The notes under the pieces: generated by a model
Database searches by the model: none
What the model saw: only the letters and a program-made list of their open reading frames with translations
What the model was told of the DNA's origin: nothing
DNA from: Lama guanicoe
Taxonomy: Eukaryota
Assembly: GCA_013239625.1 (NCBI GenBank)
Contig: MU053873.1
Span: 2,618,524 to 2,682,523 of the forward strand
Length of the DNA: 64,000 bases
Direction of reading: 5' to 3'
In this document: one piece after another, positions 1-64,000 of the stretch
Numbering within the stretch: position 1 is the stretch's first letter
Layout of the letters: every line of letters begins with the position of its first letter
Translations under genes and position numbers: made by a program

Positions 1-711
1 GATTTTTTCCCCAGCCACTGAAAAGGTACACTCGTGGAACATGATGCCCTTTCTTGGGCATCTTGACCAGACATAAGAATTCTCTTAAGTTAAAGAGAAG
101 GTGCTTGGATGGTGGCATTTTGGGCACAGGCACAAGTGGGAGAGGACCTGAAGGGTCACTAGACCAACCACATAGTCCTGAAATTACACACCAGGCAGGG
201 TCTTGCTTCACCCACAGGTGTGTCTGACCTTCTGGGCAAGGAGGATCAGATATGGAAGGCAAGAGAAACAGATGGACTTACAGACAGAGCAGCAGGAGGG
301 AAAATAAAAAAAGCAGTGGGAGTGACCCACTCCATCCTCTTACAACAAAGGACCTCTCCAAAAAGAGTGTCAGCATCTGAATTCGATACCAGCTCTAGAA
401 GGTTATTAAGTTTGAACTTCTAATGAAGAACAGATGGGAAATGGAAAAAAAAAGAAAGATCAAAATATGCTTTCCATATTTCTTGCCTAAATGAAAGAAT
501 TGTCAGGAACCATCGACTGCCTTTTTCATGGTGTCACATCCACCCAGTGGGATTCCTGAGTCAGCAAAGGGTGTTTCCCCTCTGGATCCAGGTTTGGCTA
601 CCACAAGCAGAAAAGGCAGTGGTTTGTATGCTGTCCCTGGAGTGTGAAGGTGGTCACGCCACCAGCTCCCCGAGAGTCTGAAGGTCTATCACATGAGAGA
701 TGCAAGGCACA

Positions 712-815
712 GGCTTCAGAGGCACGTCAACCTGCATTCAAATTCTGAATCTGCCATTGTCTGCGTGACTTCAGGCAGGTTATTCAACCTCTCTGCATCT
801 CAGTTTCCTCACCCA
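712..815 (+). mobile_element. MIR SINE fragment
   Basis: ...attcaaattctgaatctgcc...gtgacttcaggcaggttattcaacctctctgcatctcagtttcctcacc matches the MIR core. Confidence 0.75.
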
Positions 816-848
816 CAAGGATCTTTAATGATTTAAATAAATTAGTGT

Positions 849-1056
849 ATATATAAAATAGATAAACGACAAGGTCCCACTGTACAGCACAGGGAACCAT
901 ATTCAGTACCTTGTAATTGCCTATAATGGAAAAGAATATGGAAAGGAATATACATGTATATATGTAAGTGAACCACGATGCTGTACACCGGAAACTAACA
1001 CAACATTGTAAACTGACTATACTTCAATAAAAAATACAATATTAAAAAATAAAAAA
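849..1056 (+). mobile_element. Artiodactyl-type L1 3' UTR, 5'-truncated, with A-rich tail
   Basis: ataaaatagataaac..aaggtcccactgtacagcacagggaac...aacacaacattgtaaactgactatacttcaataaaaaa is a typical laurasiatherian/artiodactyl L1 3' end. Confidence 0.9.
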
Positions 1057-1212
1057 TCAAATCAAATCATGTTATCGATATTCATATCAATTATGTCCTG
1101 AGTGTGACGCTTAGTATATCTATTAATAAAACTTGGGTTTTCCTCTTTTAAAAAATCAACCTAGAGGAATAGTCTTACGGTAACTACTAAAATAACACAT
1201 GACAGTTGCAGT

Positions 1213-1552
1213 AAAGATGGTACCATGTGTTCATCAAATGCTGTTCCATATTCATCCTTCCCGGACACACAGAAAACTTACCCCCTTCTGGGTAAGTGGG
1301 GTCATGTGATTGGTCCTATGCGTGGGCATAATAAGCATCACTTCCAAGCTGGCAGTTCTCTTGCCCTCTGTTAATACAGGAGGCCTTGTGTTGAAACGGG
1401 GAAACACAGATTTAAGGAGCCTGGATCACTGAGCCACCACACAGAGTACAGCTGCCCAAGGCCCAGAGTGGATTTTACAAAATGAGCTTTGCTTACGAGG
1501 CTTCCTTGAGCTCATCTGCTGATGAAGCAGCCCAGCTTATCCTGACTAATTC
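1213..1552 (+). mobile_element. MaLR LTR (MLT1-like)
   Basis: ggggtcatgtgattggtcc, ggagcctggatcactgagccaccac and 3' end cttatcctgactaattca. Confidence 0.7.
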
Positions 1553-2483
1553 AGCAGCATTGTTATTAGTGTTGTGTGGTGTCTGGAAGACCCCTATTTA
1601 AATTCAAATAGGTTACCTAGGATTGTTAACTGACTAACTGACCCACATGGAATCTGTGGATGGTTTATTCATATCCCTGTTGGGAGCAGGCGATGATATG
1701 GCAGGTTGATTTGAAGGAAAAGGGGATAGAAAGGGTTTATCACGGGGAACCATAGAGTCTGTCCAAACCCAGTGGTCTCAGAGTATCCTAGTCCTCTCAT
1801 ATCAGATACATGATGTCATCCTATCTACATCACTGCCCCTCATCCCCCACTCCATCCGTCATGCACCCACCTCTTAACCACCCAGCATCATTTCACTCTC
1901 CTGGCCACAAGCTAGCCGCTCCAACCTGATGGCAGGTTTAGCTGCTCTAGTTTTGACCTTGACACGGCCAGTACATGACACTGCATCCTAGCACCTCCAC
2001 TGTCACACTCCCACCCCTGGTGCTCTGCCTCTGTATGGACCAGTATCTCAGAAGAGGGACCTGGACACACTGGTTCAAAAAAAATTTTTTCTTTCTTGGC
2101 ATAATTGAGCCAGAAAGTCTACATCCCAAGATCATCATGTCTAGAATTAAAGAAATGCAAAATCAAAGAGCTACAGAAGTTAAGGACAGAGTGCTAAAGA
2201 ATCAAAGAAGACTAAAAACCATGGAATCATAAAAAAAAAACCCACAGAACTACAGATCCCAGCTGAGTCTAAGTGGAAATTTAACATGTTAGGCCTGCTC
2301 TACCCTCAGGCAGCTATTTGCATGAGCTGCAGTGCTCGAGGGCTGGGGGGTGGAGGAAGAGCAAGATTGTGCTTGGTTTCCAAGAGGATGGAAGACAAGG
2401 TAAGACCGTCTCTGAATCCTCTGGTTCCTAGAACCCCACCGGGAGATCTCTGCAGTCTTTCTCATGAAGCTACACTTACTTCT

Positions 2484-2843
2484 TGACCAAGAGTCTCCCC
2501 TTGAGCAAACTTGAGTCAGGGTCCTCTGAGCCCTCGTCTCAACTAGACCCTCACCTTGGCCCCCATTCTTGCTGGGCGCAGATCAGTCAGCTGTAGTAAG
2601 AATCCTGCTCAGTCACTTTAGAGAGAACCCTTCATCCTTGATATCTGTGCCCTGGCCAGCCCTCAGCAAGAATCCCCTCCACCTTCGGTGTCTTCTTTTG
2701 GCAATTTAACATTCCCACCACCACCCCAAACTGCTCCTTAGCTAAAAATCCCCACTGTTCTTTCTCGCGCCCCTATTAGAACTGTCCTGAATAAAGTCTT
2801 ACTTACCATTTTAACAAATTAGGAACTATTATTTTCTTTAACA
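2484..2843 (+). mobile_element. ERV1-class solo LTR (MER39/MER93-like)
   Basis: TG...CA termini, 4-bp TSD TTCT on both sides (2480-2483; 2844-2847), AATAAA at ~2790. Confidence 0.88.
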
Positions 2844-3069
2844 TTCTTCATCCAGCGCACTGTGATACACTGAGAGTCAAAATTCATGCACGTGGAACAC
2901 TTTTTCAAATAAAATCCAACAAGTAAAATGGACAGAGTTGCTCAGCTTGAAAGTAGGAAGTGAGCTTGAAGTCCTTCAATGCACCTCATTTTCGAACCCC
3001 TTGGCAGACCTCACATTTCTGGGGATTCCAAGCATAGCTGGGAAACCACTGGGGAGGTGGAGCGACCAA

Positions 3070-3522
3070 TGAGCCGCATGGCTGGCATCTCAGCATCATT
3101 GCTGCTCCCCTGTATCCCACAGGCTAGAAGCCTGGAAACTACATTTTCCTAACTCCCTTGCCAGCTCAGGTTCCCCCAGTGTGAAGTGTTAACGCAATAT
3201 TTAGAAAGTGGAAGAGAAGAAGAATATATTATTCTTCCACCAGCTGTGGGCAAATGCATGGACTTGGGCAGAAGGGAAACAAGGATTCTTCCAGCATCTT
3301 CTGGGTGTTCTCTGATAGACCACCCTCTTTGGTGCTTCAGGCCGCTGAGAGTATCGGTGCCAGTGCCCCGCGATCACGGCACACCCTGCTTTCCCACAGG
3401 CTGCAGCAGCTCCTCCCTGACCTCCCAACTGTTTCCTAAGCATTGAATCCCCTGTATTCAGTCTCTTCCTGCTTGAAATACCTAGAAGGGGTTCTGTTTT
3501 CCTGATGCATCCTGACTAAAAC
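3070..3522 (+). mobile_element. ERVL-class LTR remnant
   Basis: ggaaactacattttcctaactcccttgccagct...cttgaaatacctaga...tttcctgatgcatcctgactaaaaca resembles an ERVL LTR 3' end. Confidence 0.65.
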
Positions 3523-3524
3523 AG

Positions 3525-3690
3525 ATGGAAGGAAGGAAGGACAGAGGGAGGGAAGGAAGGAGGGAGAGAAGGAAGGAAGGAAGGAAGGGAGGGAAGGAGG
3601 GAAGGAGGGAAGGAAGGAAGGAAGGGAGGGAGGGAGGGAGGGAAGGAGGAAGGAAAAAGAAACAAAGAAAAGAGAGAGGGAGGGGAGGAA
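3525..3690 (+). repeat. Polypurine (GGAA/GGGA)n low-complexity tract
   Basis: Seen directly. Confidence 0.95.
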
Positions 3691-6039
3691 AATTATTCCC
3701 CACTTTGTTTTCAGTTAAAACACTAAACATGGAGAGAGAGAGAGACTGAGAGAATGAAGGTCATCTTTCCTGCCCCCTGTTTAAACAAATCTCAAGTCTT
3801 TCAGCTTTTCATCTATGACCTCTCATTTCTGATCTGTAAAACGGGTGCATAGGTATTACCTTCCTTGCTTTGTTAAAGACCTCCAACTGTGACCTTCAAC
3901 CGTGACCTTGCCACTTGCGAGCTGTGGCGCTCTGGGCAAGGCTGCTCGCTTCTCTGAGCTCCAGTCTCCTCACCTGTAGGATAGATGTCAAGCTCCTTCC
4001 CCGTTACCTCGCCTCCTCACTGTGGAAAGTACTCAGGCACAGCGGAGGTGGAAGGTCTGTGCTGCTGTGAGTGATGCTTTTGCCGGGATTCTGGCTGTGC
4101 CTCCTCTGAGGACTCGAGCTACTTCCAAAGCACCCCCTCAAGCTTCATCACCGTTTTATCCTCTTAATAGCCCTCTAAGGTAGCCATCACGGCCTGCATG
4201 CCTGCAACTCAATCTGGGCTCCGGTCTCAGCATCGTCACCCCCTCAGTAGGCAACTAAGCTCCCTGCTGAGCCTCAGTTTTCCTCATCTGTAAAATGGGG
4301 CCAATCATCTCCCCCTGGCAGAATCACTGCAACGGGTTTGCGGGCACATACTAGGTGGTCGTGTTCTCTCTTCCTGGTCTTTGGGGGCGGGCCAAGGTTA
4401 CAGAGCACTTTACTGGGGTATCTGGGTCTTGAACCCAAAGTCCCCAAGGCCCAGTCTCATGCTCTCTGACCACTGAAGAAGGTATTGCTCTGCATTTCTG
4501 CCGAGTGTCCCAGGGAAATACCTCCACTGTAATTCCTTGGGTTTGAGGCAAATATTAAAGTTGCTGACAGCCTGCCTGTAGTCGTGACGATTTGTAATAT
4601 TGATGAATCAGGAGCCGGGCCTGGCGCGGGCTGTGGGTTCAAGTGCCCAGAACATTCATGTGCTCTGTGGCCACGCCCTGACCACACCATTTCCCTTTAC
4701 AGTGTGCTTATTCTATTGCACGTCACTTGTTCCAACGTGAACGTCCAATGCCTCCCACACATCCCAGCCTGGGCAGACAGCTCTCCTGCCTAGAACTAGA
4801 TTTCAGGCCCCAGTGAGGACGGTGGGGCTGCCACAGGTGCACAGGGACATCAGGGGACAAATAAAGGACTGGCACGCCCACCAACATCTAGAAGGAGACA
4901 GCCTTCACTCTCCAGGCAGAGGTGAGCATCTTCTAGTTCAAGCCAATTGAACAAAGCAACATTTTGCTAACCCCTACCCACAAGACCTGACCTGGACATT
5001 TTGGGAACCAGGGACATCTTTCTCAATAAATAGCTTCTCCCCAGAGCGACACAGCCGACTCGTCCTTGCGCCCTTGGAAAAGCTTGTCTGTTAGATGATC
5101 TGAGTTGCCGGGTGCTTTTCTGGTTAAACATTTATACTGCAGCTTTTGTGAATAAATAGATCCATACATGTGTCTGCATGATTAGGATTAAATATTAAGA
5201 AGATGCACAGGCAGGGAACTGGTCGGCTTGAATGAGATGAAACTTGGGAGGCGCAAATGTCAGATCTGAGTGGGGCTGAAGGGGCTGTGATTAAGAGCAT
5301 GGAGGCTGACCTGTGGCTGGCCGGGTCCTGGGATGCCCAGGTGGAAAGCAGCCCTAATGTGGCTGAATCTTTTCTCTTGTCTCCTTCTTTTCATCTCTTT
5401 CCTCCTTCTCCTTAATCCCAGGCAAAGCTGGCATCGGTGGCCTTCCCTTCCAGCGCTTGCTGCCCCACTCCAAATCTGACTGCATTTTACAATTTTATTC
5501 GATTAGGTTTTACGAGCTGACTTGCTCGACGTGGCGCAAGTTGCCGGATGTGTCAGAGGCCTGGCAGAGACTTGAATTGAAATGATTCTAATTACATGTG
5601 ATAATTTTTGCATTCTAACATAAACCAATGTTACCCCCCAAAAAAAAAATCCCATTACAATGGTTAAAAGACAAATCATTTAGCAAGTCTCTTTCTTTAT
5701 TACTTTACGAGACAATTTACAAGGCAACATTTTGAACGCTGGGATCGGGTGATGGCCCAAGGCTATCCAACTGTAAGTTGCACTAAGAAAAAGGGAGTTC
5801 ATCTCTTGTCATTAGTCAGAAAGTCAAATGCAATCAAGGGGACTCCATTTGGCTTGTCAAATTAGCCACTGTTTCAAGTCATTAGCATGGCAGAGCATCG
5901 CAGACAAGGAGAGGAGGCCCCTAGCTCCGGAAAGAAGCAGTCAGCTGCCACCCATGACGTTTGAGATCACCTCCTCCAAGCAGCCTCCAAAGATCCCAGA
6001 TCCCTTCCCTGCGGCGCCCCTGCTGGAGGAAGGAGTCCA

Positions 6040-6563
6040 GTGCCCTGTAACATTCCAAGCAGCCTTGGTCATGTGACTTGTTCTGGCCAATGAAAAGAGA
6101 GCAGAAGTGTTCCGTGTCACACAGGAGCAGAATCCTTAAGAGACAAAGCATGCTTCTCTGAATCTCTGAATCTCTTTTTTTCTCCACCTTCAGACCAGCA
6201 ATGTGCTAGAGAGAGGCTGCTCCAGTGACCAGAGTTGCAGGTAAAAACCATCCGAAGCAGGGCAGCAGCCAACGTGGAATGCGGAAGTCCACCCTCTCCC
6301 GCCCTTGGGCATCAGTATTCCTGGGTCTCAGGCCTTTGGACTTGGACCAGAATTTACACCATTGGCTCCCCCAGTTCTCAGACCTTTGGGTTTGGACTGG
6401 AACCATGCTGCCAGCTTTCCTGGGCCTCTACCTTTTAGACAGCAGATCGTAGGACTTAGCCTCCATAATCATGTGATCTAATCCTTCTTAATAAATCCCC
6501 CCCCCCATATATATCTCTATCTCCCATTGGCTCTCTTTCTCTGGAGAACCCTGACTAATATAC
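6040..6563 (+). mobile_element. MLT1 fragment (~6040-6240) followed by MLT2 LTR 3' part (~6290-6563)
   Basis: ggtcatgtgacttgttctggccaatg (MLT1); cttagcctccataatcatgtga...ctctggagaaccctgactaatataca (MLT2 terminus). Confidence 0.8.
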
Positions 6564-6599
6564 AGGCTCTGCTGATGACTGTCTATGTTCCCTCGGGAA

Positions 6600-6990
6600 A
6601 GTGTCACAGGCTGTCCCCAGCCAGCAGAATTTAGCAGGCAGGATGTTCAGTGGAAAGTGCTCTTGGGATCAGAACTCATGGAAGAGGGGAGAAGGATGCA
6701 GGCTGGGGAAGAGGAAGAAGCTGAGCTGTGATGATCATCCAACAAAGGTCTCAGTAGACCCCACAGGGAGCTCTGGAGCTGGGATGGTCCTTCAGAGCTG
6801 TCTCGATCTGGGACAAGGGGGTCACACCTTCATCTTCCTGCATGTGTCAGTCATTGGATGCTGGCTGCCCCCAAAAGGGAGTGACTTTGTCTGAGTCAGC
6901 CCCTAAAGAAGGCACCACTTCTGGAGTGAAGGAATAAATAATCCTTCCTTCCCAAAAGTGGATCTGGGCAGTGCACCCAGCATCCAATAC
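6600..6990 (-). mobile_element. ERVL LTR (LTR16-like) remnant
   Basis: cccacagggagctctggagctgggatggtccttcagagctgtc...cagtcattggatgctggctgcccc. Confidence 0.6.
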
Positions 6991-7339
6991 GGCAAGTTAC
7001 TTAAAGAGTCTGAACCTCGACCCTCAGCTGCAAAATGGGACAAGCAGTACATATAGATTGCTAATATGATGTAGATAGCTGGTTGATACTTAAGATATGC
7101 CAGGCCCCAAGTTAAGAGCTTTATATACACATCAGCTTATAGGGATGTTTGAGGACTGAATTAGTTAAAACATGTAAATGCTTAGAATAGTGTCTGGTGC
7201 ACAGCAAATGATATATTGTAGTAACTATTAATACAAAATACCACACATGTGCACACTGGTAGCCATCTCTTCACTGACCTCGTGGGAACCAGGAGGAGCT
7301 CTCAAAAAGGCCAATATTGCTAGGTTATTCCTCAGCTCT

Positions 7340-7885
7340 GAACCCCTCCATAGATCCCTCTTACCTTGTAGATAAAGTCCAAGCTCCTTCCCATAACTTC
7401 AAAGGCTTTTGCTAACCTCTTCCCCTCTACTCTGCATACTTCTCCAGCCTCATGGCCAAGTGCATGGAATGGCTTGCTATAAAACCTTATACTTCTGAGC
7501 CTTTGCATATGCCATTCCACCTGGAATGACCCCCTATTCCCCTCACCTACATGGTGAATTCCAACTTCTTTCTCGAGACTCAGCTCAGGCATCACCTCCT
7601 TCAGGAAGACTTCCCGCCCCCGAGGCTGGTCAGACACTCCCCCCTAGCGCCCCCAGCACCTCCTGGGCTTGCTCCAATCAGGCCACCTGGATTCTGATTA
7701 CTCACGTGTGAGACTGTGTACCCCACTGCACACTGAGTTCCATGAGGCTGAGGCAGCATATGTTTGGATTCTGAAAGAACTTCCCCCTCAAAAAAAACCT
7801 CTCAATTCCCACCCCTCATCTAGGGGGAAGGGGAGCCTAGCACACAGTAGGTGCTCAGGAAACACTCCCCAGATGAATGAATCTT
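7340..7885 (+). mobile_element. L2 3' fragments
   Basis: gcctttgcatatgccattccacctggaatg, ctcagctcaggcatcacctccttcaggaag, agcacacagtaggtgctcag...atgaatgaat. Confidence 0.75.
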
Positions 7886-8612
7886 CAGCCCAGCCCTTTC
7901 TAGAATAACCAAGGGAACTAGGAATCATTTCTCCACGTCTCAATGGAACCTACCTGGAAATTCAATTAAAATCCCTGAAAATTGGCTACAAATTGACTAA
8001 CCCCTAGAGATGCAGATGAGCGAAGCCAGGCAAGCGGCTTCCATGGTCATGGGTAATGGCTGCTGGGTTTTGAATAAGTATGTTCATAACTTGCAGACTG
8101 GGCCCCGTGCTCCCAAGACATGGGAGCACAAAGATCTGCCTTCCTACGTCACTCCTGGCCCTTGCTGTCTGCGTGACCCTCGGAGACCCACTTCCCGACT
8201 CAGAACCTCAGAGTCTTCTGCTATTAACAGGAGGCCTGGAGATGAACTGAGCTCTAACGCACAGACTTCCTGCTCCAAACAAACAAAACAAACAAGCATG
8301 GTTTCTACAGCTCTTTAGCTCATCAAGTCTGAGAGTCCTGTTTCTCCCTGAGAACGTCTTGGTGGTTCAGCTTCTAACTCCTGCACCTGGCACTCAACGC
8401 CCGCACCCATCAGCCCCACCTTCCTCTCTTGGCCCCTCTCCTGGTGCGCCCCCTGCAGGCCCAGAGACACAGCTCACCTCCACCCACACCCCGGCGATGG
8501 TCTCCACTTCTAGATAGAGTTTCTCCCTCCCTCATGCTCTGAGCACCATGTGCCAGGTATACAGCTGGTGCTCAAAAAACCCTGCATGATGCTTGTTTTT
8601 CATTATAGGCCA

Positions 8613-8880
8613 AGTATGGGTTGAAATGTGTCCCCTCAAAATATACTGAAGTCCTAACCCTTGGTACCTGGGAATGGGACCTTATTTGGAAATCAGGTCT
8701 TTGCAGGTGATCGAGGGAAGATGAGGTCGTTGGGGTGGAGCCTAACCCAGTATAACTGTATCCTTATCAAAGGTGAAATCTGGACAGACGTGCATAGAGG
8801 GAAGACGATGTGAAGACACAAAGAGAAGGCCATCTCCCAGCCGAGGGATGCTCAAGGCCACCAGAAGCTGGGGGAGAGCA
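8613..8880 (+). mobile_element. MLT1B/C-like MaLR LTR 5' part
   Basis: tatgggttgaaatgtgtcccctcaaa...gaccttatttggaaatcaggtctttgcag. Confidence 0.8.
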
Positions 8881-9032
8881 ATGGGCCTCGTATCCTTGTG
8901 CAGATGACACCAACATCCCCCTGGGCCATGGTGGAGGGGCGGAAGGAACACTGGACCCAGGTTCCAGGCCTGGCTCTGCATGGACTGTGTGTCCCTGAGC
9001 AAGTCACTTCCCCCTCTGAGCCTCAGTGTCTC

Positions 9033-9374
9033 TGCTACAGACTGAACGTTTGTATGTTCATGTCCTCCCAAACTCGTAAGTTGAATCCCCAGTGTGATGG
9101 TATTTGGAGGTGAGGCCTTTGAGAGGTGATTGGGTCATGGAGCCCCCATGAATGGGATTAGTGTCCTTACAAGACAAGATGTGAGAGAAATGATCACTCT
9201 CTGCGCCACGTGAGGACACAGGGCAGCCGTCTACCAGCCAGGAAGTGGACCCTCATCAAACACCAAATCTACCTTGACCTGGGACTTCCCAGCCTCTGGA
9301 ACTGTGACAAATACGTGTCTGCTGTTTAAGCCACCTCGCCCGTGGTATTTGTTATAACAGCCCAAACTAAGACA
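9033..9374 (+). mobile_element. MLT1A-like solo LTR inserted into a MIR
   Basis: Starts tgctacagactgaacgtttg and ends ttgttataacagcccaaactaagaca; it splits MIR cctcagtgtctc / ctcaccatccataaaatggg. Confidence 0.85.
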
Positions 9375-11339
9375 CTCACCATCCATAAAATGGGCCAGGT
9401 GCACCACAGAATTTCCAAAGGCCCTTCCTGTTCTAAGACTGGGCACTTCTACTGTATGAGCACCTACTGTATACAAGCACTTGGCTAGATACTGCAGGAG
9501 GAGGAGGAGGATCAAGCACTCATCTACCCATTCAATGTTCTCCCGAGGGCTCACCTATTACCAGGCGCTATGCAGGTGCAGGGAGAGGATGCTGACCAAG
9601 ACAGACGCCGCCCCCATCCCGGTGGCGCTCAGTCTAGAGTTTCACAGACGTGCAGCCGGCCTTTGCATCACCAAATGGCGGAGGGGCAGGCAGGGGTGAG
9701 CTCACGGCGAGCCCCTGTGGGAGCCAGACAGCATCAGGGGGACCTCCGTGCACGAGTGGGCTAGCAGCCCCTGGGGGGCTAAGTGCTTGCTTGTGAGGCT
9801 GGCTCTGCGATTATCAAAACAGAAACACGTCCGGTTCCCCCAGTGGAGTGGACATAGGCCTGTCCGCCTGACTAACAATCTGTCTGTCTGGAGGGGCGGG
9901 TGAGGCTGAGCCCCCACCATGGGTGCCCCTGGGTTTAGCACTGGAGGCCCGGCCGGCTGGCCAGGCAGAGCAATTCGCTGCTGCGTGGGTCAGCAGAGCC
10001 GTGACCAGAGGTCTTCTCATCTCTGGCGGCTCTGCAGTCGGTAATTGCCCTGCCACCTGCGGCCTCTGAGCCGGAATCAATTTTATCCACTCCATCTGCC
10101 AGTAGACAGCGCCCTCCATTTCCTGCTGCCCTGAAAATACCAGCTCAGGCTTGTGCCTGGGGGCCTAGAGATGGGGGAAAGGTCTGGCCACCACCCCCAC
10201 ATCACCCCAGCCACGAGTCTCCACTCTTTTTCTGTTGCAAAACTCAGGGTTTTTGCATAATCTGGGTTATTGATCATCACAGTAAACAGTCATAATGACC
10301 AGTGCTCACTGAGGACTAAGTCCACAGTCAGCTCATACAAGGCTCAGCTTTCATTCCATCCTCACGGCAACCCTAGAGGCAGAACAAGTATTCCCACTGA
10401 ACCGACGAAGAGACAGAGGTTCAGAGAGTCAATGTTGTCGCTGGATTTCAGCCCAGATCTGTGTGGCTCCAAAGCCTCTTGTCCTAATGGGGAGCAGGGG
10501 AAGTGCACGGTGGGCAGGGGTCTTCCCAAGGTCCTGACTCCACAAGAAGTGGGCCGTGCACCAGGCTGATGCCTGAAGATCCTCGGGCCCGGAGGCGAGA
10601 AGCCCTTCTTCGAGTTGCTTTTCAAGATGGGGCTGTGTGACCTCCATCAAGTGGCTTCACCTCTCTGAGCCTCAGCTACAGGAGCTGGGGCAGCCCCAGG
10701 GGAGGCCATGTCTCAAGTGGAGCCTGACAGTCTTATGGTTCCTTCTGATCTGCTTCGCTGCCCTCGCTGTATTCAGGAGGACAAAAGGAAACTCTGCTTT
10801 GTGCTCAGGGTCCAGAGAAGAGTTCACTGGGACAGAGGCTCAGGGACTCCCGGCCGTGTGCCCTGATGCTCTGCATCTGAGGGCAGAAGCAGGTGCTGTG
10901 TGTCTCCGAGTGCAGAGCTCTGCACCGGGCTGGGGTGCGGCAAGTGGGGGCTCTCCGTGCCAAACCCAAAGGCCATCGTCATCCCAGCTATGTCTGTTAA
11001 GCACCTTCCATGTGCTTGTCCACCCTTCTTTAATCTCATAGCAACCTCCAAGGTAGGTGTGATTGTCTCCATGGTACACATGAGTAAACTGAGGTTCACA
11101 GGCATTGAAGGACCTGCCCAAGTCACCAAAGGAAGTGATGGCCTGGCTAGGATTGGAATTCAAATCTGCTTCATTCCAGGGTCATTATTCTCCACAGCTC
11201 TGCACCTGCACCAGCTTAAGACGACCACCAAATCCTGACCAGCTCTTTCCCCAATCCCCGTGGAAGGTCAAAGGCCCCTCCCTCGGAGCAGCGAAAAGAG
11301 CACCAAGTTCAGAGTCACACAGAGCTGGCTCTTGGTCTT

Positions 11340-12426
11340 AATTATCAACACTAAAAGCACAAGCGACAAAAGGAAAAACAGAGACGCTGGACTTCCACCA
11401 AGATTTAAAACCTCTGTGCTGCAAACAACATCAGAAAGAAACCAGAAAGACAACCCACAAAACGGGAGACAATATCTGCAAATCATATATGAGATAAGGC
11501 GTTTGTATCCAGAATATATAAAGAATTCCAACAACTCAATAATAGACAACCTGGTTTTTTTTAAACGGGCAAAGGATCTGAAGAGATATTTCTCCAAAGA
11601 AGATACACAAATGGCTAATAAGCACATGAAAAGATGATGACATCATCAGTCATCAGGGAAATGCAAATCAAAACCACGAGATACCACTTCACACCCAGTA
11701 AGAGGACGGGAATCAAAAAGGCAGATAGTCCCAAAGCTTGGCTAGAAAGTGAAAAAAAAAATCAAAACTCTCATATACTGTGGGCAGGAATGTAAAATGA
11801 CGCAGCCACTTTGAAAACTGTCTACCAGTTCCTCAAATGATTAAATACAATGTTCCCCTGTGACCCAGCAACCTCACTCCTACGTATTTTCCCAGAGGAA
11901 CTGAAAACATATATCCACACGAAAATGCCACAGATGGTCACAGCAGCACTATTCACAATAGTCCAAAAGAGGAAACAACCCAAACGCCCATCAACAGACG
12001 AATGGATAAACAAAATGTACGTCCACACGATGGAATATTATTCAGCCATAAAAAAGAATGAAGTACTTACACATGCCACAACGGGGATGTGCTTTGAAAA
12101 CACTATGCTAAGTGAAATAATCCAGTTACAAAAGGTCACATGTTGTAGGGTTCCATTTAAATGAAGTGTCCAGAATAGGCAAGTCTAGAGAGACAGAAGG
12201 TAGATTAGTGATTACCAGGAGCTCAGGAGACAGGGGAATGGTGAGTGACTGCTAACAGGTAGGGGGTTTCTTTGGAAGGGGGCATAATGAAAATGTTCTA
12301 ATACTGGATTGTGATGACAGTTGCACAACTCTGTGAATAGACTAAAAACCACTGACACGTACACTCTGAATGCGTGAATTTTACAGCATGTAAGTTATAT
12401 CTCAATAAAGCTATAAGGAAAAAAAT
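11340..12426 (+). mobile_element. Old L1 (L1M/L1MB-like): ORF2 C-terminus and 3' UTR, decayed
   Basis: ORF-track peptides KDLKRYFSKEDTQMANKHMKR and AALFTIVQKRKQPKRPSTDEWINKMYVHTMEYYSAIKKNE match the L1 ORF2 C-terminus; ends ttatatctcaataaagct plus A tail. Confidence 0.93.
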
Positions 12427-13154
12427 TCCATCTTCAGCAAACCCCAGAGCTCCGTGACCTCAGCGTAAAGACTTCCCAGCTCCAAGCCTCGGTTTCCTCT
12501 TCTGTGAAATGGGATAATAACCCACAGTACCTTACATGAAAATCAAGGAGAGAGTGGCTGGGGTCCAGCACACAGTAGGTGCTCACCCTGCAGGTGGTTC
12601 CTCCCCGAGTGGGAGGCAACTGGGGTCTCCCAGACAGAGGTGCACTGCATGAGGTCCAGCCTGGACTGGGCGGCGGGACTCTGGACAGAGGAGGATGCTC
12701 ATTGCCCGTGACATAATTTAGATGGATGGCTCGGGCCATCCGTCAGGCTGGGAGCGGGCGGCCCAGGAAGAAGCCGTGGGGGAGCCCATTACGGTACACG
12801 TGTTAACAGCGCATCCTTTGTACCAACAGCCGCGCGGCGCGGGCAAGGGCCGCTCCCCGCATTGTCTGGGCGCTGCGGCCCTGCCGTGATGAATGGGCTG
12901 CCCGTGCCCAGGTACCACAGGCTGAGGGTGACACTGCGTGGCGGCGCTGGGAACTGCAGGCCACCTGGCCCAGAGCAGAGGTCGCTGAGAGCAGCAAGGC
13001 TGCCTTCATTCAGTGCTCAAGAGATATCGTATGTAAAGTACTTAGCACAGAACCTGGCACATAGCAGGTCCTCAAGAAATACAGATGACAATCAGCATCA
13101 TCTTTATTTTCAGGGGAAAAATACAGGCGCAGCCAAGTTCAAAACCTGGGTCGA

Positions 13155-13350
13155 TCTGCCCCAGTAAAATACAGGACAATTCTTTGAATTTCAGAGAAAT
13201 GGCAAATACTCTTCCAGTAGAATAAGTATGTCCCAAATATTTCATGAGACATACTTTACTTCAAAAAAATCAGTCACTGCTGATCGGAAATTCAAAGCTA
13301 ACTGGGCACCCAGTTGTGTTCTGTTTTGTTTTGGTAAATCCGGCAACTGG
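13155..13350. mobile_element. MER53-like palindromic hAT MITE inserted in a MIR
   Basis: taaaatacagga...tttgaatttcaga...aagtatgtcccaaatatttcatgagacatactt...gaaattcaaa..aactgggcacc...ggcaac. Confidence 0.8.
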
Positions 13351-14967
13351 GTGACCCTGGACACAACACAGCACCTCACTGTGCTTCTGTCAAATAGAGA
13401 AAGTGATCATCTATTCTTGTATAAAAACAGTATCAACAGGGTTGCCGTTCGGATTAAATGAGATGATACGTGAAAAGAATTTAAAGAGAATCAAGGTCCG
13501 AGCTAGTTGGGGTTAAAGTTCTCATGTTCACACACAATTTGCGACGTTCAGGACAGAAATGGCCAAACGTGATGAACGGAGGAGCCTAACAACCACTCAG
13601 TTAATGTGGGTCAGCAGGACTACTGCCTCCATGCCTTCGCCCGTGCTGTGCCTGCACCTCGCCCACCCTCCTCCCCTCCTGACTAATTCCTGTAGGTCCT
13701 AGAGGGCTCAGCCTGCTGCAAGCTCTCTGACTCTCTCCTCCCCTGGTCCTAATCCCAGTCACATGCTTCCTGGGAGCTGTCATTGTCCACTTCATCTCAG
13801 ACCCTTACCTCCCACCCAAAAGGAGAGGCAGTGTCTTATTCCTCTTTGCCTACCCAAGCATACAGTAAGTACTCAATATGTGTTGAATGGGTGAATGCAT
13901 ACATAGTACTCAAGACTCAGAGACTATTATCTTATACCCTGAGGCATGGCAATAACCAAAATGTAAGTGCCTGAAGGTGGGGTGGGGTCCGCCCTGCTCT
14001 CTTGCTGTATCCCCAGCATCCGGAAGGCACCCAACAAGACATGTTCAGTTAATCCAGATTGCTAACATTGAGCACTGTCTTCACAGCCCTGTGCCAAACC
14101 CTTGAGTTAAACAAGTTCTCAACTATTAATTCTCATGACAAGCTAGTGCAGTAGATGCTTGTGTTATGCCCATTCTACAGATGAGGACGCTGAGGCACAG
14201 AGCAATCAAGTAAAGCCTTTTGCTCAAGATGACACCGCTGTACGTGGAGGAACCACACCTAAACCAGGACGCTGCACTGAGTCCAGTGCCCATCCTCTAC
14301 CGAGGCTCCACTCAGGGGCTTCAGAGTGGGACAGGCCTGGCGTGAACATGGATTCTCACCTCCAGAGAGTGACCTCAGCAAATCTCTTCTCTTCCCTGAG
14401 TTTCAATTCCTTCCATTCATAAAGTGGAGCAGATGAATTAACCAATGCACACAATGTGTGGGAAATGCACACAGTCGGTGCTCAATAATGGATGGTCTCC
14501 CTGGTGGTCATAAAAGTCACGGTAAGGGGAAGACAGAGCGGCCTTCTCTTCTGGGGCAAAAGAAAATGTGGTGGTTGCTAAATTCCTCCTACAGGCAGAA
14601 AAATAGCTGGAGAGATTTCCATTAAGATTTTTCTCCAGCAATCGGTGTCCTTGGCAGGCTACAGGGTCGGGGAGTGAGTTTAAGATGCCTGGAGCCCCCA
14701 GTCCACCAGCGGAGGCTGGAGACAGGAGACAGGAGTAAGGCAGGGAATTCTTCAAGACTCCCAGGAAACCTCCCCCTCATCTGGCCACTGAACCCCACAC
14801 AAAAGTCAGAGGCAGTGGGATGGAATGGAGGGCTGCTTTGGGGCCTTGAGGCATAGTGGGGTACATCCTGTCGGAATCAGGATTTAGATCCTGTACTCAG
14901 ATCCTGTCCCCCGCCAGGCAATTTCTGCCAATTTGTTCTTCCACCAAAAGTCTCACTGGTTTCTGAC

Positions 14968-15490
14968 TTCATTCATTTATTAAATAAGTTTTTCTGGACA
15001 TCTGCTATGTGTTGGTACCATCCACCCTTGGCTCTGAGAATTCAGTGATAAACAAACAGACGTGGTTCTTGCCCCTCATGGATTGCTCACAGTCTAAGAC
15101 CGGGAAGGGAGGACAGATAGAGTAGGCTGATGGGGAAATCCAAGGGAGCTGTCAGCACTCAGAGGAGACACCTGACCCACTTGGGGGATCAAGGAAGGCC
15201 TCCCAGAGGAGATGACATTTAAGCTGAGACGGGAAGAATGAGTGGGATGAGGCATGCAGTGGAGAGAATGCTCCAGAGAGAAGGAATCATGAGACAAAGG
15301 TTCCAGATGGAGACTGAACATCTGCAGAGGAGGAAGTAAGCTTGGGTTAGCACTGGGAGATGAGGCTGCTGAGGTGAGTAGGGCCAGATTATGCATGACA
15401 TTGAAGGCTGCAGTGAGAATGTGTAGCTTTTGCAAGGGTACTAGGGAGCTATAGAGGGTTTTCTGCAGGTGGAGGGACATGGTCAGATTT
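14968..15490 (-). mobile_element. L2 3' region
   Basis: ttcattcatttatt start; aaggaaggcctcccagaggagatgacatttaagctgaga; ggcc agattatg...ggacatggtcagattt. Confidence 0.8.
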
Positions 15491-16929
15491 TTCCCACAGC
15501 ACTAAATACAAACCCCTCTGCCTCCCCTCTCCTCCGAGGCTAGTATGACCCCACTAGTCCCGGCCACTTGCCTTATCCAGAATCTTCCTGGACCCCCAAC
15601 TCTACACTCGCTCTCTCTCTGCCTACATCTTCCACCCAGACACACTAACCTTGGCCTTCAGCAGAGCAAACAGTCCCAGATCTGGATGAGACAGACCCAG
15701 CTCCAAATCCAGCCTCTGCAGCCTCTGGACAAGCTGAACCAGGCCATGACCTCTCTAAGACCCAGCTGGCTCCTCTGTAAAATGGGAATAATCATAGTGT
15801 CCACCGCACCAAGTTACTATAAGGTAAATGAGGGGTGTCTTGAAAGGGCCTGGCCCTGACACCTGTGGTTTTCTTGCCTCCTTCCAAGAAGCATGCCGCC
15901 TCCTGCAGGCAGCCCTCCCTCTCTTCTCCAGCCCTCAGAAGCACTTCCTGTTTGCGAGGCCCCCAGGTAGCATGGGCAGGAAGTAGCTGGAAGATGAGAA
16001 ACGTGTCTCCCCACAGCAATCAGAAACCATTTGGGATCAGAGACTGCGAGTCTTTCCCAACAGAGCCTAGGGAGTCTGCCGGGGAAAAGGACATCTCATG
16101 ATGCGGGGGAGATGGACAGACAGACAAACCGAAAGGTTCTGAGGAGCTAAGCGAGGGTCCCGGTGAACGTCAGGACTTCAGCTATTTATTTTCTGGGAAA
16201 ACCGCCCTCCTTGGAGCCAGACTGGTAAGCAGGCCGCCAGCGCGTACAGGGCACCGGGGGCGGGCTGATGCCTTCGCCGTGACCGCTCCCCGCGGCGGCC
16301 TCCGCGAGCGGACGGATGGGGCTCCTCAGCAGGAGAGGGGCTGCGCCTGAGGCCACTCCACCCCGGCAGAGGGTACCACATGCCCACCACTCCACCCAAA
16401 TGGCCTCCGGGTCAGAGCTCAGCCTACCTTCCTCCATCTCAGCGTGGCCGGGAAGTAGGGGCTCCCGGGCATGCGCGATGCGGGGCTGGGGGTGGGGGGA
16501 AGAAGAACAGACCCACCGGGGGCCCCCAGGGCGCCTGGAACCCACAATGCAGTGGGCTGGCCATCATTGCTGCCCTGATGCTGGTCGCCTCTCCCAGGTG
16601 TCTCCCTCCAGGGCACCTCAGACTCCTGATCCGGTCTGGGCCTCAGCCTCTCCATCTACATAATAATGATGTATAACCCTCAGCAATAATGACTCCCACC
16701 TACCCGACTCCCAAAGTGAAGAATCTGGCAGGAACATCAATGATCATCGATAATCAATAGTTACCAGGAGCTCCCACTTAGCTCCAGGCGGGTTACCTAG
16801 AAACGCCCCATCCTTATTTCACGATAGTCACTTGTCTAAATCCCTGTAGCCAGTGAGCAGCAATTAAATGAAACAGCCCCCAGGCAGTTCCCTCTTAGAA
16901 GGGGCCAGCACTGTTCCGCTTTAAAACAA

Positions 16930-17065
16930 TCATCTAATATTCACAGCCATGCTGTGGATTATCAGCCCCATTTTATAAGAGAAGAAACTGAGGTTCAGAG
17001 AGGGAGAGTAACTTGCACAAGGTCACACAGCAAGTTAGAATAAGGCCTGGAACTCCAACCCAGTT
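16930..17065 (-). mobile_element. MIR SINE
   Basis: cccattttataagagaagaaactgaggttcagagagggagagtaacttgcacaaggtcacacagcaag. Confidence 0.85.
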
Positions 17066-19583
17066 CTCTCCATGTTCTTAGACCAGCTGGAAGAATTTCT
17101 AGAGAGGCCGAGGAGGAGAGGCAGGACATCCCACCCAGACCACCCTCCATCCTGCAGTATGAAGACCCCCTTCTTCGCTTTGCTCAGAAGCCAGAAGCCA
17201 AATCATTCCCGTCTTTGAAAAGTAAACTTCTCCTCCTGCCCCTCCCTCTCCCCCAGCAGCTGCCCCCTTCCCTCAGTTTCCTCCCTCCCCCCCTCTCTCC
17301 CATTCTCCAGCACAAAGAGTTGCCAAGGTAACCGCATCACCAACGACTTCCCTCTTTGTCTGGGGCACTCTGAGGAAATTTATAAACCAAGTCGCTGCTC
17401 ACTGACCCCTGATGACCCCCACAGGGCAGTCCAGCCCTGGACCACTCCTTCAAGGACCCCTCACCCCACCCCACCCATTTCAGCAGATTATACCCTGGTG
17501 GCAACTCCTGCTCACAAACTCCAGGTCCCAAGATGCAAGAGGCTGGGGTCCGGGGGGGGGGGAGGTGTTTTGGGCGTCAACTTTTAGAAAATAAACTGCA
17601 GGAACACTGTGGGAGGAGGCACAAAGAACACGCTATGTGCTTGGCACTGGGCTGGACATTGTGTATAGTTCAACTGATAATGCCTTCTATGTGCCTGAAA
17701 CCGCAAAGCACCTTGGGTGCACTGCGAATAGCACCTACTAGGTGCTTAGGCCTTTGCTAGACACTGAATGGGCACAGACTATGGTCCCTACTATGTGCTT
17801 CCCTCTGTGCTAAGAGGATGGAGAGGTGTTGGCCAATGAGGTAGATCTGAGAACTAATCATGGAGGGTAGGCATCTGAGCCTAGCTCTGGAAATCCAACT
17901 TGGACATACAACGAGTAAGGGTTGGAAAAATTGGATACCGGGGAAATTGATACTCCCTGAGGGATAACCATGTACCAGGTAAGTCCCTTGCACTAAGCAA
18001 CAAAGTCAGGATTTGAAGTCAGATGCATCTAATTCCACGTCCCCTTGCCCCTGCTAGGGTACCTGATGATATTTCTGTTGGCAGAGCCCCCACCAGCCTG
18101 AGGTGGACAGAGGGCATGAACAAGAAGTCAACTTTTGCTGTTTTGTGCCACTAAGATTTGAACCACCTTGATTAAGATTTAGGGGCTGTGTGTTACTGCA
18201 GTATATCCCAACCCTTTCTGACTGTTACACCAGCAGTCCAAATCAAAACCCTGAGCCTGGCTCTCATTAGCTAGATTGGTTCAGGAGTCCCACCACTGAG
18301 CCAATCACCAGAGGCCAAGGGCAGGAGCGCTCTGATTGGCTTAGGTTCACATGCCTGCCTCCAGATGTGGGAGAAGGGCATGCAGCCCCACTTAAACTGG
18401 TAGACTGGGGATGGCAGAGGACTCCTTAAGAAAGTGGGGTGCTGTCACCAGAAAAAGGAACAGATGCTAAAGAGGCAAAACCAACAGATGTCCACTTGAG
18501 GGGCCTCGTGGCAGGGTGCTGCACTGCTTTATGTCTTCCCTCAAATACCCCTTTACTTTAATTACACTGGACTCCTCCCACTCAAAACATTCTACTTTTA
18601 CTTTCTTTGTTTTCCCTTATAACATCTACTGCCCTCCATATACTCTACAAATCTTAATTATCTTCCCCCATCACTAACTAGACTGTAGCTTCAATGAAGT
18701 CAGGAATGTGTGTCTGTGTCCACCGCTGATCCCCAGGGCAATCCCTGCACACAGGAGGTGCTTCATCAGAATTTGGTGAATAGCTGCATCTATGAAAGGA
18801 GGAGGTGACAGTTCAGTTGGCAACACAGCTCAGACATGCCCAAAATTTTTTTCAGAATATTTGAACCTCTCATTTTGGGAGGCAGCACTCCACTCCGTAC
18901 AATCTTACAGGATAAGCATGCATGGAGGAAGGGTTGAATGGGGGGCTTCCCCCCAAAAACCACTTTCTGCAGAACTTAGCCAAGGGTTGTGGGGTGACGC
19001 CCCAAATCAGAAGGACCTCAAATCAGAAATCCTCAACCCTGACTCTTGCAGCCTTTAGTCCCCTGGATCTACTGGGAACAAGGGTCCAAGAAACTTGGAA
19101 GACAAAAGCAGGGTTCCTGGGGAGCCAGCTTGCTGGGGCGGTTCCATCTCATAGTGCTACTGCTGCCCCTGCAAGTTCACTTCCCCAGGTATGACTGATG
19201 CTTCCAGATGAGCTTTTTTCCTCTACTTTTTGGATTCTGCTCTGGAATTTTTTTCTCCTTGGCCTTTTCCTGGGTCAATGCAGTCCTGATATTTGATTTA
19301 CTGTTAACAGTATTGACTGCATAGGATTGAGCCAAGAAATGGAAGAAATTGCTTTTTCGTTCTTTCTAGCTCCTGGTTGACAACTCAGTCTTAGCGCCGG
19401 TTTGGCCAAGCCTGGCCAATGCTCTACACAGCAAAGGGAGTGGGTTTTTGTGCCTTTGTGGCTGGAATGTGACCCAGGGAAGGAAATGAACAAAGGATTG
19501 TCAGCTAAAGAGGGTCCCGCACCTGCCTCCCAGCCAGGTTTTCCCTCCCAGATAAGATAAAGGCTTGGAGAGGTGGTGCTTCC

Positions 19584-19750
19584 AATTCAACCAGCCTTGG
19601 ATTGCAGCTGTGTGGCCTTGGGCAAGTCACTTAACCACTCTGAGCCTCTGTTTCCACATTCATTTGATGGAGGTATAATACCCTCCTTACAGGTGAACTG
19701 TAAAGTGATCATGCATGAGAAACCCTTTGAATTGAGCCTGTCATCATAAA
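19584..19750 (+). mobile_element. MIR SINE
   Basis: gctgtgtggccttgggcaagtcacttaaccactctgagcctctgtttcc. Confidence 0.85.
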
Positions 19751-19885
19751 AGCAGAATCTTCTGTATCTGTCATCACCATCATCTTCACAATCATTATTA
19801 CTGCGAGATTGCTGTTCTGTCCAAATACAGAAACAAGCACTCACTCTATTTAGAGAAAATGATGTAGGGAGCCTGGAGATTTTTT

Positions 19886-20381
19886 GACATTTATTTATTG
19901 TGATTAAATACACATAACATAAAGTTTACCATTTTAACCACTCTAAAGTGTACCATTCAATGGCATTAAGTCCATTCACATTGTTGCACAACCATCACCA
20001 CTATCCAATGCCAGGAATTTTTCCTCTTGCAAAACTGGCACTCTGTGCCCATTAAACACTAATTACCAGCTTTCCCCTCCCACCAGCCCCTGGCAAACCC
20101 CGTTCTACTTTCTGTCTCTATGAATTTGACTATTCTGGGTACCTCATATGAGTGGACTCATGTAGTAGTCATCCTTTTGTGACTGGCTTATTTCACTCAG
20201 CATAATGTCAAGGTTCATCCATATTGTAGCCTGTATCAGTATTTCATTTCTTTTTATGGCCGAATAATATTCCATTGTAGAGACAGACCACATCGTGTTT
20301 ATCCATTCTTCTGTGGACGGACACTTGAGTGTCTTCCACCTTTTGGCTACTGTGAATAATGTAGCTATGAATATGAATAAA
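19886..20381 (-). mobile_element. Older L1 (L1MA/MB-like) 3' end
   Basis: aaagtttaccattttaaccact...ttctactttctgtctctatgaatttgact...gaataatattccattg; bracketed by GCCTRGAG(A)TTTTT copies. Confidence 0.9.
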
Positions 20382-20396
20382 GCCTAGAGTTTTTTT

Positions 20397-20775
20397 GTAC
20401 TTTTTACTGAAATAGAGTTGTGCTACAATATTATATAAGTTACAGGTATACAATATTGTGATTCACAATTTTTTAAAGTTATACTCTATCTGTAGTTATT
20501 ATAAAATATTGGCTATATTCTCTGTGTTGTACAAAATATCCTTGTAGCTTATTTTATGCATAATAGTTGATATCTCTTACTCCCCTACTCCTATATTGCT
20601 CCTCCCCACTTCCCTTACCCCGCTGGTAACCACTAGTCTGTTCTCTGTATCTGTGAGTCTGCTTCTTTGTTATATTCACTAGTTTGTTATACTTTTTCAG
20701 ATTCCACATATAAGTGATATGCAGTATCTGTCTCTGACTTCTTTCACTTAGCATAATGACCTCCAAGTCCACCTC
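20397..20775 (-). mobile_element. Younger artiodactyl-type L1 3' end
   Basis: ggtaaccactagtctgttctctgtatctgtgagtctg...cagattccacatataagtgat; TSD GCCTAGAG at 20382 and 20776. Confidence 0.9.
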
Positions 20776-21213
20776 GCCTAGAGATTTTTAAGATGTAGTA
20801 ATAATACTCCGTCTTCTCTCAAATGAGAGGTTAGCTGCCCCTGTTCCTCGGTGTTCTCAGCAAATATTCAGAGCTCCTCTCCTGGACCACACATGAACTC
20901 ACACTCAGGAAATACCATGATGAGCAAGGCAGGCACTGCCCTGCCCTCCCAGAACTCACAGCCTTGTGGGGAACAGATGAACAAGCACACATCCAAGTAG
21001 AGACATTGTGACAAAGTGTATTGAGTGATAGGAGGGGGAGAAAAGAGGAAGCTGTGAAAGAAAAGGGGAGGGCATTGCTTTATCTGAACTGGAAGGATGC
21101 TCATAGGAGGAACCTCCAGGATAAGCTCATTCCCAGTAAAAGATGAAAGCCGTCTGCACAATGGCAGGGAGTTTCTGCCATTCAACACCCAATTATCAAA
21201 GAGAACACGGTTA

Positions 21214-21873
21214 CAGTGATCTGTGGCATACGCCGTGCCAGCTCATGCCAGCCCATGAGAGCCGATGGCTAAATTTCCAGGAATTTTGTGGACCGGTTGT
21301 GAAATGTGCCCATGATTAAAAATTAAATTCCATAAACTTATAATTAAATAAAATAAGCAAAACTTACCACTTCCTAATTATTTGACCACATTTTATTATC
21401 ATTGCTCTTGAAGTTGTTTACATCCATCACTCCTATTTGGTGGAAACCCACCTGATGGTATCTGTGCATCTCCCAACTCCACTCTCCACCACATCACGAT
21501 GGTAGCTTGAAATTAGCCCCAGTAGGAATATTTCCAGACATTAGTAAATGCTCCAAGCCAGGGTTTGATTTATTATTGATTTTATTCTCTAGAAAGTGAT
21601 GTAATAAAATGTTAATAAAGCAGGTTAAACGTAAAGATAGGGTGTGTCCATTGCTGTTCTGTGTGGAAGCATAAACAGTGGAGGAAATATTCTTCCAGCC
21701 TTGGAAACCCATTATTCAATTCAGGAAGCAGTTGCCCACAACACTGAACCAGTAAAGTCCCAACATCTATCTCTGTTGTTTTGTTGTTTTTTACTCCTCA
21801 ACATAAACAAAAACATTAACCATGATCCATATTAGAGCTACACGTTAAATGTGAAACATGTACCAGCACACTG
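21214..21873 (+). mobile_element. MER63-like hAT-Blackjack non-autonomous DNA transposon
   Basis: gagagccgatggctaaatttccaggaattttg...ggtagcttgaaatt...; terminal taccagcacactg. Confidence 0.8.
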
Positions 21874-22127
21874 TGGAGCCATTACAATGCCTTTAAAATT
21901 ACAAACAAGAGCTAATGGGTTTTTGGTTTGGTTTGGGTTTGGTTTTTACTATTTCTGGACATGGAAAAGCATTTAATGAAAGGTAGTTTTGTCACTTCAA
22001 GGTAGTGGGCCATTCAGGTGGCCTGTGAGGACACTCGGTTGGAGTGTCTGAAATCAGGGCTGCTCCAGAAAACCCTCAGAATCATCATTCTTAGAAAGCA
22101 GCCTGACGACATCAACTGGCTGGCGGT

Positions 22128-22285
22128 GGGGGCAGAAAAAGGTCAGTGATAGACACGTGCTTAGCACGCACGAGGTCCTGGGTGCAATCCTCAGTACCTC
22201 CATTAAAAATAAACAAAGAAATAAATAAACCTAATCCCCCCCCCAAAAATAAGTATGTCATTAAAATGTTAATTTTTTTTTAAAA
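22128..22285 (+). mobile_element. Vic-1-like tRNA-derived SINE (camelid)
   Basis: tRNA-like head gtcagtgatagacacgtgcttagcacgcacgaggtcctgggtgcaatcctcagtacctcca followed by ttaaaaataaa..aaataaacctaat-cccccc; degenerate flanking repeat atcaactggctg / atcagctagttg. Confidence 0.8.
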
Positions 22286-22479
22286 ATCAGCTAGTTGTTA
22301 GAAGGACTGATGGCTAAGCTGATTCCACTGCCACTGTCTATGCATAAGCTTGGGGAATTTTCTGAGCCCCAGGTTCCTCCGCTATAAAAATTAGGATAAG
22401 ATGCCTTCCTTGACTACATCCCAGAGAGGCATGGGAATTAGGCACTGCTGAGTGAGTCGGGACTCGTCTGGACGCAGGT

Positions 22480-22885
22480 GATAGACAGCCAATGTAAACT
22501 AGCTTAGGAGAGAAAGGGGGGATTCACTGGTTCTCAACATTTGGATACTGGGGTAGTTCAAACATTCAAAGGAAAAGCTCTTGTTTCTCGCTTTTCTCTC
22601 ATCTCATGATGGTTTCACTCACCTTCTCTAAATACACCTTCTACCTTCTCTGTGTGGCTGGTACCTGCCCTCCAAACTTAAGTGGAGGAGAAGCTTCATC
22701 CAATGGGGTCCATGTATCAATCCCACAGACGGGCTCTCATTGGCCTTCCTTGGGTCATGTGTTTGTCTCTTGCACCAATCACCATCACCATAGGGATAAG
22801 ACTCTGTGATTGGTCAGACCTGGGTCATGGGACCACTTCTGCAGCCAGGGTGGGCAGAATCTCTTTCTAGAGGAAGGGGGTTGGG
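22480..22885 (-). mobile_element. Old MLT1 (MLT1J/K-like) LTR
   Basis: ctctcattggccttccttgggtcatgtg...accaatcacc...tgattggtcagacctgggtcatg. Confidence 0.65.
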
Positions 22886-23479
22886 AAAGCTTTCTAGGCA
22901 GATAAAATTCATCAGTCCTCTCTGGGAGGTGAACGTGTGCTGGAAAGATTAAAGCAATAAGCATGAAGGATGAGAACAATTATTCTCAGAATAAAGGGAC
23001 AAGGTTGTCTGTATCTTACACATGGACTTAATTCATTTAACAAACCATCTTTTCATGGTGTAAAATTGATCCCGTAGCTCCAGGCTGGAAACCTGGCAAA
23101 GACCTCAAGACCCAGATCCTGCCCACATCCGTGGACTCATTTTGGACCTCTCATCTCTCACAGTGCCCCAGCCCCAGTGGGCTTCAGTTTCATACTGTGT
23201 CTCTCCCTTTTCTTCCTCAAAATCTTTCACATGTGTTTCCTCTGCCTAGAATGTTTTTCCCCCTAACTCCTTAACCCCAGTTCATCTTTCTAATCTATTT
23301 CCCTCTTAAGCGTCATAGACAATAGAGACACTTGTCTTGCTCACAGGACATCCCCACGGCTGAGCCACAGCACAAGGCACAGAGTAGATACAAAACAAGC
23401 ATTTCTGAAATGAATAAATAAATGAGTATTTGTTATTCCAAGGATAAAAGAGTCACAAATTTCCTGCCTTTACGCACAG

Positions 23480-24060
23480 ATTCATTCATTCTTTCATTCT
23501 GCTAATACCGCGTGGGCTGGGAGATACAACAGTAAACAAGAAAGCCTTCTTGCCTTCCAGGAGATCCCGGTTTAATGGGAGAAGGTGGCAGAGAGAGTCA
23601 CACAGGGAACTGGCACAAAGTGAGCATGAGGGCAGGGACACCGATGGAGCAGAGAACACTATTTGCGAAGACAGCAAACACTTCCCAGACAAGGTGAAGC
23701 CCAAGGTAAGTCATAGATTCATAGAAGTTAGGTGAGTGAAGGAGGCAGATCTAAGGGGGTGGTACTGGGGTGAGAAGGAGGTAATTCCAGGCAGAGGGAA
23801 GAGTGATGTAAAATTTGGAGGCTCATTGGACAAAACATTGTTTGCAGACAGAGAGGGAAAGAGAGCACACACGCACACCGTAGAGGGAGGTTTGTAACGA
23901 TTCGGGAGGCTGACTCTGGAGAGACTGAGGCACGAGGCATACCCAGAATGGCCTTGCAGCCATCCTAAGGAGACTGGACTTGATCCAAACGGGGCCATCA
24001 GATCCCACTAAAGTATATTAAGCAGGAGCATGGACATGGCCACACTGTGTATCACAGAGA
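23480..24060 (-). mobile_element. L2 fragment
   Basis: ttcattcattc start; aattccaggcagagggaa; ttaagcaggagcatggacatg. Confidence 0.7.
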
Positions 24061-25394
24061 CCTCTTCAGGTGGTCCATCGCCTACGGAACACAAGGTAAG
24101 ATTAATATCACTTTAAGGGCTTCAATTTAGACAAACTCATGATTCCATGGGAGGGGCAGATGGGGAGGTCTGACAAGGTCCTGCCTTTGGAGCCGATATT
24201 ACAATCCCTGCCATTTAGAATCCTCACATTCTAGTTTCCCAGAAGCAAAGACTCATAGAAATAAGAGAAACCCTGCCTCTTAGACCCAGGAAAAGGGAGG
24301 TACAGCACCTCCATCTGGCAGAGGACAGGAGGATGCAAGGTGGACACCTAAAGTCACAGCATTGCAGGGACCTGAAATCACAGAATTAGAAGCCAATAAC
24401 ATCTCTCTTCGCCAGCACAGGGGACTCAGTGGCGTTCGGTAGCCCACGCCCTATGAAATGACACAGGAATCCTCTCGGGAAGGTGGCCGTGGTCTCCCTA
24501 AACCTCTTTCATGCACGGTCCCACTGGGGCATCTGGTCACCCTCCCATGGCTGCCTCTTACGAAGTGCCCACCCTACACCCCGTCTGAGCTACCCCCCCG
24601 CAGCCTTCTGACCTCTGACCCACTCCTTCCTGCTGGAGCATGAATATTTTCTTAGCTAGCATCGGTCCTTAAAGATAAATGCAGTTTTATTTCTCCCTCA
24701 CCTCCCAGGGTGCCAAAGTTCAACTCAATTTTCTTAGATTAAATAAAATTTCAAAGTGTCAGTCTCTGGCAAACGACGAGTTGGAAGGTGGTTGATTTTC
24801 CTAACCCGATCGCCAGTCCAATTACAATTTTTAATCTATATGTAGATAATGGTGAACAAAACCCCATAGAAATGTCAAGAGTGAGGAGGTTATTAGCTTA
24901 GTTTTAATTACTGTCCATCATTCTTAGCAACTGGAGGGACCCAGCAAATTAGGGAAGGCGGCATTCCTCCGGAAGAGTTCAGCCAGGCCCCTGGGCTGCG
25001 GTTCGAGGAAACCATCCCCGCAAGGAGACAGTCCAGGGAGCAGCCAGCGCACATCCCCCACACCAGCCCCGCCACGAGTTCCTGCCCAGGGAGGCCTGCG
25101 GACTTGGACTTGGGCAGAATCAGTCACAGCTGCTGATGCGATGTGACCGCAGACCTCCCTCCTCCAGCATCCCTGCAGGCTGCGCGCCTCTCCCCCGTGC
25201 TCCCACCCTCTTTGTGTCTAAAATATACCTAGAGGTTATACTTTTGTCTTGATGATAAAAGTAACACATGCTTATTGTAGGAGGATGTTTGGAAAATTGG
25301 GGAAAATGAAATGGAGGAAAGAAAAAAAACTTATCCTAATCTCACCCACTAAGACAACTGTTAATATTTGGGGTTATTTCCAGTATTGTGAATG

Positions 25395-25620
25395 TGTGTA
25401 TACATATATACGTACATATATATGTACATGCATACACAAATAAATAAAATAAAACATATAATACAAGTATCTATATATAAAATATGTAATAAAATAAATA
25501 TACACTTAATATTAAATTTATTGTACAGTGTATAATATGGTCTTAATTTATAATATTTATATTAGTATAAAAATAATTATAAGTAAATTATAATATATGA
25601 TATTATAATTATACACACAC
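25395..25620. repeat. AT-rich low-complexity/(TA)-like tract inside old L1ME-like sequence
   Basis: Seen directly; nearly all A/T. Confidence 0.85.
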
Positions 25621-26759
25621 AGTTTGGAGTTATATTACATGTGGCTTTTTACATCCTTATCAGAAACAGCTTTTCATATCATGACTGTTACTTGCAAACA
25701 TCATTTTAGTAGTTGCAGAATATTCTATAGCTTAGACACATTTCACTAATCCATCCTTTATTATTGTATATACAAGTCAACATGTATTTTAATAGAGATG
25801 TGACAATACTTTGTTTAATATTGCACTCTGTTTTTTTTTCACTTAAGCTGTTTTTCATGTTGTTATGAATTCTGTGACTATCATCTTAATAAACGACTCA
25901 ACCTCTAACAAGTATTTTTGAGGATTAATCTGTGCCAAGCACTGTGCTAAATTCTGGAGATGTAAAAATTAGAATCCAATAACCATTAGAATCTTTTAGG
26001 GTGCCTGTCCTTATGAACCATACCTTTCATTAAATTGAATATATATACTAATCAAATTAGCCATTCCGTTACTGGAGATTTGGAGGGATTAATGTTTCTC
26101 ATATTTGTGCAGAACACTGCCTTGAAAATTTTTGTACATAAACTATTATCTCTATTCTGAAGGATTTCCTTCTTATAAATGCCCCAGAATGCAAGGAATG
26201 GGTCTAAGGGTATTAATATCTTCAAAGTTCTCAATGAGAAATCTAGTTTCTACTTAAATGAAGTTTTAGGAGTGAAATTGATTTGTGACCTAAAGTAAAC
26301 ACACACAAAAAAAGTCACATAAAATTAGACCCTCTGTTTTAATTAATTAGAAACAGTGTTATTTTTAATGTCTTAAAGGTTGTCAGAAAGATGTGGTGAA
26401 AGAATAATATCTTATTCATGAACAGAGATGGACAGTTTTTTAAATTGCTCACTTTCATCATTTTATTTGTGGAAAAAAGAAAGAGAATTGGAATAAAGCT
26501 ATTAAGCATGTAGGCAGCATGAATACAGCAACCACTGGGTGCTTCAGAGGGCCACAGGAGATGCTGTGCGTATCAGTGTGACACAGGATGGTGCTGATGG
26601 GAGACTATTATCAAGGCTAAGCTGATGGTACCAGAAAGTCCCAGATCTCAGGGAGCTCACTATTTATTAAGTATCCACATATAGCAAATCTCTGATGGCC
26701 AAACTTTGGACTTCCCTTCACTCAAGAGATTAAAAATAACATTTCAGGCTTCCTTGGCA

Positions 26760-26912
26760 ACACATTAAACTTAGCTGGGGTGCTTTTTAAAATTACCAAT
26801 GGCTGGGCGCCTCCCTTAGAGGTTCCATATCTGTGGCTCTGGGTGGGGTCTGGGCACCAGTATTCGTAAAGCTTCCCCAGTAGATCTAACATACAGCCAG
26901 GGATGAAGACTC
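26760..26912. mobile_element. MER5-like hAT MITE
   Basis: ctggggtgctttttaaaa...ctgggtggggtctgggca...aagcttccccagtagatctaacatacagccaggg. Confidence 0.7.
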
Positions 26913-27877
26913 TCTCCGGGTGTAATCCTCCACAATGGGGGCTGGACACGCACCCCATTGATCTCTCCCCACTTTGGCATTCTAAAATTTCCCTAGCCCT
27001 CTGCTCGCAGGATAATGAGGCTAATGGCCAATCAAGCCTTAATGAGGATTGATTCGTTTATTAAGCTGCAATTACATGCCAGGTGCTTCCCGCTCCCCAA
27101 GCCCAGGAGACTCAAGGGCAAGCAGGATGTGGCCTGGGAACGGCTGGGGATGCAGGGACAGAGAGAAGGCAGAACATCATCAGGGGTTCACAGGGTGGAC
27201 TTGGGGTCCAAGCGCCAGGGGAACCCCAGTGGCAGAGCAAATACATACCAGTATTGAATGAGTCTGGGCAAACTCAAGTCTGAATCAGTTGGACGTGTGG
27301 GGGTCCCATCAGAGCATGGACAACGAGGTTCTGGTGGACAAAGGGCTGGAAGATGGGCTGGGCAGAGGGGAAGGGGCAGTCTGTTAGGGAAAAAAGCCCA
27401 ACCAGAAGCAGAGGGCACTCGGGAGAGAACCCACTCAGTTAGGCAAACTATCAGGGTCCTTCCTGAGACTCTAGTCTTCCAGAAGAGCCCCCTTCCCTGT
27501 AGTCCCATAGAAGAACTGGTGTGAAAATCAGCAAAATTGACGTGAACGTTCCTTAAGGAGAGGGGTTAAGGTTTGGGAAGGGATTTGACGGCCAACCACC
27601 CACTCCTCTTCTTCTGCAGGGAGTCCTTGCAATATACCCCAAAACAATATCCAAACAGGTAGCCAAATTCTTCTTACTGACAGCTGGACAGTCACCCAGT
27701 CCTCCTGCCCCTGGCCCAGTGAAAAGCTCAGCTAAAGGATGCAGCAGGGAGGTGGGAGCAGGCACTTCGTGAGCCAACAGGTCCTCTCTCCCCAAAATCA
27801 GGGCATATAGCTCATTCATCCTGAGACATTCAGGGCTCTGCATCCTGGAGGCACACTGTAAATATTTCCAGGCATGA

Positions 27878-28218
27878 GGAATGGGAACGGGATGGGTAGG
27901 GACAACGTGGAATGGGGTAGAAAAAGGAGTGAAGTGGAGAGAGTTGTGTGAACAGAATAAAATGACGCGCAGCCGAGTGGAGTGGGATGACAGAGTGCAA
28001 CAAGGGACAGGGTGTAACAGGGTAGGACAGGATGGAGAGGACGGAATAGAATGGGAGGCATTAGAATGGGAGGGACTAAAGTGGAATGGACTGGAATGGG
28101 ATGGGATGAGATGGAGGGGTGGGTGGAATGGGACGGAATGAGGTAGAATCAGATAGTACAGGAAGAGACGGGATAAACGGAATGGAACAGAAAGGGGTGG
28201 AATAGAATAGGCTAGAAG
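27878..28218 (+). repeat. Degenerate pentameric (GGAAT/GGGAT)n-like simple repeat
   Basis: 5-bp periodic ggaat/gggat/agaat/ggagt units. Confidence 0.85.
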
Positions 28219-30415
28219 GAGATGCCAGCAGGACAGAAGACAGAGCTGAGGGCATCTAGACCTGTGTCCACTCACAGGGGAACCCTGAGCAAGCCCCTTT
28301 CCCTTTGTGGCCTTAATTTCCCCAGCTGTGTGTTGGGACTAAATTATACCCAAGGGCTCACCAGCTCTGAAGACGCTCTAGTCTTTACAGCAACCACGTA
28401 GTCATAATTCAAAGAATATTTGCTGAGTGTCCATCCTTTGCCAGGCCCCGGCTAGATACTCACAGCCGAGTCAGGGAGCCAGACCACCCCCACCCAGAAA
28501 AACGCACACTGCTCACACTGAGAACTGCTCTGGGGTGATCTCATGGATCTGGTGACTTTAACTTCTCTCCAGGTTCTGATAGGCACTTGATTGATGCTCT
28601 GCTTTCTAAATAACCTTTCTCATAAAGAAGAGAGAATCCATGGGGAGGGTACAGTCTTTCCTCCTTCACTCACCCTTCCCATGCTCCAACCACTGCCCTC
28701 CATCCGTCACTGGTGGAAAAGGAAGGAAGCTTTGAGAGTGACCATTGCCATAAAAGGTCTGGCTTGGTGGGGACAGATGTTGAATGACGTCTCTCTCTCC
28801 TTTTCTCAAGAAGACTTTCGAGATCCAACCCTCGGAATGACATGAGCTTTGAGTCACGCGCACCATCATTATTCTCACTCCTTCCCACTCCCCCTGTCCC
28901 CGGCACTCCAAACAGGCTGTCCTCACTGGACAGACGGATTTGTGGATGGATGATCTTATTAATTCTTTGGTAGGTCAGACTAGATCACCTTCCACTCCCA
29001 TCTGCGAGCCAGCCCAGACATTTCAAAATTCTATAAGTCCAGCATCGTGCCCCAGAGAGAGGAAGGAAAAACAAAAAAACAACAACAACAACAAAAAAAA
29101 AACAACCTCCCAGGCCCTGAACCATCAGCCACTTTTCAAAGAAAGTCAAGACTCTGTCACATTTTTTTCTTCCCTCCCAAAATTAAAATGTGCCTCTAGT
29201 ATAACTTGTTATCAAAAATAGAAGCATTTTATCTATCTTTATTGCAGAACAGAGATTACATGGAGACATTCAATTTGGAGTCAATTTAAATTTCAATTGT
29301 CTGTGAAATCTAAATCAATAGGGTATAGTTCAATGACGCTTTAATAAAACAGGACATAACAGAGAAATCATTAGGAATTACATATGATAAGAGATTGGAG
29401 CAAAGCCTCTGTAATGGTGGAAGGGACACTAGAAAATTACCCCCAAGCATTCGCAAGTAAACCAACTGCTTCCTTCCCCCATGAGATGCCTGAGAAAGCT
29501 TAATTGTGCTGTGAGCCCTGGGAATCCATCTCTGTCAAGCCAGTGATTGGGGGACAATTTACAGTGAGTGACAAAGGCAGGGGGTTTGTCTCGACTAGAA
29601 TATGCTGATCAAGTTTCTCCATCCGGATGCCTTGAACATGTGTTACGCCCTCTTCAATTCCCGACCTTTCTCTCTTGTCTCCCCACCACTGGCCATCTTT
29701 CCCCTGAGATCTGTCCTTCAGGGGACCCCTAGAAGGGTCCACCTTGGGATAGGATGCTCAGAGGCAGGGAGGAGGGGAGACAGCTGGACACAGTGGATGA
29801 CAGACCAGGCTTTGGGGAAAGATAACTGAGGAAGGAATCCCAGCCCCTCTCCTGCGTCTTGAGCAAGTTGAAACAACCCCAAAGAAAAAGCCCCCTCCCA
29901 AGAGCTTACATTTTCTTCCTCCCTCAGTGCTAAACTTACCCAGATTTCTGAAATTTCTCAGGCAGAAGAGCCCTTGCCGTTCGTCTGCACTTGACTCACC
30001 CGTGACCTGGAGGATGAAACTAGCGAGGGCGGGCCGTTCACAGCAGCAGCGAACGTTCGCTGAGCCGTCTCACCCTGTGCCACGCGCTGAGCCTGCTGAC
30101 TGAAGAGCATCATCTCAGCTGATCCTCATACAATCTGTGAGGTGGGGCTGCTGCTGATCCCAGGATCCTGGAGGAAATTTAGGCCCAGAGTGGTGGAGCC
30201 ACCTCAACCCGCAGGGAAGCCCAGAGTCCCACAGCTGAAGGCAGAAGAGCTGAGGGGTCAAGCCCAGGCCTGACTGGCTTCAAAACAGGCAGTGAGCTGC
30301 CTGTTGCTGAAGGTATCCAAGAGTCTGGGTAATCACATAGCAAGAAGGCAGTGGAGGGAATTCAGGGAAGGGGAAACACCAGGATCAAAGCCATATGAAG
30401 AGGCTCCCTCTACCA

Positions 30416-30630
30416 CAGATTTTCTCAGCCTCAGTACTAGTGACATTTTGGACTGGATAATTCTTTGGGGGACAGGGGAGGGGGCTGTCCTGTGCACTGG
30501 CCTCTGCTCTCCAGATGCCAGTAGCAAACTGCTAGCTGTGGCAACCCAAAATGTCTCCCGACAGTGCCACGTCCCCCTCCCCTGGGGGGAAGGGGGCAGG
30601 AACAAAACCTCCCTAGTTTGAGAAACTCTG
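30416..30630 (+). mobile_element. MER20 hAT-Charlie MITE
   Basis: ttctcagcctcagtactagtgacattttggactggataattctttg...agatgccagtagca...aacccaaaatgtctcc...ttgagaaactctg. Confidence 0.88.
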
Positions 30631-30831
30631 CAAAAATTTCTGGAAAAGTCAGGAGACATTCATGAAGACCAGCGCTGACAAGGAAGTGCAGTCTTACACC
30701 CTGGCCATGCCTTCCTAGGAGACAGCCGTGCACTGCAGCAGCCCTTATATCACGGCAGAAATGCTGTATATCTGGTCCCACTGTCAGCATCCCAGAGTGG
30801 CAGAAGGATTATCTGACTGTGTGTAGAAAAT

Positions 30832-30930
30832 AGAGAGAGATAGAGAAGGAGAGAGGGAGGGAGGAAGGGAGGGAGGGAGGAAGGAAGGAAGGAAGGAAGG
30901 AAGGAAGGAAGGAAGGAAGGAAGGGGAGAG
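30832..30930 (+). repeat. Polypurine tract including perfect (GGAA)11 at 30879-30922
   Basis: Seen directly. Confidence 0.95.
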
Positions 30931-31129
30931 ATCTGAATATAGGCATTTGACCTAAATGCAATAAATTTGTGCCGTTGGTACTACCAGCCCCCAGCCCAAG
31001 TCTGAGCTGCTACAATAGGACGTCAGTAAGGCTGGACGTATTGAAGAATCTGAGTGCAACAGAGCTGGAAGGATCCTTAAAAAGTTGCATTCAGGAAGCT
31101 AATCCTGGGCTGTGTGTTGCAGGGTCAAG

Positions 31130-31600
31130 GGTGTTGGCCACAGGCATCTTCCTTTGCACTGCTCCCATTCCCCTCCACCTTTTCCCCCTGATTCTTCTAC
31201 CCCATAGGCCACCACGTGTGGACTGCAATGGACCGTCTTGTTTTCTGCCTTCTGGTTGGGCTCTGCCAATGGGAGGTCCAGAAGGAAATGAGAGAGGGTG
31301 GGGATGGAGGTCAGGGTACCATCTCTCCAGCTCCTGCCTGCCAGGGTCTCTGAGTGGTGGCTGTATCCCTCACTAAAGGTCTCAGCCCTTGCCCAGAGAC
31401 CACATAACCCTCCCCAGTCACATCTTGTTTAGGAGTGATGATGGTCCCCTCTGTTACTAGATCCCAAAGCCTGCACTGTCCCGTGTGGTTTCCCTATGCC
31501 CTGCCCACACCTTTGTAAGCAGTTCCTTTATTAAACTCTTTACGAATTATCCCAGTGTGTATGTGCCGTGCGTTTCCTGCTGGGACCCTGACTGATGAAC
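31130..31600 (+). mobile_element. ERVL LTR (LTR33-like)
   Basis: 3' end cctgcccacacctttgtaagcagttcctttattaaactc...tttcctgctgggaccctgactgat. Confidence 0.75.
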
Positions 31601-32101
31601 CACATGATTCTTTACTCAAACAAAATCTCATGTAAAAACACAATAGACAAAACAGACCAAGGCAGGGCTCCTCCAGCCATTCAGCATGCATTTGTCTGGT
31701 GTCTGTCCTCTGCTGGACACCGTGTGCTGGGGGCTGAAGAAACCCCGGGGAGGGAGGGAAGCAGGGGTCCTGCCTGCTGGAGTGTAGAGTCTCACAGGAG
31801 GCAGAGGTGGGAATTGTAACCGGAGCTCCTTGTCCCCCAATGCTGTCCATGTAAACACCTGCCATCTGATTCTATCCATCCCATTCCCATTTTTCAGATG
31901 GGAAAACTGAGGCCAAGAGAGGGAAAGGGACTTGCCCAATATTTAAGACAGTCCAGGCTTCTGGAAGTCGATTCTACAACTGGAATCCAGCCTTCTTCAT
32001 TTCTAGTCATGGCTGGTGTTTAGTGAGCTGTTACTAAGTGCTGGACCCTCGGCTACGTAATCCCAGCATTTAATCTCCTAACAACAGTCGCTGGTGGGAA
32101 C

Positions 32102-32310
32102 GGCTGGCATTGTTTCATTCTTTTTTAAGGCTGAGTAGCATTCCACTGTATAAATATACCACAATTTCTTTATCCAGTCATCTGCTGATGAGCATTTAGA
32201 TTGCTTCCAAGTCTTGCCTATTGTAAACAGTGCTGCTATGAATAATGGGGTGCATGTATCTTTTCAAGCAAAAGTTTTCTCTGGGTATATGCCTGGGGTG
32301 GGATTGTAGG
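32102..32310 (-). mobile_element. L1 ORF2 3' fragment
   Basis: ggctgagtagcattccactgta...tttatccagtcatctgctgatgagcatttagattgcttcca...ggggtgcatgtatcttttc. Confidence 0.88.
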
Positions 32311-32799
32311 AGGGAAGAGGAACCACCTCTTGAAAGCACATGCACTTGAGCCAGTGTCTAGGTATGAATGCTGGCTCTGCCACTTGCTAGCTGTGTGACC
32401 TTGGGCAAGTTGCTTAGCCTCTCTGTGCCACAATTTGTCATCTGTGAAACATTGTCATAGAGTGGCTAGGAGATTCTAAGTGTGTCAGTGTTTGTATTTA
32501 GAACACTACCTCGGATATCATGAATATTCTTCACATGTTTCACATTTTTTAAATACATAAAGGAAGAAAGGAACAAAAAGATAAACCAACTTATTTCACA
32601 GGTGGGGAAACTGAGGCCAGGATAGGAAGGACTTGCCACATCTGAGTTATTATCAGAGCTGTTGGGCTCTTTCCAAAGATGGCACAGGGTGAGGCTGGCA
32701 CCAGAGAATCCGGTCCCAGCCTGTTGTGATGACTCAGATGCAGAGACGCACAGTGGAGGTGGCAGGAGACCCATGAGCAAACACACAGTGTGACCCAGG

Positions 32800-33460
32800 G
32801 ACCCACCGAGACTTCTCCGTGGGAGCCGCTCCCCCACCCCCGTCCCTGCCCTCACACGCCCCGAACGTGCCGCTCCAAGACACGGGCCAGATGGATTCCA
32901 GAGAGTTCTAAACGTGCCCCTCTCCATCTCGCCATTTAAGAATTACTAGGGATCTCCAGGCTGTACGCGGAGGAACAAGAAATACTACCAGGCCTGGGCG
33001 GAAACCTAATGAGAAACCGAACATGGCCAGACAGAAGCTTAGCAAGAAATACTGACCCGGGCTCCCAAGAAGAACTGCGGGCCCCGGAGATCGGGCGGGC
33101 GGGCTGCCATCTCCCCCCACGGATCGATCGCGCGCAAGGCTGCCGACCGCGGGGAAGTAGATAAACGGGAAGATATACGACAGGAGGGACCCAGGGCTGA
33201 TGAAAGGGGAAGAGAAGGCAGCTTAAATCAAGGGGCAAGTGCTGCGAGAGAGAGGAGATAACACGATTTGTGCTTATGGTTAGCAGGGAGAATCGGTCGA
33301 GGAGCGGGCGCCACGAGGCAGGGGAGCACTCGGGGAGGACGGCGGGGAGGGGCCGGGGGGAGTGCGCGGTGCTCCCGGGGAATCATGGGTGCTCTGGGAG
33401 GCGAGCCGGAAACAAGTGACTAAACCGGCAAAATCGCTCCTGGCCCGTTTGGTTGTGGCC
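32800..33460. promoter_or_regulatory. Orphan CpG island
   Basis: Dense CpG (gatcgatcgcgcgc, ggcgggcggg GC boxes, gccggaaac) against a CpG-poor background. Confidence 0.75.
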
Positions 33461-35509
33461 CCAACTGCCTTTTAACCTCTGCCCTTTTTTTCCCAGCTTT
33501 CCTGGGCCTCCCTGAGGGCGCTAAAAACTGCCCACAGTTGCCACCTCCTCCCACAGTGGGCACCATCAGGACAGAATTCAAAGCCCACGTCGGGGTGATG
33601 TGGACAACAGTGAACGCTTACAGGGAACGTCCTTGGTGCCTGTGGCTGAGCTCGGAGACTCCTATGTCTTATTCCAGCAGACAGTCACTCAGGACTGAGG
33701 CACCAGGGTTGTTCCCATTGTACAGAGGAAGAAACTGAGGCTCATGGAAACTAAGGAACTGCCTCCAACATGGTAGAGTGGCTCTGGATCTCCAGACTAG
33801 GCAAGTCTGGCTCCAGAGCCCACCTGCTTAGAATCCCAACCGTGATTCTAAATGGACTGGATTGCCATCCACAGTAGCTGGGGGATGAGCTCAGAGGGAC
33901 ATTTCTGCACACAGCTCCTCAGAGGAAGGCTCACAGGGTGGAGCCCCGCTGCCCAGTGAGATAACCAGTGCCCTACAGTGGGCCCTCCCGCATGCTTCCT
34001 GCACTTCCTTCCAACTAAACCTCAGAACCCAGACCCTTGTCTCAGGCTCTGCTTTGGGGGGGGCGGGGACCAGACTGAGACAGGACTCCATCTACCTTAA
34101 ATACAAGAAAATGTAAGAATCAGGACTGCCTAAGCCAAGCCAAGTCTGGGGGACTATATGAGGAAGGCGATTCCTCTCATGTTCTCCAAATGTGTTCTCC
34201 AGCCCAGAAAATAAGAACCCTGGCTGTCACCTTTTCTCGCCTCAGAGAAGTGCTGGGGGAAAGGCTTCCATCTTTCTTTTCACTCTTGACTTTTTGCCGA
34301 ACCTGCCGATGCATGCAAGCTCGTTATTCAGTGCAATGTGGAGGCTCATGTGAATGTTTAGAACTATTAACAACTTGTCTTGAAAGTACACTGAGAGCAA
34401 AACGGTCTTGAAAAACTCTTAAGACTTAGAAATGGTTGCCACATCTTGTAAAAACAACTTCCCAAGAGAATCATGGCTCACCTGATATCAGGCTGCCCTG
34501 GGAATGATGCTGCAGTGGGCATCTCTGTGTTCCCAACAGAACAAACCAGAGGCAGGTCATTGGCACTTTTCTCCCTCAAGATTGATGGAGGGGAAGGCTT
34601 ATAACTTTCACAGATTCTTCACTTTCAGCAAACAGACTAGGGAGTCTAGTTCTGTTTTAAAAAATGATTTTGAGTTGATGATTAGGGAAGGTGATCTCTG
34701 TAGAGGTGGCAAAATGCAGAAAACCTGAGACCCAAGGTTAAGAAGTCCAGCCATTAAGAGCAGGAAGGACAGCATTCCAGGCAGAGGGGACAGCACCTGC
34801 AAAGGCCCTGGGGCAGAAGCAAGCTTGGTGTAGTTGGGAGACCCAATGGAGTCAGTGGAACTGGAACAGAGAAGTGAGCAGAATGTACCCTCCGCTCAAG
34901 AGTTTGTGGAGTGTGTATTTTAGTCTCTAATGATGAGAGCCAATAAAAGGCTTCAAGCAGGGGAATGAGCTTTCAAAAAGCAGACCCAGAGACTGGCATG
35001 GGTGGAAGATCAGAATGCAAGATGGGTCAGTAGTGGTGCTGACATTTCATTCTGCTGTTCACTGGATGCATAACTGCAAAGCTTTGACCCCATCAGCTGG
35101 TGGTAGCTTAGCACAGACGAATTTGATTTTAAACTTCTCATAAAATCACTTGCATGCTACAAACAATCTGATTCCCCTGGTCCAACAGAATCAAAAAGAA
35201 AATAATTTATAAAGAAAAAAAATTACCTGTTCACACCTGAGAGACTTAGAGTTCAGAACTAGACTTCTTCTTGCCCTGAGCCCAAGGGGCATGCTGTCTG
35301 CTGCCTTCACAGAGTGAGAAAAAAAAAAAAAGGTGATCAGAGTTGGCTCTCCACAGGGGAACATCACTCTTTGCTGAAACTGTCAAAGAAATCACACATA
35401 TTTGGCAACTGCAATGCTGTCTGGGTAATGCCTGACACTCTGGGGGCCTGTATTCTCTCACCCTTCAAAGTCCAGTTTGCACTTACACATCCAGCTCACC
35501 CACACATGC

Positions 35510-36200
35510 CCAGCTGAATGGATAACATGAAAAAGACCAAGGACATCAAGTGTTGGCAGGGATGTGGAGGAACTGGAGTGCTCATTTATGGGTGAGAGTA
35601 CAAAATGGCATAGTCACTTTGGAAACCATGGAGCAGTTTCTTTAAAAAAGTTAAACATATGCTTGTTGTGTGACCAATTAATCCTGCTCGAAGGAATTTA
35701 CCTAAAAGAAAACATAGACTCTCAAAAAGTCTGGTGCAAGAACATTCGTAGCAGCTTTGTTCATGATAGGCAAAACCCAGAAATAACTCAGATGTCCATC
35801 AACAGGAGGAAAACAAACACACTGTGGTATATTCATATTCTACTGCAATAGAAAAGAAATGAGCTATTGACACTTGCAACAGTATGGATATATCTCCAAA
35901 GCATTCTGCTGAGTGAGGGAAGCCAGACGGAAAAGGCCACTTACTGTAAAAATTCCATTTACAAGTGCTAGAATAGAAAAAACTATGGTGATTGAAATCA
36001 GATCCAGAGTTGCTTCTGAGGATGGAGGGATTTCCTGGGAAGGGTACAAGGGAATTTTCCTGGCATGGTGGACATGCTCTCTCTCTTAACAGGGACATGG
36101 GTTACATAACAGTAAGCCTATATCAAATTGACCTAATTGTATATTTAAAGATCAAGCATTTCACTGAATGTAAACTATATCTTACATTTTAAAGATGTAA
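35510..36200 (+). mobile_element. Old L1 (L1M) ORF2 end and 3' UTR
   Basis: aagtgttggcagggatgtggaggaactgga...atgtccatcaacaggag...cactgtggtatattcata. Confidence 0.85.
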
Positions 36201-36259
36201 AAAGAAACAAAATTCACTTACTTTTGGCTATCTTCTCTACCCTCTCCAGACTAGATTCG

Positions 36260-36660
36260 GGGCTCATCTTAGCCTGGAAGCTCCCAGAAGCAGACCTAGA
36301 GATGAATATTTGCATGCAGGTAATTTATTTGGTAAGAGAGAAGGGACGTCAGCCAGTAAAGGATGTGTTATCAAGCAGGTAATCACCGTGGGCAATAAGG
36401 CTCAGTCCTGTCACCCAAAGAACACACTGTCACCCAGAGGGGAGGGAGCTGGGGTATTTATACACCAACTTCTATTAGTCATTGTTTGAGGCATAATTCA
36501 TTAGCCTTTTTAACTGACCAGAGTGTGGGCAGAGCAGGTCCAATGGCCAGAGGGAGCCCTCCTAGGGAAATATATGCAGAAATGTGGGTGTCAGGCTGGC
36601 ATGCACTGAAATGATGTGGGATGGGGTAATATTGGCAGGGCCCCAAAAGCATCCACTGCA
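36260..36660 (-). mobile_element. ERVL LTR (LTR16-like) remnant
   Basis: cccagaagcagacctagagatga...aatttatttgg...gagggagctggggtatttatacaccaact. Confidence 0.65.
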
Positions 36661-37279
36661 GGCCTCGTCTTGGTTGCTCCCATAGCCTCTTGCATGCATG
36701 TTTATCCTATAGGGATAGAGTGATTAAAGGCTCAGGTGGTGGAATGAGGCTGACTTGACCTCAAATTCCAGCTCTGTCCCTTTCTTCATCACAACCTGAG
36801 CAAATGGTTCTTCTTCTACAAAACAGGAGTCCTGCCTTGTTGGGTAATTCAAGGAGTTTATCCCTGTTCTGTGATTGCCACAGCACCTGGCACATCACAG
36901 GAACTCCACAAACACTAACAGCAATGAACAGTATTATTACTATGTCATTCATTCTATTTGCCCAAAAATAAAGTCCAAATTAACATTTTTTCCATTAGGA
37001 TTTTTTCCCTTTCGATTATTTTTAAGATTTAACTGTTGAAAGAGAATACATTTACATAGTTCAAAATCCAAAAGGTATTAAAGGATAAGCTGTGAAAAGT
37101 TTCCCTCCTTTCACACCCAGTGGCCCTCCTCACAAGGGACCAAGATAATCAGCATGTTTGTGTGTTTTTCCAAAGATATTTTCATACAGCATTCTAATAT
37201 ATTTTGGGCTTGCTTCTATTTTTCTATGGTGGAATCCAGTACTTCCTGGTATTTGATTTGGCATAAATAACATATGCAT

Positions 37280-37610
37280 TTTTAACTTTCCATTTTGAAA
37301 TAACTTTAGATTTGTAGAAGAGCTGTGAAGATAATATAGAGTGTTCTGGTACATCCTTCACCCAACACCCCCCGATGTTAATATCCTACATGACCATAAT
37401 ACATTGATCAAAACTAAGAATCTGACATTGGGCCATGCTATTAACTATAGTACAGATTTTATTTGGGTTTCACAGTTTTTTCACTAAAGTGGATCCACCC
37501 CCAAGATAGCATGTTGCATTTAGTTGTCACGTCTCCCACGTCTCCTCCAATCTATGACAGTTTCTCAATATTCCCTTGTTACCATGATCTTAACGCTTTT
37601 GAAGGATCCT
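37280..37610 (-). mobile_element. L1MC-like 3' UTR fragment
   Basis: ttttgaaataactttagatttgtagaagagctg...ttaatatcctacatgacc...ttgcatttagttgtcacgtctcc. Confidence 0.8.
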
Positions 37611-38289
37611 ATGCAATTATTATAAATTTAATGAATCTATATGTCTTCTTATCCCTGAACGGCACCAGGACACCCCCAAATTCCACACTTAGAATTGCTA
37701 GTTCAGGGGAGGGGCATTGAGCACTTCATGGCTGTCACTGCCACCAGAAGGCTGGAAATTCAGACCTCCACCAGTGCTGTGTGACCGTGGACAAGTAGTG
37801 CTCCCTCTCTGGGCTTCAGACTCCCCTTCAGTACCATGAAAGAGTGAAATCATGTTTGCATCTCTGAAATTGTATGGCAAAGCAGTCTACACACTCTAAG
37901 CCCTCTTCGAGATCCCAATGTATGTTAGCATATTAAAGACTCTGAAAAGTCCTGCAGTAAAGACACCTGTTTTAATAGAGTTTAACCCAGCATTTCTCAG
38001 ATGTATTTGACTTCTACCTATTTATCTCCTGAGAAGATCCTTTGGGACATGGGGACTAGGTGATACATAAGACCTGTGAACGGAACTTAAATTTGTTGGC
38101 AGCCCAGGAGCAAGTACACTGCCCAGAAAAGGCTGATCATGAAACCAGAGCTGGGGAGAAAGCTTGGAAGGAGGGACACGAAGGGGAAGGCTGAGTGAGG
38201 TCATGGACACAGACTTCCCCTTGGCTTCTCAGCCCTTCTGAGCTGCCCAGACCCTGGGCATTGAAGGATCCACACAGAGACGTACGTGG

Positions 38290-39660
38290 TACCCCCTGGG
38301 AAGGAAATTTGCAGCATCCATTAAAATTGGCAATGCCCTCAGCATTGAACTCAGTGATGACGTGTCTAGATCCAGCCATACCTGGATCACTAATCACTGC
38401 CTCATTGCTCGAGGCTGAAAAAGAAAGGAAAAAATGTGCATGTATGCACGTGTGTGTGTACACCACGTAATATACAACCCATCTCAAGAAGGACAGTGCG
38501 ACACTGGGAACAGTGGCTGCTTCCAGACTGAGGACCTGAGAGGGATCTGGAGACAGAAGTGGGAGAAAGTGACTTTCCACTGATTACCCCTCTGCACCTT
38601 CTGAGTTTTATACTTATGTTAGTGTTACCTACTTAATGAATTTGAATGATAGTTTCTAAAGAATGAAACACATTCTGATTTACCCATACAGTGGAATGCT
38701 GTACTATATGCAGCTGTTAAAAAAAAAAAGGAAGGAAAGAATGTACTAAAATGGAAATATCTCCAAACTAGACATATATAGAATATCACTCATGTAAAAA
38801 AGAGGGGTAAAGAATATAAATATATGCTGAATATATATATATATGGAAGGATATAAAAAACTAGGAATCATAGTTATTTGTAGGGGAGGGGCTGGCATAG
38901 AAGTTGGAGGGAGATTTTTCACTGTCTTCCTTCAAATATATTTATATACTTTACACATAAATACATTTAATAAATTTTATTACATATGTGTGAACAGTGA
39001 ATATGTTACCTCTTCAATTAAATAGATAAACATGAATGCAGGACATCAGATAAACTGTTAAGTGAAAAAGAAGCAAGTTTATAGAACAGTGTATATAACT
39101 TCTTTGCCCCCCCAAAAAGTGTTTGTATATATATGTGTATATGTGTGTATATATGTGTGTGTATATGTATTGTGTGTAAATGTGTGTGCGTGTACACATA
39201 TTTGAAAGTACACACTCTTTCTGGAAAATTCCAGAAAAAAAACTGCTAACAATGGATTCTCCTGTCAAGGGGGCCAGGGGACGCCCAGGCCTTGTCCACC
39301 TGGGGAAACATTTGATTGTTTACCATGTGCATAAAACATTTTTTTAAAAGTTTTTATGGCTTCTATGAAAGGGTGATCACCACACCAAGATTTTTCAAGC
39401 AAAAATTTAGAAATGACTTTGGCATTTCTCCCTTGGGGTGGGTTTGTATACATTGCAGCCCATCCATACTCTGGAAGATTCTTCAGATATTAAAATACTT
39501 GAGAAACCAAATGTGCCCTTACTTAGACGGACCTAAAGAGATGTCCACCATGTACTATTAAATGAAGAACAGTTTCCGAATCAAAAATAGAGTGTAATTC
39601 AATTTTTGTGGGAAAAAAAAATCTGCGTAACTAAGTGTACACATGCCTATGTGTTACTTT
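38290..39660 (+). mobile_element. Very old L1 (L1ME-like) fragments with embedded TA/TG simple repeats
   Basis: tggaaggaaatttgcagcatccattaaaatt; cagtggaatgctgtactatatgcagctgttaaaa; ctgttaagtgaaaaagaagcaagtt. Confidence 0.65.
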
Positions 39661-40734
39661 TTGCAAACACACATGGAGGATTCAAATCCTGACTCTCACT
39701 TATGAGCTATGTGATTTTAGACAAGTGACTTAAAATCACTGGGCCTCAGTTTCCTCGTTTGTAAAATGGGTGCAACTATCCCACCAGCCTTGAATTAACC
39801 CATTTGATTCTTCTAGCGGTGGAGGGCATAATGCCCACCCCACGGTCAGCACTGTGTAATTAAGAGCTGTTATTCTCACACACAAGTTTTAAGTGCATCC
39901 TAGGGATGAGGGACCGGTGGTGTTGACACCACATTCTGCGCTGGTTACCCTAGAATATGGGACTTGAGTAGGGCAGGAAGAACCATTACTTTCTATTGCT
40001 TGAAACCTTTTTTAATAACAAGCATGCATTCTGTTATAATTAAGAGACAAGAAACAATAAAAGTAAATTAGTTGGGGGGTGAGGATGGGGGAAACTCCAT
40101 CTGAACCACAGTAGGGGAGAAAGGAGCTGCATGTACGTGACCATGCCTCAGACCTCACACCTATAAAGAAGACAGGACCCAAAGCAGCTGCCGCACATCC
40201 CGCTGCTAAATCTGTCCACCTTCCTCCCGCTTGCGAGTCACAGTGACCAGACTCAGGAATTACATCTGGGATGTTCAAATTTGTGGCACTCAGAGCACCA
40301 GGACTTTCGGCCAGTGCCACTGTTTATCGAGCATTGTTTATGACCCCAGAGGAGGGTCAGGGAAGAGAGGGGACATGAGGACTGCAGCCCTGGACTCTGG
40401 GGACTGACCCAGAATTGGGTTCAGCCACCAGGGTCTAAACCACTGATCTCTGTGGAAGGATGCTGGGGGGGGGCAGTATTTCTCCAAGTGCATTTGCAAA
40501 GGGCTTCGGTACAGAAGGCTTTGAAACCATCTGCCGTGAAATCCTCTCTGCAGCCCCCAGTGAAGAGCCCCAGTTGATAGACCAAGAAATGGATTCTGAG
40601 AAGAAAAAGACTTGACTAAGGTCACAGCTGGAGATCAGAGGAGGCTGCATTCAAATTCCGGTCCGTCCACCCCAAAGCCGTGCCATTGACACGACACTGC
40701 AGCAGGGATGGGATCCACCAGACCACAGAGAACC

Positions 40735-41350
40735 CATTCATTCATTTCAGCACCTATGGGACCAGTTATTTTGCACCTGCAATGAGCCAGGGCCTGACTC
40801 AAAGAGTGCAAAAAATTCGTTCTCCACTTGACATTGACTGACTTAACACCCACTCTGTTCCGGGAGCTGGGTGAGGCACTGGAGCTACAGTGGAGAGGAC
40901 AGACAGGCACGGCCCTGCTCTCAGGGACCTCTACAGGGGAGACAGTTGCTTATCCAATAACAAAAGCAATGACATAACCTACAAAGAAGAGAACCACAGA
41001 ACTGATAATGAGAATTTGACCTAATCCCTGGAGAAGTGAAGCTTGTGCTGAAATCTGAAGAATGAGTGGGTGTGATGAAGGAGAGGAGGGAAAGAAAGGG
41101 AGTCCAGTCAAAGAGGATGGCATGAGCCAAGGCCCTGTGGTCAGAAGGATAAAGGACCCAAATGTGATCCTTATGGCTGGAACAGAGAGAGTGAGGGGGA
41201 GTGCCACATGAGGTCACACAGAAAGGGAGACAATGCAAACTCATTCAGGGAGCTGGGACCAGAGTAAGGATTTGGTCCTCACCTTGAAGCAATGGGAAGT
41301 CTTTGAAGAGCTCTGAGCAGGAACTGACATGATCAGTTTGTATCCTCAAG
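40735..41350 (-). mobile_element. L2 fragments
   Basis: cattcattcatt start; gccaaggccctgtgg; aagcaatgggaagtctttgaag...gacatgatcagtttg. Confidence 0.75.
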
Positions 41351-42147
41351 GTGGTGACAATCAAATGAATGTGAGGGGCGTGTAACAGCCAATCAAAACC
41401 AAAGAGCGACACCGATGGCAGTGTAATCCAGGTAGCTGGGCAGTTGCCTGATGCAATCTGAGCAGTCAGGAGGCTTCCAAGAGGAGGTGATGTCCTGAAT
41501 GGGACATCTTTTAAATCTATCATGGACTCCCAGTTCTGAAAGGTTCAAACCAACTCCTTCCAACAAGGATACAGGCCCATTTCAGAGACGAGGCCCAAGG
41601 ACTCCAGGTGACTCTAGTGAAGACACACAGTCTCGTGGTGGCAGACCAGGCACCCTAGGGGGCTGGCAGGCTCTCCTGGTGGGATGTCCCTCTGATGTCA
41701 CAGAGACCTGATGATGTTGCGGAATTCCGGCTGACCCTACGGTCTGAGTCTCTAACCCATTAGGTGGGAGATGAGACACTCCTCCCAAGAGAATCTCCTT
41801 CTCTTGGCTGGAGAGCTCCCTGAAAGCTGGCTGAGCAGCCCCCAAGGAGGCATTTAGGTAAGAGGACCCCCAAGGAGCCTTCAGACTGAATTTCAAGGAG
41901 GGCTGAAGCTGAAGGAAGAAGGGATTATTGGCTCTGCTCTCTGGAGGGAGATTGATGGAGACAAGTCAGCGAGTGGGCAGCTCAAGGGAAGGAACATTTC
42001 TAGCCCCTTTCCTGCTAAACAGAGAACACCCATGATGCCTGCAGATCCAGGCAGAGCCCTGCTGGGAGCAGAGATAATAGCTCAACAAAAATAAATCGAT
42101 ATGAAGAACTCTTACAACTCAACAACTAAAAGAAAAACAGTCCACAA

Positions 42148-42393
42148 ATTCAGTCCTACAACCACAAGGAACTGAATTCTGCAGACACCCTGAATGAGCT
42201 TGAAAGAGAACCCTGAGCCTCAGAAATCAAAGCCCCACTGACACATTGATTTCCACTTTGGGAGATCCTGAGCAGAAAAATCTAACTGCATCATGCCTGG
42301 ATTAGTGACCTACAGAACTGTAAGCTAACATGGATGCTGTTTAAAGCCACCAAGTTTGGGGCTATTTGTTATGCAGCAATATAAAGCGAATCA
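42148..42393 (+). mobile_element. MLT1D/E-like LTR 3' half (preceded by a short L1 fragment at ~42080-42140)
   Basis: cagtcctacaaccacaaggaactgaattctgc...gacctacagaactgtaag...ttgttatgcagcaata. Confidence 0.85.
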
Positions 42394-42829
42394 CGCCCCT
42401 CACCTCTGTAAGTAGTACATTTACTAAACTAGGCTAATTTGAATCTGCCGTCTGTTTCCTATGGGACCCTGTAGGGTGCATTATTCAACTTCTCTCTGCC
42501 TCGGTTTCCTCCGCTGGAATAGGAGATAATGGTAACAAAGCTATTGCGAGGATGCAATAAGATGGTGCACGTATGATCAGGTGTGGCCGCTGTCTTGCTC
42601 TCTGTCCATCCCCTGCTCGACCCCTGCTCCACCTACACCCTACTCAGGTGGACGTGCCTGCCTCCTGCCACTGCCATTGATGCTTCTAATCCCTAGGCCA
42701 GAACGTCCCCACCTGCTAGTTTATCACAGGGAAGCATCTACCCTCGGGAAGCTCGTTAACCTGAGGGGCTGTGAGGGACGTGCCCAGCCCTGGTTCCCCC
42801 GGTAACAGATAAGCCCACCTGACGTCTTC

Positions 42830-43700
42830 CCCCCTCTGAGGCCGCCTCCTCCCCGAGTGGGGCAGAGTCCTGTCGAGTCCTGTGCTGGCGGCCATACACG
42901 GTGGGGAGTCGCTCCAGGACCCCTTGTTTGGGGCGTGTAAGGCCCCCTGTCCGATAACCTCTGATGTCCCTGTCACTGTCTCCGGGCTCAAGGCTCGCGG
43001 CCCTGCCGGGCGCGGCCCAGCCGGCGGCCAGCCAGTCAGGAGGCGAGGAAACTCCCGCGAGAGCCGAGACTTCGGGGGAGGCAGGGCGGGAACCGGAAGT
43101 TGGGGTGTGGGGTCCCCAGGCGGTGTCCACCAGTGCGTGGGGGCTTGTGGCAGCGGAGCGCCACCAGAGGCGTCGTTTTCTTCCATGATGTCGAGGGCGT
43201 CCTGTTAACTCAGCGTGTGCTTCCAGGTTAAAGGCAGCAGCCCGGGCTCGTGGCCCTGCTGACGCCCGGGCCTGGCTGGTGGCCGCGGGCCGAGCGCAGG
43301 GGCCGGGCGTGTCTGTTCCGTGCTTGGCGGCTGCCTGGTCAGTGAGACAAGCCTGCCCCCCGCCCACCACCCCTAAACAACTGCAGACACGGGCTTTAGG
43401 GCTGTTACCTCGGGGACAAGCTTGTGACTTGGACGTGGCCTGTTAACCCGGAGGGGTTTGGTTGGGGCCTGCGGTGACGGCGGGATAACCAGAGTGCCCT
43501 TGGGCTCCGGGTCCCAGCGATGCGAGGGGCGGAGCAACGACACAGTGATGGGACCGCAGCTACACGCCGCCTACAACGCGGTGCAACAGGTGGGAGACCC
43601 ACAAAGGGCCAACAAGTCATCCGCCATAAACCACTATCGGGTCTAGAACAGCTGTGCGTGACCTGCGGGACCCCCGTGGGCATCCATAGTGACCAGTGGC
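42830..43700. promoter_or_regulatory. Orphan CpG island with GC box and ETS site (CCGGAAGT at 43093)
   Basis: High CpG density 42980-43330 tailing to ~43700; gggcgggaaccggaagtt. Confidence 0.75.
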
Positions 43701-43790
43701 CATGAAGTCCAGGAATGGGCCGACAGAAATGCCGTCCACTGGCTTTTCCTTACAACCCCACTGCTGCCGGGCTAGGAAGGGACTTAAACG
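43600..43790 (+). pseudogene. ERVL-class pol integrase remnant (frameshifted)
   Basis: Joined frames give ANKSSAI/GLEQLCVTCGTPVGIHSDQ/GHEVQEWADRNAVHW/PYNPTAAGL, resembling the class III ERV integrase core (GxPxxIxSDQG...VQEWA...HW...PYNPxAAGL). Confidence 0.7.
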
Positions 43791-45509
43791 CAACTGTCGT
43801 GGGAACCGGCTCTCAGCACGTGGGCTGGGAGGCTAACTCAAGACCCCGGCACCGTAACTGGCCATCCCAGGAGCAGTGGTCCCAGTGCCCCCGCCGCATT
43901 AGCCCAGAGGCAACCAGTCAACACCATCCGAGCTCAACTGTTGACCATCAAAGGATTGTTGACTTGCTTTTGCCCTTGACACGGGATCTACCCCCAGGGG
44001 AACACGTTATAAAATGGCCCTGAGACCGGCAGGTAAGTCCCCTGCTGTTTGGGTTTGCTGCCTTGTGGGGAATAAAATCAGAAATGGATTTACAGATCTC
44101 ACTTGTCTTCCACCTACCTAGGACTGCTGCGGTAGTTAACCCGGGCCCCTGCTGGAGAAAGGCACCACTGTAGTACCCTGTGGTCCGTCGTTACACCGCC
44201 TCTCCAGTATTGGGCACCGGCCGTGCGGACTGGGGCGGGCTGGCGGTGGGTTCTGCAGGCCAGGACAGAGCCACAGGCGGGGGTGATGGGAGCTCCGAGC
44301 GCTGCTTCTGCTTGTCTCGTGCTTAATGGCCATGATCTTCTCAGCCTTGTGCCTGTGTGTGTGTGTGTCAAACATCTTACATTTCATCCTGAGTCTGAGT
44401 GGAGGGAATCTGTTTGCAGTTGAGGTAACAAATGTAGCCTCCCTGTGAGATGGATCTGACTGCTGAGTCTGCTGCGAGAGGCCGTGGTCGTCCTCTGAAC
44501 TTCCTTGAAAAGTTGACCCGTTAAGCGCCTGGCTTCCTCTTGGCTCTTTAGCGGCTGGTGTCTGTATTGCATCTGTGGTATTTGGTTGCAGGGCTGAGTG
44601 GACTGGACTCTGACCAGACCCCCTTTCCTCAACACCCAGCAGAATCTTCCGGGTCTCCAGTCTCCTGCCCTGTTGTCACACCCGCCAAAAGTCAAAGCTC
44701 CAAATGTGGGTGGTCCAGTCTCTTCCAGATGCCCAAGTGCCTTTGAGATGAATATACCACCCTTCATGGTCTAATTATTTTGACTGAAGATTAGTGGGAT
44801 CTTACTGCTCCTGGGGGGTACAGATCCATTGTGAATGGTTTATGCATGCTGAATTTAACCCAGTTTCCAACACAAGAGCTCCCTCCACAGAGAAGCCCGT
44901 TTCAGTTGCCTCGGCACCGCTCTCTTCAGTGCCCTGGGGCTAAGGCAGGGGTCCAGCAAGGGGAAACTTCTTAGCCAGTTCTCTCAGGAGGGGGCTTATA
45001 CCTGGGAACCGGTTAAGAGGCTAAGATGGGGACCACAGGAATTTCCCAATCTTCCTGGACTCCTGAATATCTCTGTTGCTACCTGCAGGTCTGGATACCT
45101 GGTCCTAGCTGTGCTTATTTCCCTGTTGCCATCCATTCCCCACTAGGAAATCTGCTGTGGGACTCCCAGCACAATCTAGATGTGCATATTAAAGGCAGTT
45201 GGATACACACACATCCCTAGCCCAGTGCTGGGAGACAGAAACCACTGAGAGCCTCAGCAGGTCACGCACCTCGGTCCTCTGGGATTTCCCCTTGGCAGAG
45301 CCTCTTGGGGAAGATCTGGTTTTGCACTTTTCCTAACATGCAGGTGCAGATGCTGGAATGGCACTCAGGGAAGCCACCAATGAGATGGCCGGAGGCTGGA
45401 GGTGGGGCTGTCTGAGGGGTTCCTGAACTGGGCAGAGGGTCATGTCTCTTGTTCAGAGATGACTTTAGGAGACATTCATTTAGTCAGGCTCTGTTTGGGG
45501 GGATATTGT

Positions 45510-46178
45510 TGTTACCAGCTGGAGCCGAACTTAGATTCAGTTGCTCATTGCACAAAAGTCAATATTTGAGAGACAAGGGTTGGTGGGAAAAGATGCTTTA
45601 TTTGGGAAGCCAGTAACCTGGGGAGATGGTGGACTAGCATCCCCAAAACTACCTCCCTGTTGCCAGTTAGGGGGCAAGAACTTTTAAAGGAAAGCTTCAA
45701 GGGTGTGCAAGCGGGGGTTGCTACATACAGAACAGTACAGTCAGCTCTGACAGTCATCTTGAAACTGATCATGCAGTGGTCTGGTCGGCACCATCTTGAT
45801 TGTTTTAACCACAGTCTACTCTTGAACTCCAGGCTTGGTTTGTTCCCATTTCCTGGAAGCCAGTTCTTGGAATTTTGCTTGACGGAGAAGCTTATGTCGT
45901 GGGTGCAGTCTGGTCATCACGCAGTTAGCTTTTCCCCTCTGGTGGCAGTTACAGTAACGGCAAAACCACTCAGGAATGTTCATCAGACACTGTTGGTCCT
46001 GCAGGGAGGAACTAAAGGGTCTGTGACTCTGTTGTCCTAATCATTAACAGCTTAAGCCTGCTCTTTTGTGACTCAGCGGCAGCCTGGGAGACTACAGCTT
46101 TTCTACAAACAAAGAGAGGTGGGGACATGATAGGGCCTTTGTACTTGGGAGGGCCCTGCAAGGTCCTGCTCGGTTTCA
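45510..46178 (-). mobile_element. Cetartiodactyl-type ERV solo LTR (669 bp)
   Basis: Minus strand starts TGAAACCGAGCAGGACC and ends GGTAACA; 4-bp TSD TTGT (45506-45509; 46179-46182); minus-strand AATAAA at 45597-45602. Confidence 0.9.
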
Positions 46179-49100
46179 TTGTAAGACAGATACTATCCTT
46201 GCTCTTAAGTAGTGAACAGCCCAGTGGATTCAGTAAGAAGAAACAATCATAGCGATGACTGGGTTCTAGGAGATGATCTTTAAAGGCAGGATTTCTTGCC
46301 ATGTCTGAACTCCTGGCCCTGTCTCTCCTCTGAGGATTTCAAGAGGTTGACCTCAACCCTGCTGGCTAATTTTCTCCTGGGGCCCCCACTGGCTTCCTGG
46401 CTTCCAACAGCCTTATGCTGGTATTTACAGCAAAGCAGCGCCCCTCTTTAAGAGTCTGCATAGGGTGCTGGACAGTCACAGAAATAGTCAAAATAAAATC
46501 ACATCCCCAGTTCTTCTCTGGACAAGTTCATTCCCAGGCCTCAGGTTCCTCCTCATCTGCAAACAAATATAAATAGAATAACAGCCACTTCCCAGGATGG
46601 GAGAGATTAAATAAACGACATTGCAGAGCACCTCGTGCAGAGCAGATCTTCCATAAATGTGAGTTATTCCTTCCTCCTTACCCCCTTCTTGCCCCAAAGG
46701 GCTTTTCATTAGTGAGTCAGGAGGAGGGGAATGGTTCTGCCAGCAGCCTGCAGGGTGATGCTGGACATCTCTTGGGTTCTGAATTTGGGGGATACTTTCC
46801 TTGGAAAGAAACAGACATTCAAATAAACTCAAGTGAGGCAGGTAGGGAGAAAGAATTATTATAAAGGTGGTAGGGGTGGCTCATAGAACCTGAGCTGGAA
46901 TGCAGCCAGTTCTCAGGAAAGGGCTGGAAATAGGGATTAGGATATGCTAGGAAATCAAAGACATCCCCTCTCTCTGCCTTGCTCCTTTCTCCCCTCTTGG
47001 CCTTGCTTCCGTTTGTAACCACTTCCCATCCCACAGGCCGGATAATGGCCGTCACCACTCCCCTGAATACCCACACTGAGCTAAGGGACTGCTTCCCTTA
47101 AACCTACTTCCAAATTCCCCAAAGCTTTCATTGGTTCAGCTTGGGTTGGGCCCTCCCCCTGATCCATTCAACGGCGTCCGGGGTGGGGCCATGGTGCACA
47201 AGCATGGCGATTCCTGCTTAACAATGTAGGTGTAGAGTCAAGGATCGTCTCCAGAGAACTGGATGTGCCAAATGGTAATTGACTTGCTGAGATGAACGAG
47301 ACACAATACCTGGCCTCAAAGAGCTCAGTTTCAAGAGGGAGACAGACCCAGAGACAAGTTCCACTCCTACTTAGGGAAGGACATCACAACAATAGGATTC
47401 GGAGGTCCACATCAGCAGCACGGGGTGGGAGAAGTCCCCAGGAGCTGCACCGACCGCCACCCCGAAGCCATCCTTGGACGTGATGAGCTAATTAATCACA
47501 ATTATTATCTATGGCAGTGCCAATCCACCTGCTCATGTCACAAGACATTAGTTATTGCCAAGAATGATGAATCCCAGGATGTAGAACATGCTAAAAATAT
47601 TAATCTACAAGTGAAAATGATTTTAATTGGATTTCGCCCTTGGGGTCGTGTCAGGGTCCCGCTTTCCATCAGACTTGTCCAGTCAGCACAGCGGACCCCA
47701 GCCTTTCAAATTGAAACCGTGATTGGCTGGCAGAGGTTAATAGAAATGTTGGGAAATAAATAGGTTATTGATTGATCATAACAATCAGCTGACTCCAAGC
47801 TTACCTTGCTGACCTCGCCCACCCAATTTTACAGCCAACTCAGTTAGCATTTAATTATAGATCACTTTTACAATACTGTGTATTAATGAGCAGATGATAC
47901 GGCGGGGGGTAGGGGAATTCTTACTGAAGAAGTTTCCCGGTGGCAGAGAAATGTGATGAGACCTTCTGTCTTACTTGGGGACTCAGAGTGAGAGAAGGGA
48001 GGGTCCTAAGAGGAAGAGTTACTCTCCCCACATCCCTGCTAAAACCTCATCCCTTCACTCCCACATTTAGTGGGCCTGAGTTTTGTGCAGGGGACCTCGA
48101 AACACAGCACCATATTTGAAATAGCCCCTCCACTCAGGACCTCACTCTGGGATGCAGAGCTTCTCAAAAATCTGCGAGCACAAGAAATAGGTGGCAGACG
48201 GCTTATTTAAAAAGGTTGATTCTGAAACACACCTCCGAGATTCTGATTCAGAGGGGTCTGCCTTTTGAACCATCCCACCCAGCCTCAGAAATTCAGAGGC
48301 AGAGGGGAACCTCATTTAGAGACACAATGGCCTGATTGGGGAGGGGGAGAAATTCACACGAGGAAACAAACAAACGCCAGAGCTCTGGGTGCCTGGCTGG
48401 CAACTGGTCCAGGGTCCACTGGGACCCAAGGAAAGCAAGGTTGGCTGAACCTGGGAGCCATCGCCGAGCAGAGGACGCTTGCTTGAGTAGGAATCTCCCA
48501 GGTAAGCCTGAAGAACAGTTTGCCCCCCTAAAGGGTCGCTTCACACAGGCATCAGTGGTGTGGCTGGCACTCCCTATCAGGGGGACAGTCAGCATCTGTC
48601 TTTGCCCTTCAAGGGGGTGGCAACCTGGTTGGAGAAACAAGCGTATAATCTAGAATTGCCTCCTCTATTCTAAGTGGCTCCCTGCTCGCCCCCCCTCCTC
48701 ATGCTCCCACCCCAGCCTCTTGTGCCCCAGTCTTGCCTCTTTCCCTTCCACACATCAGCTCATTCCTATCTCACTGTTTTCCCCGCCTGACCCCTCTTCC
48801 TCCTGTTGTTACGTGGCTGACTCCTCCCTAGCAGCTCAGTGCCACCTCCTGCCACCATATGACCTGGTGCACCCCTAGGCCACACTGCCCCATCTCCTTT
48901 ACTTCTTCCATAGCAACGAATGGTGGGAAGTACCAAACACATTTGTTTCCATGTCTGTGTCCCCCACTGCCTTGGGAAGGGGAGGGGAGGGACTATGTCC
49001 AGATAGGACATGGTGGCCAGAGGGGCCTCATCCTGGGCTCTGAGGAACAAAGAGGACCGGAGAAGACAAAGGAAGGTCGCGAGCTGAGTCCCAGCCCTCC

Positions 49101-49439
49101 AGGCAGGTGAAATTGCAAGCGAGGGTTTACCTGTTCTGCACGTCGTGTACATAATCAAGATCTGTTACACCTGAGAAAACGAGAGGCTGGAGAGGAAGTA
49201 GCCACGGCTACCCAAGACAGAGGTGCTGGAGGCTTGGACCAGGGGGATGACAGAGGGATGGAGCAAAATGGACAGAATCAAGAGATATTGATGATTTCTC
49301 CCCGATTTCACCTTTGAGCAACCAGACATGAGATGGGGGTGCTCTCCACTGAGATGGGGGATGCTGGCAGAGAACCAGGATGAGGGGGGAAACATCCTGA
49401 GTTCAAGTGAGAGAGAAGCAAAGATGTACCTTAAAAGAA

Positions 49440-49830
49440 ACCATATCTGTGGTCTGTTTCTGCGTGAGGAACCACCCCAAGACCTCATAGCTGAAAACAA
49501 TCAGTTCTTTTGCTCCTGAACCTGGAATCTGGGAAAGGCTCGGAAGGGACAGTTGGCTCAGCTTCACGCAACAGCAGCTGGGGGCTGAGCCAGGGCTGTG
49601 GATGGGAACAGGTCCTCGACATACCTCTTCACAGCCACTTGGGCTTCCTCACAGCATGGTGGCTGGGTTCCGAGTGAACATGACTCAGCCTTGGAAGTCG
49701 TATGCCACCATTTCCTCTGTACGCACAAACCTACTGAGATTCAAGGGGATGGGAGGAGGACCAGAGTCCCATTATGAGCAGAGCCTGTGGGATGGGAGAG
49801 ATGCTTGCAGCCATTTTTGGAAAGTGCAAC
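49440..49830 (-). mobile_element. MLT1-like LTR remnant
   Basis: gggcttcctcacagcatggtggctgggttcc...agcctgtgggatgggaga..gcagccatttttggaaa. Confidence 0.75.
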
Positions 49831-51284
49831 CAACCACAGTGACAAGAATAATGAACGGTTACTGCACATTGACTGCACCAGAAACTTCATGTGCCCCAGG
49901 GTCCCCCCCGCCTCACGATAATCCCAAGAAGGAGGTTCCATTGTTAAACCCCATTTTACACAAGGGACACAGAGGCCTGGACAGGTGAAGTGACTTGCCC
50001 AGGTGACACAGTGTCTGAGTCCAGATTTGAAACTGCCTCTCTCCCAGCCCCGAGTGGTTCAGGGCGGAGCTCCGGCTGATGTTTTCTGTAGCCCTCAGTG
50101 CCCAGCACGGGACCGGCCCCAGACCCCAGGGTGCTGGCACTGGGCAGGAGGCTGAAATCAAAGACTGTGAGGCCAGAAGGCCTCCGTCACTCCCAGCCTG
50201 AGAACCTGGGAAAGCTTCCAGGCGGTTGAGGCCTGACCCCGATGCCAAAAGGTGATGTCTGGTATGCGCTCCCTGGTGGCCCAGCGGTCCTGGGATCATC
50301 CCTGGGAAAGTGCCCCAACGGCCTGGGCTTCCATGGTGCTCCGGTCTGGGGCCCCCACCCCCCATGCTGGAGGTTCCAGAACATTCCATACATTCCAGGG
50401 CTTCTCCATGGGAGGAGGCCTCCTTCCCATAGGAGAGGATCCTTGTGCAAGGATTGGGAAACTCATTGTGTTTCAGGCCAGATAGCACCAGCTCCCCCCA
50501 GGGGCCTCTGTCCTCCTGGCTGTGTGGCTTTGGCCCTGTTGTGGTCACTTTGCCTAGAATAATCTGTTTATCTGCCATGGAACCTGGCGGACATGCCCAT
50601 GGAGAGTCAGCCACCAGGACTGCCACTCCTGGGGTGCCCGCATTCAGGTGGGCTCAGGAGCTGGGAGACTGGGCGGCCCAAGATGCAGGGGGGCTGCCTG
50701 TCAGTTTACTCAGTGACTTGACCTAGTTGCTCCCCTGCGGACCCTTAAGTGGGTCTACCTTCCACGTGGATTCTGTTGGCAAGTCGTAACCTGCCCGGGG
50801 CCTGGAGAAACCACAGGTGTGTGAAAGAGGGCCTGGGGACCCATCACATGCTGATACATTGCATCTCCCTCTCATTGAAGCCTTCCAGCCTCTTCGAGGC
50901 ACACAGTGTTATCCCCGTTTTACAGATGAAGAAACTGAGGCTGAAAAGGGAAAGATCACCAGCTCTCAGTCACACAGCCAGCAAGGGGTGGAGCTGGGGC
51001 TGCTCTGTGCCAAGCATGGTGCAGAATGCCCAGGCCACAGCCATGGTGCAGGCAGGCATCATCCCTGCCCTGATGGAACTGAGACCAGAGGCAGCAGCAC
51101 ATGAGCAAAATAAGTATGAAATCACAAGCTGCTCAGTCCTCCAAGGACACAGGGTACACCTCGCAGGGAGAAGGAGTAATAGGAGAGAGAAGCCGGTGTG
51201 GAGAGAGTGACTGGGCTCAGTCTAACAGAGAAGACGGGCTCAACACTTGGGGATGATGTGCCCCCGTCGGCATGGTAACAGTCT

Positions 51285-51470
51285 TGAACCCAGGATTCCC
51301 CATCCTCCAACTGTGTGTCTTTGGGCAAGTCTCTGAGCCTCTCTTAGCCTCAGTGTCTCCCTCCTGTAAGACACGAGAATAGGGACGCCCATCTCTCAAA
51401 TGTTGTGAGCGCTTTATGAACCAACATGTAGGATTCACTTAGCACAGAGCCTGGCACACAGTAAGCACAC
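51285..51470 (+). mobile_element. MIR SINE
   Basis: ctgtgtgtctttgggcaagtctctgagcctctc..gcctcagtgtctcc...cttagcacagagcctggcacacagtaagc. Confidence 0.85.
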
Positions 51471-52162
51471 GGAAAATGGCAATAGCGTGGGCTAGCGCAA
51501 GGGGTTTGGAGGCAGAATGAGGAGAAATGGTCACCCCTGCAGGCAGAGCCCCCAGAACCATCTTGGTCCTTGGAAAACTCCAGAGGGAGGGTTAGGGAGA
51601 CCCTGAGTTGCCAGAAACACCGGCATCATCAAAATGAAGTGAACCCTGCCAAGAGAACAATGATGAAATGAAAGCCAAATTCAAAGTTTGCCCATTTTGC
51701 AGGGAAGACCAAGGCTTCAAGAGAAGTCACTCGGCTTCTGTTAAGAACAGAAGCCCTCAGCAGAAATGAACAAAGACTTTCCCAAGCTTCTGTCCAAAAC
51801 TGCGTTCTCCCCAGCCTCTTTTCTTTCTCTACCATCCCAGGCCCACCCAGTGCCCTAAAACTCTGGAATCCAAAGGGTATCCCCAGAGAGCCGCCTCAAA
51901 TGCCCCGAAGGGTAACCAGGTTTCTAAGACCAGAAAATGAGGCGGTCTTGGTGCAACCCCGCCATCTGCTGGCCATGCCTGAGAACTGCAGCTCTGGCTT
52001 GGCCACTCTTGAGTGCTTGCAATGGGCTCAGACCCTGCGTTCCAGGAACATACAATACACAAACCAGAGACAGACAATAAACAAGGACTCGGACAAGTAA
52101 GCAAGGTAGTTTCAGACAGGCACAAGTTTTAAGCACGATAGAAGCAGATTTTTGTGATTGAG

Positions 52163-52913
52163 CAGCGGTTCTCAAGGTGTGGTCCTGAGATCTGGGTCCC
52201 AGAGAGAGATTAATTTGTCTGTTTCATCTCACTCCACGAGTGCACAGTGGAGTTTTGCAGAGGCTACATGGATATGTGATACTGTAACAGATTGCATGCA
52301 GAAGCAGATATCAGAATTCAACAGACTCTGTTTTCTAGTAAGCCAAACTTAAAGAGATTTACCAAAAAACAACAATGCTGTCTTCTCATTAAATTTATTT
52401 TGTTTTGGAAACAATTATCTTTCATAAAGAATGTGTAGTTTATGTCAGCATGCAGTGTTTACCATTGTTATTGTTATTTTTCAATGAATTAAGAAACAAA
52501 TCTTTTTAAAATCTCAGTTTTCATTCCCAGTATGGTAATGAATTGATACACAAGTCTTTCTAAAATATCTCAGTTCTAATTTCTATATGGTAGACTCTCT
52601 CTATGCTAATACCTCTCTCCTCTTTCTTTTCCTCTCTGTGAGCTGTTCCCTGTCCTTGGAGAACTGAGCACGGCTGCCTCCCCTAGACTGAGCGCCACGA
52701 AGTCCAGGGTGATGCCCATCTGCTTCTGACTATACCCTGGGCGCCCCACCCGGTGCTTCACACAGAGGAGGGACAAGGAGATTTTGTTGAATGAGTGAAA
52801 TGAGGGGCTAGCTGAGCCTTGTGAATGAGCAGTGTCCAAGCAGGCTCGAGGGTGACCATTCACTGTATGCTAAGAGGATAAAGGGGTCTTAGGACCAAAA
52901 TGTTTGAGAACTG
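52163..52913 (+). mobile_element. Charlie1-like hAT transposon derivative, interrupted at ~52595-52865
   Basis: Left TIR cagcggttctcaaggtgtggtcc; internal tgcagaagcagatat...ttaaagagattt; right end ggggtcttaggaccaaaatgtttgagaactg. Confidence 0.8.
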
Positions 52914-53289
52914 ACACAACAGACTTGCTGTGGATGGTGTGGTCCAGGGAGACATCTCTGGGGAGGTGACATTCGCCTAAGACCTGAGGGCCCCAAAGTC
53001 AGCCACGTGAAAAGCAAGGAACACATATTCCAGGCAAAGGGAACAGCCGGTGCAAAGATCCTCAGGAGAGAACAGGATAGCTGTGTCAGAGGAGCAGAGG
53101 AACAGGTCGGCAGCCTGGCATCCCTGAGAGTGGGGCAGTGCCTCTGTACATGCTGACTGCGTAAACGGTTTCTAGGTGAATAGAGGGAGGGAAGGAAGGA
53201 GTCAGGAGAGAGAAGCAGAGAAGAGACATGGCTTTTCTGTGATGCACTGTCCTGGGCACAAAGTAGTGCTATTTAAAAATACAGCAATA

Positions 53290-53397
53290 GTATTTTGATG
53301 GTTACACAACAATGAGAACGTACTTAATACCACTGAACTGTGTATTTTAAAATGGTGAAGACAGCAGATTTTATGTGTATTTTCCCACAATTATAAA
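53290..53397 (+). mobile_element. L1MB-like 3' terminus
   Basis: gatggttacacaacaatgagaacgtacttaataccactgaactgtgtattttaaaatggtgaag. Confidence 0.85.
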
Positions 53398-55645
53398 TAC
53401 CCAGTTGTAGTGACTTTAAAGGTCATGGTCTTGAGCAGAGACTGGGAGAGCCTCCTCCTGTGCCACTGGTTCCCCCCTCCCCCAAATTACGCATCCCTCT
53501 GCCTCCTAAACTACAGCCATTCCTTGGGTGTGAATTGGTTTCTAATTTCAAAATGGTAGTTTAAACAAGAGAAGCTGCATTCATGGGTGAAAAGACAATG
53601 CTCAGTTCACACTCCATGGCCGGATCCGTGTAAAAATATTTTTAATCTACAGCAGAATTTCCATCCCTGGGAGGCAAGGACATGGAAAATGTCTTCTGCA
53701 GTCTGTTAAAGTAAAACAGTGGGTCGCTGGATAAACTCTCAAGAGGGCCTTCAGGGTCTTTGGTTGGAATGGAACCAGTCTCCCCTGCCAGGCATCCCCC
53801 CAGCTCAATATGTCCCCATCTACTCAAGCACAGCCCTCAGGCAGGGACCACAGTGGCCCCTCCCTCCATGCTGCCTATTAAAAGACTGAACTGCCTCTTT
53901 CTACCGGGAGGCCGGCTTCCCAGCCCATGAGGTCCTGCTCCTAATGACTTGATGTTCAGTGGCGTCAAGGCCAGGGTGAGCATCAGCAGGCCTGGGGCCA
54001 GGGTTAGGGGGAGGAGAGTTGCCTACACAGGTAAGAGTCAAGAACACGAAAACACACACACACACACACACAGAATCTGAGACTCCCACCACCATCATCA
54101 GTCTCAAAGGTGGGCGAGTCCCATTCCTTCTGCCTCCAGAAGGTTCGTTATCCAACAAGACACATTTTTGCCTTCCTGGGGCCAGGACCAGCCTCTCAGA
54201 AGCTCTCCGTGCCTGCATGGCCCCCTTGCAGCCATACAGGACTCCGAGGCTTCCTCTCTAGTAAGATTCTCATGTAGACTTCCAGCCCATGCCCACGTGC
54301 CCTCGGATGTCTTCCTGGAGCGGAGCATCACCAGGGGACTGGAGTGATGTGCTTTTCAGTCGGCCCTTCTCCCAAGACATTGCTGTCACCTGCCTGGCAG
54401 GAACACGGCCCCCTCTGCTTTCCAGTCATTGCATAACTACCTCCAACCGGGGAAAGCGTTTCTAGGTCTTATTTCTCTTAAGATGGACCTAAGGATGGTC
54501 CTCCTTTCAAGAGGTTCTAACCAGTTTTCTAAAATTTGACCAGAACGTAATATAAGCAGGACTCAGAAATGTTTCTGAGCCTCTTGCTTTGTGTGCAGTG
54601 GAGCAAGGTGGCCACAAGAGGGCAACAGGCACCTGCTTCCCTGATGCAGGCCCCATCCCCGCCTCGCCAGCAGCCAAGCCACCTCCTCCAAGCTCTTCTT
54701 GATGCATCACCTCTTCTTGCCTTTGCAGCTCAGGCCTCTGGATCACCCCTTCAGGCCTCACCGCCAGTTCCACTAGATTGGCTCTGAGTCCCTGGCTGAC
54801 AGTGAGGCTCTCAACCCCAGAGCAGTATTCAATGACCTGAGCCACCTGCCTACAAGGCCACTAGGCAGGCCTCTGACCCTGCCCCTGAGCGGATCCAATC
54901 CTCCAGGCCCTGCCATGAGCTGTCCTCACCCACAGACCCTTACTACCAGACTAAGCCAGTAAAACTGGTCCCTCTTCCCACCCTCCTCGACCTGGTACCC
55001 CCTCTTACCCACACCCAGGAATCCCTAGCCTCCTAGCTTCTCCTCTCTGCTCCCAAAGGATCCTCCCCCAGCCTTGCAGAGATCAAAACTCCCTTCCGGC
55101 CAAACTCTCATCTCAGGGCAGCTAAATTGCATAGAAATTAGAAGAGGAAGCTGATCTAATTTATACCAACGTGTAAATGGGTGATAGATTTATAACCCTT
55201 CTGACTATCTCAATCTAAAGTTTTATGTCCTAGGGCTTCCAAAACTCGAAAGTCCCTAAATCAAGGACTCTAGGCCCTGGCCTGGTGACTGATGAGTCCA
55301 TACATAAAGGCATATCCTCTGTACACACCAGACAGGCATAGGCATTTTTAGGGCTACAAAAGCTGCGTCCACGTGTTTGGACTATTACAACTATCAGGCT
55401 ATTATTTAAAAGAACCAAAACACAGATGCAGATTATAAGGGGTTAATAGGCTATGTCCTGTGGCAAAACCTTGAAAGTTGACTATGCTTCTGAGCCCACC
55501 CCGGCAGACACCACTCCTCCATTTGGCCTGAGCCTCACCCCAGTCCCGGCACCTCCTTTAGAGTACTGAGATCTTTACTGGCTTCACATGGCTCTTCCCC
55601 AGAGCAGTCACCACGTCCGACACCACTACCTCCACCTCTGCCTGT

Positions 55646-55976
55646 GTTAGTTAAGTCCAAACCTGTGTTAGCCCAGTCCCAGCCATGCCGATATCCAAGC
55701 TGTTAATAGTAATTGTTACGAGGAGTGTTAGACCTGTTGTTAGTCAGAAAGAAATCCACAAGCCGTTAGTTTCTGCTGAAAGGAACAGATCAGGAGGGCA
55801 GGAGTTAGTCAGGTGAAGGAGAGGTTAATTAAGAGCAGGTCAGAGCCAGGCCAGGAGCCTGGAGCCCCCAGATGGGCAAGGTTGGCTGTTAGTGGTCAGC
55901 CCCCCTGGGGCAGCCAGGGCAGGCGGGGATTAGCTGGGTGAGAGCAAGAGTTAGTGCAAGGGAGCCAGAGATTAGC
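55646..55976 (-). repeat. Second cluster of ACUAAC/CUAAY motifs
   Basis: GTTAGT at 55646, 55739, 55765, 55804, 55888, 55950; GTTAGC 55667; GTTAGA 55727; ATTAGC 55929 and 55971. Confidence 0.92.
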
Positions 55977-56254
55977 CCAAAGAGACCAAGGTGCCTACTG
56001 GAGGTGAGGCATAAAATCACCCCCAGGTGTGGCCCTGGCTTAGCGGCTGGCGGGCTCTGGGGGAGGCACACTGGGGTCGGGCCGTGGGTGCGAAGAGGAC
56101 AAGAAGCCAGGGATGAATTTCTGGCTGGCCTGAGGGGCTGTGGGACCCTGTGGGCCCCTAGGGTTCATTTGTTGCTTCCCACTTCTTCCCCCTGCCAATC
56201 CTGAACCCAAGATCTGCTTTCTTCCCAGCTTTCTCAGATTTCCTGGTGTAGACA

Positions 56255-56700
56255 GTCCTTCTCAATGACTTCCAGTGGGAAAAATGACTCACACCTACTT
56301 CCAGTGTGGGAAACCTGGATCTCCCACCTCTGGGGATGGGGAGGGCTCTAGCCAACTTCCTGTTGTAGGAAAGGCCCCTCTCACTGATCTCCTGGCCATT
56401 CCTTCTCACCGTCTGGTGATAAGGCGAAATCCCCCTCTCACTGACTTCCGGTTTAAGAAAAACCCTTCTTCCCGTCCCTCAAATAGGAGAAATGCCCCCT
56501 CACACTGACTTCCTGAACTAACTACTCAGTGATTCCCAGTGTGGTTAAGACCCTTTCAGTGACTTCCAACTGGGGAAGTCTCCACTAGCTGACTTCCGGT
56601 GTGGGACACGCCCTTTGCTGACTTCCGGTGTGGGACGCCCCCCCCTCATTGATTGCCTGTGCGGCACCAAGCCTCTACCGGCCACTTTCCAGTGGAGAGG
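56255..56700. repeat. Degenerate ~30-bp tandem array with TGACTTCC(G/T)G core (ETS-like CCGGAAGT on the minus strand)
   Basis: ACTTCC at 56268, 56297, 56355, 56444, 56508, 56562, 56592, 56621, with variant cores near 56387, 56532, 56652, 56684; spacings mostly ~29-32 bp or about double. Confidence 0.85.
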
Positions 56701-57120
56701 ATTCTACCCTTGCTTCCGTCCAAAGAAAGCCACACGGGTGCCTTCTCTGCTCCCTTAGCTGGGAAGAGCCCTGTGCTCCACATCCTAGACCCACAGGCCT
56801 CCCCACAGTCACACCCCAGAGGTTTCCCGGCTCCCGCCCACTCCCAGTAGCAACCAGACTTCTGTGCAGAGGTGAGATGCTGTGCTCAGAGGCCAGCCAG
56901 CCTCCCATATCTCCAGGACCACCTCTTCCTCTGGGCCGCTGGTGTGGATAATAGGGCCGTCCATCCCCTGCCTCAGACGTGGCCCAGTGGACTCTGAACT
57001 CACAGCCAATTGGGGCTGCAAAGTGGGGCATCTGTCTCTGCCAGGCCAGCCCCAGGACCTCTGCTTGCCAGAAGGAGGGGGACCAGCCCCCAGGGGCGCC
57101 CAGAGCTCGGCAGGGCTGGG

Positions 57121-57928
57121 GTTAGTAAGAAGAGAAAACAGGGTTAGTAGGGGCTGGGTTAGTAAGTCAGAGCACAGCACCAGCGGACAGGGGCACCTCA
57201 GCAGACACACACGGGAGGCACTAGGAGAAAAGAAGAACGCACACAGGTCCATTAGTTCGTTAAGGGGTGGTCGGGGTGCAGTTGAGGCCCCCCTGGGGTT
57301 AGATGGGTTAGTAATTGAACAAAAGAGCTGCCTACGGGAAGGAAGCTGAGGAGGAAGTGTGGGGAAGAGATGGTTAGGGGTTCAAAGCGAGTGTCTGGCC
57401 CCAGGCAGAGGGGTCTGTGTGCAGACCACCCAGAGGGACCAGGGCCTGCCCTGGGACATGAGCGGGCAGGTTTTCCGAGTCTCCCACCCCCACCCTCATG
57501 CATATCCAGATGTGTATTCAGTATCTGCCCTCTGTCAAAAGCTTCATCTTCCTGGGAATCCTCACTGCAACGTGTGGGTGAGGATCAGGCCACTCACTCT
57601 GCTGCTGAGGAAACCGGGGTTCAGAGAGGGCAAGTGACTGGCTCAAGTCACCCGGCGGGAAGTGGCAGAGCTGGCGAGTCCGATTTGCATGCCCTGTCCT
57701 GCAGTGTGGGTCTGCACAGAGCTCCCAGGCCTCGGGCAGGGCCTTCCGGAGCCTCGTCTGCCCCCACATCCCAGCCCCTTGAAAGGCCCGTGAGCTGCAA
57801 GGTTAGTAGGGTCTGGCCGCGGGGGGTTAGTAGGGCATGCTCGGGCCTGGTTAGTGGGTTAGTCGGTTGGCAGAAGGCCAGGCACCTCGTCACACGCCAC
57901 AGCGTCCCGGCCGAGCCCTGGGTTAGTA
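57121..57928 (-). repeat. Cluster of 7 perfect UACUAAC motifs (consensus YTACTAACC) plus CACTAAC (57850), GACTAAC (57858) and ACTAAT (57251)
   Basis: Read directly as GTTAGTA on the plus strand at 57121, 57143, 57158, 57307, 57802, 57826 and 57922. Confidence 0.97.
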
Positions 57929-59699
57929 GGTTAATCACACCATGCAACACTGCCCCCAGCCCCTCCAGCTGCAGCTCCAGAGGCCTCCCGCCCCCAACCA
58001 GCCAGGGAGCTGGGCCTGACCAGGGCAGGGGGTCTGCCTCCAAGCTCCTCAGCCCCACCCGAGAATCAAAGCTATCCACGTAGACCCGGCCCCCATAAAT
58101 TTTTCTTCCCTACTTCTCAGCCATGGGTCTCCGGGGCGCTTCCCCAGACACTTCAGTTCCCCTGAAAATGGACGCTGCTCCTTCCAGCTGGAAACCCCCT
58201 GCCTGGTTCTGGTCATCCCCTTCCCGGAAGGCTGGATCCTGTCACACTCAGGTGCACGCACACACTCGTACACACACCAGCATATTCCCACAAGAGGTCT
58301 GAGGCCCCGGAGCCACTGTGTCCAGTGGACAGCTCCTCCATCACCAACCGCCAAACCTGTGGCTACTCCAGCCCCTGGCCTGCCCTCCCCGCAACACTGA
58401 AACTGCATAGAGCTCGCCTGACCCCCGGCACCAAGTTCACACTTCCTGGCCCCAGGGAAAGGGCTGCCTTTCCAGCCGATGCTGCGAAGCAGCTGAGTGT
58501 GCCCTAGTTTTGTCATCTTTTATCACAGTTGCAGTTTTCCCACAGAAACCGCAGCCTAGGATCCAGTAATTCCAACTGATGCTCTGGAAGAAAAGGGTTC
58601 TGTTGCCGGTAAACTTTGGGAGGTAAACACTTAATCCTGTATCTGTCCTTGAATATTCACAATACCCAGCAGCACTTTTAAAGGCTCTGATAAGTCCTGC
58701 ACTGCAGAAACCTACCGAATTTGAACTTTTTTTCTTTTTTTTTTTATAAGAGCAATGACATTTCCTAGAACTTACTTTGGGGCTATCTGCACTCATTTCT
58801 CCCTGAGGCTCTCAGCTAAGCCACCTCTTTCTCATCCTCCAAGGTCCTGATTAGTTCAGCCTTGCTGGGAAGTCTTTCCAGCCTCCTCCGGGATCTTACT
58901 CCCACACACTCAAGCACTTAGAACCTGTGCCTCAGTAGACTGCTTCCTGCTCCATCCTCCAGTTCTCTGTGTGAGCTGGTTTTCTCCCACTCAGCATGGC
59001 TGTGCAACCCTGAAGGTTTGAATCAGGGCCGTAACTTCAATTATATTCCCCTCAAGTGAGTCACACAGGGAAGGGCTCACATTAGGTGCTCAATCCTGAT
59101 GAGAAGAGTAGATAATAAATTCCCCAGGAAGCATTTGGAGCTACTAGGGAGGCCATGCAGTGCCACCGATTCCTCGATCTGATTAGGGAGAGATATTAAG
59201 AATACAAGAGGGGGAGGACTAGTCAGAAATGCCTCTGGATCAAAGATGCTGGGCTTACCGCCCAGGGGGCTCGGAATAGATGTAAACTACACGTAAACTC
59301 CCAGAGGAGCGTTAATTGAGCACCTACTAAGAGTCAGTCGCTGTGCCAGACACGTGATTTCACTGATTTTTCCCTGTGCCCCTACGGTGAGCAGATGGCT
59401 CATTTCAGAGCAGAAATCAGACTCACAGGGGTGAGGTGACTGGGTGGTACAGCAAAATGCACACCCTCTGGCTCCAAAGCCCAAGATCTTCCCAAGACAC
59501 CCCTCTCTCGGGAGCTCCTCCTCGCTGCACTGGGTCTGGCCGGTTCTGTGTCTCCCCAAGGCACCCGGGGCCACCCTAGCACGTTACCCCCCAATACTGT
59601 CTCTATTACCCATACCTCTGCCCCTCCACCCCCTCCCTTTTGGGGGCAGGAATTCTAAAGGGGCGATGACACCAGCTTTCCATGCTTGTGGTGACCACC

Positions 59700-60092
59700 T
59701 ACTATGGACTGAATTGTGTCCCCTCCAAATTCATAGGTTGAAGCTATAACTCCCAACATGACTGTGTTTGGAGATAGGCCTTTTAAGGAGATAATTAAGG
59801 CTAAATGAGGTCATAAGGATGGGACCCTGATCCCATAGGACTGGTGTCCTTATAGGAAGAGGAAGAGACACCAGCTAGCTAGCTATTTCTCTCCCTCTCT
59901 CTTCCTCCCTCCCCCTCTGTGTGTGTGTGTGTGTGTTTCTACCTGTGAGCCAAGGAGAGAAGCCTCACCAGAAACCATCCCTGGCCCCTTGGTTTTGTAC
60001 CTTCAGCCCCCAGAACTGTGAGAAAATCCATTTCTGCCAGTTCAGCCCTCCACGCATGGTATTCCGTTAATGGCAGCCCAAGCTGACTCACC
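59700..60092 (+). mobile_element. MLT1A-like LTR with internal (CT)/(GT)n expansion
   Basis: tatggactgaattgtgtcccctccaaattcat...tttggagatagg...ccagaactgtgagaaaat...atggcagcccaagctgact. Confidence 0.88.
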
Positions 60093-63000
60093 CAGGTCCC
60101 CTCCCCACCCCCAGAAAAGGACACTGGGCTCCTAGACTTGCCTAAGGAAGGCCACAGCTGCTCCTGTGCGAGCACTGGGACCGGCCCCTCTTAAGGAGCT
60201 GGAGGGAGTGAACAGGGAGGCAGGCAGGCCAGTGAGCCCGCAGCCGCAGCCGCAGCCACGTGATGGGGGAGCTGCCTGATGTGTGTGGAGCCTGACACTG
60301 CTCCCCAAGGGCAGGAGTGTGACAAGGAGCAGGAGTCTGAGATACGGCTGGGGTGATCCCTCAAGCCTTGGGGTGAGGCTGATTCCAGACCATTCCCTTT
60401 GGAAGGCGAGAGCAAGGCTCAGCGTCTGTCTCCTTCTGGCGAGCCTCCCCAGCCTGGGTCTCCTCATCCCCTGGAAACTCTCTCCGTCCAGGATAGCTCT
60501 ACCCCTCCAGCTGCCCCTCCCAGAGCTCCACAACTCAAGGGGAAGGCCCAGGCTGCCCCCCACCCCGGTCACCATCCGGGAGAGCAGAAGCGCAGGAAAG
60601 CCCCATCCAAGAAGCCCCCACAAGAATGAGCGTCACTCACTCACACAGCCAACGGCACAGGGCAGACCCAGCCGGCGGCGCCCCGGGAGCTGCGTCCACC
60701 CTCCCTCCCACTGGCAGCTCCTCTTTGACACCCAGTCCTGTGATCCTGCCCCTGTCCTATAAGGTCCTTTAAGACCCAGCCTTGGCGAGGTGTGGTCAGT
60801 CAGGCCCTGGCCCAGGCTGAGCTCTGGTCTCCAGCAGGGCTGCCAAGAGAAATCAGGTCCACTCGGGGTCAGGAAGGGCCTCCAGGCCTGGACAGAGGGC
60901 CCAGCAGGCAGGTCCAGACAGACGCAGCGGGGACGGTGGGCTGCCGGCCTCCCTCACATCCCTCGAGCTGTCCTCCAGAGCCAGGTCCTGATCTCAGCTG
61001 AGAACCATCCCAGAGGGGCCTGTACCCATGGCAGGCTCCATCCCAGGAGTCAGGAAGGATGAGGTCTTCAGGGAATTGTCCAGGGTTCCAGTATTGTCCA
61101 GAAGGCCGCTTCCTGTGTCACCATGGCCAGAGTCTAGGGTCACCCGGGCTCCAAAGAGAAGACCTGGTCAGGAGTCCTGAGATGCAGCCAGGGCAGAGCC
61201 GCCTGGAGGGGGCACAGCAGTCTAGAATAAGAGCACAGCCTCCATCCCCCAGCTCCCCACAGCCCAGCCCCACACCCGGGGGGTGGGCACCTTCAAAGAC
61301 GCCCAGTCTCCCTCCTGTGCCACCAGCACTTAGACAGGGTGCGGTGAGGGCTTGGATGCTAGTAACACGTAAAGAGGATGCCCCACCTGGACAGGGCTGT
61401 CACAGGGGATAGAAAAGCAACAAGCCCAGGGTCAGCCCCGCGGGCGTCACAGGCAGACAGGGAGAGTCCAGGTGGGCAGGAAAGGCCTTCACAGCCTCCC
61501 AGCTGAGGGGCCCTCTGTACCACCCTCCCCCAATACACACACACACACACACACGTGCACACCTCCCAGGACGGGGAGCTCATCTCCTCACTGAGACGAT
61601 GACAGAGCATGTTCTTACCTGAAGATCAGAGAGGGCGGAACCACATCTCATGTTGCCCTCTGGGGCCTCAGCATCTCGCTGGGAGAAGGCGCTTGGTCCA
61701 CGTTTGTGCTGAATGAAGGAATGGGCTGAAATCTCTGCCAGGAACCCACCCGGAGTGGTCTTGATTCAGTCCCACCCCCTCCACCGAGACCACACAGAAC
61801 AAGCCTTCCAGCCCCTCGACTCCAGACAGGAGTGTTTGGGCCAGGTCTGGGTACCTGGGGAAGGCCCTGGGTGGGGAGACAGTTATCCCCAAAGAAACTC
61901 AGCCTAATGGAACCCCCTTGCTCCACACCTACCCAGGCTTACCTGGCAGCGCCCAGCCAACACTTTGGCAGCCCGAGCTCAGCTCCCAGCTCCTCCCCCA
62001 CGTAGACCCCCGCAGGCCCATCCTGGAAGACAAAGGAGCCAACCACGGCGCAGGAGAAAACCGCGCCCAGGCCCCCTCTCCATCCCGGGCCGGGCCAGAA
62101 CTCTGCTGACAGGAAGGCCCCAGGAGCTAGGGAGGCTGGGCCCAGACACACCGGCCCCCCACCTCCCTTCCTCCCACCCCCGAAAACCCTCCTTGGCCTT
62201 TGCCCACCTCCCTGTTGCCCGCCAACCACAGAATGTGACCCCTGGAGAAGGCAGGACAGACTCAGCTTGACGACAGTTCAAGTGAGCACTGAACAGAGCC
62301 AGCATCCAGAGCTCTGATCCCAGCCCTGCCATCCTGTGCAGTCCTGGGAATCCGGCCCTCTCTCTGGGCCACAGGGCCCTTCTGGTCCTGACACTCACCC
62401 ACGGCGCACGGTAACAACCCCGAGTCTGAGGCCCTTCCACTCAGACTCAGTTACCTTTCTGCCCCGCGCCCCCGTCCCCCTCCCCATCTCTTTTCTGAGG
62501 CCCCAGGCACCAGAGGAAGCTTGCAGAGCCAGAGGGTGGGCTGGGACTCTTTGATGACCACCCCATGTTACCAGTCTGAGAAGACCAGAGAATGCCCACT
62601 CATCGTGACCCAGCATTGTCTCCCAGGGTTTGCTTTCAGTGACAGCTAAGCTCTGTTCATCAACTGGCAGACCTGGGCCTGGGAGTCAGGGGTCCTCTCA
62701 GCGTATTTTTAGAGCTTGCTGTCAGCTCCCGGACTTGGCTCACGGGTCCAGGGCTGGAGAGGTACTCAGACCCTTACACTGCCAAGCATGTGCCCGAGGG
62801 TCACGGTGCCAAGGTCCCCACTTGATTGCCACGCGAAGGGCCCCTAGCCAAGTTTGAGAAGATGTCAAAGGGCCAGAACTGAGAAGGGAAGGGCCAGCCC
62901 AAATCACCCGGAGTCCCCAGCCTCCTCCTGACACCGGATTTACAGGTACTCAAGATGAAGTCACTCAACTCAGGTCCTCAGAAGTTGCTGAGAGTGGAGT

Positions 63001-63719
63001 TTATAAAATTCTAGCCTTGATGCCAAAAGTGGGCTGTGAAAGTTACTTTCTGGGGCCCCAGAAAACGGAGACGAGCTCTTTGTGGCCTCAGAGGTAGGAA
63101 AGTGAGTGAGCCACATCGCTGATTTCTTCCCCCACCTTGGGGATTCTGGGATACTGGACTTTCCTGCACCGACCAGGAGAGGGCAGGCTGGTAGGCTGGG
63201 GGCTGGTACTTTTGAATACTTATCTGCAAGGCTCCTTCCCAGGGTGATCATGAACATCTCGAAGAACCCGGAAATTCCCTTCTTTCTCCTCTGTCCCAGG
63301 AACTTGCTGCAGTCTGTAAACAGACCGTGCACTGCTCAGAGCAGCACTGTTTGAATACAGTGACCCTCTCCCCTGGCCCTGGGGCCCCAGAATCCCTGAT
63401 ACGACAAAGGCAATGGAGATTTCAAGGGAAACTTTAGCTCCTGCATCAAGCTGACAGCTGTCTAGGAGGGTATCAAGGGCTTTGAGGTCAGACAAATATT
63501 GGTGAGACAGTGGCTTCCAAATCCAAGGTTAATCATTCTCAAAGGCTTAGCCCGTGCCTGGCACAGAGTTAGTGTTCCAATAATTATTTTCCCCAGTTAA
63601 TGATTTAAATCTTTGGGTAACACTGATGTCCCAGAAATGTGGGCCACATTTATCCTGCAGGATTCTATGCCTCCTGGGGCAGGGGGCTGTATATACCTCA
63701 CTTAGGAAGCACAGATCAA

Positions 63720-64000
63720 ATTTCAATCCTCTGTCTCGGTGAATGGATAAATAAGCGGGAGTACGTCATATAATGAAATCTACTCAGCAATGAAAAGGAG
63801 CACGCTATTGATAGATACTATGACAAGGACAAACTTCAAAAATATTACCTGGGGTGAAAGAAGCCAGGCACAAGAGACCACATGCTGTATGATTCCATTT
63901 ACACGAAACGTCCAGAAAAGGCCACCCTCTACAGACAGAAGGTAGATTTGCGGTTGCCAGGGATTAGGAGCAGGCTGGGGATTAACAGTAAATGGGGGTG
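63720..64000 (+). mobile_element. Old L1 fragment (runs off the window)
   Basis: gtgaatggataaataag...tactcagcaatgaaaagga...gaagccaggcacaaga...tgtatgattccattt. Confidence 0.85.

Follow-up and report, generated by a model that had tools for sequence, protein, structure and literature searches.

The window, by which we mean the whole 64-kb stretch of guanaco DNA analysed here, carries on its minus strand the conserved exon 5 regions of MIAT (Gomafu), a known and curated long non-coding RNA gene, and with them a cluster of perfect TACTAAC words. The positions of these and associated features are collected in Table 1. A scan of the whole window against Rfam returned three matches, all of them to MIAT families, all full length and all on the minus strand, and a scan of four stretches (40 kb) outside the window gave MIAT_exon1 as its sole match. 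Read 5' to 3' on the minus strand, the order is exon 1, region 1, region 2 and region 3. Six of the seven TACTAAC copies fall within regions 1 and 2, where the Rfam consensus carries the same word. The 881-bp region that holds the motifs is single-copy in the genome; nine other matches to it cover only about 70 nt of the query, namely a short dispersed-repeat fragment, putatively a MIR.

Table 1. Features of the guanaco MIAT locus and its surroundings (window numbering unless stated otherwise)
Feature	Position	Strand	Basis and remarks
MIAT_exon1 (RF01874)	L009:5360-5494 (69360-69494, window numbering continued)	-	139.5 bits, gathering 110; model 1-135 of 135
Upstream part of MIAT inside the window	57946-64000	-	Putative; position between exon 1 and region 1
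MIAT_exon5_1 (RF01875), conserved region 1	57801-57945	-	159.4 bits, gathering 100; model 1-146 of 146
TACTAAC in region 1	57922-57928, 57826-57832, 57802-57808	-	Word search; two further ACTAAC
Short dispersed-repeat fragment, SINE-like	57604-57674		Between regions 1 and 2; 9 other places, 79-89% identity
Fourth TACTAAC (57307-57313) and one ACTAAT (5' end 57256)	57251-57313	-	Outside the Rfam regions
MIAT_exon5_2 (RF01876), conserved region 2	57098-57182	-	108.7 bits, gathering 75; model 1-83 of 83
Three TACTAAC in 44 nt of region 2	57158-57164, 57143-57149, 57121-57127	-	Word search
5' ends of all TACTAAC	57928, 57832, 57808, 57313, 57164, 57149, 57127	-	Exact word search
GGAAGT-rich degenerate tandem repeat (some 16 units with a period of about 29 bp)	56225-56698	-	Autocorrelation peak at 29
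MIAT_exon5_3 (RF01877), conserved region 3	55678-56059	-	382.9 bits, gathering 90; model 1-382 of 382
ACTAAC in region 3 (five) and a sixth just downstream	Sixth at 55646-55651	-	Word search
Acceptor-like anatomy (motif, pyrimidine tract, YAG)	57221, 57116 (CAG after the three TACTAAC of region 2), 55934, 55776 (region 3)	-	Acceptor scan
Donor-like sites	57003 (GTGAGT), 55538	-	Scan
Candidate poly(A) signal ATTAAA	53641-53646	-	Nearest A(A/T)TAAA 3' of the motifs; use presumed
Crystallin exons (four)	Contig 2703262-2708257	-	Pfam Crystall matches
Crystallin exons (three)	Contig 2717179-2723816	+	Pfam Crystall matches

The gene is considerably larger than its motif-bearing part. The match to exon 1 lies about 5.4-5.5 kb past the right edge of the window, and 11,566 nt separate its start from the first motif. 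Exon 1 ends at a donor signal in the sequence (AG/GTAAG), and its surroundings are CpG-rich (GC 0.62-0.73, CpG observed/expected 0.60-0.78). A TATA-like, AT-rich word in otherwise GC-rich DNA at L009:5545-5556, some 50-60 nt 5' of the MIAT_exon1 match, may mark the start site of MIAT. At the other end, the candidate ATTAAA signal follows the last TACTAAC by 3475 nt, and a 3' end of the gene near 53630 is plausible, though unproven. An A-rich run on the minus strand (58727-58746), which precedes the first motif by about 800 nt, is a possible internal oligo-dT priming site. No Pfam match (E <= 0.01) was obtained for any of the 33 ATG-initiated open reading frames of at least 100 amino acids in the window, and no tRNA gene was found in it.

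The neighbourhood was assessed by a Pfam Crystall search, which gave 56 matches genome-wide, including two groups of exons past the right edge of the window (Table 1). One minus-strand exon was tested against the PDB: 39 of its 43 residues are identical to beta-crystallin A4, the best match (93.7 bits versus 72.5 for the next), a rank that does not by itself exclude the beta-A1/A3 and beta-A2 paralogues because the PDB matches listed held no chain of either. One plus-strand exon, which faces CRYBA4, is identical to beta-crystallin B1 in 39 of 42 residues, and the CRYBA4 call rests on exon identity together with this head-to-head position with CRYBB1. The distance from exon 1 to the last matched crystallin exon is 15.2 kb. 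From the crystallin matches and the tested A4 exon, the MIAT regions lie 3' of CRYBA4 and on the same strand. About 0.85 Mb to the left of the window, on the opposite strand, there is a PITP gene, taken as the marker for that side, the tested exon of which is closest, though narrowly, to the beta isoform (93.7 versus 91.4 bits); PITPNB, we assume, adjoins MN1 in human. Eight more crystallin exon matches (contig 3545381-3566912, minus strand) lie about 0.85 Mb to the right and probably represent two further beta-B crystallin genes.

The identification is thereby supported by two independent tests, Rfam homology and synteny with CRYBA4, and that the locus is the MIAT/Gomafu orthologue of this genome is practically certain. 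A preliminary description, made from the letters of the window, had proposed such an orthologue, with CRYBA4 past the right edge; the four Rfam families, all full length, above gathering, in order and on the minus strand, and the A4-like exons, with the locus on the 3' side of CRYBA4, bear out both proposals. The 810 bp that it had flagged do hold the motif cluster, but fall far short of the gene, since exon 1 lies 11.6 kb upstream of the first motif. Nor is the locus hard to detect, as a routine Rfam scan names MIAT.

The motif counts given in that description were reproduced throughout. By exact count, all seven TACTAAC of the window are on the minus strand, where they span 808 bp (the description had put them at about 810 bp), and the plus strand has none. 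For ACTAAC, the counts over 55646-57928 are 15 for the minus strand and one for the plus strand (at 56517). Each TACTAAC has a pyrimidine immediately before it and a C immediately after it (7 of 7 in both cases), and in six of the seven it is followed by CC. ACTAACC occurs nine times, on the same strand as the Rfam matches, and the 16 ACTAAY words are spread over 2.3 kb with spacings of 8 to 1171 nt. After dinucleotide shuffling of these regions (2000 replicates), TACTAAC was found 0.03 times on average (maximum 2, versus 7 observed) and ACTAAC 0.37 times (maximum 3, versus 15 observed), a significance that is overstated because the regions were picked after the motif had been seen. The adjoining 100 kb of the contig contain five TACTAAC, all scattered. 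A control that is independent of the choice of region was provided by close TACTAACC pairs, of which there are 38 in the 2.05-Gb genome: three are at the MIAT locus, and elsewhere they never occur more than once per place. Pairs of TACTAAC in close proximity are not rare in themselves (517 genome-wide versus 865 for the reversed control); the looser pattern is thus uninformative, and only the tighter TACTAACC pattern singles out the locus.

Could the cluster have arisen by chance or neutrally, as the remains of a decayed minisatellite, as a mobile element or as a coding repeat? The abundance of close TACTAAC pairs would favour this, as would one pair of copies with 17 of 19 nt in common (motif included) and the two open reading frames that overlap the cluster (237 amino acids on the plus strand, 147 on the minus strand). 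The flanks of the motifs, however, are at background identity (0.28 at 30 nt and 0.41 at 6 nt among the 21 TACTAAC pairs), and the region is single-copy. An origin by minisatellite or tandem duplication was rejected on the irregular spacings, the low flank identity and the absence of a TRF array over the cluster (none of the ten TRF rows for the window covers it), in agreement with the earlier remark that the spacers are unrelated. A coding explanation was likewise rejected, as the overlapping reading frames match nothing in Pfam. With six of the seven copies at consensus positions that hold the same word in Rfam, a chance or neutral cluster is hardly credible: it is refuted by the Rfam matches, including that to exon 1, and by the genome-wide TACTAACC control.

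Between regions 2 and 3, inside exon 5, lies a second repetitive element, the degenerate 29-bp array. Its identity to a repeated unit taken from the window is 73%, with a score of 383 compared to a maximum of 227 in 200 shuffles; it is single-copy in the genome and was missed by TRF. GGAAGT, presumably the ETS/GABPA core, occurs nine times in 500 bp at the array and at most three times elsewhere in 164 kb, and three of the five CCGGAAGT are within the array. The array is outside a CpG island (observed/expected 0.15-0.42) and may act as an internal promoter or enhancer. No description of it, and no paper on an internal MIAT promoter, surfaced among the results listed by our literature searches; human and mouse promoter annotations may already show the array. 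Elsewhere in the window, a CpG island is evident at 42701-43900 (GC 0.61-0.70, observed/expected 0.66-0.74), with no coding gene found in the window; it contains one CCGGAAGT at 43093 and a word near 43160-43175 that we regard as CTCF-like. Further CpG-rich patches are at 32701-33600 (observed/expected up to 0.88), 16001-16500 and 12601-13100.

The closest known counterparts of the guanaco locus, human MIAT (NR_003491) and mouse Gomafu/Miat/Rncr2 (AB300594), share with it the four Rfam regions, RF01874 to RF01877, in the same order. In human and mouse, and also in chicken, Gomafu is reported to sit 3' of CrybA4 (Tsuiji 2011, PMC3116199), and the same study counts expression in the nervous system and a spotted pattern of nuclear retention among the criteria of the family. 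There are seven TACTAAC in the guanaco, the number given for human MIAT, and six are given for mouse (PMC3116199); for ACTAACC, the nine guanaco copies compare with 5-8 reported for four species. The distance from exon 1 to exon 5 is also similar: the 11,566 nt to the first guanaco motif may be set beside human exon-5 SNPs listed at +11,132 to +12,350 from the start site (PMC9221589). According to PMC3116199, the mouse repeat oligonucleotide ends at position 5175 of the 8701-nt cDNA, 3526 nt from its end, close to the 3475 nt of the guanaco ATTAAA signal. The guanaco cluster spans 808 bp, compared to the approximately 590 nt deleted in the mouse construct (PMC3116199), and it contains the short dispersed-repeat fragment. 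Chicken cGomafu (AB570406) is described as having the syntenic position and the TACTAAC repeats in common with mammals, but only three repeats, a 3.3-kb RNA and low overall similarity (PMC3116199). None of the papers listed by our literature search is about MIAT in a camelid, as judged by title and opening of the abstract.

The repeated word is that of the intron branch point, UACUAAC (bound by SF1/BBP), and of the QKI element, ACUAAY. Unlike in intron branch points, it is repeated 16 times here, in sequence annotated as exon in human and mouse. The QKI element is bipartite, and a TAAY half-site lies within 20 nt of 14 of the 16 ACTAAY in the cluster versus 17 of 70 elsewhere, a comparison that is not independent of clustering because the neighbouring half-sites are often other motifs. 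The motifs are slightly more open than with shuffled flanks (unpaired 0.74 versus 0.68; higher for 11 of the 16), and the case for special accessibility is weak. Competition between SF1 and QKI for ACUAA branch points is reported (PMC11483029). Work on the mouse RNA is reported to show that the repeats pull down SF1, bind it better than degenerate mammalian branch points do, cross-link to it in cells, and delay the splicing of a weak intron in vitro, which extra SF1 rescues (PMC3116199). QKI binding to the MIAT repeats is cited in PMC9221589 and PMC4890022. A comparable mode of action, in the sense of working alike only, is that of the CUG-repeat DMPK RNA, which sequesters MBNL, an RNA with many sites that titrates a splicing factor in trans (PMC11483029). 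In the DMPK RNA, however, a true tandem repeat has expanded pathologically, whereas MIAT has some 16 conserved, spaced sites with unrelated spacers.

The explanation that we consider very probable is that of a single MIAT/Gomafu locus, the clustered UACUAAC/ACUAAC words of which likely bind SF1 and QKI in a transcript that is likely retained in the nucleus. Every step beyond the DNA sequence is carried over to the guanaco from mouse and human work. As in those species, transcription would start at the CpG-rich exon 1 and proceed toward lower coordinates, followed by splicing, and a large exon 5, possibly ending near 53630, would carry the motifs. With its optimal branch-point word, the RNA would be expected, as in mouse, to outbind ordinary mammalian branch points for SF1, and its repeats would delay the splicing of a weak intron in vitro. 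In cells, the RNA could lower the local free SF1 and QKI and thus shift a few weak splicing events. We consider it quite probable that the repeats bind SF1 and QKI; whether titration of these proteins is the main physiological role is an evenly balanced question. In accounts of the mouse RNA, the repeats are dispensable for nuclear retention (PMC3116199), and SF1 is mostly found without overlap with Gomafu RNA (PMC3116199; also PMC4255692). Knockout mice are described as developing normally with mild hyperactivity; of 146 predicted splicing changes, for which 27 primer pairs were designed, two events differed, and previously reported splicing targets were not recovered in that report (PMC4890022). 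A strong decoy role is therefore disfavoured, because retention is repeat-independent, the overlap with SF1 is low and the splicing changes in the knockout are few.

Some of the motifs could instead be working branch points for alternative 3' splice sites, in MIAT or in an overlapping transcript, and be conserved for their own splicing rather than as decoys. Such a reading is unlikely, but several observations are consistent with it. Using a crude rule devised for this analysis (pyrimidine tract and YAG at 17-45 nt downstream of a motif), four AGs behind motifs have acceptor-like anatomy, and three of the five acceptor-like sites of the ACTAAC type in 164 kb are at this locus; there is also the GTGAGT donor-like site, and mouse Gomafu is said to have more than 10 isoforms (PMC9221589). 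Exon 5 may thus be subject to alternative splicing. A preprint (PMC11483029) mentions 16 ACUAA within approximately 1000 nt of MIAT RNA, as against the 16 ACTAAY over 2.3 kb in the guanaco, where one spacing measures 1171 nt; the discrepancy could stem from splicing, from a difference between species or from imprecise wording. The enrichment in acceptor-like sites, however, is not significant under this crude rule (5 of 16 motifs inside versus 8 of 70 outside, p = 0.06). Such a site is absent behind all five motifs of region 1 and behind 11 of the 16 motifs overall, and region 2 has three in 44 nt where a single intron requires one branch point. Moreover, since the motifs remain in the mature human and mouse cDNAs, branch-point use would be limited to some isoforms. 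A combined use of exon 5, in which the 29-bp array would serve as an internal promoter or enhancer between the motif blocks, the words before the AGs at 57116, 55934 and 55776 would be real branch points, and alternative starts and splicing would set the number of SF1/QKI sites per isoform, strikes us as decidedly doubtful.

It is also conceivable, though quite improbable, that the locus is the MIAT orthologue but exerts its main effect through DNA elements or local transcription (neighbours such as CRYBB1 might, for example, be influenced by the CpG-rich promoter or by the GGAAGT array), and that protein binding to the motifs is minor. The densest GGAAGT cluster in 164 kb is indeed inside the exon, and the mild phenotype and few splicing changes of the mouse knockout would fit, as would the Crybb1 regulation cited in the same paper (PMC4890022). 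Yet the motifs are strictly strand-specific (15 versus 1), and they are the one feature shared with chicken despite the low overall similarity (PMC3116199); taken together, these properties agree better with selection on words in the RNA than with selection on sites in double-stranded DNA.

MIAT/Gomafu, its repeats and their binding to SF1 were already described in 2010-2011, and the locus thus offers little that is new as a discovery. Its use lies in annotation, in that a non-coding gene can be placed from about 5.5 kb past the right edge of the window to perhaps 53630. The GGAAGT array and the acceptor-like sites of exon 5 would be of modest importance should they alter how many binding sites each isoform carries. 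With its seven TACTAAC, the guanaco is a further mammal that shares the human number, and this agreement supports selection acting on the words as such.
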